From an uncultured Phycisphaerales bacterium (GTDB lineage Bacteria; Planctomycetota; Phycisphaerae; Tepidisphaerales; Tepidisphaeraceae): a DNA stretch of 64,000 nucleotides. Every line of letters starts with the position of its first letter. Within the stretch, counting starts at the first letter, position 1. Below, piece by piece: positions 1 through 64,000 of this stretch. Position numbers and translations under genes: made by a program. The notes below the pieces were generated by a model. That model was not told the origin of the DNA, made no database searches, and saw only the letters and a list, made by a program, of their open reading frames with translations. The stretch covers positions 192,001-256,000 of the forward strand of contig CAVWVQ010000005.1 in the NCBI GenBank assembly GCA_963758525.1, read 5' to 3'.

Positions 1-60
1 CAAGCAAAATAGGGGAGGAATCGAGGTATTTTTCCCTGGCGGACCGACGTGCGGCGGTCC

Positions 61-474
61 TCAGCAAGGAAAATTTTCGTGAATCAAATGCAGCAAATGC
101 TCAAAATTGATCGGCTTGCGCAGATACCCAAGATGATTCTCCTGGATCTGCCAACGCAGGTCGGGCGAATCATTGGCGGTAATCAGAACGGCAAAGACCC
201 CCGCATCCCGTTCGCGAAGCTGAGCGATCAAGTCCAGACCGTCCATTCCCGGGAGGTTCAAATCGACCAAAGCCAACGCTGGGCGGTCACCCCGATTGGA
301 GTCGAGCAAGCGTAGGGCATCCTCTGCCGACCCGGCGGCTCGAATCTGGTGCCCGGCCGCGCGAAGCAGAGCGGCCAATGCCCGCCTTGATGCCCGTTCG
401 TCCTCGACTAAAAGGATCGAAAGCGGCCGGGTTGCGGGTTCAGTTTCGAGGGATTTGCCCAAGGTTGCCAACAT
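61..474 (-). CDS. Single-domain response regulator (receiver)
   Basis: ILLVEDE...LVDLNLPGMDG...LITA...YLRKP receiver motifs; start taken at the ATG of MLATLGK. Confidence 0.85.
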   Translation of the reverse strand: MLATLGKSLETEPATRPLSILLVEDERASRRALAALLRAAGHQIRAAGSAEDALRLLDSNRGDRPALALVDLNLPGMDGLDLIAQLRERDAGVFAVLITANDSPDLRWQIQENHLGYLRKPINFEHLLHLIHENFPC

Positions 475-611
475 GAAGCCTACAAGCCGCAAAGACTGTG
501 CCGACTCCAGCGGCCATCGTGCCGCTCTGGCGACGGAGCGTCCGATAACGTATTCTCTCTTGACATCAATTGGGGCGGTGACAAAAGCAGACGCAAGCAG
601 GATACATTTGC

Positions 612-1949
612 ATGGATGTGGCACCTGACGCTCAGACTGGCAGAAACTGGAGGAAGCAACGCGGCTCGCGCACCGATCATCGGTCGCGCAGCCATGACTC
701 CGCCCACGCCGAGGGTGACGATTCCGCGGCGCAGAATAAACCGATGGAACATCCGATGGTGCCGCGCGGTGAAGCGGCGCTGATCACGTCCGCTGACTCG
801 CTGTCGCAGTTGATCGAACGATTGCGCACCGTCGGCAGCTTCGCGTACGACAGCGAGTTCATCGGAGAGCTCACGTATTTCCCAAAACTTTGCCTGATTC
901 AGGTTGCATCGTGCGAGGAGATCGCGCTGATCGATCCGCTGGCAAATCTCTCGTTGACGCCATTCTGGGATTTGCTATGCGATCCGGGCGTTGAAAAGAT
1001 CGTGCACGCCGGCTCGCAGGACATCGAGCCGGTCGTGCGCCACACGGGCCGTACCGCGGCGAACATCTTTGACACGCAGGTCTCCGCCGGCTTCGCATCA
1101 ATGCCATACCCGGTGTCGCTCTCCAAACTGGTGATGGAACTGACCGGGGCGCGCCTGGGGAAGGGGCTCACTTTTTCGCATTGGGACAAGCGGCCGCTCT
1201 CAGCAATGCAATTGCGATACGCAGCCGATGACGTGCGATATCTTCCGCTGGTGCGGCAGAAAATTGGCGATCGTCTTCGGGCGCTGGGCCACGAGCACTG
1301 GGCCGCGGAGCAATGCGCGGCGTTGTGCGATGTCACGGTCTATCGCTTTGATCCGGCGACGCAGTACGCGCGCGTTCGCGGAGCCGCGTCATTGCTGCCG
1401 AGAAATCTGGCGGTGCTGCGGGAGCTGACGGCATGGCGCGACGCATCGGCCCGGGCGCACGACGTTCCGCCGCGGACATTCCTGCGCGACGAGGTGATGC
1501 TTGAGCTGGCTCGCAATCCGGTGAAGTCGGTGGAGAAGCTCGATCGCGTCCGCGGGCTGCCGCGTCCGGTGGAACATGCGCACGGGGCGCAGATCGTGGA
1601 AATGACACTGCGGGCGCTGGCGCTTCCCGCGGCCGAGCTTCCTCCGCCGCGCGACGCCGAGCCTTCCCCAGGGGAGAAATTCTCCGCCGAGGCGCTCTGG
1701 GCCGCGGCCCAGTGCTTGTGCGCCGGAAAGTCGATCGATCCTGGCGTGGCGACAGACCGCCAGGAGGTCGGTGAGTTCGTGCGCGCGTTTCATTCCAAGG
1801 GTCTCCAGTCACATCGTTTGATGACCGGCTGGCGCTGCGAAGCGATCGGAGCTGATCTGGCGGCACTGCTCGCCGGCACCGCGCGTTTGGAGCTCTCGTG
1901 GTCGGAGGGTTTGTTGAAGGCTCAGGTGACGCCGAAATCCAACCCTTGA
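612..1949 (+). CDS. rnd: Ribonuclease D (DEDDy 3'-5' exonuclease + HRDC)
   Basis: AYDSEF, LCLIQVA, KIVHAGSQD, IFDTQV, WDKRPLS..QLRYAADDV; true start may be downstream (about 743). Confidence 0.9.
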   Translation: MDVAPDAQTGRNWRKQRGSRTDHRSRSHDSAHAEGDDSAAQNKPMEHPMVPRGEAALITSADSLSQLIERLRTVGSFAYDSEFIGELTYFPKLCLIQVASCEEIALIDPLANLSLTPFWDLLCDPGVEKIVHAGSQDIEPVVRHTGRTAANIFDTQVSAGFASMPYPVSLSKLVMELTGARLGKGLTFSHWDKRPLSAMQLRYAADDVRYLPLVRQKIGDRLRALGHEHWAAEQCAALCDVTVYRFDPATQYARVRGAASLLPRNLAVLRELTAWRDASARAHDVPPRTFLRDEVMLELARNPVKSVEKLDRVRGLPRPVEHAHGAQIVEMTLRALALPAAELPPPRDAEPSPGEKFSAEALWAAAQCLCAGKSIDPGVATDRQEVGEFVRAFHSKGLQSHRLMTGWRCEAIGADLAALLAGTARLELSWSEGLLKAQVTPKSNP

Positions 1950-1974
1950 CGCATGCCGCGAAAATTTCGATTTG

Positions 1975-3054
1975 CTACTGGCGACTTGAGCCGTTGAGCG
2001 ACAGCAGCGAGTCGATCCCCGTCGCATCGCTGACGATCTGGATCCGGTATCGGTAGCGGCGCACGCCCCCAGCCTCAATGAAATCGAGTTGGTTTGTCGC
2101 ACGGTCGCGCCAGCGGCCGTCGATGGTTCCGTTCATCGGCTCCAGCGCCGTGACATACTCGCCCGGACCAAAGTGCTGCCAGTTGCCGCAGCGGGGGAAT
2201 TGCCTGGTGTTGTAGTGAACCGCCGCGCCCAGGCCGAGCGAGCGATTGACGATGCCGACCGTGGTTCGGCCGGCGGCGTCGATCGGGCGCGGAAAAAGAT
2301 ACGCAACGGCCGAGTCGGGGCCGCGATGGGATTCGAGCGGAGCCGTGACGCGCTTATAGTCGATCGAATCCTTGAACCGCGCGATCGAAGCCGCCGCCTC
2401 GGTCGGCTGCACCCGTGGCGAATCGAAACAAAGCTCCGCCCCCTCGTCGACCAGCGGATACCCGAAGTTGATGTGAAGGAGCCAGGCGTGCGGAGCCGGC
2501 TGGTTTCCCAGGTTGCGAAATTCATCGATCACATCGATCGCGTTCCCGCCTAATGGCGACGCGATGGTCCGCCGTAGTTCCAGACACGGGCCGTAAAGTC
2601 CGCCGTAACGGACGACGCCGGTGATCGACATTGTCGGTCTGTTTGATTGCACATCTGGCTGATGCACCGCTTCCAGCGCCGCCGCGGAGTTGGAATGGGG
2701 CCCGTGCAGGCCCAATTCTTCGTCACCGTCCTGACCCGGTGGCCCAATATTCGTGGGGCCGCAACTGGTGAGCAGTCCGCCGGGAAATCCCTTGAGCCAG
2801 TCGAGCCCGCGGTCCAGCCCCTGACTCGCGGTGGTGGGGCCTTTGTGCGTGAGAAAGCAGATGCTGTGTTGGTTGAAGAAGGCCTGGTCAATATCGAGCC
2901 CGCGGTCGACCAGCACGCGATAACGCAGTCCTGCGCCGGTGTTGACACACAGTGCCCGCACCCCGCGCCCGGCCCCGTCGTCTATCGTGTAGCGCTCGAT
3001 TCCGCCGATCTGGCTGGTATTGATGAATCTATCGGGTTTGAAATGTCGGCTCAT
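1975..3054 (-). CDS. Aldose 1-epimerase-like protein (DUF4432 family)
   Basis: DGAGRGVR, VLVDRGLDI, GGLLTSCG, GLHG, HINFGYPL, YVTALEP motifs. Confidence 0.75.
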   Translation of the reverse strand: MSRHFKPDRFINTSQIGGIERYTIDDGAGRGVRALCVNTGAGLRYRVLVDRGLDIDQAFFNQHSICFLTHKGPTTASQGLDRGLDWLKGFPGGLLTSCGPTNIGPPGQDGDEELGLHGPHSNSAAALEAVHQPDVQSNRPTMSITGVVRYGGLYGPCLELRRTIASPLGGNAIDVIDEFRNLGNQPAPHAWLLHINFGYPLVDEGAELCFDSPRVQPTEAAASIARFKDSIDYKRVTAPLESHRGPDSAVAYLFPRPIDAAGRTTVGIVNRSLGLGAAVHYNTRQFPRCGNWQHFGPGEYVTALEPMNGTIDGRWRDRATNQLDFIEAGGVRRYRYRIQIVSDATGIDSLLSLNGSSRQ

Positions 3055-3142
3055 CGTTTTCGTCACTTTGTGGTTGTGAGCGTACAATAACGCCAGCGGC
3101 CGCCTCGGCCAATTGATTTTCCGGATCTGTCAGGAGTTGAAC

Positions 3143-3376
3143 GTGCCAATTTACGAATACACCTGTGATGCATGCGGCGAAAGCTTTGAGCAACTTGTGT
3201 GGAGCATGAATGGCGAGCACAAAGTGCCTTGTCCGAAATGCGCATCCGACAAGACGAAACGCGCGCTGAGTGTGTTTGCCGTTGCCAGTGAATCGGGCAG
3301 TCGGAGCGGCGAATCCGCCGGCCCAGGAATGTGCGGGCGCTGCGGTGGCCCGGGACCCTGCGCGAGCGGGGATTAG
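3143..3376 (+). CDS. FmdB-family zinc-ribbon protein
   Basis: GTG start after GGAG; MPIYEYTCDACGESFE...CPKC; C-terminal CGRCGGPGPC. Confidence 0.85.
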   Translation: MPIYEYTCDACGESFEQLVWSMNGEHKVPCPKCASDKTKRALSVFAVASESGSRSGESAGPGMCGRCGGPGPCASGD

Positions 3377-3443
3377 TAGAAGCGGTTTCCAAACCCTCCA
3401 ATCCGCTCGCGACGCCGAGTCCCGATACTCCCAAGGCTCGGAT

Positions 3444-5507
3444 TTATCTCGCGGCCTTTCGTGCGCCGCGCTTGGGCGTTTTGGGACGCCAGATCTTATT
3501 TTCTTCGGAAGGGGGGATGCTGTCTGAACCGCTTTTGATGGTCGGCGCCCCGGCGATTTCCTTGAGCTTGTCGCGTAACTGCGCGGCGCGTTCGAATTCG
3601 AGATTCTTGGCCGCTTCAAGCATTTCCTCTTCCAACAGACGCACCAGTTCCGTCTGATCGTATTCTGTGCTGCCGGAATGAATGGCTTCCTGGGCGACCC
3701 GGCGAGCCTTGGACTCGGATTCCAGCGAGGCGTGGATTGCCTTCTTGACCGTCTGCGGGGTGATTCCATGCTCGGCGTTGTACGCAAGCTGCAGCACCTT
3801 GCGCCGCGCCGTCTCATCGATCGCCTTCTGCATGGCCGGCGTCACGGTGTCGGCATAGAGAATGACTTTCGCGTTCACGTTTCGCGCGGCACGGCCGATC
3901 ATTTGGATGATGGACGTCTCGCTGCGGAGAAACCCTGCCTTGTCGGCGTCGAGAATCGCCACCATCGACACTTCCGGCAAATCGAGCCCCTCGCGCAGCA
4001 GATTCACGCCCACAAGCACATCGAAGTTGCCCTGCCGCAGTTCGTTGAGAATTTCCACGCGCTCGAGCGTTTGGATTTCGCTGTGCAGATACCGGCATTT
4101 GAAGCCGGCCTCCTGGATGTAGGCGCTCAGATCCTCCGCCAAACGCTTGGTGAGCGTTGTCACGAGCACGCGCTCGCCCGCGGCGGAGCGGGCGCCGATC
4201 TGCGCCAGAAGATGCGGCACCTGCCCCTGCGCCGGTTGGACCAGAATCTCGGGGTCTACAAGGCCGGTGGGGCGGATGACCTGCTCGACCACCTCACCGC
4301 CGCAGTTTTCCAGCTCGACTTTGCCCGGGGTCGCGGAAACGTAAAGGACCTGGTTCCACATCTGCTCGAATTCTTCATATTTTAGTGGTCGGTTATCCAT
4401 CGCGCTGGGCAAGCGGAAGCCGTGATCCACCAGCACCTGCTTGCGCTGTTGATCTCCGTTGTACATTGCCTTGATCTGCGGAATCGTCACATGCGATTCG
4501 TCGAGGATCAGCAGGAAGTCCTTGGGGAAATAATCGATGAGGGTATATGGCTTTTGCCCCGGCTGGCGGCCGTCCAGGTGCCGGCTGTAATTCTCGATGC
4601 CGGAGCAAACGCCCACTTCCGCCATCATCTCCAGGTCATATCTCGTTCGCGCCAGCAGCCGTTGAGCTTCCAGCAGCTTTCCCTCTCCGCGCAATGTCAT
4701 GACGCGCAGATCCAGTTCCTGCTTGATCGATTCCAACGCGCCGGCAAGCTTGTCCTCCGGCATCACATAATGGACGGCGGGGTAGATGAACAGTTGCTCT
4801 TCGCTTTTGAGCAATTCGCCGGTGAGGGGGTTGATGGCGTCAATGTTGGTAACCTGGTCGCCGAAAAACTCGATGCGATAGGCGAAGTCCTCGTACGCGG
4901 GGTGCAATTCGACGACGTCGCCGCGCACGCGGAACGTGGCGCGCTTGAAGTCGATGTCGTTGCGGGTGTACTGCAGGTCGATCAGCTTGCGGAGCATCTC
5001 ATCACGATCTGTTTCAACATCCTTGCGGATCGGCAGAACGCTCTTTTGATATTCCATGGGCGAGCCGAGCCCGAAGATGCAGCTCACCGACGACACCAGC
5101 AGCACGTCACGCCGGCTGACGAGATTGCTGGTGGCAGAAAGACGAAGCCGATCCAGATCGTCGTTGCGGCTGGCGTCTTTCTCGATGTAAATGTCGCGCT
5201 GCGGGATGTACGCCTCCGGCTGGTAATAGTCGTAATAGCTGACGAAATAGCCGACGGCATTGTGCGGGAAGAGATCCTTGAACTCCTCGTACAGTTGTGC
5301 GGCAAGCGTCTTATTATGACTGATGACCAGCGTCGGCCGATTGACCCGCGCGATGGTTTGCGCCATCGTGAATGTCTTGCCCGACCCGGTGACTCCCATC
5401 AGCGTCTGAAATTTCCGGCCCGAGTTGAGACCCGTCACGAGCTGCTCGATCGCCGCCGGCTGATCGCCTTGCGGAGCGTAGGGACTGACGACCTTAAAAT
5501 CCGGCAT
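3444..5507 (-). CDS. uvrB: Excinuclease ABC subunit B
   Basis: [40 protein letters not shown]-terminal UVR motif [11 protein letters not shown]. Confidence 0.98.
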
Positions 5508-5573
5508 GCGTACCTCGCGTTCGGCTGAAATGTTCGCATATATCATAGGATCGTGCCGTGGCACGGGCAGCAT

Positions 5574-5966
5574 TCAGGGCTTGCGAACCGGCCGCGTCGT
5601 TGGAGGAAACAAGAGATACGGCTCCAGATTCGCAGCTGTCGACGGGCCGATCCCCTTGATGCGCGTCAGATCCATGGCTGCGCGAAACACCATTTTGCCG
5701 CGTCCGCTGGCGATGGCCTTCTCCCGATACGCGACGATCAGATGTGCTCGTTTTTCCCCGAGGGATGGAATTGCGGCAAGTGTTTGCCAGTCGGCGGTGT
5801 TGGGATCAATCCGATTTGCCAGCTCATCGGCGCGCGGCGAGGGAACATCGATTCCCTCCGGCAAATACGCCCGGTCGCGTGCCCATCGCACCACCAGCAT
5901 GAGCCAGACGCATCCGCCCAAAAGAAGCAGTGCGCGACGTTGCGGCCTGTTCCAGAAGGGAAACAT
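5574..5966 (-). CDS. ComEA-like helix-hairpin-helix DNA-binding membrane protein
   Basis: N-terminal hydrophobic helix; IDPNTA..L..IPSLGEKRA..IV.YR...DLTRIKGIGP. Confidence 0.85.
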   Translation of the reverse strand: MFPFWNRPQRRALLLLGGCVWLMLVVRWARDRAYLPEGIDVPSPRADELANRIDPNTADWQTLAAIPSLGEKRAHLIVAYREKAIASGRGKMVFRAAMDLTRIKGIGPSTAANLEPYLLFPPTTRPVRKP

Positions 5967-5982
5967 TCAGACGCGGCCCGTT

Positions 5983-7497
5983 CTATTTTTTCGGTGAGGA
6001 GTCGCGTTTGATCTTGTCACGGAGCATCTGCAGCTTCTGGAAAGCGGGCTTGGGACGCAGCGATTCATCGAGCAAGCCTCCGCCAGGCAGCACCTGCCGG
6101 ATGTCGGCAAGACTGGACCAGGCAATCGACTCGACGAAAGGCTTGCTCATCGCGACCTGATAGACGGCTTCCATCCACTCTGCCTGCAGAGTGGGATCCC
6201 ACGGCCTGCGCCATCGCCCTGCGATGGAAGGATCGCGATGCCCTTCGGAGACATCGTCCGGGTCGGGAGTCGACCTTCCCGGCACGCCCACTGCCGTAAT
6301 GAATACCGGCCGGCCCAGCGTCGCGAAACGATCCAGCAGGCAGCTCAATTGAAACAAGTCGCGTGTGAACATGCCCTGCGAAGGAACACCGAGCTCCAGT
6401 TCAAGGCCGAAGGCTTCGAAGTTGATGCCGGCCTGCGCGACCATCTCCGCGTAGAGAATCGGTGGAACGCTGGTGCGCCCGCGAGCGTGATATTCGCCGA
6501 ACGGCTGGGTGATGGTGACCATCGTGCGGGCGTTGGGAATCAACGTTTTCACCTGGGAAACCAGCAGCCGCGTCAACTCGATCACCTGCTCGAAGTTGAG
6601 GGTGAAAGCCGCGTTGGTCGGCAATCCCGCAACGACGTTCCACGCGGAAACGGCCCGCCGATAGCGCTGCACGACCTTCTGCACAAACTCGTAGGACATC
6701 TCGCGCAGCATGTCGAAGTCGTGTTCCCAGATGACCATCCAGTCGGGAACCGTCGCCTCGTCGAGTCGAACAATCGGGCCCATCACGGTCGGCACGCGGC
6801 GCTTGGCCAACAGCTCCACCCATTCATCCAGGGCTTCGCTGTTGAACGCGTGCTCCTCCGGCTGAAGCTGCTTCCACGGGACAGGGACAGCGATGTAGTC
6901 GAACTGCGTGGTAGCCGCCTCACGGTATTTCTCGCTGCGCACCTGCGGATCGATTCGCGCTCCGAAAATGTGCTTCACAAATCCGTTGGCGGCTCGACGC
7001 CGATTCAAAAACAGATCGGCGTGAAAAATTGCCAGTTGTTCGGACACTTCCATCGCCAGTTCCAGAGCCCGGTCGGCGAGCTTCGAGGCTTCGCCCGGTT
7101 GGTCGAGCTTGCCCAGCGCCTCGGCGAAAATATTCTGAGCTTCCAGGAACTTCTGCGTGTGTTTCTCGATTTTCGGGAAATCGAACAGGTTCCAGTCTTC
7201 CTGCTTCTGCATGATCTTCATCAGGCGGAAACGGGCCAATTCGATGTTGAGGTTGTAAGGCTTGTCGCGCGACTGAAGACGCGTGGTCTCCAGCACGAAG
7301 CTTCCCTGCGAGCCCACGTCCCACAGGAGCGAAAGCCCGCTGGCATGCTCGTCGCGGCGGCTGAGGACCAGAAGTCCCTCGCGGAAAGAGATGTCACCGG
7401 AAATCGGCACGCTCTCCGGGCCGACGGCGGTCGCCGCAGTCGGCTCGAAGGACATGACCCGGCTGCCTTCGCGATAGATCTCAAACTTCAGTGCCAT
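5983..7497 (-). CDS. GH10-like TIM-barrel protein, apparently lacking the catalytic glutamates
   Basis: WKQLQPEE..FN, VPDW, VVQRY...WNVV and GLLDESLRPKPAF match the GH10 scaffold. Confidence 0.65.
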   Translation of the reverse strand: MALKFEIYREGSRVMSFEPTAATAVGPESVPISGDISFREGLLVLSRRDEHASGLSLLWDVGSQGSFVLETTRLQSRDKPYNLNIELARFRLMKIMQKQEDWNLFDFPKIEKHTQKFLEAQNIFAEALGKLDQPGEASKLADRALELAMEVSEQLAIFHADLFLNRRRAANGFVKHIFGARIDPQVRSEKYREAATTQFDYIAVPVPWKQLQPEEHAFNSEALDEWVELLAKRRVPTVMGPIVRLDEATVPDWMVIWEHDFDMLREMSYEFVQKVVQRYRRAVSAWNVVAGLPTNAAFTLNFEQVIELTRLLVSQVKTLIPNARTMVTITQPFGEYHARGRTSVPPILYAEMVAQAGINFEAFGLELELGVPSQGMFTRDLFQLSCLLDRFATLGRPVFITAVGVPGRSTPDPDDVSEGHRDPSIAGRWRRPWDPTLQAEWMEAVYQVAMSKPFVESIAWSSLADIRQVLPGGGLLDESLRPKPAFQKLQMLRDKIKRDSSPKK

Positions 7498-7656
7498 AAG
7501 CGGTTGGCCGAATCAGACGTGAAAACGCCTGCCTGGGCATCGTATGCGCCATCTTAGCAGAGAGCAGGCGCGGGACAAACGGGATTGCACATTGCCGCCG
7601 ATCGAAGCTAACCGAAGCCGGGTGATTGGAACGGGACAGGAGAGGGGAATACGGGA

Positions 7657-7840
7657 GGGACAAAGGGACGAAGGGACGAAGGGACGAAGGGACAGAGGGA
7701 CGAAGGGACAGAGGGACAGAGGGACAGAGGGACAGAGGGACAGAGGGACAGAGGGACAGAGGGACAGAGGGACAGAGGGACAGAGGGACAGAGGGACGAA
7801 GGGACGGAGGGACAAAGGGACGAAGGGACAAAGGGACAGA
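7657..7840. repeat. Tandem repeat, 23 x 8-mer GGGAC(A/G)(A/G)A
   Basis: Counted directly; 184 bp in the divergent intergenic region upstream of purC. Confidence 0.97.
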
Positions 7841-7979
7841 GGGGCGAAGTGCCGAAGTGAGAAGACAGCAGACAAGGTCCGATGCCGACCTTGCCGGCGA
7901 CACGGTCGTGGCTTGCCCTTCGCGGACTCTTCAGCCCCGACGCTGGAACGCCAGGCAGCGCGGGGCTATTTTGCAGGAG

Positions 7980-8882
7980 ATGAATCCTGCTCTTCTCTCC
8001 ACGGACCTTCCCTTCCCGGTGCGACGAGGGAAGGTGCGCGATGTCTACGATCTGGGTCAGACGCTGCTGATCGTCGCGACCGATCGCATCAGCGCGTTTG
8101 ACGTCGTCATGCCAAACGGCATCCCCGACAAGGGTAAAATGTTAACGGCACTGAGCCTGTTCTGGTTTGAAAAGTTTGCCGGCGAATTTCCCAACCATCT
8201 CCTGGCGACGGAGGTAAACGATTATCCCAAAAGCCTGCATGACTATCGCGATCAGATAGCCGGCAGATCGATGCTGGTGCGCAAGGCGGAGGTGGTGCCG
8301 ATCGAATGCGTCGCGCGCGGATATCTGGCCGGATCGGGGTGGAAGGAGTACCGCCAAAACAGCACCGTTTGCGGCATTCGCCTTCCCGCGGGCCTCAGGC
8401 AATGCGAGCAGCTTGCCACGCCGATCTTCACGCCGGCCACGAAGGAAAACACCGGGCACGACATCAACGTTTCGTTTGAGGAAGCCGCCCGCAGCGCGGG
8501 CGCCGAGGTGATGAAGGAGCTTCGTGATCGGACGATTCGTCTTTACACGCAGGCGGCCCAGTATGCGCGCACCCGCGGTGTCATTATCGCCGACACGAAG
8601 TTCGAATTTGGAAAGCTCCCCGACGGCAGTTTAATTTTGATCGACGAAGTGCTCACCCCCGACAGCAGCCGATTCTGGCCCGCCGATCGGTACGAGCCCG
8701 GCCGCGACCAGGAGAGCTTCGACAAGCAATTCGTGCGCAACTGGCTGGAGCGCCAACCGTGGGACAAGACACCGCCTGCGCCGATGCTGCCGACCGAAGT
8801 GGTTGAGGGAACTCGAAAGAGATACATGGAAGCAGTTGAGCGGTTGGCGGGGAAGTCGTTTACGTCATGCGCGGTCGGGTGA
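7980..8882 (+). CDS. purC: SAICAR synthetase
   Basis: RGKVRDVY, TDRISAFD, ADTKFEFG, DEVLTPDSSRFW, FDKQFVR; GGAG just before ATG 7980. Confidence 0.97.
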   Translation: MNPALLSTDLPFPVRRGKVRDVYDLGQTLLIVATDRISAFDVVMPNGIPDKGKMLTALSLFWFEKFAGEFPNHLLATEVNDYPKSLHDYRDQIAGRSMLVRKAEVVPIECVARGYLAGSGWKEYRQNSTVCGIRLPAGLRQCEQLATPIFTPATKENTGHDINVSFEEAARSAGAEVMKELRDRTIRLYTQAAQYARTRGVIIADTKFEFGKLPDGSLILIDEVLTPDSSRFWPADRYEPGRDQESFDKQFVRNWLERQPWDKTPPAPMLPTEVVEGTRKRYMEAVERLAGKSFTSCAVG

Positions 8883-9051
8883 TTGGTGATTGGAACGTGA
8901 CAGAAAGAAGATGCGCAAAAACGCGCGACGGACGCAGGACCTGCGGAATTCGAACTGGACTCGAACTCGCCTACACCATCCGCCGTGGCTTGCCCTTCGC
9001 GGCAGCGAAGATCCAATCCGCGTTCCTCGCGCGCCCACCGAAAAATCGCGG

Positions 9052-10010
9052 CTACGGCACCAACACAATCTTCCCCCGCGCCCCGTTCAGCAGAATCAGC
9101 TCATGAGCCCGGGCGGCCTCCGCGAGCGGCAATTCTCTGGCGACAACGGGACGAAGTGAGCGATTTTCCAGACCGGCGATGATCGCGGCATGAATTTCCG
9201 TCAGTTGCTCCTCGGTGGCGTTCATGAGTGACATGCCGCGAATGTCGGCGTTGCGCGTCATCGTGCCGCGCGGATCGATTTCGATTGGGCCGCGGCTGCC
9301 AATCACAATGACGCGGCCGTTCCTTGCCAGGACATCAAGGTCCTTCCCGAGATTGAGGTGGGCCGCCATCTCCAGAATCAGATCGACGCCCTTGCCCTTC
9401 GTCAGCTCCATCAGCTTCGCGAGATAGCCGTTGGCGCGGTGATCGAGCACAAAGTCGGCTCCTTGATCCGCGACGATATCACGTCCCTCATCGGTTCCCG
9501 CGGTGCCGATGATCGTGCAGCCCAGAGGGCGGGCGAGTTGCACGGCTGCAATTCCGACGCCGCCCGACGCGCCGTGGATGAGCAACGTTTCGCCGGCGCG
9601 CACCGCGCCCGGAGAAACAGCCCATAGTATGCGGTGGCGTATGGCACGCCCAACGCGGCCCCTTGCGCAAATGTGACATGCGCCGGAAGGGGATGAACGC
9701 TCTGCGCAGAACAGAGCGCCTTTTGGGCATAGGCTCCGCTGATCGTCGACGCAGTGTAGACCCGATCGCCCGGCTTCACGCGGGTCACTTCAGTGCCAAT
9801 CGCCTCGACGATCCCCGCCGCGTCCGAGCCTGGCGTATAGGGAAAAGTGCGGGGGCCATACTTGCCGGTGCGGATATAGGTCTCGACCGGATTGACGCCG
9901 GCGGCGCTGATCTGCACGAGGACCTGTCCCGCCGCCGGCTGGGGGTCGGGGACATCCTCGAGCTTCAGTTCCTCCGGGCCGCCGAAGCGGTGAACGCGAA
10001 TCGCCTTCAT
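9052..10010 (-). CDS. NADPH:quinone oxidoreductase (zeta-crystallin type), frameshifted near 9605
   Basis: MKAIRVHRFGGPE..AAGVNPV in one frame, LIHGASGGVG..GKIVL in another. Confidence 0.9.
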
Positions 10011-10388
10011 TCAGCCTCCGGTTCTCCGCGGGACGCCGGATCGGTTGACGTCGGCTCCAAAGGTCTGACCGCGGCTTCTCTGGTTTTGCGCGCCGAAGGT
10101 CTGACCGCTCTTTTTGTTTGGCGCCGTGCTTTGGATGAATCCCGAGACGCCGCCGCCGGCGGGCTTGCTCAGACCTTCCTTCAGCCGTTTGAACGCCGCA
10201 CTCTCAGCGTGCTCGCCGGTCGCGGTCGCAGGCGAACCGTGCGCGACCATCTTCGCCGCTGCGGCGGCGGCAAGGGATGTATCGATCGGGCTGGGCTTTT
10301 GAGCTGCCGCTGGTTTCTTTTCCGCAGGCGCCTCGGCTTTGCTCTTTGCCGCCGCGCCGGACTTCTTTCCTTTTTTCGTTTCCGCCAT
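10011..10388 (-). CDS. Hypothetical Lys/Ala-rich small protein
   Basis: GGAG before MAETKK; its TGA abuts the ATG of the quinone reductase. Confidence 0.7.
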   Translation of the reverse strand: MAETKKGKKSGAAAKSKAEAPAEKKPAAAQKPSPIDTSLAAAAAAKMVAHGSPATATGEHAESAAFKRLKEGLSKPAGGGVSGFIQSTAPNKKSGQTFGAQNQRSRGQTFGADVNRSGVPRRTGG

Positions 10389-10486
10389 ATCTGTTTCTCC
10401 GTTGTCAGCGATTCTATTCGCACAAGCATTCAAAGCCGCGAGGCCAAAAAGCGGTTTCGCGCGTCTATTCCCCCAGTTTCGGGAAT

Positions 10487-10502
10487 TGGCAAAGGCATTG
10501 CA
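10487..10502 (+). promoter_or_regulatory. Possible sigma-54 -24/-12 promoter
   Basis: TGGCAAAGGCATTGCA has GG-N10-GC spacing, about 75 bp upstream of the C26 hydrolase. Confidence 0.35.
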
Positions 10503-10575
10503 ATCTCGCGCCGCGAAATTGTATCACGCGACCGAACGCTTTGCCGCCGTCACCGCGCCGCAGTAATGTGCAAAC

Positions 10576-11286
10576 ATGCGCCCGCTCGTTGGCATCACCG
10601 TAGACACCGCCGACGATCAGCCGCCGCAGTATGAATCGCCGATGGCGTACGCAACTGCCGTCGAGAAGGCGGGGGGCCTGCCGGTGCTTTTGCCGTATCA
10701 GATCGACCACGCGTTGATTCCGCAGATGGTCGATCGACTGCAAGGCGTTCTGTTCAGCGGCGGGAACGACCTGGACCCGGCGATCTACGGCGAAACGTAT
10801 CACCCTAAAGCGGTCCCCATCGATCCGAATCGCCAGCGTTTCGAGCTGGCGCTGATGGCGGAGGTGGAAAAAAGGCGAATGCCAGCACTGGGCGTCTGTC
10901 TGGGCTCCCAACTGATGAACGTCTATCGCGGCGGAAGTCTCAATCAATTTCTTCCCGATATTCCCCGCGCCGACGCGATCGAGCATCGCAATCTGGAGAG
11001 ATCCTACCCCAGGCACGGCATCCGCCTGGTGCCCGGGTCGATCGCGGCTGCCGTCATCGGACACGCCGACGTCGATGGAAACACCGCCCACAAGCAATCC
11101 GTCAAAACGCCGGGCCGCGGGCTGCGAATCATCGCGACGTCGCCCGACGGCGTCATCGAAGGAATCGAAGACCCGACCTTTCCTCTCTTCCTCGGCGTCC
11201 AATGGCACCCCGAGCGGCTGCATGCCGAAAAGGATCATCTCGCCCTCTTCAAGCTGCTGGTCGATAAGGCAGCCGCACAGTCCTGA
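10576..11286 (+). CDS. Gamma-glutamyl-gamma-aminobutyrate hydrolase family (peptidase C26, class I GATase)
   Basis: SGGNDLDP, LGVCLGSQ (catalytic Cys), GVQWHPE. Confidence 0.9.
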   Translation: MRPLVGITVDTADDQPPQYESPMAYATAVEKAGGLPVLLPYQIDHALIPQMVDRLQGVLFSGGNDLDPAIYGETYHPKAVPIDPNRQRFELALMAEVEKRRMPALGVCLGSQLMNVYRGGSLNQFLPDIPRADAIEHRNLERSYPRHGIRLVPGSIAAAVIGHADVDGNTAHKQSVKTPGRGLRIIATSPDGVIEGIEDPTFPLFLGVQWHPERLHAEKDHLALFKLLVDKAAAQS

Positions 11287-11304
11287 GGCGGCTGCCGTGT
11301 CATG

Positions 11305-12444
11305 TTAGGGCAGGATCGTCAACATCTGCCGCGTCTTCTTCTCCGCGGCATCCGCCAGCAAGGTCCCCGCGTTTTGCAGGCAATGCTCGATGGACATCGA
11401 GGCGTCTTGCAGCGCGAGGTATTCCGTCAACCCTTCGTCGCGGGCCGCCTCCGCGCCTTCTCCGACCGACCCGACGAGCGCGACGCACTTCACTCCCAAC
11501 TCCCGGCAAAGGCGCGCGACGCCGATCGGCGCCTTCCCATGCAGGCTCGATGCATCCAGCCGACCTTCTCCGGTGATACAAAGATCCGCGCCGGCCAATC
11601 TGCGTCGCAGCCCGGTCGCTTCGAGGACAAGCTCGGCGCCCGGCCGAAGCGTCGCTCCAAAAAACGCGATCATTGCGAAGCCCAGTCCGCCGGCCGCGCC
11701 GGCGCCCGGCGTCATCGCCGCCGCGAGTTTCCCGGTGCGTTGGGCGAGCTGGCGCAGCGCGCCATCCAGAAATTCCACCTGCGACGGGGTCGCGCCCTTT
11801 TGTGGCCCATAGACCTGGGCTGCGCCCTGCGGTCCAAACAATGGATTGCACACATCACACGCCACGGTGATGTGAACGCGCTCGATCGCGCTGCCGCGGC
11901 CATGTTTGATCAGCAGTACCCGAGGAAGATCGGCTGCCGTGAGCGGCTCGGTCAACGAAAGCGGCTCGCCGTCCTGCAGGAGCACGGGCAACTCGCACGC
12001 CTGGGCGCAGCCGATGCCTCCGTCGACCGTCGCGCTTCCGCCGATCCCGAGAATAATGCGCTTCGCCCCAAGACGCATGGCCGCGGCGAGCAGCTCGCCG
12101 GTGCCAAACGTCGTCGTATACATCGGATTTCGCTCGTCGGCCGCCAGCAGCGCCAGCCCGCTTGCGGCGGACATTTCGACCACTGCTGTCTGCCCGTCGC
12201 CCAACATTCCGAACGTGGCGTCGACTTTTCTTTCCGGAAGGGGGCTCGTGACCCGGCATGTATGAAGTGTTCCCCGCGTGGCGGCAACCAGCGCGGCGAC
12301 CGTTCCTTCGCCGCCGTCCGCGATCGGGCACAGATCCACCTCCGCCTCGGGCGCGGTACGGCGAACGCCCGCCGCGATCGCGCGGCATGCTTCGTCAGCA
12401 GTGAGGGACCCGCGAAATTTGTCGGGAGCAATGACGATTCTCAC
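11305..12444 (-). CDS. Glycerate kinase (GlxK/GarK family)
   Basis: IAPDKFRGSL, ADGGEGT, GIGGSATVDGG, GAAGGLG, ITGEGRLD. Confidence 0.95.
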   Translation of the reverse strand: MRIVIAPDKFRGSLTADEACRAIAAGVRRTAPEAEVDLCPIADGGEGTVAALVAATRGTLHTCRVTSPLPERKVDATFGMLGDGQTAVVEMSAASGLALLAADERNPMYTTTFGTGELLAAAMRLGAKRIILGIGGSATVDGGIGCAQACELPVLLQDGEPLSLTEPLTAADLPRVLLIKHGRGSAIERVHITVACDVCNPLFGPQGAAQVYGPQKGATPSQVEFLDGALRQLAQRTGKLAAAMTPGAGAAGGLGFAMIAFFGATLRPGAELVLEATGLRRRLAGADLCITGEGRLDASSLHGKAPIGVARLCRELGVKCVALVGSVGEGAEAARDEGLTEYLALQDASMSIEHCLQNAGTLLADAAEKKTRQMLTILP

Positions 12445-12450
12445 GGAGTG

Positions 12451-13772
12451 TCAAAACTCCAGAATTCCAAATCCAATTTGTTCGCCCCTGAGCACCCCGA
12501 TTCGCACCTGCCCGCTCTTGGGAAGGCGGTGCAGCAGCGCACAAAGTCGTCGAGCGTGCCGACGCGATACCGTCCCAATTGCACCACGACATCGCCCGGC
12601 TGAAGTCCCGCGCGGGCGGCAATGCTGTCGCGCGCCACCTCATTCACGAAAATGCCCTCTTCCAGAGATAAATGATACTTCTCGGCCAGTGCCGGCGTGA
12701 CTGGAACAACCGCGATCCCCAGGAGCTTGTTTGCCTCGACGATTGCATCCGGCGTGGCAACCGCCCGTGGAATGATGGTCTCCCCTTTTTCGCCGGCAGC
12801 GCAGACGATCTTGATCGGCTGATCGCGCCTGCTCCGCAGCAGCACCGCGTACGCGTCGATGATGTCATTCACCGGCTGCCCGTCGATGGATGTCACGGTT
12901 CGCGGCTTGGGCTCATCGATCATCACGCGACATGCCACCGCCGCCGGCGGCGTCAGATCGCGTATCTCCTTCAGCCGGATCGGAACGTCGACCTTGCTGG
13001 CCGACGCCGGGTTCATCAGTTCGGGGATCAGGTCGCGGAGCCGATTGATGGGAATGGAAAACCCGATGTTCTGCGCGTCGCTCCGCACGGCGGTGTTGAT
13101 CCCGATGACTTCGCCGTAGGCATTGAGCAACGGGCCGCCCGAGTTTCCGGGATTGATAGCCGCGTCCGTCTGGATCAGATCGCGCAATGCCGTCGGCTCG
13201 TCCGAATCCTTCAGATCGCGATGCACCGCCGAGACGATTCCCGTGCTGACCGTGTGGCTGTATCCCAGCGGATTGCCCACCGCGATCACCGGCTCGCCGA
13301 TCATCAGGTCGCTGCTGTCCCCCAACGAAATGGTCGGGAATGGCTTATCACTGGAGATTTTCAGAACCGCCAGATCGGCGTCCGCGTCCGTGCTGATGAG
13401 ATCCGCCGGCAGTTTGCGTCCATCGGCCAGTTCCACGGTGATCTGCCGGGCGCGGTCGATCACGTGGTTGTTCGTCACCACATACCCGTCGCGATGAATG
13501 ATGAATCCGCTCCCCAGCGCATTAGCCGGCACCTGAACCGCCTGCCCGCCCTGAAAGAGCTGCCAAAACGGATCGTTCCCAAACGGCGAGACGCGTTTGC
13601 TGATCATTTTCGTCGCCGAGATGTTCACCACCGCGTTCTTCGTCTTCTCCACCACCTCCACCGTCACCGTCCGTCGAAGGTTGATCGCCTCCGGCCCGGC
13701 GCCGACGGCGGCTCGCGACGCCGCGATCGCCGAACAGACAACGAATCCAACTAACATCAGCCAGCGTTTCAT
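12451..13772 (-). CDS. HtrA/DegP-like serine protease with PDZ domains, frameshifted near 12543
   Basis: Signal peptide, GSGFII, TNNHV, IQTDAAINPGNSGGPL; alternative frame gives a PDZ-like end ALLHRLPKSGQVRIGVLRGEQIGFGILEF*. Confidence 0.9.
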
Positions 13773-13995
13773 GATCACCTTTCAGCTCCGCGGAAGCAGC
13801 GTCCCGCTTGATCGATGATAGCTCCAAACTACGCACATTCAGTGTCCCGTGCATTTACCCTGGCCGGAATACCGGGAGGGGGCAGGCGCAGAGACGGTCT
13901 TACACTCGTTGCACGAGCCCGCCCTGCCTATTATTCTCTATCCGGCAGTTCGCGTACTTGGGGTGGTCGCATGTCTCTCAGCCTTGGGGTAACAA

Positions 13996-15621
13996 ATGAA
14001 TGGATTTGCATCAAAGTTGATTTTTCTTTCGGCAATGTTGCTTGTCGCCGCGGCTTCCGCGCCCGCGGACAAGATCACGCTCAATGACGGAACGGTTCTG
14101 CAGGGTCGCACGATCCGGCAAAGCGATGGCTACTGGATCAAGCTCGACGACGGGACCACGCAGACGATCCCCAATGATCAGATTCGCAGCGTCGAGAGGG
14201 CAACTGCGCCCGCTCCGTCCGCGAGCGGGTCCGCTCCGAACGCTTCCGCGCCGCCGGCGGCAGCGCCGCAATTGGGCAGCTCGCTGGCGGCGGTCAAGCG
14301 CCGGGCCGACGCCGTGCGCGCGCCATTGGCGGGTGTTGCCATCTGGCAGCAGTTCATCGACTCCAAACCGCCTCCGAGCGACGCCGACCTGAAAGTGGCG
14401 CACGACCAGCTCGCTCAGTGGCAGAAGCTGGCCGATGCGGGCGCAATGCGCATCAAGGGCCGATGGATCACTGGCGAAGAGCTGACGCAAACCCGCGACA
14501 AGCTCAAGCAACTCATGACAGAGCACATCCAATTGCTCCGCGAGAATCAGACGCTCGCAGCCATTAAAAAGCTTGAAGAGGCGTATGCCATCTATCCCGA
14601 TTCGTATCACATCACGTTTGAGCTCGGCTATGTATCGATGCTGGAGCACGATCAGGACAAGGCCATTCGTTACTTTGAGGAGGCCTTGAAAATCCAGCCC
14701 GGTCTGGCAGCCGCCACCGGGAACGTGGGGCTTTGTCTCATCGCGAAAAAGAAGCTCATGGAAGGCGTTATGAAGCTTCAGCAGGCGGCGCAGCAGCAGG
14801 ATTCGCCGCAACTCTCTCACGATCTGACGCTGGCGCTGTTGCGCGTTCCCCCCGAGCAGCACGAGAGCGAACGCCTGAAACCGGCGATTGCGACGGCATC
14901 ATTGCTGGAATCAAAGTATGCGGCGTTGCCGCCCAATACGTTTGTCCCCGACAAATATGTGTTGCTGGAACTGACCATCGCGCCGTCGGCCGGTGCCGAA
15001 GGTCCTAAAATGTGGAGCGGCACCGGCTTTCTGATCAACAAGGACGGCTTGATCCTCACCAATCGGCACGTCGCCAAGGACGCAAAGACACTGATGATCA
15101 CGCTCGACGGCGGCGAGCAGACCACCGCCGAGGTTGTCGTGATCGACGACGAGCAGGACCTGGCGCTGTTGCGGATCGATCCCGCGACGTCAAAGCATGC
15201 GTTCGTCAAATTTGCCCCGGAGAAGACACCCGCAGCCGGCGCGGATTGCACGGTCATGGGTTTCCCCCTGGCCGATCGGCTTGGCGCCAACATCAAAGTC
15301 ACGCGCGGCATCGTCACGGGGATTCAATCCGAAGGCCTCGACGCGGATGTCCTGGTTGACGCCAAGGTCAATCCCGGCAACAGCGGCGGCCCCATGCTCG
15401 ACAAAAACGGGGACGTGATGGCCATCGTCAGCATGAAGACGCAGAGCAATTCCCGCGAAGACACTTACGGCATCGGCATCAGCGCAGGGCTCATCCGCCG
15501 GTTCCTCGACAAGAATCACGTGAAAGTTCCCAAGGCCGACGCGAAAGAAACCGCGATGTCCACCGAGGATATTGCCGCCAAGACCCGGCCGGCGGTGGTA
15601 ATGATTTTTGCGACGCAGTAG
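13996..15621 (+). CDS. Secreted TPR-repeat trypsin-like serine protease
   Basis: Signal peptide, TPR-like helices, SGTGF..TNRHV..DLALL..NPGNSGGP. Confidence 0.85.
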   Translation: MNGFASKLIFLSAMLLVAAASAPADKITLNDGTVLQGRTIRQSDGYWIKLDDGTTQTIPNDQIRSVERATAPAPSASGSAPNASAPPAAAPQLGSSLAAVKRRADAVRAPLAGVAIWQQFIDSKPPPSDADLKVAHDQLAQWQKLADAGAMRIKGRWITGEELTQTRDKLKQLMTEHIQLLRENQTLAAIKKLEEAYAIYPDSYHITFELGYVSMLEHDQDKAIRYFEEALKIQPGLAAATGNVGLCLIAKKKLMEGVMKLQQAAQQQDSPQLSHDLTLALLRVPPEQHESERLKPAIATASLLESKYAALPPNTFVPDKYVLLELTIAPSAGAEGPKMWSGTGFLINKDGLILTNRHVAKDAKTLMITLDGGEQTTAEVVVIDDEQDLALLRIDPATSKHAFVKFAPEKTPAAGADCTVMGFPLADRLGANIKVTRGIVTGIQSEGLDADVLVDAKVNPGNSGGPMLDKNGDVMAIVSMKTQSNSREDTYGIGISAGLIRRFLDKNHVKVPKADAKETAMSTEDIAAKTRPAVVMIFATQ

Positions 15622-15725
15622 AGAACTGACTGGAGTCCGGGCTCGACGTGAAGTCGAGCTGCGTTGTTGAGGAATGGGATCGGTATTGGGCCGCGACGAC
15701 GGACTGACGCCCATCTCCGATTGAT

Positions 15726-16571
15726 TTAGCGCAGGCTAGCAGCGGGCTGAGACGTGGGCTGCGCGGCATTTGACGCATCATTGGCTGAGAGCGGTTGTGT
15801 CGTCGCCGAGGTTCGGCGGTCCTGGCGGTCCTGCAGCAAGGTCGCGGTCGCTTCAACCTCAACGCGGCGGTTCTGAGCCTGGGCGTCGGGGACGTAAACG
15901 CGCTGCACGATCGGCTCGAAGGTGGAGCAACCCTGCACGCGCAGGATGGCCGGCTCGACGCCATGCTGCGTCAGAAAATCGGCGACTTTCTGCGCGCGGC
16001 GAATCGAGAGATCCATCTTCTGCTCTGGGCCGGTCCCGTCGGGAAAGTCGTCCAGCGATGTATTTCCCTTTACCAGCACGATGTTGTAGTGACCGCGCAC
16101 CTGGTCCGCGATCTGGCCCAGCATGGCCGTCGTCTCCGGCGTGAGGGTGGCGCTCGCCGGGTCGAATAACAGCCGGCCACCAACAATCGCCTCAAGTCCC
16201 TGCCGAATCGTCGTTACTTCCGGATCAGTCCCTTCCGCCCCCTGGCGGCGCAGCTTCGTTTCGCCGCCTTCCCCGGGACTTTTGAGCGGCAGGTGAAGCT
16301 GCTCAATTTTCTTCATGAGCATAAACATATCGATCGGGTCTTTGCTTTTCGTATCCGGAATGTACTTGAAAGCCTCGCGGATCTTCGCGACCGTTTCCAG
16401 CCATTTCTCGTCCAGCGTGCGCTGGTTCTCCTTCCCCGCCGGCGGCTTGAGCACCCAGAGGATCACGAAGAACCCCATCATGAGCATGACAAGATCCGCG
16501 AACGTGAAGATCCACTCGGGGCATTCTTCGCATTCGCAAGCCTTCGCTTTTTTGCATCCGCATTTAGCCAT
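15726..16571 (-). CDS. motB: Flagellar stator protein MotB (OmpA-like C-terminal domain)
   Basis: WIFTFADLVMLMMGFFV transmembrane motif with Asp; LSIRRAQKV, QNRRVEV. Confidence 0.9.
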   Translation of the reverse strand: MAKCGCKKAKACECEECPEWIFTFADLVMLMMGFFVILWVLKPPAGKENQRTLDEKWLETVAKIREAFKYIPDTKSKDPIDMFMLMKKIEQLHLPLKSPGEGGETKLRRQGAEGTDPEVTTIRQGLEAIVGGRLLFDPASATLTPETTAMLGQIADQVRGHYNIVLVKGNTSLDDFPDGTGPEQKMDLSIRRAQKVADFLTQHGVEPAILRVQGCSTFEPIVQRVYVPDAQAQNRRVEVEATATLLQDRQDRRTSATTQPLSANDASNAAQPTSQPAASLR

Positions 16572-16577
16572 GGCGTC

Positions 16578-17005
16578 GCTGCGCTCCGAAATCCGAATGA
16601 CGAAACCCTGCGCGTCGCTGCGCTCCGAAACCCGAATGACGAAATCCGAATCCCCGAATCAAACTGCTCTGCTGAATTCCTCTCGCCGTCGCTTGTTTTC
16701 CCCCTCCCCTGGTACTCCGGGGGAGGGTTGGGGTGGGGGTTTGCAGGCGCAACGACAAGGATTTCAGCAGAGCAGAATCAAACCAGAATGACCGAATGAC
16801 GAATGACTGAAACGGAGTCCAGCTTTGTGTGCCTCAAGAAATTACGTCACCGCGCGTATCGCGCGACGATACCGATATCAGTAGCTACTGTTATCGGCGG
16901 GAGTTTGGGGTTCACGAGCTAGCTTTCGACATTCGGTCATTCGTCATTCGGGCTTGATTCTGATTTCTGGTTTCGTCATTCGGACTTCCGCCTGACGCTC
17001 CGCGT
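16578..17005. mobile_element. 428-bp non-coding palindromic insertion with 9-bp target-site duplication
   Basis: CATGGCGTC at 16569-16577 and 17006-17014; inverted GAATGAC-rich arms. Confidence 0.8.
16665..16774. mobile_element. Nested 110-bp MITE-like element
   Basis: 17-bp terminal inverted repeats TGCTCTGCTGAA(T/A)TCCT; GAATCAAAC duplicated at 16656-16664 and 16775-16783. Confidence 0.75.
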
Positions 17006-17012
17006 CATGGCG

Positions 17013-17791
17013 TCAAGCGGCTTTTGGCATCGCTGCCTGCTGCTTGTTGCTCAGGAAGCTCAGCAACTGCATTTCCACCACGCGGGGATTGTTGCCGGCT
17101 TGAATGCTCAAGACGCCCTGCAGGATGATTTCCTTGGCAAATGCCTCTTCCTGGGAACGCAGCAGCAGCTTCTCGGCGATCGGGCCGGCAACGAGGTTTT
17201 GCAGCATGCACCCGTAGAGCGTTCCGGTGAGAGCGATGGCCAGCGCGTTTCCGATGACGCTGGCGTCGCCGCCGAGGCTGCGGAACATCGCGACCTGGGC
17301 GATGAGCGTCGCCATCAGACCAAAGCCGGGGCCGAACTTGGCCAGCGTGTGAAAGAGATGTTTGCCGTGCTTGTGGCGTTCGACCATCGCATCGATTTCG
17401 ATGCGGAGGATGCGCTCGATCAAATCGGGGTCGGTGCCGTCGATGGTGAGCTGCAGGCCGCGGCGAAGGAACGGATCGGGCGCCTCGCGGGCGACGGTTT
17501 CCAGCGCCAGCACCCCGTCGCGGCGGGCGGTTTCCGCGTATTGCACCATTTCCTTGATAACGTGCTCAATGTGAGCGTCTTTGTTGAACAGCCACTTTTT
17601 GACATAGGAGACAACATTGGTGATGTTGTGCAGCGGCATCGAGAGGACGCCGCCCCGATCGATCCGCCGAACACCAGCAGCATTTCCGGCGGTTTGAAAT
17701 AGGCCTCGAGATGCCCTTCGGATGCGTGGAACATCGAAAAGACAACGGCTCCCCACGCGAGCACGATGCCGATCACACTGGCCAGATCCAT
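17013..17791 (-). CDS. motA: Flagellar stator protein MotA, frameshifted near 17650
   Basis: MDLASVIG..., ARRDGVLALE, FLRRGLQL..DG, PGFGLMAT, ALTGTLYG, GNNPR. Confidence 0.9.
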
Positions 17792-18008
17792 TGCCGGTTC
17801 CTCGAATGCGAAGGCCGCACGATCGGCCTGGAATCGAACGACAGTGGTGGTTTACCACTATCCTCATTTCGGCATTCGGCAGCATGAGAATTGAACTATT
17901 ATCGGAACCGGCACGTCGCAGTGCCTCTGCGTGTGGCCGCCGAGCTTGCTCGCGGTCCGCGGCGTAATCACGCGAGACGTTTCCAATGACCCCAAAGGAC
18001 ATTGACCG

Positions 18009-18353
18009 ATGACCGAACAAACACCTCCACCGTCCCCCGTCCTCGCTCTGGTTCGCGACCTGCTTTTTGCCTCGAAGATCACCGGCACAGCCAAGGCTGC
18101 AGGAATTCCTGTCAAGATCATTCGCGATCCGAGCCACCTCGCAGGGCAGGCCGGCCGGCGTCTGCTGGTCGATCTCACGCTCGAAGGCGCGATCGACGCC
18201 GCCGTCGCATGGCACCAGCAGACCGGTCTGGACGTCGTTGGCTTTGCCGGTCACGTCGACGCCGATACCCTTTCCCGCGCCAAGTCCGCGGGCATCCCGA
18301 AAATTGTCTCAAAAGGCCAGTTCGTCCAGATGCTGCCGGAACTCGTCGCTTGA
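18009..18353 (+). CDS. Atypical receiver-like small protein
   Basis: DLLFASKI...LLVDL...VVGFAGHVD pattern resembles a receiver fold. Confidence 0.6.
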   Translation: MTEQTPPPSPVLALVRDLLFASKITGTAKAAGIPVKIIRDPSHLAGQAGRRLLVDLTLEGAIDAAVAWHQQTGLDVVGFAGHVDADTLSRAKSAGIPKIVSKGQFVQMLPELVA

Positions 18354-18386
18354 TCAACACTTCCGATTGCCAAAAACCCGCAAAAA

Positions 18387-18415
18387 TTGACAGGACCTAC
18401 TCCACGAATTAGCTT
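18387..18415 (+). promoter_or_regulatory. Sigma-70-type promoter of rnc
   Basis: TTGACA-17 bp-TAGCTT. Confidence 0.7.
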
Positions 18416-18573
18416 TTTACTCAGTTGAGGCCCTCATCCGAAGGGCATCCGTAACGTCTGGGAGCTGGTGGAGTTCAAGTTTGCCTGATCGCACTTGAAG
18501 CGATCATTCAAACTCGCATTCCATTTCTGCTCCGGCTTCTGCCGGCGGCATCTGGCCGCAAAGGTGAATTAGC

Positions 18574-19311
18574 GTGAATACCGAAGCTCGCGTGCGTGCC
18601 GAGGAAATTCTCGGTTACACGTTCAAAAATCCCGCCCTGCTCAAGGAATCGCTCACGCATGCCTCGATTGCCGACCATCGGCTCGAGAGCAACGAGCGAA
18701 TGGAGTTTCTCGGCGACGCCGTGCTCGACCTGATCATCTGCGAACTGCTGTACCGCAAGTTTCCTGAATATCAGGAAGGGGACCTGACCAAGATCAAGTC
18801 GGCGGTTGTGTCGCGAAAGACCTGCGCCGAGGTCGCCAATGAGACGGGTCTGACCGACATGCTGATCATCGGCAAAGGCATCAGTTCGCGCAGCGCCATG
18901 CCGAGCTCCCTGGCCGCGGCTGTCTACGAGTCCATCGTGGCCGCGGTCTACCTCGACGGCGGTTTTGACGTCGTCAAGGACTACGTGATCCGTACGATGA
19001 GCCCCAAGGTCGAAAGCATCGCGGCCAATGCACATCAGCAAAACTACAAAGCCGTTCTCCAGCAACACGCGCAGCGCGTGATGGCTGCCACCCCCGTGTA
19101 CGAGCTTCTCGACGAAAAAGGCCCGGATCACAGCAAGTGTTTCGAGGTGTGCGTCACGATTGACGGCCGCCGATTCACCCCTGCCTGGGGCCCCAACAAG
19201 AAGATGGCGGAGCAGAAAGCCGCGCTGCTCGCGTTGGAAGATCTCGGGGTTTTCGCGGCAAACGAACTCGATCGGGCGATTGAAGCGATTGCTGACGTGA
19301 AGGAGGAGTAG
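18574..19311 (+). CDS. rnc: Ribonuclease III
   Basis: NERMEFLGDAVL signature; C-terminal dsRBD (GPDHSK.F, KKMAEQKAA). Confidence 0.97.
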   Translation: MNTEARVRAEEILGYTFKNPALLKESLTHASIADHRLESNERMEFLGDAVLDLIICELLYRKFPEYQEGDLTKIKSAVVSRKTCAEVANETGLTDMLIIGKGISSRSAMPSSLAAAVYESIVAAVYLDGGFDVVKDYVIRTMSPKVESIAANAHQQNYKAVLQQHAQRVMAATPVYELLDEKGPDHSKCFEVCVTIDGRRFTPAWGPNKKMAEQKAALLALEDLGVFAANELDRAIEAIADVKEE

Positions 19312-19474
19312 GGTTCAGGGTTCAGGGTTCAGGGTGTCAGGGTTCAGGGTGTCAGGGTTCAGGGTTCAGGGTGTCAGGATTCAGGGTGTGAGGGTTCAGG
19401 GTTCGGCAAAAAACCGAGATCCTAAAATCCTGAACCCTGAACCCTGAACCCTGAACCCTGACACCCTGAACCCT
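19310..19474. repeat. Inverted tandem arrays: 13 x AGGGTTC/AGGGTGTC, then 6 x GAACCCT/GACACCCT
   Basis: Counted directly; lies between convergent rnc and pyrE. Confidence 0.95.
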
Positions 19475-19509
19475 CAACTGAAAACCGCCGAAGGGTCGGA
19501 AAACGTCCT

Positions 19510-20031
19510 CTAAACCACCCCCAAATCCTTCGTCGTAAACAGGCTCTCAAACACATACCCCGCCGACTCGAGATTCTGTCGTGCGCCCTCCATCCGATCG
19601 ATCACGGCCACAATTCGATCGATCTTCGCGCCCGCTTGCTCCAGCGTCCTGGCGGCTTCGAGGACTTGTCCGCCGGTGGTCAAAACGTCCTCCACAATCA
19701 GCACTCGCTCGCCGGCGTTGAGTGTCCCTTCGAGCAGTTTGCTGGTGCCGTAATCCTTCTTCTGATTGCGGATGATGACAAACGGCTTCCCGCACTCGAT
19801 TGCGGTCGTCGCGGCCAGCGCCACCGCTCCAAGCTCGGCGCCGGCGATGCGATCGACATTGCTGTTCACGCGGTTGGCGAACAATTTTCCCAATGCCACC
19901 AGAATATCCGGCTGCGTTTCGAAGAGATATTTATCGAGGTAGTAGTTGCTCTTGCGCCCGCTGCGGAGCGTGAATTCACCGCGCAATAAAGAAGCCTCGG
20001 CGATCCGCTTTGCCAGTTCTGCTTGGGTCAT
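19510..20031 (-). CDS. pyrE: Orotate phosphoribosyltransferase
   Basis: GEFTLRSGRKSNYY.D, KDYGT, VEDVLTTGG. Confidence 0.95.
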   Translation of the reverse strand: MTQAELAKRIAEASLLRGEFTLRSGRKSNYYLDKYLFETQPDILVALGKLFANRVNSNVDRIAGAELGAVALAATTAIECGKPFVIIRNQKKDYGTSKLLEGTLNAGERVLIVEDVLTTGGQVLEAARTLEQAGAKIDRIVAVIDRMEGARQNLESAGYVFESLFTTKDLGVV

Positions 20032-20080
20032 GGGCGCAATATTGCGATTGGGGTCGGCGGAGTCAAATCGTTTCGGCGCC

Positions 20081-20115
20081 GAAGCTGAAAGCCCACGGCT
20101 TAGCCGTGGGCTTTG
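20081..20115. repeat. REP-like / IS200-IS605-end-like palindrome, copy 1
   Basis: AAAGCCCACGGCT-T-AGCCGTGGGCTTT; the 35 bp are identical to 20550-20584. Confidence 0.9.
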
Positions 20116-20160
20116 TCCCGTGGATTTGCATCCGAAATTGTCGCGCGCGACACTTGATGC

Positions 20161-20727
20161 ATGCCGATCGCGTCACGTGCCGCGCCCGCATGGAACAACT
20201 GGTACCACGTCACCGTGCACGTCTACGGCTCGTGGCTTCGCGGCGATCCGCGCGGCTGGCGCGCCCGTCACCACCGCGAGCACGTCGAAGGGGATTACCG
20301 AAGTCCGCCTCCGGCGGGAGCCTTCGACCACCTCTACCGGCTCTCCAAAGCGTTGATGAAGCGCGATCGAATCCGGGTTGCTGCCGGTTTTCGCGAGTTT
20401 ATCGCCCGTGCCATTGCGGAGAAATTGCAGATCGATGCTATCGAAGTGCTGATCGTTTCGATGAGCGACAAACATCTGCATCTCCTGGCGCGGTTTCCGG
20501 ATCGGAATCCGCGGGAGATGCTCGGGTATGCCAAGAAATACGCGACGCAGAAGCTGAAAGCCCACGGCTTAGCCGTGGGCTTTGACCTCTAACTCGGAGA
20601 AGGCATCTGGGCGAAACGCTCCCACGCCGAACCCATCAGAAGTCGGGCGCATCAGATCCAGACCTTCCGGTATATCCTCGATCACAGGAAGGAGGGCGCG
20701 GAGGTTTGGCGATTCGACCGCCAGTGA
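20161..20727 (+). pseudogene. RAYT/TnpA-like HUH (Y1) tyrosine nuclease with in-frame TAA at 20590-20592
   Basis: YHVT...YGSWLRGDPRG, HLH motif (DKHLHLL); the same frame continues GIWAKRSHAEPI...FRYILDH to TGA at 20727. Confidence 0.75.
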
Positions 20728-20850
20728 GACACGGGGAGACACGCACGCCGGGGGCCATCTCAGTTTCCGTCGAAGCTTCGCACGGAGAAAGGTTGCGGCA
20801 ATTCTCGCCATCGAAGCGGTTGCGGCGCAGCGACCGAGTTTCCTTCGAGC

Positions 20851-20879
20851 TTGATTCGAAAACCTCCTGCGGCTATCGT
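20851..20879 (+). promoter_or_regulatory. Sigma-70-type promoter of tRNA-Pro
   Basis: TTGATT-17 bp-TATCGT. Confidence 0.55.
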
Positions 20880-20899
20880 GATTGAAGCGGAGAATGCTC

Positions 20900-20975
20900 C
20901 GGGGCGTAGCTCAGCTTGGTTTAGAGCACCAGACTGGGGGTCTGGGGGTCGCAGGTTCAAATCCTGTCGCCCCGA
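20900..20975 (+). tRNA. tRNA-Pro(GGG), CCA not encoded
   Basis: Acceptor stem CGGGGCG/CGCCCCG; anticodon arm CCAGA-CTGGGGG-TCTGG; T-loop GTTCAAAT. Confidence 0.97.
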
Positions 20976-21272
20976 TTCGACGAAACAAAAAGCCCTTTGG
21001 CGTTCATGTCATCTGGGTTCAACGCAGAGGGGTCGTTGTTTATCCCGCGCGCGAACCGTACGGCAGCGGGAGGCACCCATGCCTCACCGCCGGCGAATTG
21101 TGAGAAGGGCGCGTGGGGGCCGTTTCGGAGCCGCTCTTTGCGGAATGCCATCGGCGCCCGCAAATGCGCCTTGTTCCTCTTCCCCCAACTTTTCGCGCAA
21201 AAAAGTATTGATTGTGGCGCGGGAGGGAGACGACGCGCGTATAGTTTTCCATGTGGTACCAAGGCGGTTCCT

Positions 21273-21921
21273 ATGGAAGTAACAATTGTTCTTGCCGACG
21301 ATCATGAAATGATTCGATCCGGGCTCCGCGCTGCTCAAGCGGGAGAACGGATTGGTGGTGGTTGGAGAGGCCAAAGACGGGCGCGGCGCCGTCAAAATGG
21401 TCAGCGAGTTGCAGCCGCAGGTCGTGGTCATGGATCTGCACATGCCGGACCTCAACGGCATCGAAGCGGCTCGGCAGGTGCGGGCGGCCAGTCCGCGGGT
21501 CAAGGTGATCGGGCTCTCAGCCAGTTCTGATGAACATTCGGCTCACGAGATGCTCGACGCAGGCGCAGCGGGCTACGTTGGCAAGGCATCTGCCTTCGAG
21601 GACCTGGTCGCGGCCATCCGGACCGTGATGAGCAACAAGGTGTATATCAGCGAAGGCGTCGCCCGGGCGCATCCCCGTGCCGCAGCGGCAGGCGGCGTGA
21701 CGTCGACTGAATCAGCATTCGCGCCGGCCCTGTCGGCTCGCGAACGCGAGGTGCTGCAGTTGCTCGCCTCGGGAAAGGCCACGAAGGAAGTTGCGGCGGT
21801 GCTGCACATCAGCGTCAAGACGGCAGAGACGCATCGCCGCAATCTGATGGAGAAGCTGCAGATCGACAACGTTGCCGAGCTGACCAAGTACGCGATCTGC
21901 GAGGGGATCATCGCGCTGTAG
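21273..21921 (+). CDS. NarL/LuxR-family response regulator, frameshifted near 21330
   Basis: IVLADDHEMIRSGL then VVGEA..MDLHMP..LSAREREVLQL..ISVKTAETHR. Confidence 0.9.
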
Positions 21922-21929
21922 CCCGGGCA

Positions 21930-24900
21930 TCATCCGGCCGCCTGCGAAGGATCAGGCAACAGTGACTTGACCACCGCGAGCAGTTGATCGGGATCGATCG
22001 GTTTCCCCAGATGTTGCTGAAACCCCGCGTCCAGCGCCCGTTGGCGATGGCCATCACCGGCAAACGCCGTAAGAGCCACCGCCGGGACCGGAGTCAGCCC
22101 GCTGGATTGCTCCCATTCCCTCAGGCCGCGCAGCAGGGAATATCCGTCTTCTCCTGGAAGGCCAATGTCGCTGATCAGCAGATCCGGCCGGGACTGCTTG
22201 AGGGCCAGCGTTGCGGTGGCGGCCCTCTCGGCCGCGATGACAACCGCACCGGCCTGCCGCATCAATTTGATCAGCGCGTTGCGGGTTGCCGCGTCATCTT
22301 CCACGATCATGATTCGCTTATCCGTCAGATCGACCGGATCCCTGGGCCCGGCGGGTTTCTTCTTCCTCCCCGCCTGCTTCAGTTTTGGCAGCGGCAGCCG
22401 AACGACAAACGTGGCGCCCCGCCCGATTCCGTCGCTGTGCGCGTTGATCGTCCCGCCGTGGAGTTCTACGAGCTGTTTTGCGATCGCCAGCCCCAGTCCC
22501 AGGCCGCCTTCCGTGCGCGTCGATGCAGGCTCAAACTGCCGGAACCTCTCAAAAACGTGAGGCAGAAATTCCGGGGAAATCCCGCGCCCGTCGTCCTTGA
22601 CGATCATTTCGATCTCATCCTGATTCCGCCAGAGCCGGACTTGGATGCTTCCGCCGACGCCCGTGAATTTGACGGCATTGTTCAGCAGATTCCAGGCGAT
22701 CTGACGGAATCGTTCGGCGTCCAATTCCACGACGCCGACGTTCTCGTCGAGCTCCGCGGTGACGGCAATGGTCTTGGCCATCGCGGCGGGGGCGATGTTG
22801 TCAAGGGCATCCTTCAGGATCGGCACCAGCTCGACGTTCCTGACGGCCAGGCGCAACTTCCCGCTGGTGATGCGGGAGACATCCAGCAGATCCTCGATCA
22901 GTCCCCGCTGATCTTCCGCGCTGCTCTTGATCGCGCCTAATCCCTCGCGAAGCTGCTCGTCGTTATGGTTGCGATTTTCGCCCAGCAGCTTCGCCCATAG
23001 AATGATCGCCGACAGCGGCGTCCGCAATTCGTGACTCAGGGCGGCGAGGAACTCGTCCTTCAGATGATTGGCTGCTTCGGCCTCCGTTCGGGCCGCCTGC
23101 TCGCGCCGCAGCAGTTGAGCGCGATCCATCTCGATCTGCTTTCGGTCGGTGATATCCAGAACTCCGCCGATCAGGCGAAGCACTTTTCCGTCCACTTTCG
23201 CGGTCGGGCGTCCATATCCGGCGATCCATCGGATGGCGCCGTCGGGATGCAGGGCGCGGAAGTCGGCGGCGTAGTCGCTGCCCTGGGTGAGGGCGTGTTC
23301 CAGCGCGCTCGACACGTTGCTGCGGTCGTCCGGATGGATGCAGGCGATGAACTGCTCGAGTGTGCCGGTGGTTTGGTCCAATGGAATCCCCATGAGGCGG
23401 TTGTGCGTCCGTTCCCACGTGATGACGCCCTTCGCAACGTCCCAGTCCCAGAAGCCCATGTGGGCTGCCTCGATGGCAACGCGAAAGCGCTGCTCGCTTT
23501 CGAGCAGCGCCTGCTCGGCGCGCATTCGCTCGATGAGGTGCGCCGCAAGCCGCGCGTATAACCCAGTCACCCGGAGGATGCGCTGCGGCGGCCGATGCGG
23601 CTCGCTGGCGTACGTCGTCAGGACTCCCTGCAACTCTCCCTGCCGCGTCATCAGCGGCGCGGCCTGCGCGGATCGTTGGCCCAGCGCGGCCGCGGCGCTG
23701 CGAGCGGCGACGTAATCTCGAGCCGTTTCAAAGTCCTCGACGATCACTTGCTGCCCTGCGCGAATCGTCTCGGCGGCCGCCGAACCGAGCAGCGTTTCGT
23801 TAAAACCGGGCTCAGAAACCGTTGCGGGGGTAAAGCCGCGATGGGCCGCGAGCCGCAACGACTTGCTCGCCGGGTCGAAGATCTGGATCGCCCCCATGCT
23901 CGTCTCATGCAGCGTGAGAGCGGCATCCAGAATTTCGTCCAGCGCCGAGGACAGATTGGGCCGTGCCATCAGCCGTTCGGTCAGCTCGTGCAGGCGTGTC
24001 AGAGTTGTCAGCTCCGCGGCGAGGCGTGACTCGCTTTCGCCCAGGTCGGCGGCGGCGCGGACCCGCGTGATCGCGTCCCAGACCCGGTGGGCCACATCCT
24101 CGGCGATCGCGACCTCGGCGGGTGTCCAGTCGCGTTCCGTCGCCTGGGCGATGCACAACACACCGGCAAGCCGGGCGTTTTCCATCCGAGGCACAGTGAT
24201 GTGGGCACGAATCCGCAACATCTCATAAGCAGATCGCTGCTTCCTGGAAAGACTTGCCTCCTTCAACACGTTGCAAACAACAACCGTTTTCCCGGCGCGG
24301 AGCTGTTCCAACAGCGCGGCGTCATAGCCATTAAAATCGTATCGTGCCCCCGGGCTCACACCCTCGCTGACGAATTCGCGGACGAACGTGATGGTGCCGT
24401 TCGGCGCAACCTCGCCGAAAGCCACCCGGCTGGCGCAGGCGCGCACCCAGCAATCGGCTTGATTCAGCCCTGATCTCCTCCGAATCGGTCAACAAGCGCA
24501 GCGTGTCGGAAAGGACAACCAGAAAGGCGTCCCGTTCGGCCATCTGCCGCAGCGACTCCTCCGATTCCTTGCGCCGGGTGATGTCAACAAAGGTGACAAC
24601 GACACCATCGATTCGGTTGTCGGTGGTTCGGTACGGAGTGATCCGCCGCAGATACCAACGGTTGGTGTCCGCGGGAATTTCCCGCTCGCAGGTGATCAGA
24701 CGCTCCAGTGCGGCTTGGGCATCATGGGTGAGATCGGGGTCGGAAAACTTCCGGGCAAGATCGCTGAGCGGCCGGCCGATATCGGAAGCCAGCAGATCCA
24801 GCAGATCCTTCACCGGCGGAGTGAAGCGGCGAATGCGAAAGCGGCTGTCCAGAAACAGCACTGCGATGTCGGTGCTCGTCAGCAGGCTGCTCAGATCGTT

Positions 24901-27156
24901 CCGCGCCGCCTGATGTTCCTCGATCTTCGCCTGCAACTGGCTGTTCACCGTCGACAGCTCCTCATTGAGCGACTGCATCTCCTCGCGGCTGGTCTCCAGC
25001 TCTTCGTTGGTGCTTTGCAGCTCCTCGTTGGTGCTCGTCACCTCCTCGTGGGACGCCTTGAGCTCTTCGTTGCTGGTCTGCAGCTCTTCGACCGTGCTCT
25101 GGAGCTCGTCGCGCACGCTCCGCAACTCTTCGTTCGCCTCTTGAGCGTCGCCTTGCGGAGGCGCTTCGCCGGGCTCGGCGCGCATCTCGCCGTACTCCCG
25201 GAAGCTGACCAGGAAATGATCGGGCGCGGATTTGAGATCCAGCGGCGAAGCAGTCACCGCAATACGCACGCGATGCCCCGGCTCCTTCTCGATCCATCCG
25301 TCCATCACCGACACGGCGGCATTTTCCGCCATCGCGCGATGCAGCGCCGTGCGAATCGGCGCCGCGCGCGCTTTCGCGCGCACAGCGCCAGCAGATCGCG
25401 GGTCGGCTCGCCGCGGGGAGCACTCAAGAACGCTTCGGTGCTGCCATGATAAAAGACGATGCGGTGATCGCGGTCGACCGCCACCGCGGCAGGCGTGTGG
25501 TCCTCGAGGAGCGCGCGAGTGATCAACTGTGGAAGCGACGGGCGGACGCCGGGCGGCCGGGCGTCGGGGGAGGTGCGGGTGTTGCGACCGGCGCCCGCCA
25601 CGACGGGCAGGGGAAACTCCACCGCGCCGTGCCGTGTTGGGCCGACGCGACGGAAGATGCGTGCCTTCTTGTCGAGGGGCTCGAACATGTCGTCGACGGC
25701 GCTGACCGCGGTTTCGCTGGTTCCCAGAAAAAGCGCCCCCTTCGCGAAGCCCAAAGTGCAGCAGCCGGAGCACGCGCTGCTGCACGGACGGCTCCAGATA
25801 AATCAGCAGATTGCGGCAGGTGGCGATGTCGAGCCGGGAAAAGGGCGGATCCTGCAGCAGGTTTTGCGGCGCGAAGACCACGTATTCCCGCAATTCCTGG
25901 CGAACGCGGTAAACGGCATCTTCCCTCTGAAAAAAGCGTTCGAGCCGCGCCGGCGACATCTCCGTCTCGATGCCTCCCGGATAGACCCCGCTCCGCGCGT
26001 TCTGCAGCGTTCGTTCCGCCATGTCGGTGGCAAACACCTTGATATCGAGGCGCTTCCCGCTTTTCTCCGCTTCCTCTGCCAGCAGAATGGCCAGCGTATA
26101 CGCCTCTTCGCCGCTCGAGCAGGCGGTCACCCAGCAGCGTACCGACGATTCATTTTCCCGCGCGGCGATTAACGGCGCGATCACTCGCTCGCGCAGCGTC
26201 TCCCACGCCTCTGGATCGCGAAAGAACCCCGTTACATGGATCAGCAGATCATCCGCCAGCGCCGTCACCTCCGAGGGGCTTTGCCGAAGCAGTTTCGCAT
26301 ACTCCCCGATCTCTGTGAGCCGGCTCAGGCCCATCCGCCGCTGGATCCGGCGGAGCACCGTGGGCTTTTTGTACCCGTTGAAATCCTGCCGCGTGCGGGT
26401 GCGCAGAACCGCGAGGATCTCGCGGACGTGCTGTTGTTCGCGCGCGAGCAATTGCGCCGCGTCCGTCTCCCGGCCGCCACGCGCATAAGGATGATCGGCA
26501 TAGGCCATCAGCACGCCGGCCATGTCTTCGGGGCGCAGAATGTAGTCGGCATAGCCCGCGTCGATCAGATGCCGGGGCATCGAGGGATATTGCGCCGATT
26601 CGGGATCCTGCGCGATGCACAATCCGCCGACCACCTTGATCGCCTGCGCGCCGGCCGAGCCGTTGCTCCCCATCCCGGACATAATGATGCCGATGGCCCG
26701 CTCGCGCTGTTCCTCTGCAAGAGATCGGAAGAAGTCGTCCACCGGCCGATTGTTCCCGGGTGTCGCGAGCCGTTCGCCCAGATGGAGCACTCCGTCTTTG
26801 ATTGTCAGCGTGTGACCGGGGCGGATCACATAAACATGGTCGGGCTCGATGGCAAGCCCCTCCTCCACCTCGCCGACATGCATGGACGTTCTTTTGGAAA
26901 GAATCTCAACCATCATGCTGTCGCGGTCAGGCGGGAGATGCTGAATCACCACATAGGCCATCCCGCTGTTGGGACGCACTGTTCGAAAGAATTCCCCCAG
27001 CGATTCGAGGCCGCCGGCGGACGCGCCAATGCCGACCACGGGAAACGGCAACCGCGGCGGAGCCTCGGCATCAATGGGCTGAACTTCCCTCTCGTCCGCA
27101 GCTCCCGCCGTCGCGGGCAAGTCGTTGGGGGCAATGGTCTCCTCATTGTCGGACAT
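21930..27156 (-). CDS. CheB-CheR-PAS-GAF-GAF-PAS hybrid histidine kinase with receiver; frameshifts near 25745, 25380 and 24445
   Basis: GIGASAGG, QHL, SGMGSNG (CheB); VTGFFRD, ACSSGEEAY, CRNLLIY (CheR); EELQSTNEE coil; SHELRTPL, GLGLGL; ISDIGLP. Confidence 0.88.
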
Positions 27157-27397
27157 GATTTGACTTTCTGCAGAGGCCAAGCGTGATGGAACGCAAGAGC
27201 CAGTCACATATATCTGCTCACTCTACCCTAAATCGTACGCCCGCCAACAACTGGCTGAGTGAGTTCGGCCGTTAACTAATTCGCGAGCGGGCCGGAGGCG
27301 ACCCTCCTCAATTTTACCGGTTCCGCGGATCGTCGGGGGGGCGTAAGTTTTTTGATTCGGAAAATGAGGGAGCCGTCATCTGATAAAGGAGGATCTC

Positions 27398-28321
27398 ATG
27401 AGTGCCCGCACCGATCAAAAGAACGGAAAGCCCGCACGAGCGCAAAACGGTAAACAGAACGAGCCCGAACCTGCTTTTCCCCGGCAACACCAGAGTAAGC
27501 CCGGGCTGGAACACAAAATGAACCCCAGACCGCGCTATGCGGCGCCGCGATACCGCGCGGCCGGCAAGCTCGAGGGCAAAGTCGCCCTGATCACCGGCGG
27601 CGACAGCGGGATTGGGCGGGCCATCGTGAACCTGTACGCGCGCGAGGGCTCCGACGTCGCCATCGTGTTTCTCCCAGCAGAGACCACTGACGCGCAGGAG
27701 ACCAAGCGGATCGTGGAAGCCTGCGGGCGCGAATGCCTGCTGCTGCCCGGCGATCTGACGGATCGCGCATTCTGCGAGGAGGCGGTCGCGCGAACCGTGC
27801 GCGAGTTCGGCAAGCTCGACATTCTGATTAGCAACGCTGCGTACCAGAATCGTGTTCCCGCATTGGAGAAAGTGACCGACGAAGAGTTCGATCGCACATT
27901 CAAGACCAATGTCTATGCCTGCTTCTATCTATGCCGTGCCGCGGTGAAACACATGCCGCCAGGCTCGGCAATTATCGTCACCAGTTCGGAGACGGGGCTC
28001 GAAGGCTCCGAGCAACTCGTGGCGTACTCCGCGACAAAAGGCGCGATCAATGCGTTTACGAAAACGCTGGCGATGGAACTGGTGGGAAAAGGGATTCGCG
28101 TGAACGCCGTCGCGCCGGGGCCGGTGTGGACTCCGCTCAACACCGCCGACAAGGGAAACCCCGCGGTCAAGGTCAGCAAGTTTGGACAAAAAACGATGTT
28201 CGGCCGGCCCGCCCAGCCCGAGGAGATTGCGCCAGCATACGTGTTCCTGGCGAGTGAAGCCGACTCAAGCTTCATTACCGGCATCGTTCTTGCAGAAATG
28301 GGAAAGACCAAAGCGGGCTGA
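27398..28321 (+). CDS. SDR oxidoreductase (YdaD/YghA-like)
   Basis: ITGGDSGIGRA, YSATKGA, VAPGPVWT. Confidence 0.92.
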   Translation: MSARTDQKNGKPARAQNGKQNEPEPAFPRQHQSKPGLEHKMNPRPRYAAPRYRAAGKLEGKVALITGGDSGIGRAIVNLYAREGSDVAIVFLPAETTDAQETKRIVEACGRECLLLPGDLTDRAFCEEAVARTVREFGKLDILISNAAYQNRVPALEKVTDEEFDRTFKTNVYACFYLCRAAVKHMPPGSAIIVTSSETGLEGSEQLVAYSATKGAINAFTKTLAMELVGKGIRVNAVAPGPVWTPLNTADKGNPAVKVSKFGQKTMFGRPAQPEEIAPAYVFLASEADSSFITGIVLAEMGKTKAG

Positions 28322-28354
28322 TGCCCGGAGATAACTCATTCAAAGAGGTGTCCT

Positions 28355-28645
28355 ATGCCACGCGGCGACAAGTCGTCTTACACAGACAAGCAGAAGCGGC
28401 AGGCCGAACATATTGAAGAGGGATATGAAAAGCGCGGAACGTCGAAAAAGGAAGCCGAGCGTCGCGCCTGGGCGACGGTGAACAAGGAGACCGGCGGCGG
28501 CAAGAAGAGCGGATCGGGGCGTGGAAAGAAGGAAGACCACTCGCCGTCGCGAAAGGGCGGTCGGATCGGCGGGTCGAGTCAGTCTCGATCAACCCGCGCC
28601 AAAGCCGGAAAAAAGGCAGCACGCACGCGTGCGAAAAGCCGGTAG
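28355..28645 (+). CDS. Small basic conserved protein (family often labelled 'plasmid stabilization protein')
   Basis: MPRGDKSSYTDKQKRQAEHIEEGYE...AWATVNK..GGGKKSGSG; GAGG ribosome-binding site. Confidence 0.85.
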   Translation: MPRGDKSSYTDKQKRQAEHIEEGYEKRGTSKKEAERRAWATVNKETGGGKKSGSGRGKKEDHSPSRKGGRIGGSSQSRSTRAKAGKKAARTRAKSR

Positions 28646-28759
28646 GCGGCGTGATGGCGCGAATGGCGAAGGGGGCCCCGGCGACCCTATCGATCCGAGC
28701 TCGCGGGGGACACGCCGCATCTTGTTTCAGGGTTCCTCAGGACAAAACTGAGAGCAGAG

Positions 28760-28773
28760 GGAACGGCAATTGC
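28760..28773 (+). promoter_or_regulatory. Possible sigma-54 -24/-12 promoter
   Basis: GGAACGGCAATTGC has GG-N10-GC spacing, 40 bp before the SDR start. Confidence 0.35.
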
Positions 28774-28813
28774 CGGCTGCGCCGCGTCGTTTCTCTCAGA
28801 GGAGATAGTAGCT

Positions 28814-29725
28814 ATGTCCATTTCGCTCAAGCCAATCGATCAGCAGGTCATCGTCATTACTGGAGCGTCAAGCGGCATTGGGTTGGCCACCGCCAAAGAA
28901 GCCGCCAAGCGCGGCGCCCGAGTAGTAGTCGCCGCGCGCAGCCATGGCCTTCTGAACGACCTCGTGTCGCAGCTCAATGACGAAGGACATGAGGCAATTG
29001 CGGTGGAATGCGATGTGTCAAATCGCGAGCAAGTCGATCGCGTTGCACAAGCGGCAATCGACCAGTTCGGCCGCATCGATACCTGGATCAATAACGCGGG
29101 GGTCTCAGTCTATGGCAGACTGGACGAGGTCAGCGAACAGGACAGTCGCCGTGTATTCGAGACCAACTTCTGGGGAATCTACAACGGATCGCTGGCGGCA
29201 CTGCCGTATTTAAAACGCCAGGGCGGAGCTTTGATTAATTTGGGCAGCGAAGTGTCAGAAGCCGTTGTGCCACTCCAAGGCATCTATTCCGCTTCCAAAC
29301 ATGCAGTGAAGGGATTCACCGACGCTCTGCGGATTGAAATAGAGGAAGTGGACAAAGCGCCGGTTTCGATCACCCTGATCCAGCCCACCGCCGTGAACAC
29401 CCCTTATCCGCAGCATGCCAAGAATTACATGGATCGAGAGCCGAAGCTCCCGTCGCCGCAGATCGAGGCCCAGCAGGTGGCCGAAGCGATTCTGGAAGCC
29501 GCCGTAAAACCGACACGACACACAAAAGTGGGCCTGATGTCGAAGGTCAACACGACGATGTCCAACGTTCTGCCTGGTGTTGCTGACAAGATGTCCGCGA
29601 AACAAATCGATCGGCAGCAGTACAGCGAGCGGCCTCGCAACCCCGACGGCGCGCTCTATCAGCCGAGCGAAATGACGGGCGTCGCCGGACAGACTCAGGG
29701 AGCCGGCGGACGTGAATCGAAGTAA
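28814..29725 (+). CDS. SDR oxidoreductase
   Basis: ITGASSGIG, NNAG, YSASKHAV. Confidence 0.92.
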   Translation: MSISLKPIDQQVIVITGASSGIGLATAKEAAKRGARVVVAARSHGLLNDLVSQLNDEGHEAIAVECDVSNREQVDRVAQAAIDQFGRIDTWINNAGVSVYGRLDEVSEQDSRRVFETNFWGIYNGSLAALPYLKRQGGALINLGSEVSEAVVPLQGIYSASKHAVKGFTDALRIEIEEVDKAPVSITLIQPTAVNTPYPQHAKNYMDREPKLPSPQIEAQQVAEAILEAAVKPTRHTKVGLMSKVNTTMSNVLPGVADKMSAKQIDRQQYSERPRNPDGALYQPSEMTGVAGQTQGAGGRESK

Positions 29726-29784
29726 CGTTCCGTAGCGCCGCCGGCAATGGCGGCAGTTTTCGTGGTCACCTCTTTTGACCGGAT

Positions 29785-31230
29785 TCATCGCAACTGCGAC
29801 GATGGCACTTGCTCCGGCCCGACGTGTGAGATGAATTCCGGGTATCCCGGCGCGCCCATCTCCGGAATATCCAGCCCGGCAATCTCCACCTCGGGCGTAA
29901 CGCGGTTGGTGCCGCCTTCAAATCGTGCAATCAGAATGAGGGTGAGCAGGCCGGCCCCGAGGGAATGGGCGATGCAGACGACCACCGCAATGATCTGACA
30001 GAGCAACTGGCCGGCGCCCCCTCCGTAGAACAATCCTGTTACCGGTCCGGCAACGCCGTTGTAACCATCGCCAAAGGTGCCATTGGCAAAAAGTCCGACG
30101 GCAAGCGTTCCCCAGATGCCGCAAAAGCCATGGACACTGATTGCGCCGACCGGATCATCGACTCCGCGCCGCTCGAGGTACAACACGCCGATGGCCGCCA
30201 GCAGCCCCGCAATCCCGCCCACGAAAAACGCGGCAGAGGGTGAGAGAAACGCGCAACCCGCGGAGCTTGCGACGAGCCCGCCGAGCATCCCGTTGCACAT
30301 CACCGACGGGTCGGGTTTGCCGTAAAGGCTCCACATGTAGAATACCGCGCCCAGCGCCCCGGCGACCGATGCCAGAGCGGTATTCATCCCGATGATTCCG
30401 GCTTGTCCGTCGCCGGCCGCAATCGATCGCCCGCTGTTGAGCGCGAACCAGCCGAAGGCGATGATCAGGGTGCCGAGGATGACCATCGGAACGTGATGGC
30501 CGAAGATCGGCCGGGGCCTGCCGTTTTCGTCATACTTCCCAAGGCGCGGGCCCATCGCGATTGACACGGCAAATGCGAGGGACCCGCCGGTCAATTGAAT
30601 CACGGCCGAGCCGCTGTAATCGACCACGCCGTGCCCCAGGCCGCCGTTGATTCCAAGTTGGGCGAGCCATCCCCCGCCCCACACCCAGCAGGCATATAAC
30701 GGAAAGATCACGCCCCCGGCCACCGCGCTGAACACCACGAAGCTCTTGATCTTCCATCTCTCGATGTTGGCGCCGCTTGGGACGCTCGCCGCGATGCTCA
30801 TGAAAACCGCCATGAGCAGAAACCAGCTCGCCGACGGCGCGCTATGGGCAATGCTCCCGAGAAAAAATCCTTTGGCGCCGAAGATGCCCCAGCGATGCGC
30901 GCCAATGCTGAGCGAGACTAACTTGTCGGCGGTCACCTGTGCGTCGAGCGGGCCGGTGACGGCGGCGGCGCCCTTGCTCCCGATGCCGCCGCACATCAGC
31001 GCATATCCGCAGACGAAGAATCCCGTCATGCCCAGGACATACACGAGCATGTTCATCGACATCGTGTGGGCGACGTTTTTTGCGCGTCCCAAGCCGGTTT
31101 CGACCAGGCCAAAACCCGCCTGGATCAACACGACCATCGCAGCAAGCAACGGCGAGTAAGAGATCAGCGACGGAGATGCCATCGCGATCACCGAGCCGGC
31201 ATCTGGGGGAAAACTCAAGAGGTGCATCAT
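29785..31230 (-). CDS. Ammonium transporter (Amt) family protein with atypical pore residues
   Basis: QAGF..VETG..RAKN, WVWGGGWL, GPRLGKY, NGMLGGLVA, DDPVGAISVHG, GLDIPEMG; start uncertain. Confidence 0.9.
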   Translation of the reverse strand: MMHLLSFPPDAGSVIAMASPSLISYSPLLAAMVVLIQAGFGLVETGLGRAKNVAHTMSMNMLVYVLGMTGFFVCGYALMCGGIGSKGAAAVTGPLDAQVTADKLVSLSIGAHRWGIFGAKGFFLGSIAHSAPSASWFLLMAVFMSIAASVPSGANIERWKIKSFVVFSAVAGGVIFPLYACWVWGGGWLAQLGINGGLGHGVVDYSGSAVIQLTGGSLAFAVSIAMGPRLGKYDENGRPRPIFGHHVPMVILGTLIIAFGWFALNSGRSIAAGDGQAGIIGMNTALASVAGALGAVFYMWSLYGKPDPSVMCNGMLGGLVASSAGCAFLSPSAAFFVGGIAGLLAAIGVLYLERRGVDDPVGAISVHGFCGIWGTLAVGLFANGTFGDGYNGVAGPVTGLFYGGGAGQLLCQIIAVVVCIAHSLGAGLLTLILIARFEGGTNRVTPEVEIAGLDIPEMGAPGYPEFISHVGPEQVPSSQLR

Positions 31231-31323
31231 TGGAAATCTACTCTTCCGTGGCACGGGCTTCCAGCGTGTCCAGCCTCCGATGTCCGGTCGGGTGTGGCGC
31301 TCGAAAGTGGCGATCGGCTCCGA

Positions 31324-31391
31324 GTAGGGCGGGATTCATCCCGCCGATTTGTTGGCCGGCTGAGAAAACGGCGGGATGAATCCCGCCCTAC
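31324..31391. repeat. GTAG-type REP doublet (REPIN)
   Basis: GTAGGGCGGGATTCATCCCGCC ... GGCGGGATGAATCCCGCCCTAC. Confidence 0.92.
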
Positions 31392-31602
31392 GATCGCAAA
31401 ATCTGCAATCGCCACAAATAAAAGTTACACCCTGTCCGGTCCCCGGGGTTAGCCGCGACGCGCAGCGGAGCGCGTATTCGAGCGTCAGAGGCCTGGTTGA
31501 TGATCTGCCCTCCCATGACTCATGCTCTCGCATTTTCATTCCGCTCCACATCGCTAACATGTGCCAGCCGCGCAAGCCGCCCGTGTTACGGAGAAAAGCT
31601 TC

Positions 31603-33416
31603 ATGCGAATCACCTATGCGGGACTCAGCAGTCCCGGGCCGGTCCGCCAAAATAACGAAGACAGTCTTGCCTTCTGGCAGCCGATCATGGATGACGACTG
31701 GCGGCACCGGGGCGCGCTGATCGTCTTGGCAGACGGCGTGGGCGGACATGGAAAGGGAGAGGTCGCAAGCGCACTGGCCTGCCAGAAAAGCGTGGACACG
31801 TTTACGTCCTCATCCTCGGGGACGCCGCCCGCCCAGTTGCTGGATCAGATGTTCACCGCCGCGAACATTGCGGTGTACGACACGGGCATGGTGCAGCGCG
31901 ATGAAGCCCGGCGGATGATGACGACGCTCACCATCAGCCTGTTCCGCAACAATGAGATCAGCATCGGGCACGTCGGCGACTGCCGCGCGTTTGTCATTCA
32001 GCAGGGTCGCATCCGCCGAATCACCAACGATCATTCCTACACGGGAGTGCAGGTGAAACTCGGGCTGATCACGGTGCAGGACGCCGCGTCGAGCCAGTTG
32101 CGATCGGTTCTGACGCGGACGGTGGGGCAGGATCCGTTCGTCCGCCTCGACTATCACACGGTCACGGTCACGCAGGGGGATTACCTGGTCCAATGCACCG
32201 ACGGGCTATGGTGCTTCGTGACCGATGGTGAAATCTACGATCTGGTGACCAAGAGACCGCCCGAGCAGGCGTGCAAGGAATTGATAGAGCTTGCTGTCCG
32301 GCGCGGCGGCGATGATAACCTCACCATTCAAATCGTCCGCGTCGAGAGCGTCGAGCGGCTGAGCTACTACCGGGGACTTCCTACTTATTCGAAGGTCGAG
32401 AGTGCGGTTATGGGACATGATCTGGAACCCGGGCAGGTTCTCGATGATCGCTTCGAGATCACCGACCTGGTCGCCAAGAGCGGCATGGCATCCATCTTCC
32501 GTGCGACCGACCGAAAAACCGGGCGCGTGGTGGCGCTCAAGGTGCCGTTCATGCATCTGGAGAGCGACCCGGGATTCTTTTCCCGCTTCCAGCGTGAAGC
32601 GGAGATCGGCAAGCGGCTGGACCATCCGTACATTCTCAAATTTGAAACCGACGGCGACGAATCGCGCAGCCGTCCCTACATCGTGATGGAATATCTGGAG
32701 GGCCAGACGCTGGGGCATCTGATGCGCAGTGTCCGCCCGATGCCCACGACCGACGCGCTGCGCATCGCCAGCCGGGTGTGCGAGGCGCTTCACTATATGC
32801 ACGAGCACGAAGTCGTGCATCGCGATCTGAAGCCGGAAAACATCATGATCTGCAATGACGGAAGCATCCGCATCATGGACTTTGGGATCGCCAAATACGA
32901 AGGAATGCGCCGCCTGACCTTCGGCGGCTTTACGCCCGCGATGGGAACGCCCGACTACATGGCCCCCGAGCAGGTCAAGGGGCGCCGCGGCGATCAGCGG
33001 ACCGACATTTACAGCCTGGGGGCGATTCTCTACGAGATGGTCACCGGCTCAGTGCCCTTTGAGGGCGCCAACCCGTTCATCATCATGAACGCGCGATTGA
33101 GCGGCGACCCGATCGCGCCGCGCATGCGCAACCCGGAGCTGAGCCCGCAGGTCGAGGAGATCATTCTCCACGCGATGGCGCCAATCCGCACGACCGCTAT
33201 CACTCTGCCATGGAGATGAAGAACGATCTCGATGCCCCCGATCAGGTGCAGGTCACCGGCCGAGCCCAGCGACTGCAGACGCCTAAGCTGTGGCGCACCC
33301 GCTGGCGCCAATTTCGGGTGTTCATCATTACCCTGGGAATTCCCGCCATCGGCCTCGGCGGTTATTTTATCGTGAAGGCGATTCACTACATCGCCGGGCA
33401 TCTCCACTGGCAGTAG
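31603..33416 (+). CDS. Bifunctional PP2C phosphatase / Hanks Ser/Thr kinase with C-terminal transmembrane helix; frameshifted near 33180
   Basis: RQNNED, LADGVGG, HVGDCR, CTDGL, GGDDN; then VALK, HRDLKPEN, DFG, GTPDYMAPEQ. Confidence 0.92.
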
Positions 33417-33436
33417 TTCGAAGTGATCTTGCCTTA

Positions 33437-34714
33437 CTACACCGCCATCAGAACCCGTCGATCTCCGTGTAGGGCGGGATTTATCCCGCCGCTCCCTGGC
33501 GTGTCGGTCCGGGTGAAAGCGAAGAACCGTTTCAACCGCAGAAAGTGCTTCTCGAAGAGGTGCCAGCTCACATACGCTGCGCCGAAAGTCGCCGCGATGA
33601 GGATGAGACAATTGACTGCGTCATTGGCTCGCAGAAACCGATCCGGCAACGGGTGGGCCGGAAGTCTCAGGAGTTTTTCAAGCAGGCTGCGAACGATGAA
33701 TTGCAGGACGTACATGCCGTAGCTGTATTTCCCGATGGTTCGCAGCATCGGCGATTCCAGCGCACGGCGCACCCGGTTCTCGCCGGCGGGGCGGGAGACG
33801 ATCGCAATCAGGCACGCATACGCACATGTCGCCAACGGAAGCGCCAGCAGTTGCAGGTATGGTAGGGGGGAAGTGCGATATTGCCGCAAGCCGAAAAGCA
33901 GGGCCGCGCCGCCGGAAATCAGTCCAATGAGTTTCAGGCGCGTTGCGAGAACGCCCAGATCATTTCCACCGCGAAGCGTCAGCGCCACCAGCGCTCCAGC
34001 GGCGAGCGCGTCCATCCGGCACAGCGTCAGCACGTAGGCGGCCACTGAATTGTCCGCAAAGACACAATAGATCCGGCAGATTGTCGCCAGGAATATGCAC
34101 GCGATCGAAACCCCAATCGCCTGTCGCCTGCTGCAAAAGCAAATGACCGCCGGCCACAGCAGATAGAAATGCTCTTCCACAGCGAGCGACCAGTAGATGC
34201 CAAACCATCCGCGCGGCACTTCGTGAAATAATGAATGGCGGACGTTTGAAAGATACAGCCACCACCACCAGGTGTGACCGGTCGGAAGCTCGCTGCGGAA
34301 CAGTCCAAGCCTGGGAACAACCAGTGTGCCGACGAATAGAATTCCGTAGTAGAGCGGGAAGATGCGCAGTGCGCGGCGGGCATAGAAGTTTCGGAAATAA
34401 TGGGCCGAGCCCCTGGCGTCGAGCAGAATGCCGGTGATCAGAAAGCCTGACAGAACAAAAAACAGATCGACGCCCGAGCAGCCGAACGTCCAGAGGTTGT
34501 TGATGAGGTTTCCCGCAAGCGATGCCGTCGGCCGCGGCGGCATAAAGTGAAACAGGAGCACCATCAGGATCGCAATTCCCCGCAGTCCATCGAGCGACTT
34601 GATATGCCCGCCGGGCTCGCTGCGCCGCAGTCGCTGCCCGGATGCAATAATCGATGGACGAGGAATTGTTGCTACGCCGCGGAGCTGGATGTCAGACATG
34701 CTAGTCGGCGTCAT
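33437..34714 (-). CDS. Acyltransferase family 3 (OafA/OatA-like)
   Basis: LDGLRGIA, GVDLFFVLSGFLI, RRALRIFP, WSLAVEEHFY, SYGMY. Confidence 0.92.
   Translation of the reverse strand: MTPTSMSDIQLRGVATIPRPSIIASGQRLRRSEPGGHIKSLDGLRGIAILMVLLFHFMPPRPTASLAGNLINNLWTFGCSGVDLFFVLSGFLITGILLDARGSAHYFRNFYARRALRIFPLYYGILFVGTLVVPRLGLFRSELPTGHTWWWWLYLSNVRHSLFHEVPRGWFGIYWSLAVEEHFYLLWPAVICFCSRRQAIGVSIACIFLATICRIYCVFADNSVAAYVLTLCRMDALAAGALVALTLRGGNDLGVLATRLKLIGLISGGAALLFGLRQYRTSPLPYLQLLALPLATCAYACLIAIVSRPAGENRVRRALESPMLRTIGKYSYGMYVLQFIVRSLLEKLLRLPAHPLPDRFLRANDAVNCLILIAATFGAAYVSWHLFEKHFLRLKRFFAFTRTDTPGSGGINPALHGDRRVLMAV
33469..33490 (+). repeat. Single GTAG-type REP
   Basis: GTAGGGCGGGATTTATCCCGCC, one mismatch to the 31324 copy. 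Confidence 0.85.
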
Positions 34715-34837
34715 CGACCGATCAGCGCGATGACTTCACTCAAAACTCGAGCGGCTTACACGCAATAATGCATCAGCGGATTTATGCGCGAATTAGGCAA
34801 CATCGCGAGATCATATCCGGTTGGGTACAATCCAATT

Positions 34838-35425
34838 GTGCTTCGGTCATCGATCAATGAAACGCTGCTGGATCGGATGGTGCGGGCCGTGGAACAGGTC
34901 AGGGAAAGATTGCTGCGCGCCACGGCCGCCCTGGAATCGGCAGGATTGGAGTACGCTGTCGCCGGCGGCAACGCCGTGGCTGCCTGGGTTGCGACCGTGG
35001 ACGCGGCGGCGGTCCGCAATACTCAGGATGTAGGCATCCTGCTTCGACGGCGCGACCTTGAAGCGGCCGGGCGATCGCAGAACGCTGGTTTCGTTCCACG
35101 TCATGTCGCGGGGGTCGACATGTTTTTGGACGGGCCGCATGCAAGCGCGCGCGATGCCGTTCACGTCGTGCTTGCCGGCGAGAAGGTTCGGCAGGAATAC
35201 ACCGCGCCGGCGCCGGATGTGACCGAGGCGCAGAAGCTCGATCAATTCAAGGTGCTCTCGCTGGACGCGCTCGTTCGGATGAAACTGACTTCGTTCTGTC
35301 GCAAGGACCAGGTCCATCTCCAGGATATGCTCGACATCGGGCTGATTGACTCGACATGGCTTGCGCGTCTGCCCGTCGAATTGGCGCCGAGGCTGCAGCA
35401 CCTGATTGACACGCCGCAGGGCTAG
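34838..35425 (+). CDS. Stand-alone nucleotidyltransferase-family protein
   Basis: YAVAGGNAV...RNTQDV.IL...LVRMKL..F..KDQVHL; GTG start 6 nt after TACAAT. Confidence 0.7.
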   Translation: MLRSSINETLLDRMVRAVEQVRERLLRATAALESAGLEYAVAGGNAVAAWVATVDAAAVRNTQDVGILLRRRDLEAAGRSQNAGFVPRHVAGVDMFLDGPHASARDAVHVVLAGEKVRQEYTAPAPDVTEAQKLDQFKVLSLDALVRMKLTSFCRKDQVHLQDMLDIGLIDSTWLARLPVELAPRLQHLIDTPQG

Positions 35426-35563
35426 AAACGCCATTTTGCAAAGCGTTGCCAGGGCATTTCTCGAGTCCTGCTGACTACATGATCTTTTAGCGAGCGTCGC
35501 AGACGCTTCGGCACGTTGTGGTCGAACAGAACTCTCACAGCGATCTGTCCGGTGTCGAGCATG

Positions 35564-36970
35564 TTAGAGCACTCCCGCCATTCCGGTTTCGATTGGTTGA
35601 GTGACGAACTCCCGAGGATCGGTCACATGACCGGTCAGGGCGCTGGCGGCCACGGTTAAGGGCGATGCAAGATAAACCGCGGACTTGGTGCTGCCCATCC
35701 GTCCGGGGAAATTGCGGTTGGTGGTGCTGATGCAGACCTCGGCGCTGTTGAGCCGGCCAAACGTATCGGCGGGGCCGCCGAGGCAGGCGCTGCACCCGCT
35801 GGGGCCGACCAGACAGCCGGCGTCGATCAGGATGTCTTCGATGCTCTTTTCGTTGATGTCCTTCTCGACGCCGCGGATGTTGAGGCGCTTCATGTCGGCG
35901 TGGACTTCCGTGCTGCCGGGGACGACGAAGGTTGGCAGCTTCACATGATTTCCCTTGAGGATGCTGGCGGCAAAAATCATGTCGGTGATCTTGCCGCCGG
36001 TGCAGGAGCCGATGTAGGCGCGATCGAGCTTCACATCGCGGCAGTTATGCGCCGTGTCTTTATTATCCGGAGAGTGCGGCTTGGCGACCAGCGGCTCCAT
36101 CGTGCTGAGATCCCATTCATATTCGCTGAAATATTGAGCGTTCTCGTCGTCGGCAAAGACCTCCCACGCCGGGACGTTGCTGCGATTGCGGACGTATTGC
36201 AGCGTCTTCTCGTCGACGTCGCAGACTCCATTTTTGCCGCCAGCTTCGATGGCCATGTTGGTCAGCGTCATGCGGTCTTCAAGAGTGAGAGACCCGACGC
36301 CATCGCCGGCAAAATACATCGCGCGATACGTCGCCCCATCGACTCCGATGGCGCCGATCACCGCCAGGATCAGGTCCTTGGCGGTGAGGTAGGGGGGAAT
36401 CTGGCCATGAAACGTGAACTTCATCGTGGGAGGAACTTTCAGCCAGGTTTTCCCGGTCCCGAGCACGAAAGCGGCATCGGTATTGCCGACGCCCGTGGCG
36501 AATTGTCCGAACGCTCCCGCGGTGCATGTGTGACTGTCGGTCCCCAGGAGAATCTCGCCGGGGCGGACGTGCCCCTCTTCCGGCAGAGCCTTATGGCAGA
36601 CGCCCTTGTAGTTTGTCTTGGTCGGGTCCTTATACGGATTGGGCATCCCAGGCTCGTTGCGCACGAACTCAGGATCGTAGTAATACCGCAGTCCCTGCTC
36701 GCGGGCGAAATCGCGGAGCACCTGGACGTTTCGATGGCATTTTTCGTCAGCGGTGAAGATGTAATGATCCGGAATGATCACCACCTTGTCGGGCGACCAA
36801 ACCTTGGCCTGACGACCGAATTTGTCGTGAAAAATGCCGATGGTGCCCGGGCCGCAGATGTCGTGGGTCATGAGGACATCGACGTTGACCCAGACATTTT
36901 CTCCGGGGGCAACGTGCGTCTTGCCGGAATGCTTGGCAAGGATCTTCTCGGTGGTGGTCATCGCGGCCAT
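35564..36970 (-). CDS. leuC: 3-isopropylmalate dehydratase large subunit (aconitase family)
   Basis: MTTTEKILA, GTDSHTCTAGA, IGSCTGG, CSACLG, STTNRNFPGRMG. Confidence 0.9.
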   Translation of the reverse strand: MAAMTTTEKILAKHSGKTHVAPGENVWVNVDVLMTHDICGPGTIGIFHDKFGRQAKVWSPDKVVIIPDHYIFTADEKCHRNVQVLRDFAREQGLRYYYDPEFVRNEPGMPNPYKDPTKTNYKGVCHKALPEEGHVRPGEILLGTDSHTCTAGAFGQFATGVGNTDAAFVLGTGKTWLKVPPTMKFTFHGQIPPYLTAKDLILAVIGAIGVDGATYRAMYFAGDGVGSLTLEDRMTLTNMAIEAGGKNGVCDVDEKTLQYVRNRSNVPAWEVFADDENAQYFSEYEWDLSTMEPLVAKPHSPDNKDTAHNCRDVKLDRAYIGSCTGGKITDMIFAASILKGNHVKLPTFVVPGSTEVHADMKRLNIRGVEKDINEKSIEDILIDAGCLVGPSGCSACLGGPADTFGRLNSAEVCISTTNRNFPGRMGSTKSAVYLASPLTVAASALTGHVTDPREFVTQPIETGMAGVL

Positions 36971-37110
36971 GGTTCGCTCCTGTGAACAAAAAATCGAAGT
37001 CCCTAAGTATAGCGGTTCGCGGGCGTCCTGGGCAAAGGCGTCGCAACGGACAGAGCTGCGAAAGCGCACCGCGCGGCCGATCCGCTCCAAAGGGACCGGG
37101 AAATGCAGAG

Positions 37111-37146
37111 CACGAATCGACACGAATTCGCACGAATCTTCACGAA
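37111..37146. repeat. 10-bp-period tandem repeat, 4 x CACGAA
   Basis: CACGAATCGA CACGAATTCG CACGAATCTT CACGAA. Confidence 0.8.
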
Positions 37147-37160
37147 GCAGATTATCCGGT

Positions 37161-38021
37161 TCACAGCGTCAATTCGCGATAGGTCTTCCATCGGTATCCG
37201 CTGCCGATGTTGATGGCATGGAGGTGTCCAATGCGCGCCTCGACGGGGAGATGGCTGTGGCCGCAAAAGACGGTTGTGACGTTTGGATACTGCAGCAGAA
37301 GAGCGCCGATCTTCTCGCTGCCGAGATAGGCTTTGGTGAAGTCCCACAAAGCGCGGTGGGAGGAAGGGCACAGCGACGCGAAGGGGAGATGATGAACGGC
37401 CGCGACGACCTGCTTCGCGCGGGAAACTCGGCTGAGATTTGCCGCAAGCTGTGCCAGCCGTTCCTCGAGGAATGCTTCGTCACTCATGCCGAGCTTGACG
37501 TACCGGCCGTCGTTCCAGCGAGCGACGACGTCTCTGCCGGCAGGGCTGATGTCATCCCTCTCTTGAAACAGATCGGCCATCTCAGGCAATCGCTGGGCCG
37601 CTCCCGGCGAAATCTTGCGGGCATAAAAACGTCGCGGAATTCCCAGGGAGTCGACGGCAAAGGAGTAGTCGTACCAGCCGATCGTGCCGACGATGGCAAC
37701 GTCGTCGGCAAGGAAGGGATCGGTTTCGAGCCACTTCCAGCCGAGCCCCCGCACGCGCGCCGGAAGATCTTCCATGAACAATTGGTAACTGTCGAGCCCG
37801 GCGGTCCACAATTCGTGATTACCGGCCACGAAGAGTTTCGGACCAGCGAAATGAAATCGCTCCAGACAGCGCTCCAGCGCGTCGCCGTCGGCCGCGGCGG
37901 AATCCCCGACCACCAGCAGCACGTCGCCGCCGGCGGCGTTGATTCGTTCGATCACCTCGTCGGCCAGCGGTCGGCTGTGCGCGTGGTTGTAGTGGAGATC
38001 CGCAGTGACAAGAAGACGCAT
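37161..38021 (-). CDS. Calcineurin-like metallophosphoesterase
   Basis: ADLH, VGD, AGNHE, HH, CGHSH motifs. Confidence 0.9.
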   Translation of the reverse strand: MRLLVTADLHYNHAHSRPLADEVIERINAAGGDVLLVVGDSAAADGDALERCLERFHFAGPKLFVAGNHELWTAGLDSYQLFMEDLPARVRGLGWKWLETDPFLADDVAIVGTIGWYDYSFAVDSLGIPRRFYARKISPGAAQRLPEMADLFQERDDISPAGRDVVARWNDGRYVKLGMSDEAFLEERLAQLAANLSRVSRAKQVVAAVHHLPFASLCPSSHRALWDFTKAYLGSEKIGALLLQYPNVTTVFCGHSHLPVEARIGHLHAINIGSGYRWKTYRELTL

Positions 38022-38048
38022 GAAAGAATATTAGGAGAGGCAGCGTTG

Positions 38049-38306
38049 GGGAAGGCACCAAGGGAAGGCACCAAGGGAAGGCACGAAGGCACAAAGGCAC
38101 GGAGGCACGAAGGGTAAGGAATTGAGTAATAGGAGATGGGCGATTCGAAGCGATCGAACCCCCGCAATTCGCCGGCGGTCGAGCCGTCGAGGGTCTTCGG
38201 ACAAAGACGCGAACGAAGACGAAGGAACACGATCCAAAAAACGCTGCCGCGCAGCGTCCTTCCCTTCGTGCCTTCGTGCCTTCGTGCCTCCGTGCCTCCG
38301 TGCCTC
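38049..38306. repeat. Inverted tandem arrays (GGCACRRA)n ... (TYCGTGCC)n
   Basis: Left arm 38049-38114, right arm 38262-38306, between divergent genes. Confidence 0.9.
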
Positions 38307-38340
38307 TCTCCCTCCCCGCGTTTCTGCTATAACTTGCTGC

Positions 38341-39078
38341 ATGGCGCCGTTGGTGATTGAGGGAGTCCGCAAGGAGTTTCGGCAAGGGGATCGGGGAGTC
38401 TCCGCGCTGGCGGGCGTGAGCCTGGAGGTGCAGGCGGGGCAGTTTCTTGCGGTCATGGGAGCCAGCGGATCGGGAAAGAGCACGCTGCTCCATTTGATGG
38501 CGGGGCTGACCAAAGCGGATGCCGGAAGGGTGATCGTCGACGGCACCGATCTCACGACGCTCAACGATCGCGATCTGACGCTGTTTCGCCGCCGAAAGAT
38601 CGGACTCGTTTTTCAGGCGTTTAATCTGATTCCGACGCTGTCGGCCGAGGAAAACCTGGCGCTGCCGCTGATGCTTGAGGGACGCAATGGATCGGAAAGC
38701 CGGGCCAAGGTGGACGCACTGCTCGACAGCCTGGGACTGCGCCAGCGTCGCACCCATCGGCCCGACGCGATGAGCGGCGGCGAGCAGCAGCGCGTCGCGA
38801 TCGGCAGGGCGCTGGTGACCGACCCCTCTGTGATTCTCGCCGACGAGCCGACCGGCAATCTCGACTCGGGCAACAGCAAAGCCGTCTGCGAATTGCTGCG
38901 CGATCTATCGACGGTTCAGGGCAAAACGATCGTGATGGTGACCCACGAGCCGTCGGTTGCTGCATATGCTCAGGAGGTAGCCGTGCTGAAAGATGGACTC
39001 CTGGTCGAACGATTCGCCATCGACGAAGCCGACGGAAGGCAAGGCTTGGCCGCGCGCTACCAGGAGAGTTTGAAGTGA
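38341..39078 (+). CDS. ABC transporter ATP-binding protein (LolD/MacB type)
   Basis: [31 protein letters not shown]. Confidence 0.95.
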
Positions 39079-39343
39079 GCGGGGAACGCCCAAAGGCACG
39101 GAGGGACGACTGGGAAAGCACGAAGCACGGAAGGAAGCGACGATGCACGGAGTACGAAGCTTCCTCCAGGAAAGTGGAAGTGCATCAGTCGTGCGGCGCC
39201 AGGCTCGCCAACTGCGCGGCCGTAGCTTGCCCTTCGCGGAGCGAAATGAAGAACCACGTCAACCCGCACGCCCCCGCGCTTTGGGTTCTATTCCATCCCC
39301 GCGTCGCAATCGCGTCAGTCCACGGAATTTCCTCTGATTGAAA

Positions 39344-42010
39344 ATGAAGCTTCTCATTCGTCTCACGCTCGCATCGCTCAACGCCCGCCGGACCCGGGCG
39401 GTGCTCACCATCCTTGCGGTTGCGCTTTCCGTGAGCCTGGTGGTCGCGGTCACGGGAGGGTATGCATCGGCCCGGTCGGCGTTCCGAGTCTATCTGGATC
39501 GATATCTCGGGCCGATTGATATCCTCATCAGCAAGCAGAACGATCCGCGCGGCACAATCTCCGAAGACGTCGGGAACGCGCTCCGCGGCGACCCGCGCGT
39601 ACGCGGTCTGGCTGCGCGTCTGGAACTGCAGAACGGGCTGCTCAAAGACGTCGATGGGAAAGAGGAAGCCGCGAGAGTGGCGTCGATCGTCGGCATGGAT
39701 TGGCCCGGCGATCTGCTCGCAAAGAACCTGCAGATGGTTGACGGAAAATGGTTCGACGGAACGGATGGTGACTTTGTGGTGGTGGATCAGAGCACCGCCG
39801 AGCAATTGAAAGTCTCACCCGGCCAGACGCTGGTCCTGCCTGGACTCGGCAAGCGATTGACGCTGACCGTTGTCGGGGTCGTACATAAGCCGGCAATCAT
39901 CGTCGAGGGCCGGCCGGTGTTGTATGTGCCGCTCAGGACGCTGCAGCGATTCACAAACCTGCCCGGCCGGGTGAGCAGGGTGCTGGTGGCACTGGCGCGG
40001 GGAGTCGACGTCAACGCCTTTGAAAGCGAATGGACGCCGAGGCTGGAGAAAATCAGCCCGGGCGTCCGAATGAAGTCGTCGGCGGAGACGAAGAAGCAGC
40101 TCGACAGTCAGTTGGAGCTGCTCGATCTGCTCAGCTACGCCGGCGGCACCGTCTCGATGCTGACCGCGACGTTTATCGTCTTCTCCGCGCTCAGCATGGG
40201 AGTTCTCGAGCGCCAGCGCACCCTCGCGATGCTCCGGGCGGTCGGCGCGCTCAAGTCGCACGTCGCTGCTCTGGTGCTGATCGAGGGGATTCTGCTGGCG
40301 GGGGCCGGCGCGTTGATCGGCGTGCCGCTCGGACTGCTGTTCGTTTTCATTTTGACGATGACCTTCGGCGACTTTTTCGTCACGGGCGTCGTCCTCAGTT
40401 GGGGAGGAATCTTCCTGGGAGTTGGGGGATCGCTCGCGGCGGCGCTGCTGGCGAGCCTTCTGCCGGCATGGACCGCGTCCCGCGTGAGTCCGCTGGACGC
40501 GATGACCCCGCAGTCTTCTCCGCCGCGAGCGCACAGCTGGATCGCCTGCGCGGCAGCGGGCGCGATCCTCGCATCGGTCGATCCGTTCATCTTCTTTGGT
40601 CCGCTTCCGCGGATTGTGGCTGCACTGGGCGTGCAGAACCCTTTGGCCACGACGCAGACGATTCGCTTTATCGCGCATTTCGCGCTGGGTTTGCCAACGC
40701 TGCTGACGGGCCTGTTTCTCATGTCGCCGGCAATCGTCTGGCTTGTCGAACGACTTGTCGGGCGGCTCGTGGCCGGGATCTTCGGGGTGCGCTTCGCGAT
40801 GCTGCGCCAGCAACTCAGCAGCGGGATCTGGCGGGCCGCGGGAACCTGCACGGCAATGATGGTCGGCCTTGCCACGCTGATCGTGCTGCAGATTCAGGGA
40901 AACAGCGCGCTAGGCGGCTGGAAACTTCCCGACAAGTTTCCCGACATCTTCATCGCCACCAACATGCTTGGAGGCATTCCGATGGAAGAGGTCGCGAAGC
41001 TCGACGACATCGATGGTATCAAGCGCGGGCAAGTGATGCCGATTGCGATCGCAACGCCGGGCCTGGCGCACGGATTCTTCGGGCTTGCCGAGGCGATGAT
41101 CATGCCGGATGCGACCATGTTTTTCGGGATCGATCCGGATCGCGGATTCAATCTGATGGCCCTGGACTTCCGGGAAGGGAACGCCCAGGACGCGCAACGC
41201 CAGCTCAAGCAGGGCCGGCATCTGCTGGTGACGGAGGAATTTCGCAAGATCAAGGGACTGCACGTAGGCAACACGCTCATGCTCAGGACAGATCATGGGC
41301 CGCAGGACTACACCATCGCCGGCGTGATCTGGTCGCCGGGAATCGACGTGCTGGTCAGCGTGTATGACATGGGCAATGCGATGGACCAGCGCACCGCCGC
41401 CAGTGTCTTCGGCACGCTGACCGACGCGAAGCGCGACTTTGGCGTCGATCGTTATTCACTTGTCGTGGCAAATCTGCAATATGGGGCTGACAAGGCCGAC
41501 GTGCTGAAGAAAGTGCAGAAGGAATTGAAGCTGCAGGGTCTTCGCGCCGGCGACGTGCGGCCGCTGAAGTACAAGATTGAAACCGAAGCGCGTAAGATCA
41601 TCCTGATGATCAGCTCCGTTGCCTTTGCGGCAATGGGCATCGCTTCGCTGGGCGTGACGAACACGATCATGGCCAGCGTTCGCAGCCGGCGCTGGCAGTT
41701 TGGAATTCTCCGCAGCGTCGGCGTCACCCGCGGAGCGCTGTTGCGGCTGGTGATGGCTGAAGCGGCGCTGCTGGGAATCGTGGCATGCGCCATGGGCGTT
41801 GGCGCCGGTTTGCTGATGGGAATGGACGCGCATGCGCTCTCGGCGGACGTCACCGGCTACGACCCCCCAGTCAGCAGGCCTTGGGGCATTATCCTGATTG
41901 GAGTGGCCGCCGTGCTGGTCATCTCGCTGGCTGCCAGCGTGGGCCCCGCGGTGCAGGTTGCCGTCGCCGAGCCCCTGACATTGCTGCAGGCAGGAAGGTC
42001 CTCCGCGTAG
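39344..42010 (+). CDS. ABC transporter permease (duplicated MacB/FtsX type)
   Basis: Two periplasmic + FtsX repeats: ERQRTLAMLRAVGA and SRRWQFGILRSVG. Confidence 0.9.
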   Translation: MKLLIRLTLASLNARRTRAVLTILAVALSVSLVVAVTGGYASARSAFRVYLDRYLGPIDILISKQNDPRGTISEDVGNALRGDPRVRGLAARLELQNGLLKDVDGKEEAARVASIVGMDWPGDLLAKNLQMVDGKWFDGTDGDFVVVDQSTAEQLKVSPGQTLVLPGLGKRLTLTVVGVVHKPAIIVEGRPVLYVPLRTLQRFTNLPGRVSRVLVALARGVDVNAFESEWTPRLEKISPGVRMKSSAETKKQLDSQLELLDLLSYAGGTVSMLTATFIVFSALSMGVLERQRTLAMLRAVGALKSHVAALVLIEGILLAGAGALIGVPLGLLFVFILTMTFGDFFVTGVVLSWGGIFLGVGGSLAAALLASLLPAWTASRVSPLDAMTPQSSPPRAHSWIACAAAGAILASVDPFIFFGPLPRIVAALGVQNPLATTQTIRFIAHFALGLPTLLTGLFLMSPAIVWLVERLVGRLVAGIFGVRFAMLRQQLSSGIWRAAGTCTAMMVGLATLIVLQIQGNSALGGWKLPDKFPDIFIATNMLGGIPMEEVAKLDDIDGIKRGQVMPIAIATPGLAHGFFGLAEAMIMPDATMFFGIDPDRGFNLMALDFREGNAQDAQRQLKQGRHLLVTEEFRKIKGLHVGNTLMLRTDHGPQDYTIAGVIWSPGIDVLVSVYDMGNAMDQRTAASVFGTLTDAKRDFGVDRYSLVVANLQYGADKADVLKKVQKELKLQGLRAGDVRPLKYKIETEARKIILMISSVAFAAMGIASLGVTNTIMASVRSRRWQFGILRSVGVTRGALLRLVMAEAALLGIVACAMGVGAGLLMGMDAHALSADVTGYDPPVSRPWGIILIGVAAVLVISLAASVGPAVQVAVAEPLTLLQAGRSSA

Positions 42011-42060
42011 CTGCGGGTGAACGCCTCTGGAATGAATTTGTTGAATGCTTGCGTAACATA

Positions 42061-43242
42061 ATGCGTATCGGAAATCACCACATTGACGCCCCTTTCTGCC
42101 AGGCTGGCCTGGCCGGGTACAGCGACCGCGCCATGCGGCTTGTCGCGAGACGGCGCGGATGTCCGTATGCGGTCACCGAGGCGTTGCTCGATGTGATTCT
42201 CCTCAACGGCGGAGAAGGGCTTCGGAGATCCATCGACATCAACGACGAAGATCATCCCATCGCCGGTCAGATCATGGGGAGCGAGCCGGAGACGATGGCG
42301 CGGGCCGCCGTCATTGTCTGGGAGGCTGGATACGATGTGATCGATCTCAATTTCGCCTGTCCGGTGAAGAAGATCAAAAACAAAGCGCGTGGCGGTCATA
42401 TGCTGATGGACGTGCCGCGGGCCCTGGCCATCCTTCGCGCCGTCCGCGATGCGCTGCCGGCAGACGCGCCGACGACCGTGAAGCTTCGCCGCGGCTTCGA
42501 TGATTCCCGCGAATCCGAAGAGCGCTTCCTTCAGATTCTCGATGCGGCCTGGGACCTTGGATATGCCGCCGTCTGCGTGCACGGGCGAACCGTCGAGCAG
42601 AAGTACGTGGGCCCGAGCCGTTGGTCATTTCTCACGGACCTCAAGCAACTCTATCCGCGCCGCACGATTCTCGGCAGCGGCGACGTCTTCACCGCTGAGG
42701 ACGCGGTGCGCATGCTTCGCGAGACGAAGGTCGACGGCGCATGGATCGCGCACGGCGCGATCGGCAATCCGTGGATCTTTCAGCAGGCACGCGAGCTGAT
42801 TCGATCAGATCAACCGGCGCCTGCGCGTGAGTCGTTGGTCGATGACGCGTGTGATCCGCGTCATTTCCCCTCCCCCGGTGTACCAGGGGAAGGGGAAAGC
42901 ACATCCGCTGCGGAAGCTGCCTCGGTGATGTCACGCACGTTCGATCCCCCGTCACTCCTCGCCCAGCGTGACGCGCTGCAGGAACATTTTCAGATCGCGA
43001 TGGAAATCCACGGCGAGCAGCTTGCCGGACGGCGGATGCGGAAGATGGGGATCAAGTACAGCCGATTTCATCCCCTTGCGGGAGACGTGAAAGCCGCGTT
43101 TATCGATGTGAAGAGCCTCCGCGACTGGACCGCGGTTCTCGATCGTTTTTATGCCGGCGATGGTCCGGGCGTCTGGCCTGATCCCCGGTCCGCTGACGAA
43201 GTTAACGCTGGCGCGGGCATGCAGACTTGCGAGGTGGCCTGA
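42061..43242 (+). CDS. tRNA-dihydrouridine synthase (DusB-like)
   Basis: AGLAGYSD, IDLNFACP, TVKLRRG, VHGRT, GSGDV, GAIGNPWIF. Confidence 0.9.
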   Translation: MRIGNHHIDAPFCQAGLAGYSDRAMRLVARRRGCPYAVTEALLDVILLNGGEGLRRSIDINDEDHPIAGQIMGSEPETMARAAVIVWEAGYDVIDLNFACPVKKIKNKARGGHMLMDVPRALAILRAVRDALPADAPTTVKLRRGFDDSRESEERFLQILDAAWDLGYAAVCVHGRTVEQKYVGPSRWSFLTDLKQLYPRRTILGSGDVFTAEDAVRMLRETKVDGAWIAHGAIGNPWIFQQARELIRSDQPAPARESLVDDACDPRHFPSPGVPGEGESTSAAEAASVMSRTFDPPSLLAQRDALQEHFQIAMEIHGEQLAGRRMRKMGIKYSRFHPLAGDVKAAFIDVKSLRDWTAVLDRFYAGDGPGVWPDPRSADEVNAGAGMQTCEVA

Positions 43243-43415
43243 TGGATCGCTCCGACTCTGACGATCTCAAATACGCTTCCGGAGCCAACGGCGAAGAGCC
43301 GGACGGGCCTCCCTACAAGCCCACGCAGGCCGACCGCCGCACGATCTTCATCATCATCACCGTATGCGCGGTGCTGATCGTGCTTTTCATGTTGTTCATT
43401 CTGCGGATCTTCTGA
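43242..43415 (+). CDS. Small single-pass membrane protein
   Basis: TGATG coupling to dus; C-terminal hydrophobic helix. Confidence 0.6.
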   Translation: MDRSDSDDLKYASGANGEEPDGPPYKPTQADRRTIFIIITVCAVLIVLFMLFILRIF

Positions 43416-43684
43416 TGCACTCGCGCACGCCGCCACGCAATCGACTGGCCAAGGTCCTGCCGGAGGAGTGGCGCAAGGCGCTTCTGGAGCACGGGTGCGC
43501 AAAGCGAAAGTACACGGCCGTTTGCCGGGCCACACTGGTTTCGGGACGGATCATCGAGCAACTCATTATCGAGGAGGGGTGGATTATCGCGCTGGACAAA
43601 TCCGGACTGGGCGGAACGTTTGAGAAGCGGATCGATTTCGATCCGCGCACGATCGCGGCGCTGGAAGTGTTGCAGGTGGTTTAG
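43415..43684 (+). CDS. Small hypothetical protein
   Basis: TGATG coupling to the previous ORF; 89 aa. Confidence 0.6.
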   Translation: MHSRTPPRNRLAKVLPEEWRKALLEHGCAKRKYTAVCRATLVSGRIIEQLIIEEGWIIALDKSGLGGTFEKRIDFDPRTIAALEVLQVV

Positions 43685-43710
43685 AGGCGGCTGCCTCTCG
43701 CGTCAGCGCA

Positions 43711-44019
43711 TCAAGACCCGCGCTTGCTCCAATAGCCTGGCCGCCGCCTCGTATATGCGATGGCTAACACCAGCAACTCGTGTTCGCGGATCTCATAGAC
43801 CACAGCGAATGGGAATCCATCAAGCAGACGCCGACGCACCTTGCGCGACCCGCGATATGCAGGGATTACCGCAGCAAGCGATGGGCGCTCTGCAATTGCC
43901 GACGAAGCATCAGCTGCAGCTTTAATAAATCGATCCCCCAGACCTGCCTGACGATCTTCATCCCACTGCGCCGCCTCATCAAGTTTCTCGGCCGCTGCCG
44001 GCAAGAATCGAACGGTCAT
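43711..44019 (-). CDS. RelE/ParE-family toxin
   Basis: FLPAA..LDEA..W...GLG..F, RR..L..FPF.VVY, RRPGYW. Confidence 0.85.
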   Translation of the reverse strand: MTVRFLPAAAEKLDEAAQWDEDRQAGLGDRFIKAAADASSAIAERPSLAAVIPAYRGSRKVRRRLLDGFPFAVVYEIREHELLVLAIAYTRRRPGYWSKRGS

Positions 44020-44105
44020 TCAGGCCTGTCGCGCCGAAGCAATGCGCGCACGGATGAACACTTGTTCTGCATCCAATGCCTTCAGTCCCCCCTGCTCATA
44101 CGCTA

Positions 44106-45335
44106 GTGGCCCCGCTACGAAGTCGTGCAAGAAATTGAGGCCACGTGTTCGGCGTACCATCGTCTCATCCGCTCGTTGGTCCAGGTCCACTGGAACGGAT
44201 GAGCATACCGCCGATTGTACTCGTCGGACGCGGCAGTTACATGGTCGATGAAATGCTGGCGATCTTCCCAGGAGCCGCGGCGAAGGTAGTGCAAGCCGAA
44301 GTTGTCGACCAGCAACTCCGCTTGGTTGAGCCATGAGGCGTGAGCGGGGGTAAAGCGGGGCCGCCACCAGTGATGACACTGGGCCCAATACGCGGCGGTC
44401 TCGCCCGAGGTATGACTGGGATCTCCGTCCTGAATCAAGAACACTCCGTGAAGACCGCGATGGCGGCTGCGGAACCTTCGCAGTTGTTCGATGTAATGTT
44501 CGGCATCCTTCTTTGCCACCACGGCGGACTCCATCCGTCCGCTATGGAGGATCAGGAACAGGAGCAGATTGACGGTCCCATGCCGGGTGTACTCAAACTC
44601 CTGCTGCTCAATCGAGCCGGGAATGGCTGGCCGGATCGGCTTTCGTTCCAGGACCTGGTGGTTGGGGACTTCGTCAACCGCGACGGTCCAGACGCCCAGG
44701 TGGGCCAAATGGGCCGCTTGGGCATAGCACCAGAGCACTTTTTCCGCACGCTGCTTAAACAATGGATCGAGTCGGGCGGTTCGCCAGTACCGGGTGCGAT
44801 GCGGTTGCAAGTTCACGTCCTGCAGGATTCGCCGGACCATACTGGGGCTGATGGTGTCGACGATTCCGTCGACGACGGCCTGATGAGCCAGGTCGGCGCT
44901 GGTCCAATGAGTCATGTGCAACCCCTCGGCAATCGGCTCCAGGCAGGCCAACTCGACAATCCGCGCCCTTTGGAGGGGGGAAAGCTGCTGGGGCCGGCCC
45001 GAGCGAGGCTGGTCCGCCAACAGTTGATCAATGCCGCTGCGCTCATACCGCCGGCAGAGTCGCCAGATGGTTGAAGGGTCGCAATGGAGGTCGGATGCGA
45101 TGGTCGCAATGCATTGGCCGCCCGCGACTGCCAGGACCGCGCGGGCATGCTGCACTTGGAAGAAAGGCCGGCTCCGACTTCGGGAAACGCACTCGAGTGC
45201 CCGAACATCGTCTGCGGAAAGAATCAGCGGACAAGGCCTTCGACCGCGCATGGAAAATCCTCCGTGAATAACAAAAAGAATCCATTTACTATCTTAGCAC
45301 TGCTAATTTCTTGCAGGACTTCGTAGCAGGGCCAC
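44106..45335 (-). mobile_element. IS630-family insertion sequence, 1230 bp
   Basis: About 30-bp inverted ends GTGGCCC(T)GCTACGAAGTC(G/C)TGCAAGAAATT; TA at 44104-44105 and 45336-45337. Confidence 0.95.
44115..45251 (-). CDS. IS630-family DDE transposase
   Basis: HTH, PRSGRP, HWT, VDE, EYTRHGT, QDG...H, TPAHASWLNQAE. Confidence 0.95.
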   Translation of the reverse strand: MRGRRPCPLILSADDVRALECVSRSRSRPFFQVQHARAVLAVAGGQCIATIASDLHCDPSTIWRLCRRYERSGIDQLLADQPRSGRPQQLSPLQRARIVELACLEPIAEGLHMTHWTSADLAHQAVVDGIVDTISPSMVRRILQDVNLQPHRTRYWRTARLDPLFKQRAEKVLWCYAQAAHLAHLGVWTVAVDEVPNHQVLERKPIRPAIPGSIEQQEFEYTRHGTVNLLLFLILHSGRMESAVVAKKDAEHYIEQLRRFRSRHRGLHGVFLIQDGDPSHTSGETAAYWAQCHHWWRPRFTPAHASWLNQAELLVDNFGLHYLRRGSWEDRQHFIDHVTAASDEYNRRYAHPFQWTWTNERMRRWYAEHVASISCTTS

Positions 45336-45665
45336 TAGAGCCCTTGATTCGATTTCGTTAGCCCAGATCTGATCCGCATCAGCATCGACCGGTTCGTTGT
45401 CGAGGCTTTCCAACAGCTTTCGAGCGATGTCCGCCCGTTGTCAGGGCGGGCAGCACCAAGGCGCCTTCAAGAACTTCAGCATCCGTCAAAATAATCTCCA
45501 GCTTGGCAACCGGTATCTGATCCGTCAAGCAAATTCGACCGTCAGGGCCTCATTCATCGACAAACTTCTGCAGTTTCAACTAGAAGCATGAACCACCCTT
45601 CGCAATCGCTTTTACGGCGAACCGCGGCATGCTAAGTTGATCTCAGCAAACGAGGGGCTGACGGC

Positions 45666-47671
<2,006 letters not shown>

Positions 47672-47728
47672 ACCCCGTCTCTACCCAGGTGCTATGATGT
47701 GCTCATTCAGCAACGGAAGGATGAAATC

Positions 47729-49381
47729 ATGGAATTCGAAACTCAATCGATCACAGAGCGCCCGGCATGGAACGCGCTTCAGGCGCATTGCCAAGCCGCG
47801 GGAAAGACTCACTTGCGTGATTTGTTCGCAGAGGATCCGTCGCGCGGCGAGCGCCTCGCCACGGAAGCCGTCGGCATCTACCTCGACTATTCGAAAAATC
47901 GCGTCACCGGTGCAACGCTCAAGCTTCTGCTGCAACTCGCGGAAGAAACCGGCCTGCGGGGCCGGATCGACGCCATGTTCCGCGGTGAGAAGATCAACGT
48001 CACCGAAGGCCGCGCGGTGCTGCACATCGCCCTGCGATCGCCAAAAGGTGCTTCAATCATCGTAGACGGCCAGAACGTCGTCCCGCAGGTGCATGCGGTG
48101 CTCGACAAGATGGCCGAATTTTGCAATCGCGTTCGAAGCGGTTCATGGGTCGGTCACACGGGCAAGCGCATTGTCAATATCGTCAACATCGGCATCGGCG
48201 GATCGGATCTCGGGCCGGTGATGGCCTACGAGGCGCTGCGGCATTACAGCGATCGCGGGATCAACTTCCGCTTCGTCTCCAACGTCGACGGAACCGATGT
48301 TGCCGAGGCCACGCGCGATCTCGATCCGGCCGAAACATTGTTCATCGTTTCCTCGAAGACGTTCACAACGCTCGAAACCATGACCAACGCCCAGAGCGCC
48401 CGCGAGTGGTTGCTGAAGGGTCTTTCCGGCGACGCGAAAGCCGTGGCGAAGCACTTCGTCGCGGTTTCGACGAACGGCAAGAAGGTCGCGGAATTCGGCA
48501 TCGACACCGCCAACATGTTCGGCTTCTGGGACTGGGTCGGCGGCCGATACTCCTTGGATTCAGCGATCGGCCTCTCCACGATGCTCGCCATCGGCCCTGA
48601 CACGTTCCGAAGCATGCTCGACGGCTTCCATCAGATGGACGAACACTTCCGTACGGCTCCGTTCGACCGGAATTTGCCGGTGCTCATGGGCCTGTTGAGC
48701 ATCTGGAACAACAATTTTCTCGGTGCGCAAACGACTGCCGTGCTCCCCTACGAGCAATACCTCAAGCGTTTCCCCGCCTACCTGCAGCAGTTGACGATGG
48801 AGAGCAATGGCAAGCAAGTGACGCTTTCAGGCCAGAGAGTGACCTACGATACGGGCCCGATCTATTGGGGCGAGCCGGGCACGAACGGACAGCATTCCTT
48901 CTACCAATTGATTCACCAGGGAACGCGACTCATTCCCTGCGACTTCATCGCGTTCGTGGAAACGCTTAACCCAATCGGCCACCATCACGACATCCTGCTG
49001 GCGAACGTATTCGCACAGAGCGAGGCGCTCGCCTTCGGAAAGACGCTGGCCCAGGTGAAGGCGGAGGGAACGCCCGACGCGATCGCCCCGCATCGCGTGT
49101 TCGAGGGCAACCGTCCGTCTAACACAATTTTGGCGCAGCGGCTCACGCCGGAGACGCTCGGCAAACTCGTCGCCCTCTACGAACACAGCGTCTTCACGCA
49201 AGGAGCGATCTGGGATATCGATTCGTTCGATCAATGGGGCGTCGAACTCGGCAAGGTGTTGGCGCAGCGCATTATCCCCGAGTTGCAAACTGATTCCGAT
49301 TCCCAACTCGGGCATGACAGTTCGACGAACGCATTGATACGCCGATACCGGCAGCTGAAGACAGGGAAATCGTCAACGTAA
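47729..49381 (+). CDS. pgi: Glucose-6-phosphate isomerase
   Basis: [39 protein letters not shown]. Confidence 0.98.
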
Positions 49382-49431
49382 TTACGTGCAACCATCGCCA
49401 CCTGCGAAAGGCTTACGTCGGATTAGCATGT

Positions 49432-49500
49432 GTAGGGCGGGATTCATCCCGCCGCATTTTGTCAGCATCTCAAACCGCGGCGGGATGAATCCCGCCCTAC
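49432..49500. repeat. GTAG-type REP doublet (REPIN)
   Basis: Same 22-bp arms as 31324-31391 with a different spacer. Confidence 0.92.
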
Positions 49501-49564
49501 GGTCGATCGATCAACCGGCAGCGTCTGATCGAACGATACACGAGTGCCCTCGCTGGGCGCGGCT

Positions 49565-49976
49565 TCATTCTGCCTCGGAGACAATTTGATTCGGGTCCCG
49601 CGGCACCAGCCGTTGGCCTACGCAATCCACGAGAAAATCCAGTTCTTCGAGCACGATCGCGCCGATCAGGATCGATTCCCGGTCGGGCTCGACGATCGCG
49701 CTAAAAACACTTTCGCGGCCGCCGTACGTGAGAAGAATATCCTTCACGATCGTTCGTTCGGCAGTGCGGCCGTCCGCGTAGCGCACCTTCGCGCTTCCCT
49801 TGGTTTCCAACCCGAGTTGGTCCGCAATTTTTGCCGGAATGACGAGGCGCGTAGCACCGCTGTCAACGACTCCGCGCACGCACGCGGCGCACCTGCTCCG
49901 GCGTGATCAGCCCGGCCCTCGCGCGAAAAAGATCTTCCTGATTGGCCAAATCCACTTCGACCGCGAAACGCCCCAT
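49565..49976 (-). CDS. Clan AA (retropepsin-like) aspartic protease, frameshifted near 49880
   Basis: MGRFAVEVDLAN..., VVDSGAT, ILIGAIVLEELD. Confidence 0.8.
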
Positions 49977-50102
49977 GATCGGCTCCGTTGTGGTAATCAT
50001 TGCAACTCCAGTTCGCGGCAACTCGCCCGGTATGTACTCGGCTTCCGATTATCCCCTCCTTGAGTAATAAAACGGTAACATTCCCTCCCAAGGAGAAACG
50101 CA

Positions 50103-51476
50103 ATGGTTCCTTCGCATTCCGATGCACTCGTTTTCTTCGGCGCGACCGGAGACCTGGCATATAAGAAGATCTTTCCTTCGCTGCAATGCATGATCAAACG
50201 CGGCACGCTCAGCGTTCCGATCGTTGGCGTTGCGAAGGCCGGTTGGGATCTCGACAAGCTCAAGGCGCGCGCCCGCGACAGCCTCGAAAAGCACGGCGGC
50301 GTGGATGCCGCGGCGTTCAAAACGATGTGCGAATTGTTGCGATATGTTGACGGCGACTATGAATCGCCGGCGACTTTCGCCGCGCTGAGGGAGGCGCTCG
50401 GAGCCGCGCGGCGGCCCGCGCACTACCTGGCCATCCCGCCCGCGCTCTTTGATCTGGTTGTCGACCAGCTCGGTAGATCCGGCTGCGCCAAAGACGCCCG
50501 CGTCATTATCGAGAAACCTTTCGGCCGTGATCTGGCGTCTGCTATTGCGCTGAATCGCACGCTGCTGGCGCATTTCGAAGAGGGGGCAATCTTCCGCATC
50601 GATCACTACCTGGGCAAAACCCCCGTCCGCAACCTTCTCTACTTCCGCTTTGCCAATGAGATCCTCGAGCCGATTTGGAATCGCCAGCATGTTGCAAGCG
50701 TGCAGATCACCATGGCCGAAAGCTTCGGCGTGCAGGGACGCGGCGCATTTTACGACCAGGTCGGCGCCATCCGCGACGTGGTGCAGAATCACATGCTGCA
50801 GATTGTCGCCCACCTGGCGATGGAGCCGCCGGCCGGGACGGATGCCGAGTCGGTTCGCGACGAGAAGGTAAAGGTGCTCAAAGCGATGGCTCCCTTGGAT
50901 CCGAGCCGTGTCGTCCGCGGCCAATTCCGCGGGTATCGCAGTGAGCCTGGCGTTGCGCCGGACTCGCACACCGAAACATTCGCCGCGGTCCGGTTTGAGA
51001 TTAACTCGTGGCGATGGAAGGGCGTGCCATTTCTGGTCCGCGCTGGAAAGAGTCTGGCGGTGTCGTGTACCGAAGTGATGGTTGAATTTCGCCAGCCCCC
51101 GGCGATTTATTCGTCGAAGCCATCACCGGCCAACTACTTCCGGTTTCGCATCAGCCCCGATATCGCGATCGCGCTGGGCACGCAGGTCTTGGAGGAGAGC
51201 GATCCGGTCGCGGGACGAACAGTCGAATTGACTGTGACCCAGGACGCCCGCGCGGCCGGCATGGAGGCGTATGAACGGCTCCTGCACGACGCCATGAAGG
51301 GCGATGCCACGCTCTTCGCCCGGGAAGATTCCGTCGAGCAGGCCTGGCGTGTGGTCGAGCCGGTCTTGGGAACTGCGACGCCCCTCTTTGAATACGATCC
51401 CAACACCTGGGGGCCTGCGGAAGCCCAGCAAATCACCGCCGGCCACAGCCCCTGGCACGATCCGAAGGTAACTTGA
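50103..51476 (+). CDS. zwf: Glucose-6-phosphate 1-dehydrogenase
   Basis: [28 protein letters not shown]. Confidence 0.97.
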
Positions 51477-51718
51477 TGGTGCGGACCCCAGTTCATCCAA
51501 GCTGCCTCATGATGCCGGCAGACATCCGGCCGCGGTCCCGGTTGTGTGAGCGGAATCTTCAGTAACTCCCCAGGCGATCGGACGGAACGTTCTCGCACAT
51601 TTTTCTGAGAATTGTTACTCATCCATCGAATCTGGTGCTAGAGTTTCCCCATTGGCGGCTGAAGGCGGTTCAGACGTCGCATTCCTTTAGCTGGGGGACA
51701 CATTGTTGGAGGTACGCT

Positions 51719-53218
51719 ATGTCGTTGGCAACGTTCCCGATTCTTCGCCCCGTTGAGAATTTCATCGGAACCCCGCGCAAAATGCTCATCGATGGGCAAT
51801 GGATCGCGGCTCAGAGCGGCAAGACGTTTGACGTGTTCAACCCTGCGACGGGAGAAGTGCTCGCGCGTGTGGCGGAGGGAGATCGCGCGGATATCGATCG
51901 GGCAGTAAAAGCCGCCCGAGCCGCGTTTGAGTCGGGGCCATGGCACACCATGACGCACTCGGCGCGGGCACGGCTGATGTGGAAGCTTGCCGATCTGATC
52001 GAGGAGCATACCGACGAGCTGGCGCAGCTTGAATCACTCGACAATGGCAAGCCCTTCGCTGTCGCCAAGGCTGCCGACGTTCCGCTGGCCGCGGAACTGT
52101 TTCGCTATATGGCCGGATGGGTCACCAAGCTCGACGGCTCCACGCTGTCGCTCTCGGTCCCCTACATGCCCGGGTCGATGTTTCACGCGTACACGATGCG
52201 GGAGCCGGTTGGTGTCGTCGGCCAGATCATCCCGTGGAATTTTCCCCTGCTGATGGCGGCCTGGAAGCTGGGTCCCGCGCTTGCCACGGGCTGCACCATC
52301 GTGCTCAAGCCCGCGGAGCAGACGCCTCTGTCGGCTTTGCGTCTCGGCGAGTTGTTCGAAGAAGCCGGCTTCCCGAAAGGCGTGGTCAACATCGTCCCCG
52401 GTTTCGGCGAAACCGCCGGGGCGGCGCTGGCGGCGCACGACGGAGTCGACAAGATCGCCTTCACCGGCTCGACCGAGGTAGGCAAGCTGATTGTCAGGGC
52501 CGCCGCGGGCAATCTCAAAAAGGTGACACTCGAACTGGGCGGGAAGAGCCCCAATATCGTCTTTGCCGACAGCGATGTGGACAGCGCCATCGCGGGCGCC
52601 GCCAGCGCGATCTTCTTCAATCACGGGCAATGCTGTTGTGCCGGCTCGCGATTGTTCGTCGAGAAGAGCATTTACGATCGCGTCGTGGAAGGAGTCGCGG
52701 CGGCCGCGAAGAAGATCAAGGTCGCGCCGGGCCTCGATCCGCAGTGCCAGATGGGCCCGCTGGTTTCGCAGGAGCAACTCGATCGCGTTACCGGATACCT
52801 CGAGTCCGGCCGGGAGCAGGGGGCGGAGTTTGTCACCGGCGGACATCGCGTGGGCAACAGCGGATACTTCGTCGAGCCGACGGTTCTGGCGAAAACCAAC
52901 GACGACATGAAAGTCATCCGCGAAGAAATCTTCGGCCCCGTCGTGGCGGCGATGCCTTTCAAAGACATCGAAGAAGTGGCGCGCACCGCCAACAATTCCA
53001 TCTACGGTTTGGCCGCCGGGATCTGGACGCGCGATACGAGCAAGGCGCACCGGCTGGCCTCGCGCATCCGCGCCGGCACCGTCTGGATTAACTGCTACAA
53101 CGTCTTCGACGCCGCCCTTCCCTTCGGCGGCTACAAGCAGTCCGGCTGGGGCCGGGAAATGGGCAAGGAAGCGTTGGAGCTTTACACGGAAACCAAGGCG
53201 GTCTGTATGCAGATTTGA
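51719..53218 (+). CDS. Aldehyde dehydrogenase
   Basis: IPWNFP, FTGSTEVG, LELGGKSP, GQCC, EEIFGPV, FGGYKQSG; GGAGG ribosome-binding site. Confidence 0.95.
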   Translation: MSLATFPILRPVENFIGTPRKMLIDGQWIAAQSGKTFDVFNPATGEVLARVAEGDRADIDRAVKAARAAFESGPWHTMTHSARARLMWKLADLIEEHTDELAQLESLDNGKPFAVAKAADVPLAAELFRYMAGWVTKLDGSTLSLSVPYMPGSMFHAYTMREPVGVVGQIIPWNFPLLMAAWKLGPALATGCTIVLKPAEQTPLSALRLGELFEEAGFPKGVVNIVPGFGETAGAALAAHDGVDKIAFTGSTEVGKLIVRAAAGNLKKVTLELGGKSPNIVFADSDVDSAIAGAASAIFFNHGQCCCAGSRLFVEKSIYDRVVEGVAAAAKKIKVAPGLDPQCQMGPLVSQEQLDRVTGYLESGREQGAEFVTGGHRVGNSGYFVEPTVLAKTNDDMKVIREEIFGPVVAAMPFKDIEEVARTANNSIYGLAAGIWTRDTSKAHRLASRIRAGTVWINCYNVFDAALPFGGYKQSGWGREMGKEALELYTETKAVCMQI

Positions 53219-53240
53219 GCGTCATGCAATCGCCAAAGAA

Positions 53241-53266
53241 AATCCCTCCGACGCTGCGGAGGGATT
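53241..53266 (-). terminator. Intrinsic terminator hairpin (rpsA; possibly bidirectional)
   Basis: AATCCCTCCG-6 nt-CGGAGGGATT, followed by TTCTTT on the minus strand. Confidence 0.7.
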
Positions 53267-53300
53267 ATCGTTGACAGATAACGAGCACGAACGCGATCGC

Positions 53301-55097
53301 TTACTCCTCGTCCTTCAACTGAATATCTCCCAGGCCTCGGCTCTCTTCGCCGCCTTCCAGACCGCCGCGGAGACCGCGACGATCGGCTCGCTGCGAGCGG
53401 GCTTCTTCCCGGGCCACTTCCTCGGCGGCCCACTGGGCGCGCTTCAGAGACAGGCCGATCTTCCGCTCCTCACTGTCGACGCGAAGAATCTTCACCTCGA
53501 CCGGCTGACCAACCTTGAGATTGTCCTCGGGCTTGTCGACCTTCTGATCGCTGATCTCGCTGATGTGCAGCAAACCTTCGAGACCGGCCTCGAGCTCGAC
53601 GAACACGCCGAAGTTGGCGATCTTCGTGACCGTGCCCGCGACGACCATGCCCGGCCGGTAGTTGGCGGGGATGACCGTCGTCCACGGATCTTCCTGCATC
53701 TGTTTGAGCCCCAACGCGATGCGCTGCTTCTCCTGATCGACACTGAGGACCACCGCGCGAACGTTTTCGCCCTTTTTGAGCACTTCGCTGGGATGGCCAA
53801 TCTTTTTGGTCCATGACAGATCGCTGACGTGAAGCAGGCCGTCGATCCCTTCTTCGATCTCGACGAATGCGCCGTAGTTGGCGATGTTGCGAACTTTGCC
53901 TTCGACGACCGAGCCGGGCGGATACTTCTCGGCAACACGTTCCCAGGGGTTCTCCTCGACTTGTTTCATCCCCAGCGAGATCTCCTGCTTCTCCTTATTG
54001 ATCTCAAGAACCTTGACTTGCACTTTCTGATTCTGCGAGACCACCTCGCTGGGATGATTGATGCGCTTGGTCCAGCTCATCTCACTGATGTGGACCAATC
54101 CCTCGACGCCTTCTTCCAGTTTGCAGAACGCGCCGTAGGACATGATGTTGACCACTTCCGCGTCGTGCACGCTGCCGACCGGGTACTTCTGCTCGATGTT
54201 TTCCCACGGGCTGGCGTCCTTCTGCTTGAGGCCCAGGGCGATCTTTTCCTTCTCTTTATCGATCGATAGCACCTTGACCTCGATCTCCTGATCGATCTTG
54301 AGCATATCGCTGGGATGATTCACCCGGCCCCACGACATGTCGGTGATGTGGAGCAAACCATCGATGCCGCCAAGGTCGATGAACGCGCCGAAGTCGGCAA
54401 TGTTCTTGACCGTTCCCTTGCGGACCGAGCCGACGGTCAGGCCTTCGATTGTCTTGCGTTTGAGATCTTCGCGCTGCTGCTCGATCAGCTTGCGGCGGGA
54501 GATCACGATGTTGCGGCGCTCTTCATCGATTTTCAAGATGACCGCGTCGATCGATCGGCCGATCCAATCGCTGATCTCGCCGGGCCGCCGGATGTCCACC
54601 TGGCTGGCAGGAAGGAAGACGGGAACGCCGATGTCTACCAGCAGACCGCCCTTGATCTTCTTGGTCACCTTGCCGGAGACCGGGTCGCCCTCCTTCTTCG
54701 ACTTCATGATCGCTTCCCAATTGATGATGCGATCAGCTTTGCGTTTGGAGATTTTGACCAGACCGGTGTCCCCCTCGACATCTTCCAGCAATACCTTCAC
54801 GGGATCGCCGACCTTGACGTTCTCCGGCTCGTCGAACTCGGTTTTATCCAGCACACCTTCGCTCTTGAGCCCCAGCTCGACGACAAAATCGTCGCCCACC
54901 ACACTGCTGATGCGCCCTTTGAGGATCGCGCCGGGGGTGAAGTCCTGCACTTCGTCGTTGCCGACGAGCTTGCTGAGATCGATGTCCATCGCGCCATCGG
55001 TGTCGCGTGTCACGGCGTCCGGAAGTGCGGTGGCAACAGCACTGTCTACCTCGGCGTCAATATTTCCCAGAGAATGAATCAGGTTGTAATCGACCAT
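53301..55097 (-). CDS. rpsA: 30S ribosomal protein S1
   Basis: Six S1 repeats (FGAFIDLGGIDGLLHITDMSW and others); start MVDYNLI. Confidence 0.97.
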   Translation of the reverse strand: MVDYNLIHSLGNIDAEVDSAVATALPDAVTRDTDGAMDIDLSKLVGNDEVQDFTPGAILKGRISSVVGDDFVVELGLKSEGVLDKTEFDEPENVKVGDPVKVLLEDVEGDTGLVKISKRKADRIINWEAIMKSKKEGDPVSGKVTKKIKGGLLVDIGVPVFLPASQVDIRRPGEISDWIGRSIDAVILKIDEERRNIVISRRKLIEQQREDLKRKTIEGLTVGSVRKGTVKNIADFGAFIDLGGIDGLLHITDMSWGRVNHPSDMLKIDQEIEVKVLSIDKEKEKIALGLKQKDASPWENIEQKYPVGSVHDAEVVNIMSYGAFCKLEEGVEGLVHISEMSWTKRINHPSEVVSQNQKVQVKVLEINKEKQEISLGMKQVEENPWERVAEKYPPGSVVEGKVRNIANYGAFVEIEEGIDGLLHVSDLSWTKKIGHPSEVLKKGENVRAVVLSVDQEKQRIALGLKQMQEDPWTTVIPANYRPGMVVAGTVTKIANFGVFVELEAGLEGLLHISEISDQKVDKPEDNLKVGQPVEVKILRVDSEERKIGLSLKRAQWAAEEVAREEARSQRADRRGLRGGLEGGEESRGLGDIQLKDEE

Positions 55098-55399
55098 AGG
55101 AACCGTAAGGGGCAAATGCGTTTGCCCGACCTCTGTTATGCGTGGCCCAATTGAAGTATGAATCACCCGCGTCCACGCGGCGCAGGCGCTCCGATCATCC
55201 GTTCGATGGTGGGGGACCTTCCGCCCGCCAGACGAAACGAAATAGTATACCGAGGCATCAATCCGCACGCCAGCGCGATGGTGAACGGGTTGAGGGTCCC
55301 TTTGAAATGACACGCGTTGCTTGATTTTGCCTCCGGTGCGACAACAATCGCGTACAAGTCAATCGTTTTGATGCGTTTGGGCCTTCAAATGGATTCTCG

Positions 55400-56608
55400 A
55401 TGAGCGAGATGGATCCGCCGTTAAATCTTCTGTCCGTCGCCGCGTTCCCGGAGCTGGCGGCCGCAGTCCGCCTGCGTCAGGAGGGCGTGACGCATCGATG
55501 GGAGCAGGTCGTCCGCCAAATACTCCCCAAGGCCGACGAGCTGACGTTCACGCAATTACGCGATGACATCCCGCGTGTCCTGGCGCAGATTGCCGATGCG
55601 CTCGAGCGCGCCGGTTCGCGACACATCGACGATCTGCTGGCCTTGAGTGAAGCGCACGGCTCCATCCGCTTCCACCAAAGCTACAACCTCAACGAAGTGC
55701 TCCTTGAATACGATCTGCTCCGGCCCCTGCTCCTCGAGGAAGTGGTTCAGCAGATGGGACGAAGGCTCACGATCGACGAAATCGTCGCGATCAACGCCGG
55801 TATCGACGTCAGCGTGCGACGATCGGTGCTCACATTCGTCCGGTATCAATCGCAGGAACTCTCCGCGGCCACCGAGTCGCAAAGCAAATACCTCTCGTTC
55901 CTTTCCCATGACCTCCGCGGCGGCTTGAACGGTGTCTTTCTGATGATTGAGGTTCTCAAACGCGAGCTCGCCGGCGAAACGCGCCTTGCTGCCACCATCG
56001 AAGATCTCGACAGCATGCGCCGGTCGTTGCTTGAGACGGTTGCGACCATGGACCGCTTTCTGCATGCCGAGCGCTTCCGCAAGGGGAAGGTGCAGGTTCA
56101 CAAGACGCGCGTCGATCTGAGGAATCTCTGCAATGAGGTCGTCGCGCATTTCATCTATCAGGCGCAGGAAAAGGGTCTCAAGCTGGAATCTGCCGTCGAT
56201 GGCGATTGCGTCCTCAACTCCGATCGCGAGCTCCTGTCGCTCGTTCTGCAAAATCTTGTCTCCAACGCGGTCAAGTACACCGAACACGGCGCCGTGCGCG
56301 TCACCGCCAAGGCCATTGCCGGTGGCGGATGCCTCGTGGCTGTCATCGACCAGGGTCCCGGCATCGAACCGGATAAACTTTCCGAGCTCTTCGCCGCCTT
56401 TACCCGCGGCCAGACCTACGGCCAGCCTGGCGTCGGTCTGGGGCTTTCCATCGCGCGCCAGGCGGCCGATCTGTTGCAGGCAAAGCTCTGGGCCGAGTCG
56501 GCGCCCGGGAAGGGGTCGACGTTTTTTCTGGAGCTCGCGCCGGGTAAATCGGGAATCATCCTGAGCCTTCTTTGCCGCCGCCAGATAGTGCCATACAAAA
56601 GTCCGTGA
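55400..56608 (+). CDS. Cytoplasmic sensor histidine kinase with RsbRD_N-like N-terminal domain
   Basis: HG..RF..SY....V..EY..LR N-terminal pattern; SHDLR, NLVSNAVKY, DQGPGI, GLGLSI. Confidence 0.85.
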   Translation: MSEMDPPLNLLSVAAFPELAAAVRLRQEGVTHRWEQVVRQILPKADELTFTQLRDDIPRVLAQIADALERAGSRHIDDLLALSEAHGSIRFHQSYNLNEVLLEYDLLRPLLLEEVVQQMGRRLTIDEIVAINAGIDVSVRRSVLTFVRYQSQELSAATESQSKYLSFLSHDLRGGLNGVFLMIEVLKRELAGETRLAATIEDLDSMRRSLLETVATMDRFLHAERFRKGKVQVHKTRVDLRNLCNEVVAHFIYQAQEKGLKLESAVDGDCVLNSDRELLSLVLQNLVSNAVKYTEHGAVRVTAKAIAGGGCLVAVIDQGPGIEPDKLSELFAAFTRGQTYGQPGVGLGLSIARQAADLLQAKLWAESAPGKGSTFFLELAPGKSGIILSLLCRRQIVPYKSP

Positions 56609-56632
56609 GCGACGCTATGATGAAGTGCTGTC

Positions 56633-56941
56633 ATGGTTGATCTGATCGAACACCAATCTCCGCGATTATTTGAGCTTTGCCGGAAGTACGGTGTGCGCCG
56701 CTTGGACCTATTCGGCTCAGCCCTGCGAGAGGATTTTGATGTGGAACGCAGTGACCTTGATTTTGTAGTTGAATTCCACAACTTTACGATCGAGAACGCC
56801 GCCGATCGCTATCTGGGCCTGATGATCGACCTGGAAGATCTGTTCCACCGCAAGATTGACTTGGTTTCCTATCGCGCCATCAAGAACCCGTATTTTAAAC
56901 AATCGGTGGACAACACACGGGTCAACCTGTATGCCGCTTGA
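56633..56941 (+). CDS. MNT (minimal nucleotidyltransferase) antitoxin
   Basis: LFGSALR.DF....SDLD, KIDLV. Confidence 0.9.
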   Translation: MVDLIEHQSPRLFELCRKYGVRRLDLFGSALREDFDVERSDLDFVVEFHNFTIENAADRYLGLMIDLEDLFHRKIDLVSYRAIKNPYFKQSVDNTRVNLYAA

Positions 56942-57275
56942 AACGGCCAAGCTTCTGCTCGACATGAAGAGCGCCGCTGAGCGGATCGGCCGATTCGTCG
57001 GGGGAAAAACATTCGAGGATTATCTGAAGGATGAGCTTCTTCGCTCAGCCGTTGAAAGACAGTTTGAAATAATTGGTGAGGCCATGGCACGGCTGATTAA
57101 ACTGGACCGAACCGTTGCCGAGCAAATCAGTGAGTATCGTAAAATCGCCGGCTTTCGGAACGCCCTCATTCACGGATATGACTCAATTGATGATGAAACC
57201 AGTTGGGGAATAATCACGAGTAAATTGCCCGTTCTCGAACGTGAGCTGGCCTCGCTCCTCCCCCAGCAGAACTGA
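56931..57275 (+). CDS. HEPN (DUF86) ribonuclease toxin
   Basis: AVERQFEIIGEA, RNALIHGY (R-X4-H motif); overlaps the MNT gene. Confidence 0.9.
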   Translation: MPLETAKLLLDMKSAAERIGRFVGGKTFEDYLKDELLRSAVERQFEIIGEAMARLIKLDRTVAEQISEYRKIAGFRNALIHGYDSIDDETSWGIITSKLPVLERELASLLPQQN

Positions 57276-57423
57276 TTTGGCTTACTTGTCTCGCGCGGGC
57301 TTTGCTGAGCGTCGTGCACTCATCGCTCGATTGCTGCTTTGTCGATTGCCATCGGCCAAACTCTCGCTTCCCGTTCCCGCTTCCACTAAATTCATCGCAA
57401 AGCGACATTCAACCGGAGCATCC

Positions 57424-58218
57424 ATGGGCTTACTCGACGGAAAAAAAGGACTGATTCTCAACATCGCCAATGATCGCAGCATCGCCACGCACATCGCGTC
57501 GGCTGCGGTGCAGCACGGCGCCAAATGCGGCTTTGGCTTTCTGCCGATGGACAACATCGAAAAATCCCAGCGCCGTGTTCGCAAAGCCATGGAGGAATCG
57601 GGATATCCCGACGAATGGCTGCACCCCTGCGATGTCGGCAGCGACGAGTCGATCGAGAAGTTCTTCGCCGCCGCCACGGAGCGTTTCGACAAGATCGATT
57701 TCCTGGTGCATTGCCTGGCCTTTGCCGACCGCACCTATCTCAAGAAGGATGCCGGCAATTTCACGAGCACCCCGCGCGAGGTCTTCAAGCAGGCATGCGA
57801 CATCAGCGCGTACAGCCTGATCGCCCTGACCCGTGCCGCGCTTCCGATGATGTCAGAAGGCGGTTCCATCATCGCTTTGACGTATCTCGGCAGTGAAAAA
57901 GTGATACCCGGCTACAACGTGATGGGAGTGGCCAAAGCCGCGTTGGAGGCGACCGCCCGCTACCTGGCTTTTGACCTTGGCGGCCGAAAAATCCGCGTCA
58001 ACACGCTCTCCGCCGGCCCCGTCAAAACCCTCAGCGCCATGGCCGTCGGCGGGATCGACGAGATGTTCACTCACATGGAGAAAAAAGCCCCGCTCCATCG
58101 CAACATCACCGGCGAAGAAGTCGGCAAAACCGCCGTCTATCTCCTCAGTGACCTTTCCTCCGGCGTAACCGGGGAGAATATCTACGTCGATTCCGGCTTC
58201 AACATTGTGGGCTTGTAA
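57424..58218 (+). CDS. fabI: Enoyl-ACP reductase
   Basis: ANDRSIA, DISAYSL, YNVMGVAKAALE, SAGPVKTL. Confidence 0.95.
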   Translation: MGLLDGKKGLILNIANDRSIATHIASAAVQHGAKCGFGFLPMDNIEKSQRRVRKAMEESGYPDEWLHPCDVGSDESIEKFFAAATERFDKIDFLVHCLAFADRTYLKKDAGNFTSTPREVFKQACDISAYSLIALTRAALPMMSEGGSIIALTYLGSEKVIPGYNVMGVAKAALEATARYLAFDLGGRKIRVNTLSAGPVKTLSAMAVGGIDEMFTHMEKKAPLHRNITGEEVGKTAVYLLSDLSSGVTGENIYVDSGFNIVGL

Positions 58219-58238
58219 CGCTCACCCCGAACGCTCCC

Positions 58239-58270
58239 GAAAGCCAACGGATTGCCATCCGTGGGTCTTC
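58239..58270. repeat. Degenerate palindrome related to the 20081 REP
   Basis: GAAAGCCAACGGAT-TGCC-ATCCGTGGGTCTTC. Confidence 0.55.
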
Positions 58271-58355
58271 GTTTCCCGCAACAGGCAGTCGTATCGGATC
58301 GCACGTTGCCTTTGTCCCGCTTCACGATTGGATGAACATTTGGATTGCACATTTC

Positions 58356-58384
58356 TTGCCAACTTCGTTGCCGACCGATAGACT
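58356..58384 (+). promoter_or_regulatory. Sigma-70-type promoter of tRNA-Gly
   Basis: TTGCCA-17 bp-TAGACT. Confidence 0.6.
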
Positions 58385-58396
58385 TTCTTCCACGCT

Positions 58397-58468
58397 GCGG
58401 GCGTAGCTCAGTGGTAGAGCGTCACGTTGCCAACGTGAATGTCGAGGGTTCGACCCCCTTCGCCCGCT
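58397..58468 (+). tRNA. tRNA-Gly(GCC), CCA not encoded
   Basis: Acceptor stem GCGGGCG/CGCCCGC; anticodon arm TCACG-TTGCCAA-CGTGA; GTTCGA. Confidence 0.97.
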
Positions 58469-58762
58469 TTTTAAGTTTATATTTAACATGATGTTACACG
58501 TCTTGCTCATCGCCTGTTTTTGGTCAGGGAGAGTTCCTGAACGCTCCGCCGAAATCGCTTCCTCCCGCGCGATAACCTCCACATCAATCACCCTACCGCG
58601 CTGGCGCTGCGTTGCACTCCGATTTTGCGCGAAAGTTCTCGGAAAACGCGCCGATCAGTTGAAGTCTTGCGCCTTGTTCGTCTGACTGGAGCAGGTGTGT
58701 CGGGGAAGCGAAGGAGATGAACGCGCGGGGCAGGCGGCCGTCGTTGAAACCGCAAAGACCAA

Positions 58763-61178
58763 TCACTCATAGGTCAATTGCACGGTCGCCGCGCAAGCCT
58801 TGTTGCACCGGGCCCGCATCCACTGGGCCGAGTAGCCGGCGGGGAAATCGAACTTGACGGTTTGAGCGGCTGGGACGTCAAACGTCTGAAAGGGAACCCA
58901 CGACCCGTTGGCGAGAAAATCCACATCAATGCTGATTTGCACCGGGCCGTCAGCATCGTGAGATAGTCGCAGACTCTTGCGGTCATATCCCGCCATCAGG
59001 TAGGGATCGGACGGCTCATCGGGCCGCACAGTCGAGCGAAGCCAGGGTCCGCCATGGCCGCGCGGCTTGCCGAGTTTCCAGAGGTCATCGATATCCCCGA
59101 GCCACACTCCCGCGCCGCCGCCCGGCGCGGCGAAATAGTGGCCGTCGGGCATGGCGGAATCGCGCGTGCCGGCCAGGACCATCAGCCCGCGCCATGAGCA
59201 AAAATCGGTGATCCGCTTGTCATGCGTGCAGACCGGCTTGATCCGTGCAGCACCGCCCGCATTCGGGTAGGGCACCATGAAGAATGATCCACCGGCGTTG
59301 AGGAGAAAACGCTCGGTCACGCATTCGCGGATCAGCCGCGGCGACAGGCCGAGGTGATCGTACGTTGTGGAAATCGGTAGGCGGTAACGTCCCTTACCGT
59401 CTTCGATCACGACCGACGCATCGTCGAGATGAACGACGTATTGCTGTCCCACGCCGATGGATTTGGGCTCAGCCAGGGCGGGACCACTGTACGGGCGGAC
59501 ATGCAGGTCGGGCGTGATCTCAAACGCCGTCGCAGCGGCCGAAGCGCCGGAAGCATCCACGGCGATCGAGTCGTACCATAGTGTCCCCTTATCGTGCCCC
59601 ATCGGACGAACCGTCCCCGCGTGCCAGGCCTCGCTGCCTTTCGCGTCGGCCAGTGAAGCAAACATCGCTGGATCCGTGACAGCTCCCCCACCGGGGCCAT
59701 AGTGAAAATACGCCGTCGCCTTCGGGCAATCGCGGTCGGTTTTCACGCGGACCCACTGCGCCGTAAACGTATCGGGGAACACGTGCCACGCATATCCGTG
59801 CGCCGGCACTGTGATCGACTCGTCCGCGACCCATCGTCCGCGGCCATCAACATCAGATTCGAACGTGAAGGTGACCGGCTGATCACAGTTGTGAGCCAGA
59901 TGAACCATCCGCTGGCGATACCCGCCGATCAAATATGGCGCCGAAGGCTCACCGGCCTTGACCGGATCGTCCACCCACGGTCCGCCGAATCCGGCCGGCC
60001 TTCCGTGAGTGACCAGATCCTCCCAGTTGGTGAACCAGAGGTTCGAGACGGATTGGCTGCACAGGGGGTTTCCCAACAACGAGGCGTCGTCGCAGCCAAA
60101 AACGATCCGATCGTTTCCCTGATATTTCCATGGGCAAAAATCACCAGTGATTTTCAGATAGGATCCCAGCGGGCGAATCCCACCGCTATTCGCGGCGGTG
60201 AAGGTCCTGGGAAAATCGAACCACTGGCCGTGCATGTTCATCAGGTAATGGCCGCCGGTCACCTCGCGAATGCGAGGCCATTCGGTATACCAGCCATTTT
60301 TGGAAACATACGAATAATCCGCGACGGGCAGGCGGTATTGGCGCCATTGGCCGGCATCGAGAAGCTCGAGGATGACCGAGCGTTTGTCCCACCCCAGCGC
60401 CCAGAGGGGACTGGCATCGTCGGGAGAACCGGTCAGGCCGCCGGGGCCGGTGATGTCGGTAAACTGGCGCCGCTCCAGGATGTGCCACTTCTTTCCGTCC
60501 CACTCGGCGAGCACGCCGCACGCTTCGGGGTCATCGTCGTATCCGGGATCAGTGGCGGCGGGCATTGCCGGGTTGCGGTTCCCGTCCCCGTTATTGGCGA
60601 CGACCAGCCGGTCCTGCCCGGTGTAGGCGCCCTTGCCGTGGTGACCGGGGGCAGCCCGCGCGAAAAGTGTCTTCACTGCCAGCGTGTGAACATCCACCTC
60701 AAAGAGCGCGCCCTCCATGTCATAGATGTACACTTTGTTCGCCGGATCACTCAGATCGCGTGCCGCGGCAGTAAGCCGGGCGGGCATTTGGCTGGGCTGC
60801 AGCGCGCGCACGTTCCGCTGCGCGTCAATGAAATACGGACCGATGATCAGTTGGTTGGATTCGGCGTGGATCATCCGGTCGGCCGGCGTTCCGCCGACGC
60901 TTTCCGGGCGCGTCACGCGGCGCAGGTTGCCGTCAATTTCGTAGAGTTTGTCGTCACTTCCGAGCGGTTGATGCGGGGCGTAGGTGATGACCCAGAGGCG
61001 ATCCGCCCAGCTGACCACCGCGCCGGTGCCGCACTCATTCTGGTGGTTCATTGTCGCCAGCTCGGGGTAGCGGCCGCTGACGGCGATCGGCGCCTGCCCC
61101 TGCGCGGGTGGCGCCGATGAGGGCGCAGGCCACTGCCATCAATGCGACACCGCAACGCCAAACTTCACGTGTTTTCAT
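58763..61178 (-). CDS. Large secreted hypothetical protein, frameshifted near 61100
   Basis: 762-aa ORF plus an upstream signal-peptide frame MKTREVWRCGVALMAVACAL; internal duplication (GGPW...PS.PYL.GY twice). Confidence 0.75.
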
Positions 61179-61399
61179 CGATCAGCTCCACCAGGATCTG
61201 ACGGCCATCCGCTGCACGTCCCGCTCATGGATTCCTTGACATACCTCACGCCAGTTCAGTTGGTTGCTCCGGAATTCGGATCGCCTGGCAGCATAAGACT
61301 GAACGTCCTTGCCGCTGTCGGGACACTGCGGCGTCGTCACGCGCATGTACCAGCTCGAAGGAATCTTCGGGTTTCCTCAGCTCACTGCGGCAGATTGAT

Positions 61400-61580
61400 T
61401 GCCGATCCGTGTCCCAGCCGCCTGTGTCGGCGAACTGCTCGGCTTCGAGGAAGATCAGATTGGAGTTTCTCCCGGGAGCGACACCCTCGGCCGCGTTCAG
61501 CAAACGGCCCGGCAGCAGCCCGGCGATCACTGCGGCGCCTGAAAGACGGGCGAAATTGCGGCGTGTGGTTTCGATGTAGT
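61400..61580 (-). pseudogene. N-terminal fragment of a Tat-exported protein
   Basis: TTRRNF + hydrophobic stretch, then IFLEAEQFADTGGW, then no further coding character. Confidence 0.5.
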
Positions 61581-61685
61581 TGATTACAAATCCAATATTC
61601 GTTTGTGAAATTGCGAATTCGGCATGGTGCATTCCATTGCACCAACGCCACGACGCCAGGTTTTGGTGAATTGCATGAAGTTCAT

Positions 61686-62485
61686 TTATTCTTTGGCGAA
61701 AAATCTGACGTAGTCGTATTGCACTCAGCCGGAAGCTTGTCGTCATCGACTTTTTTTGCGCCGCCGAGACCGGAGGCGATGGTGGTCAACCAGATGTTTT
61801 GGTCCCCATGCGGGAATTTGGTGGCATCAACCGTCTGCACCAGTTTGCCGTCGAAGAAATACTTCACGGTTTTCGCGGTGAACTCGCAGCCGAAAACGTG
61901 AAAGTTCTCGGAGAGATCGGGTGTTTTAACGGTCTTGTGCCCCATCACCTGGTGAGGCTTGGGGATCCATTGATGAACATTGACGCCGTAATCGGTGAGC
62001 CGAAGCGAATCATTCTCGCAAACGTCCAGTTCCTGCACGGCGTCGACAGGCTCGCTCTTCGCCCCGTGTTCCTCGTAGTGCATCATCCAGAATGAGGTAT
62101 GCCATCCTCCGCCGGGAGGCACCTTGAATCGCGATTCGTAGTAGCCGTATTTGAATGCCTTTTTGCTGATGATCCCACCGCCGGTGTAATGCAGTTTTCC
62201 GGCCTCCTCTTTTCTGCAAGCAAGGTGCAGCATTCCTCCGCCCAGCGATACATTTTCCGGCTTCTGAACGCTCCAGTGTCGCGCGTCGGTGCGGTAGTTC
62301 CATTCCGCGGCGTTGAGCTTGTCGCCGTCAAATTCATCGTGCCAGACGAGCTTGTAGCCCGCCATGCTCTGATCGGTCACCTGCGGCAGAATCGCGCCCG
62401 GCGACGCGGAATCCTCGTGACGAGCCGCCCCCAACACGAGCAACACCAGCGTCAAGAGCGAGATGCGAATTGAGTGGTTTTTCAT
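61686..62485 (-). CDS. Glycoside hydrolase family 16, secreted; frameshifted near 61725
   Basis: Own signal peptide MKNHSIRISLLTLVLL; LVWHDEF, YGYYE, SFW, ELDVCE (ExDxxE), FHVFG; alternative frame ends YDYVRFFAKE*. Confidence 0.88.
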
Positions 62486-63502
62486 GGCAGACCCCCGCCG
62501 GATCACTTGCGATAAATTACCAATATCCGCGGTAGTAGACGCCGGTGTCCAAGACATTCCATCTCTCCTGGACATTGTTCTGGGGGGACCCATCCCACGT
62601 GGCCATCGAATCGCCCAGGATGCAACTCCGGTGCTGGCCACGCCGCTGGCCTTGTCCACGCCGCCGTGGGCAAACTCCAGCAATCCGCCGGTGACTTCGG
62701 TCATGTTTCCAACGTTAACCATCGCCGTCTTATTCCCCGTCACCCCCGACGCGGTATCCACGACGGACAATCCCGAGAGGATCTGGGTTCCGGTAAAACT
62801 TTGAGTTGAATTGCCGGAGGGACTGGCGATTACGCGGAGCATGCCGCCGGAAAGGGTGAGGGTGTTGCTGCTGCTGAGCAGGTTACTGAGGCTGGCCGCG
62901 TTGGCGAAATCCACGACCACCGTGTCGCCGTTGACGGCAAGCCCGCCCGTGAACGTGCTGGCGCTGGTGCTGTTGAATGTGAGTCTATTAGGCCCGGCGG
63001 TGGCGATTCCATAACCGGTGCCGCTGATCAATCCGCCGAGGCTGATGTTTCCGGCGGCCATGTTGAACGTCTCATTACCGCCCAGGCTGAATGGGCTATT
63101 GATCGTTTCGGTGGCCGTGCTGTTATTCGTGACGGTTCCGGTGAGGATGAAATTGCCGCCAGTGTTCTGGACAGTCGTTCCGTTGCCGATCACAAACGCA
63201 CCGGCCCCAGAGTTGAACGTGATTCCCGCGACGTTCCAAGACGCGCCGGTTGTCAGATTATTGTTCAGATTCAGGCCCGCGGAGCCAGCGGCCCCGAAGA
63301 CCCAGGAGTCGCCGGAGATGGGCGGATTATTGGCCGCTCCGGTCCAGTTGGCTTCGGCCATATCCGCTGAAGTATCGCCGACCCACGTGTCCGTTGACGC
63401 CCAAACCGCTCGTCCGCCGAGCGCCGAAGCCGGGGCAGCTGCCAGCAGCAATTTCCCCCGTGCTGAGTTTCGGGACCGGACACCGCTGATGGGACGCTGC
63501 AT
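62486..63502 (-). pseudogene. N-terminal fragment of a secreted autotransporter-like beta-strand-repeat protein
   Basis: G/T/N/S-rich repeats (ISGTGYGI..G..LT, TFTGGLAVN, TLTLSGG) that stop near 62620. Confidence 0.6.
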
Positions 63503-63860
63503 CTTAAACCCTCTGCTGGACATTTTCGATCCTCTGTTAGCAGATGCGGCTTGGCAGCCGCGGGACGATTTGCCAGGAATGAACTGGTTCTTGCTTCAGG
63601 CAACCTCTCCGAACAGCCAGAAGTCAACAGCACTCAACATACTTCGCAAAAGGCCGACTGGACTCGGATTTTGCGGCAAAATTCTTAGAAAACCCGCCAA
63701 CAAACCCGGCAACCCATGGTCGCGCAGAAATACAAAGAGCGGGAAGTTTGACCGCGGACAACCCAGCGCTGCCTCGCGACGCTCGGCCGACAACCCAAGA
63801 GGGATATGCCGATATGCCGGGTAACTCCGCGGTCGAACCTTGTTCTGCGTTGAATTACAA

Positions 63861-64000
63861 TTAATGCGCGGACAGAATGATGTGCGTCATCAGTTCGGTC
63901 GCCGAGGCCGGGGAGTAGCCCATGATTCCGTCCACCGGCTCGCCCACCAGACCCGCGCTGAGGTCTTCGCGGCTGTAGATGATCGCGAGGCGACCGCCGA
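63861..64000 (-). CDS. C-terminal end of a probable DUF4159-type protein (partial)
   Basis: GRLAIIYSREDLSAGLVGEPVDGIMGYSP...H*. Confidence 0.6.
   Translation of the reverse strand, partial: GGRLAIIYSREDLSAGLVGEPVDGIMGYSPASATELMTHIILSAH

Follow-up and report, generated by a model that had tools for sequence, protein, structure and literature searches.

A RAYT-like gene of an uncultured Phycisphaerales bacterium, found in a 64,000-nucleotide stretch of its DNA (referred to here as the window), contains within its reading frame a hairpin of the kind that also flanks it. The reading that we favor, and hold to be rather probable, is that a cognate 19-nt hairpin lies in frame at the end of predicted helix αC, that its stem is conserved, and that a segment of about 21 codons has likely been swapped along with the repeat type. 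The in-gene REP as such is already known; what is new here is the family, the site in the hairpin-reading helix, the link between the segment and repeat length, and the signs of swapping. The family bears on the question of how RAYTs change and spread REPs.

In the window, the hairpin is present as two 35-mers. The upstream copy (20081..20115, +) lies 45 bp 5' of the ATG at 20161, and the in-gene copy (20550..20584, +), at a spacing of 469 bp, is read in frame as KLKAHGLAVGF. The earlier note had reported this pair as identical, and it holds up: there are 0 mismatches between the copies, they are exactly the two occurrences in the window, and 100 shuffles gave none. The position of the inner copy between the HUH motif (H105/H107) and W150...Y171 was likewise confirmed in the sequence. 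Folding of each copy gives a stem of 12 bp closed by a loop of 3 nt (z −3.8 and −3.6). Upstream, a 4-nt foot (20088-20091) precedes a 19-nt core (20092-20110), with the stem extending to 20114; the foot and 19-nt core of the in-gene copy lie at 20557-20560 and 20561-20579. A CnGA foot (CTGA precedes the stems in the window) was dropped, as it is not conserved across the family. The 5' side of the upstream copy has 12 of 15 bases in common with the in-gene context, compared with 2-8 at other loci. Since this context encodes the conserved ATQKL inside the gene, the in-gene copy likely served as the template for the upstream one, in the direction from gene to flank.

The gene itself (20161..20727, +) comprises 188 codons with an in-frame stop at codon 144. 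Its HUH motif, H105-L106-H107 (20473..20481, +), is evident in the sequence and at least 90% conserved in 38 aligned carriers, that is, homologs with the same kind of segment. The segment of about 21 codons (Y127-E147; 20539..20601, +) covers the C-terminal half of predicted helix αC and the next loop. The frame had been described as open to 20727; however, an in-frame TAA at 20590..20592 (+), 6 bp past the inner copy and overlooked at the time, ends the ORF at 143 amino acids. Behind this stop, IWAKR...Y continues in the same frame, and the TAA thus removes the W motif and the catalytic tyrosine. The latter is likely Y171 (20671..20673, +) of the Y-I-x-x-H motif, by analogy with the HUH family, and is invariant in 38/38 aligned carriers. 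At the TAA position, 27 carrier homologs with the same spacing have K (10), Q (8), E (4), or five other residues. The assembly is error-prone, with frameshifts in 7/60 and inner stops in 4/60 regions (scored against relatives' ORFs, some possibly spurious), and one read run (share 0.09) covers only 20785-20979, outside the gene. Therefore, we leave the TAA between a real nonsense mutation, which we consider somewhat more probable, and an assembly error. By eye, all residues that are invariant in the carrier alignment are intact in the window gene, so any decay would be recent. The gene is likely inactive and has seeded no repeats in its own genome.

The protein had been described as a RAYT/TnpA-like HUH nuclease. 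The HUH motif, the fold matches, and weak profile hits speak for this description; the profile scores fall below their cut-offs, at 23.8 bits against NF047646 (cut-off 80) and 20.3 bits against PF01797 (cut-off 23). Among 38 homologs, 28 matched NF047646 at E <= 0.01 (best 1e-9) and two weakly matched NF033573; searches of PDB sequences found no relative. The structure model, which is that of the close homolog P0004 (pLDDT 80.4, pTM 0.74) and not of the window protein, has its best fold matches in IS608/ISDra2 TnpA (Z 11.0-11.7) and also matches E. coli TnpA-REP 4ER8 (Foldseek E 2.7e-4; VIA Z 10.0, rmsd 3.3, 124 residues aligned). Of 703 candidates, 539 were homologs, the best named ones being Tepidisphaeraceae and other Phycisphaerae, and the carrier alignment contains a conserved block, WLRGDPRGW..HHREH. 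Modeling supports the assignment of the window protein to the RAYT-like HUH nucleases of the broad RAYT / TnpA-REP type, with REP-dependent ssDNA cleavage and strand transfer as the predicted activity. The family resembles RAYTs and, as set apart by motif descriptions, is outside class 2 and class 3 of Quentin et al. 2018, because it has no Y---NP or GTAG foot and no YV..EQ or bulged CnGA hairpin. The window gene is single copy in its genome, with the nearest paralog at 59%, and the paralogs are without the segment and are flanked by repeats of their own, which number 30 and 14 copies in the genome. Palindromes with TCTCCCGG arms form a further abundant family in the same genome (C1-C6), with 619 motif hits and about 84 perfect hairpins. 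This genome also has 14 or more Y1-like ORFs, which fall into several types, and, at G000:C3:3451436-3451873, a 5'-truncated near-copy of a non-carrier RAYT paralog with one downstream repeat.

In the P0004 model, the helix that follows the HUH strand runs from residue 121 to 138, with the first repeat codon at 137. According to the available text on E. coli TnpA-REP, its helix αC inserts into the hairpin's minor groove (PMC3479197), and Corneloup et al. suggested that short perfect REPs are read by this helix along with the stretch that follows it (PMC8266576). Equating the model helix with αC of 4ER8 is based on topology and on the whole-fold match (Z 10.0, rmsd 3.3, 124 residues) rather than on a residue-level map. 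So placed, the in-gene REP coincides with the end of helix αC, the one predicted to bind the hairpin. In view of what was described for αC of TnpA-REP and by Corneloup et al., it is likely the segment that sets which hairpin length is read.

Comparison of homologous loci indicates that the in-gene hairpin is old and has been kept as a paired stem across many relatives. The carrier pattern is present in at least 43 of the 119 listed homologs (the window's own excluded; two more were recognized by eye), with the exact AHGLAVG in 28; the remaining listed homologs have an unrelated, shorter segment at this site. A recent self-insertion of the REP in the window's genome, suggested earlier, is unsupported because the segment is common to many homologs. 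Locus DNA from metagenomes, genomes, and relatives amounted to 218 loci, 174 of them distinct at a score of at least 100. In 24 carrier loci, counted without L063, L126, and L203 (hairpin lost) and L205 (a near-copy of L067), 19 stems are perfect and 187 of the 192 stem cells are paired, compared with 34-43% in slid controls. Compensatory changes on both sides occurred in 4 of 8 pairs (10 cells), a level reached by 0/500 shuffles that ignore relatedness. At the peptide level, these changes turn G into C or R, H into Q or R, and V into M, L, or A, and therefore they are not demanded by the protein. The third positions of stem codons are fixed (Ala GCC in 22/22 and 20/23, Val GTG in 17/17), whereas 29 other four-fold columns have a median of 0.48 and reach 0.81 at most. 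Outside the stem, these genes favor GCG and GTC, and the loop codon of the hairpin is free, with 11 codons in use. Four further carriers (L063, L126, L203, L233) have lost the in-gene hairpin, and an in-gene hairpin of any kind was detected in only 5/131 non-carriers. L208, whose KAHGGPVG is similar to the motif, was rejected as a carrier and counted as a non-carrier because its stem is unpaired, its flank is 22 nt, and it is placed among non-carriers. Separate in-frame cognate 22-nt repeats are present in the β3-αC loop of L005, L107, L144, L164, and L167, which belong to the same RAYT family, and in-frame 22-nt repeat insertions were also seen by eye in L072, L134, L147, L103, L105, and L109. 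The β3-αC loop insertions are read as SPGI.IPGL or PTDSDPWA, and L143 has an in-frame cognate 22-nt repeat after αC in another reading frame.

The flanking repeats differ between carriers and non-carriers. In a survey of 159 scored loci (28 carriers and 131 non-carriers), the flanking core was 19 nt in 26/26 carrier repeats (20/28 loci) and in 0/141 non-carrier repeats (87/131 loci), 124 of which were 22 nt. A later set of 12 new loci contained three carriers with 19 nt, three non-carriers with 20-22 nt, and six loci in which no repeat was detected, and a set of 11 new non-carriers had 22 nt in six and no repeat in five; the segment-length rule thus held in 3/3 new carriers and 9/9 new non-carriers with a repeat. 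The proposal that the gene contains its cognate palindrome is supported in carriers by the agreement between in-gene and flanking 19-nt repeats, which match at 20.5 of 23 nt within a locus and 19.55 of 23 across loci (permutation p 5e-5, or 3.5e-4 without the window), and their foot variants mostly co-vary. The four hairpin-less carriers keep 19-nt flanks, and therefore the hairpin itself is not required for the flank type. The window gene has the upstream copy only and no downstream repeat. Downstream repeats were found in 8/27 carriers vs 51/118 non-carriers, and in 2/15 carriers with a perfect footed in-gene copy; that the in-gene copy replaces the downstream repeat is a weak proposition, which we do not claim, and the detector missed at least one such repeat (L058).

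A genome-wide count of the palindrome, as proposed in the earlier note, returned only the two local copies here, with no further copy of the 35-mer at up to 4 mismatches anywhere in the 6.47-Mb genome, but dispersed copies are present in the carrier genomes of relatives. Eight carrier genomes gave 4-56 strand hits to the 19-nt repeat, and 54/141 family genomes gave at least one. Among the matches listed, the two commonest dispersed variants of G136 and of G137 include the in-gene sequence, and in G074, G044, and G157 the in-gene copy is unlike most dispersed copies. Among the matches examined, 19-nt repeats also occurred without a carrier gene in G019 (15 hits), G103 (88), and G105 (36). One control genome, G087, turned out to be that of carrier G157 and was dropped; 1, 15, 3, and 0 hits were obtained from the remaining four. 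There are no dispersed 19-nt copies in the window's own genome or in two same-genus genomes, consistent with a gene that is either dead or a recent arrival. G105 (2 contigs), G103, G076, and G069 have 18-88 strand hits with no RAYT match at E <= 1e-30 and represent either orphan repeat populations or unassembled genes.

Trees and identities suggest that enzyme backbones have likely exchanged the segment, and the repeat type with it. When the segment is left out, the trees require 3-6 changes to account for the carriers, which form one clade in 0/200 bootstrap trees. The window's group is placed with non-carriers that include the paralog from its own genome (97/83 support). The mean identity of this group to those non-carriers and to other carriers is 75% vs 58% before the segment, 63% vs 47% after it, and 21% vs 70% within it; carriers and non-carriers have altogether different segments. 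In non-carriers L050 and L081, 22-nt flanks go with a backbone of the carrier type. In AU tests without the segment, monophyly of carriers was rejected with 68 rows (p 0.037) and with 43 rows picked after viewing the first tree (p 0.0003 and 0.009), and it was not rejected in a quick search of the 68 rows with four more columns dropped (p 0.22). Phylogenetically independent pairs number only two, and both agree (p 0.5, a test without power). Because the AU tests are mixed and there are only two independent contrasts, we regard swapping as likely, not proven.

The same observations may be viewed as the legacy of one ancient in-frame REP insertion that was tolerated and inherited as a passive passenger. 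Pairing would then be kept by template-switch repair, a mechanism that acts on palindromes, or by ordinary gene conversion, and repeat length would track the segment only by shared ancestry. The single AU test with p 0.22, the two independent contrasts, and the carriers that lost the hairpin with no change in flank type are all compatible with such a history, and Quentin et al. 2018, in the portion available, view the in-gene REPs of subclass 2.4 as likely neutral. However, one clade of carriers is rejected by three of the four AU tests, the backbone and segment identities point in opposite directions, and L050 and L081 have the flanks expected from their segment rather than from their backbone. 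We therefore consider passive inheritance unlikely, albeit deserving of serious attention. Less probable still is that the hairpin has been retained for autoregulation, as a cis binding or nicking site or as an mRNA fold that limits the gene's own expression. Conservation of the stem far beyond the need of the protein, retention of the foot on the coding strand, and the ability of TnpA-REP to cleave at a distance from the bound REP, described in the available text of PMC3479197, would suit such a role, but most family members do without an in-gene hairpin (the 5/131 non-carriers noted above) and some carriers have lost it. Attenuation, which the earlier note had listed, finds no backing, as there is no T-run and the hairpin is absent from the terminator scan.

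That the 469-bp piece between the direct copies is cut out or circularised, another proposal of that note, is very improbable. The copies in the window are indeed identical and direct, but upstream copies of relatives are mostly inverted: the foot of the carriers' nearest upstream repeat is on the opposite strand only at 10 loci, on both sides at 5, and on the same strand only at 1. Moreover, a lone repeat with only the 3' part of the gene was found in 0/141 genomes, and the piece would lack the catalytic tyrosine. We attach the least credence to the view that assembly or polishing created the second copy or the perfect identity of both. The frameshifts in 7/60 tested regions and the read run restricted to 20785-20979 lend it some weight, but the same in-gene core is present in the independent assemblies L036 and L111, and the same peptide in 28 protein hits, so that an error is confined at most to the identity of the upstream copy or to the TAA.

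In the explanation that we favor, that of a conserved in-frame hairpin whose segment was swapped with the repeat type, the enzyme would act in cis, using single-stranded DNA from its own locus, and the in-gene hairpin would be for it a REP substrate like any other; copying among the in-gene, flanking, and dispersed copies would keep them in step. More tentatively, and with some doubt on our part, the 21-codon cassette could encode the hairpin-reading end of the helix with its loop and also be the hairpin read, such that its recombination switches a RAYT from 22-nt to 19-nt REPs and seeds the flanking and genome-wide repeats. If true, the cassette would amount to a self-templating specificity switch, through which REP 'orthoswitches' would come about. 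The family offers natural enzyme pairs that are about 75% identical outside one short segment and tied to different hairpin lengths; therefore, both the role of αC in REP specificity and that of the in-gene template are directly testable. The family also shows a stretch of putative DNA-binding surface in which the choice of amino acids is limited by the structure of the encoding DNA.

In-gene REPs have already been published for TnpA-REP subclass 2.4 (Quentin et al. 2018, PMC6006769 / bioRxiv 10.1101/279083), and the in-frame location between the HUH motif and the Y motif is shared with the window's family. However, as far as the available text goes, the subclass 2.4 inserts are variable and lie between β3 and αC, in contrast to the one fixed 19-nt stem at the αC end; the subclass has GT[AG]G feet and Y---NP instead of an AA[A/C]G foot and YIxxH (YILDH in the window); and its hosts are mainly Cyanobacteria and Bacteroidetes, whereas the named relatives of the window's family are Phycisphaerae. 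The accessible part of that paper describes neither compensatory conservation nor segment swapping for subclass 2.4. Class 3 TnpA-Y1 of the same work shares with our family planctomycete hosts, similar length (median 178 aa), a REPtron-like layout and, by eye against Table 1, the W[TA] motif (IWAKR here) and extended N-terminal conservation. Class 3 differs in having YV..EQ, bulged hairpins, and a CnGA foot, in contrast to YIxxH, perfect stems, and the AA[A/C]G foot, and the text at hand describes no in-gene REP for it. E. coli TnpA-REP / RayT (PDB 4ER8; PMC3479197, as far as available) has a fold that the P0004 model matches and the same order of HUH, W, and Tyr. Compared with it, the window's family shows 16-19% identity, has no GTAG foot, no bulge, and no NP after the Tyr, and adds a 40-residue N-terminal insert and the REP inside the gene. 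In contrast to IS200/IS605 TnpA (IS608, ISDra2), from which the best fold matches come, the window gene is single copy, has no adjoining tnpB and no Y---Q, and its relatives are accompanied by dispersed repeats rather than IS copies.

Coevolution of RAYTs with REPs and REP switches have been treated before (PMC2817692, PMC3686654, 10.1101/2021.07.10.451892), as have intragenic REPs (PMC3733652), as far as the available portions of these works show. In the 'orthoswitch' of Nunvar et al. 2013 (PMC3686654), related RAYTs likewise become tied to a different REP variant; the mechanism was left open to speculation in the text available, whereas in the window's family the switch goes along with a coding segment in which the new repeat is contained. 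Our search, which left most subscription papers outside its reach, found no literature on this RAYT-like family or on segment swapping.

Downstream of the gene lies a tRNA-Pro(GGG) (20900..20975, +), and its divergent neighbor (19510..20031, −) is presumably pyrE-like, as judged by its motifs. No RAYT was found upstream of pyrE-like orthologues at either of the two matches obtained (the query matched 2 of 5 genomes tried, neither of the same genus). Two inverted arrays of a 7-nt unit, with 13 and 7 copies (19310-19404 and 19429-19478), lie between this gene and one that we take, again from its motifs, to be RNase III-like. Elsewhere in the window, frameshifts that are probably assembly errors affect a presumed CheB/CheR-PAS-like gene (24331-27207, −) and what we take to be the start of a response regulator (~21260-21350, +). 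Tandem arrays of 8 nt are present at 7655-7843 (23.6 copies at 7655) and 38049-38315, with shorter inverted 8-nt arrays near 38077 and 38263.
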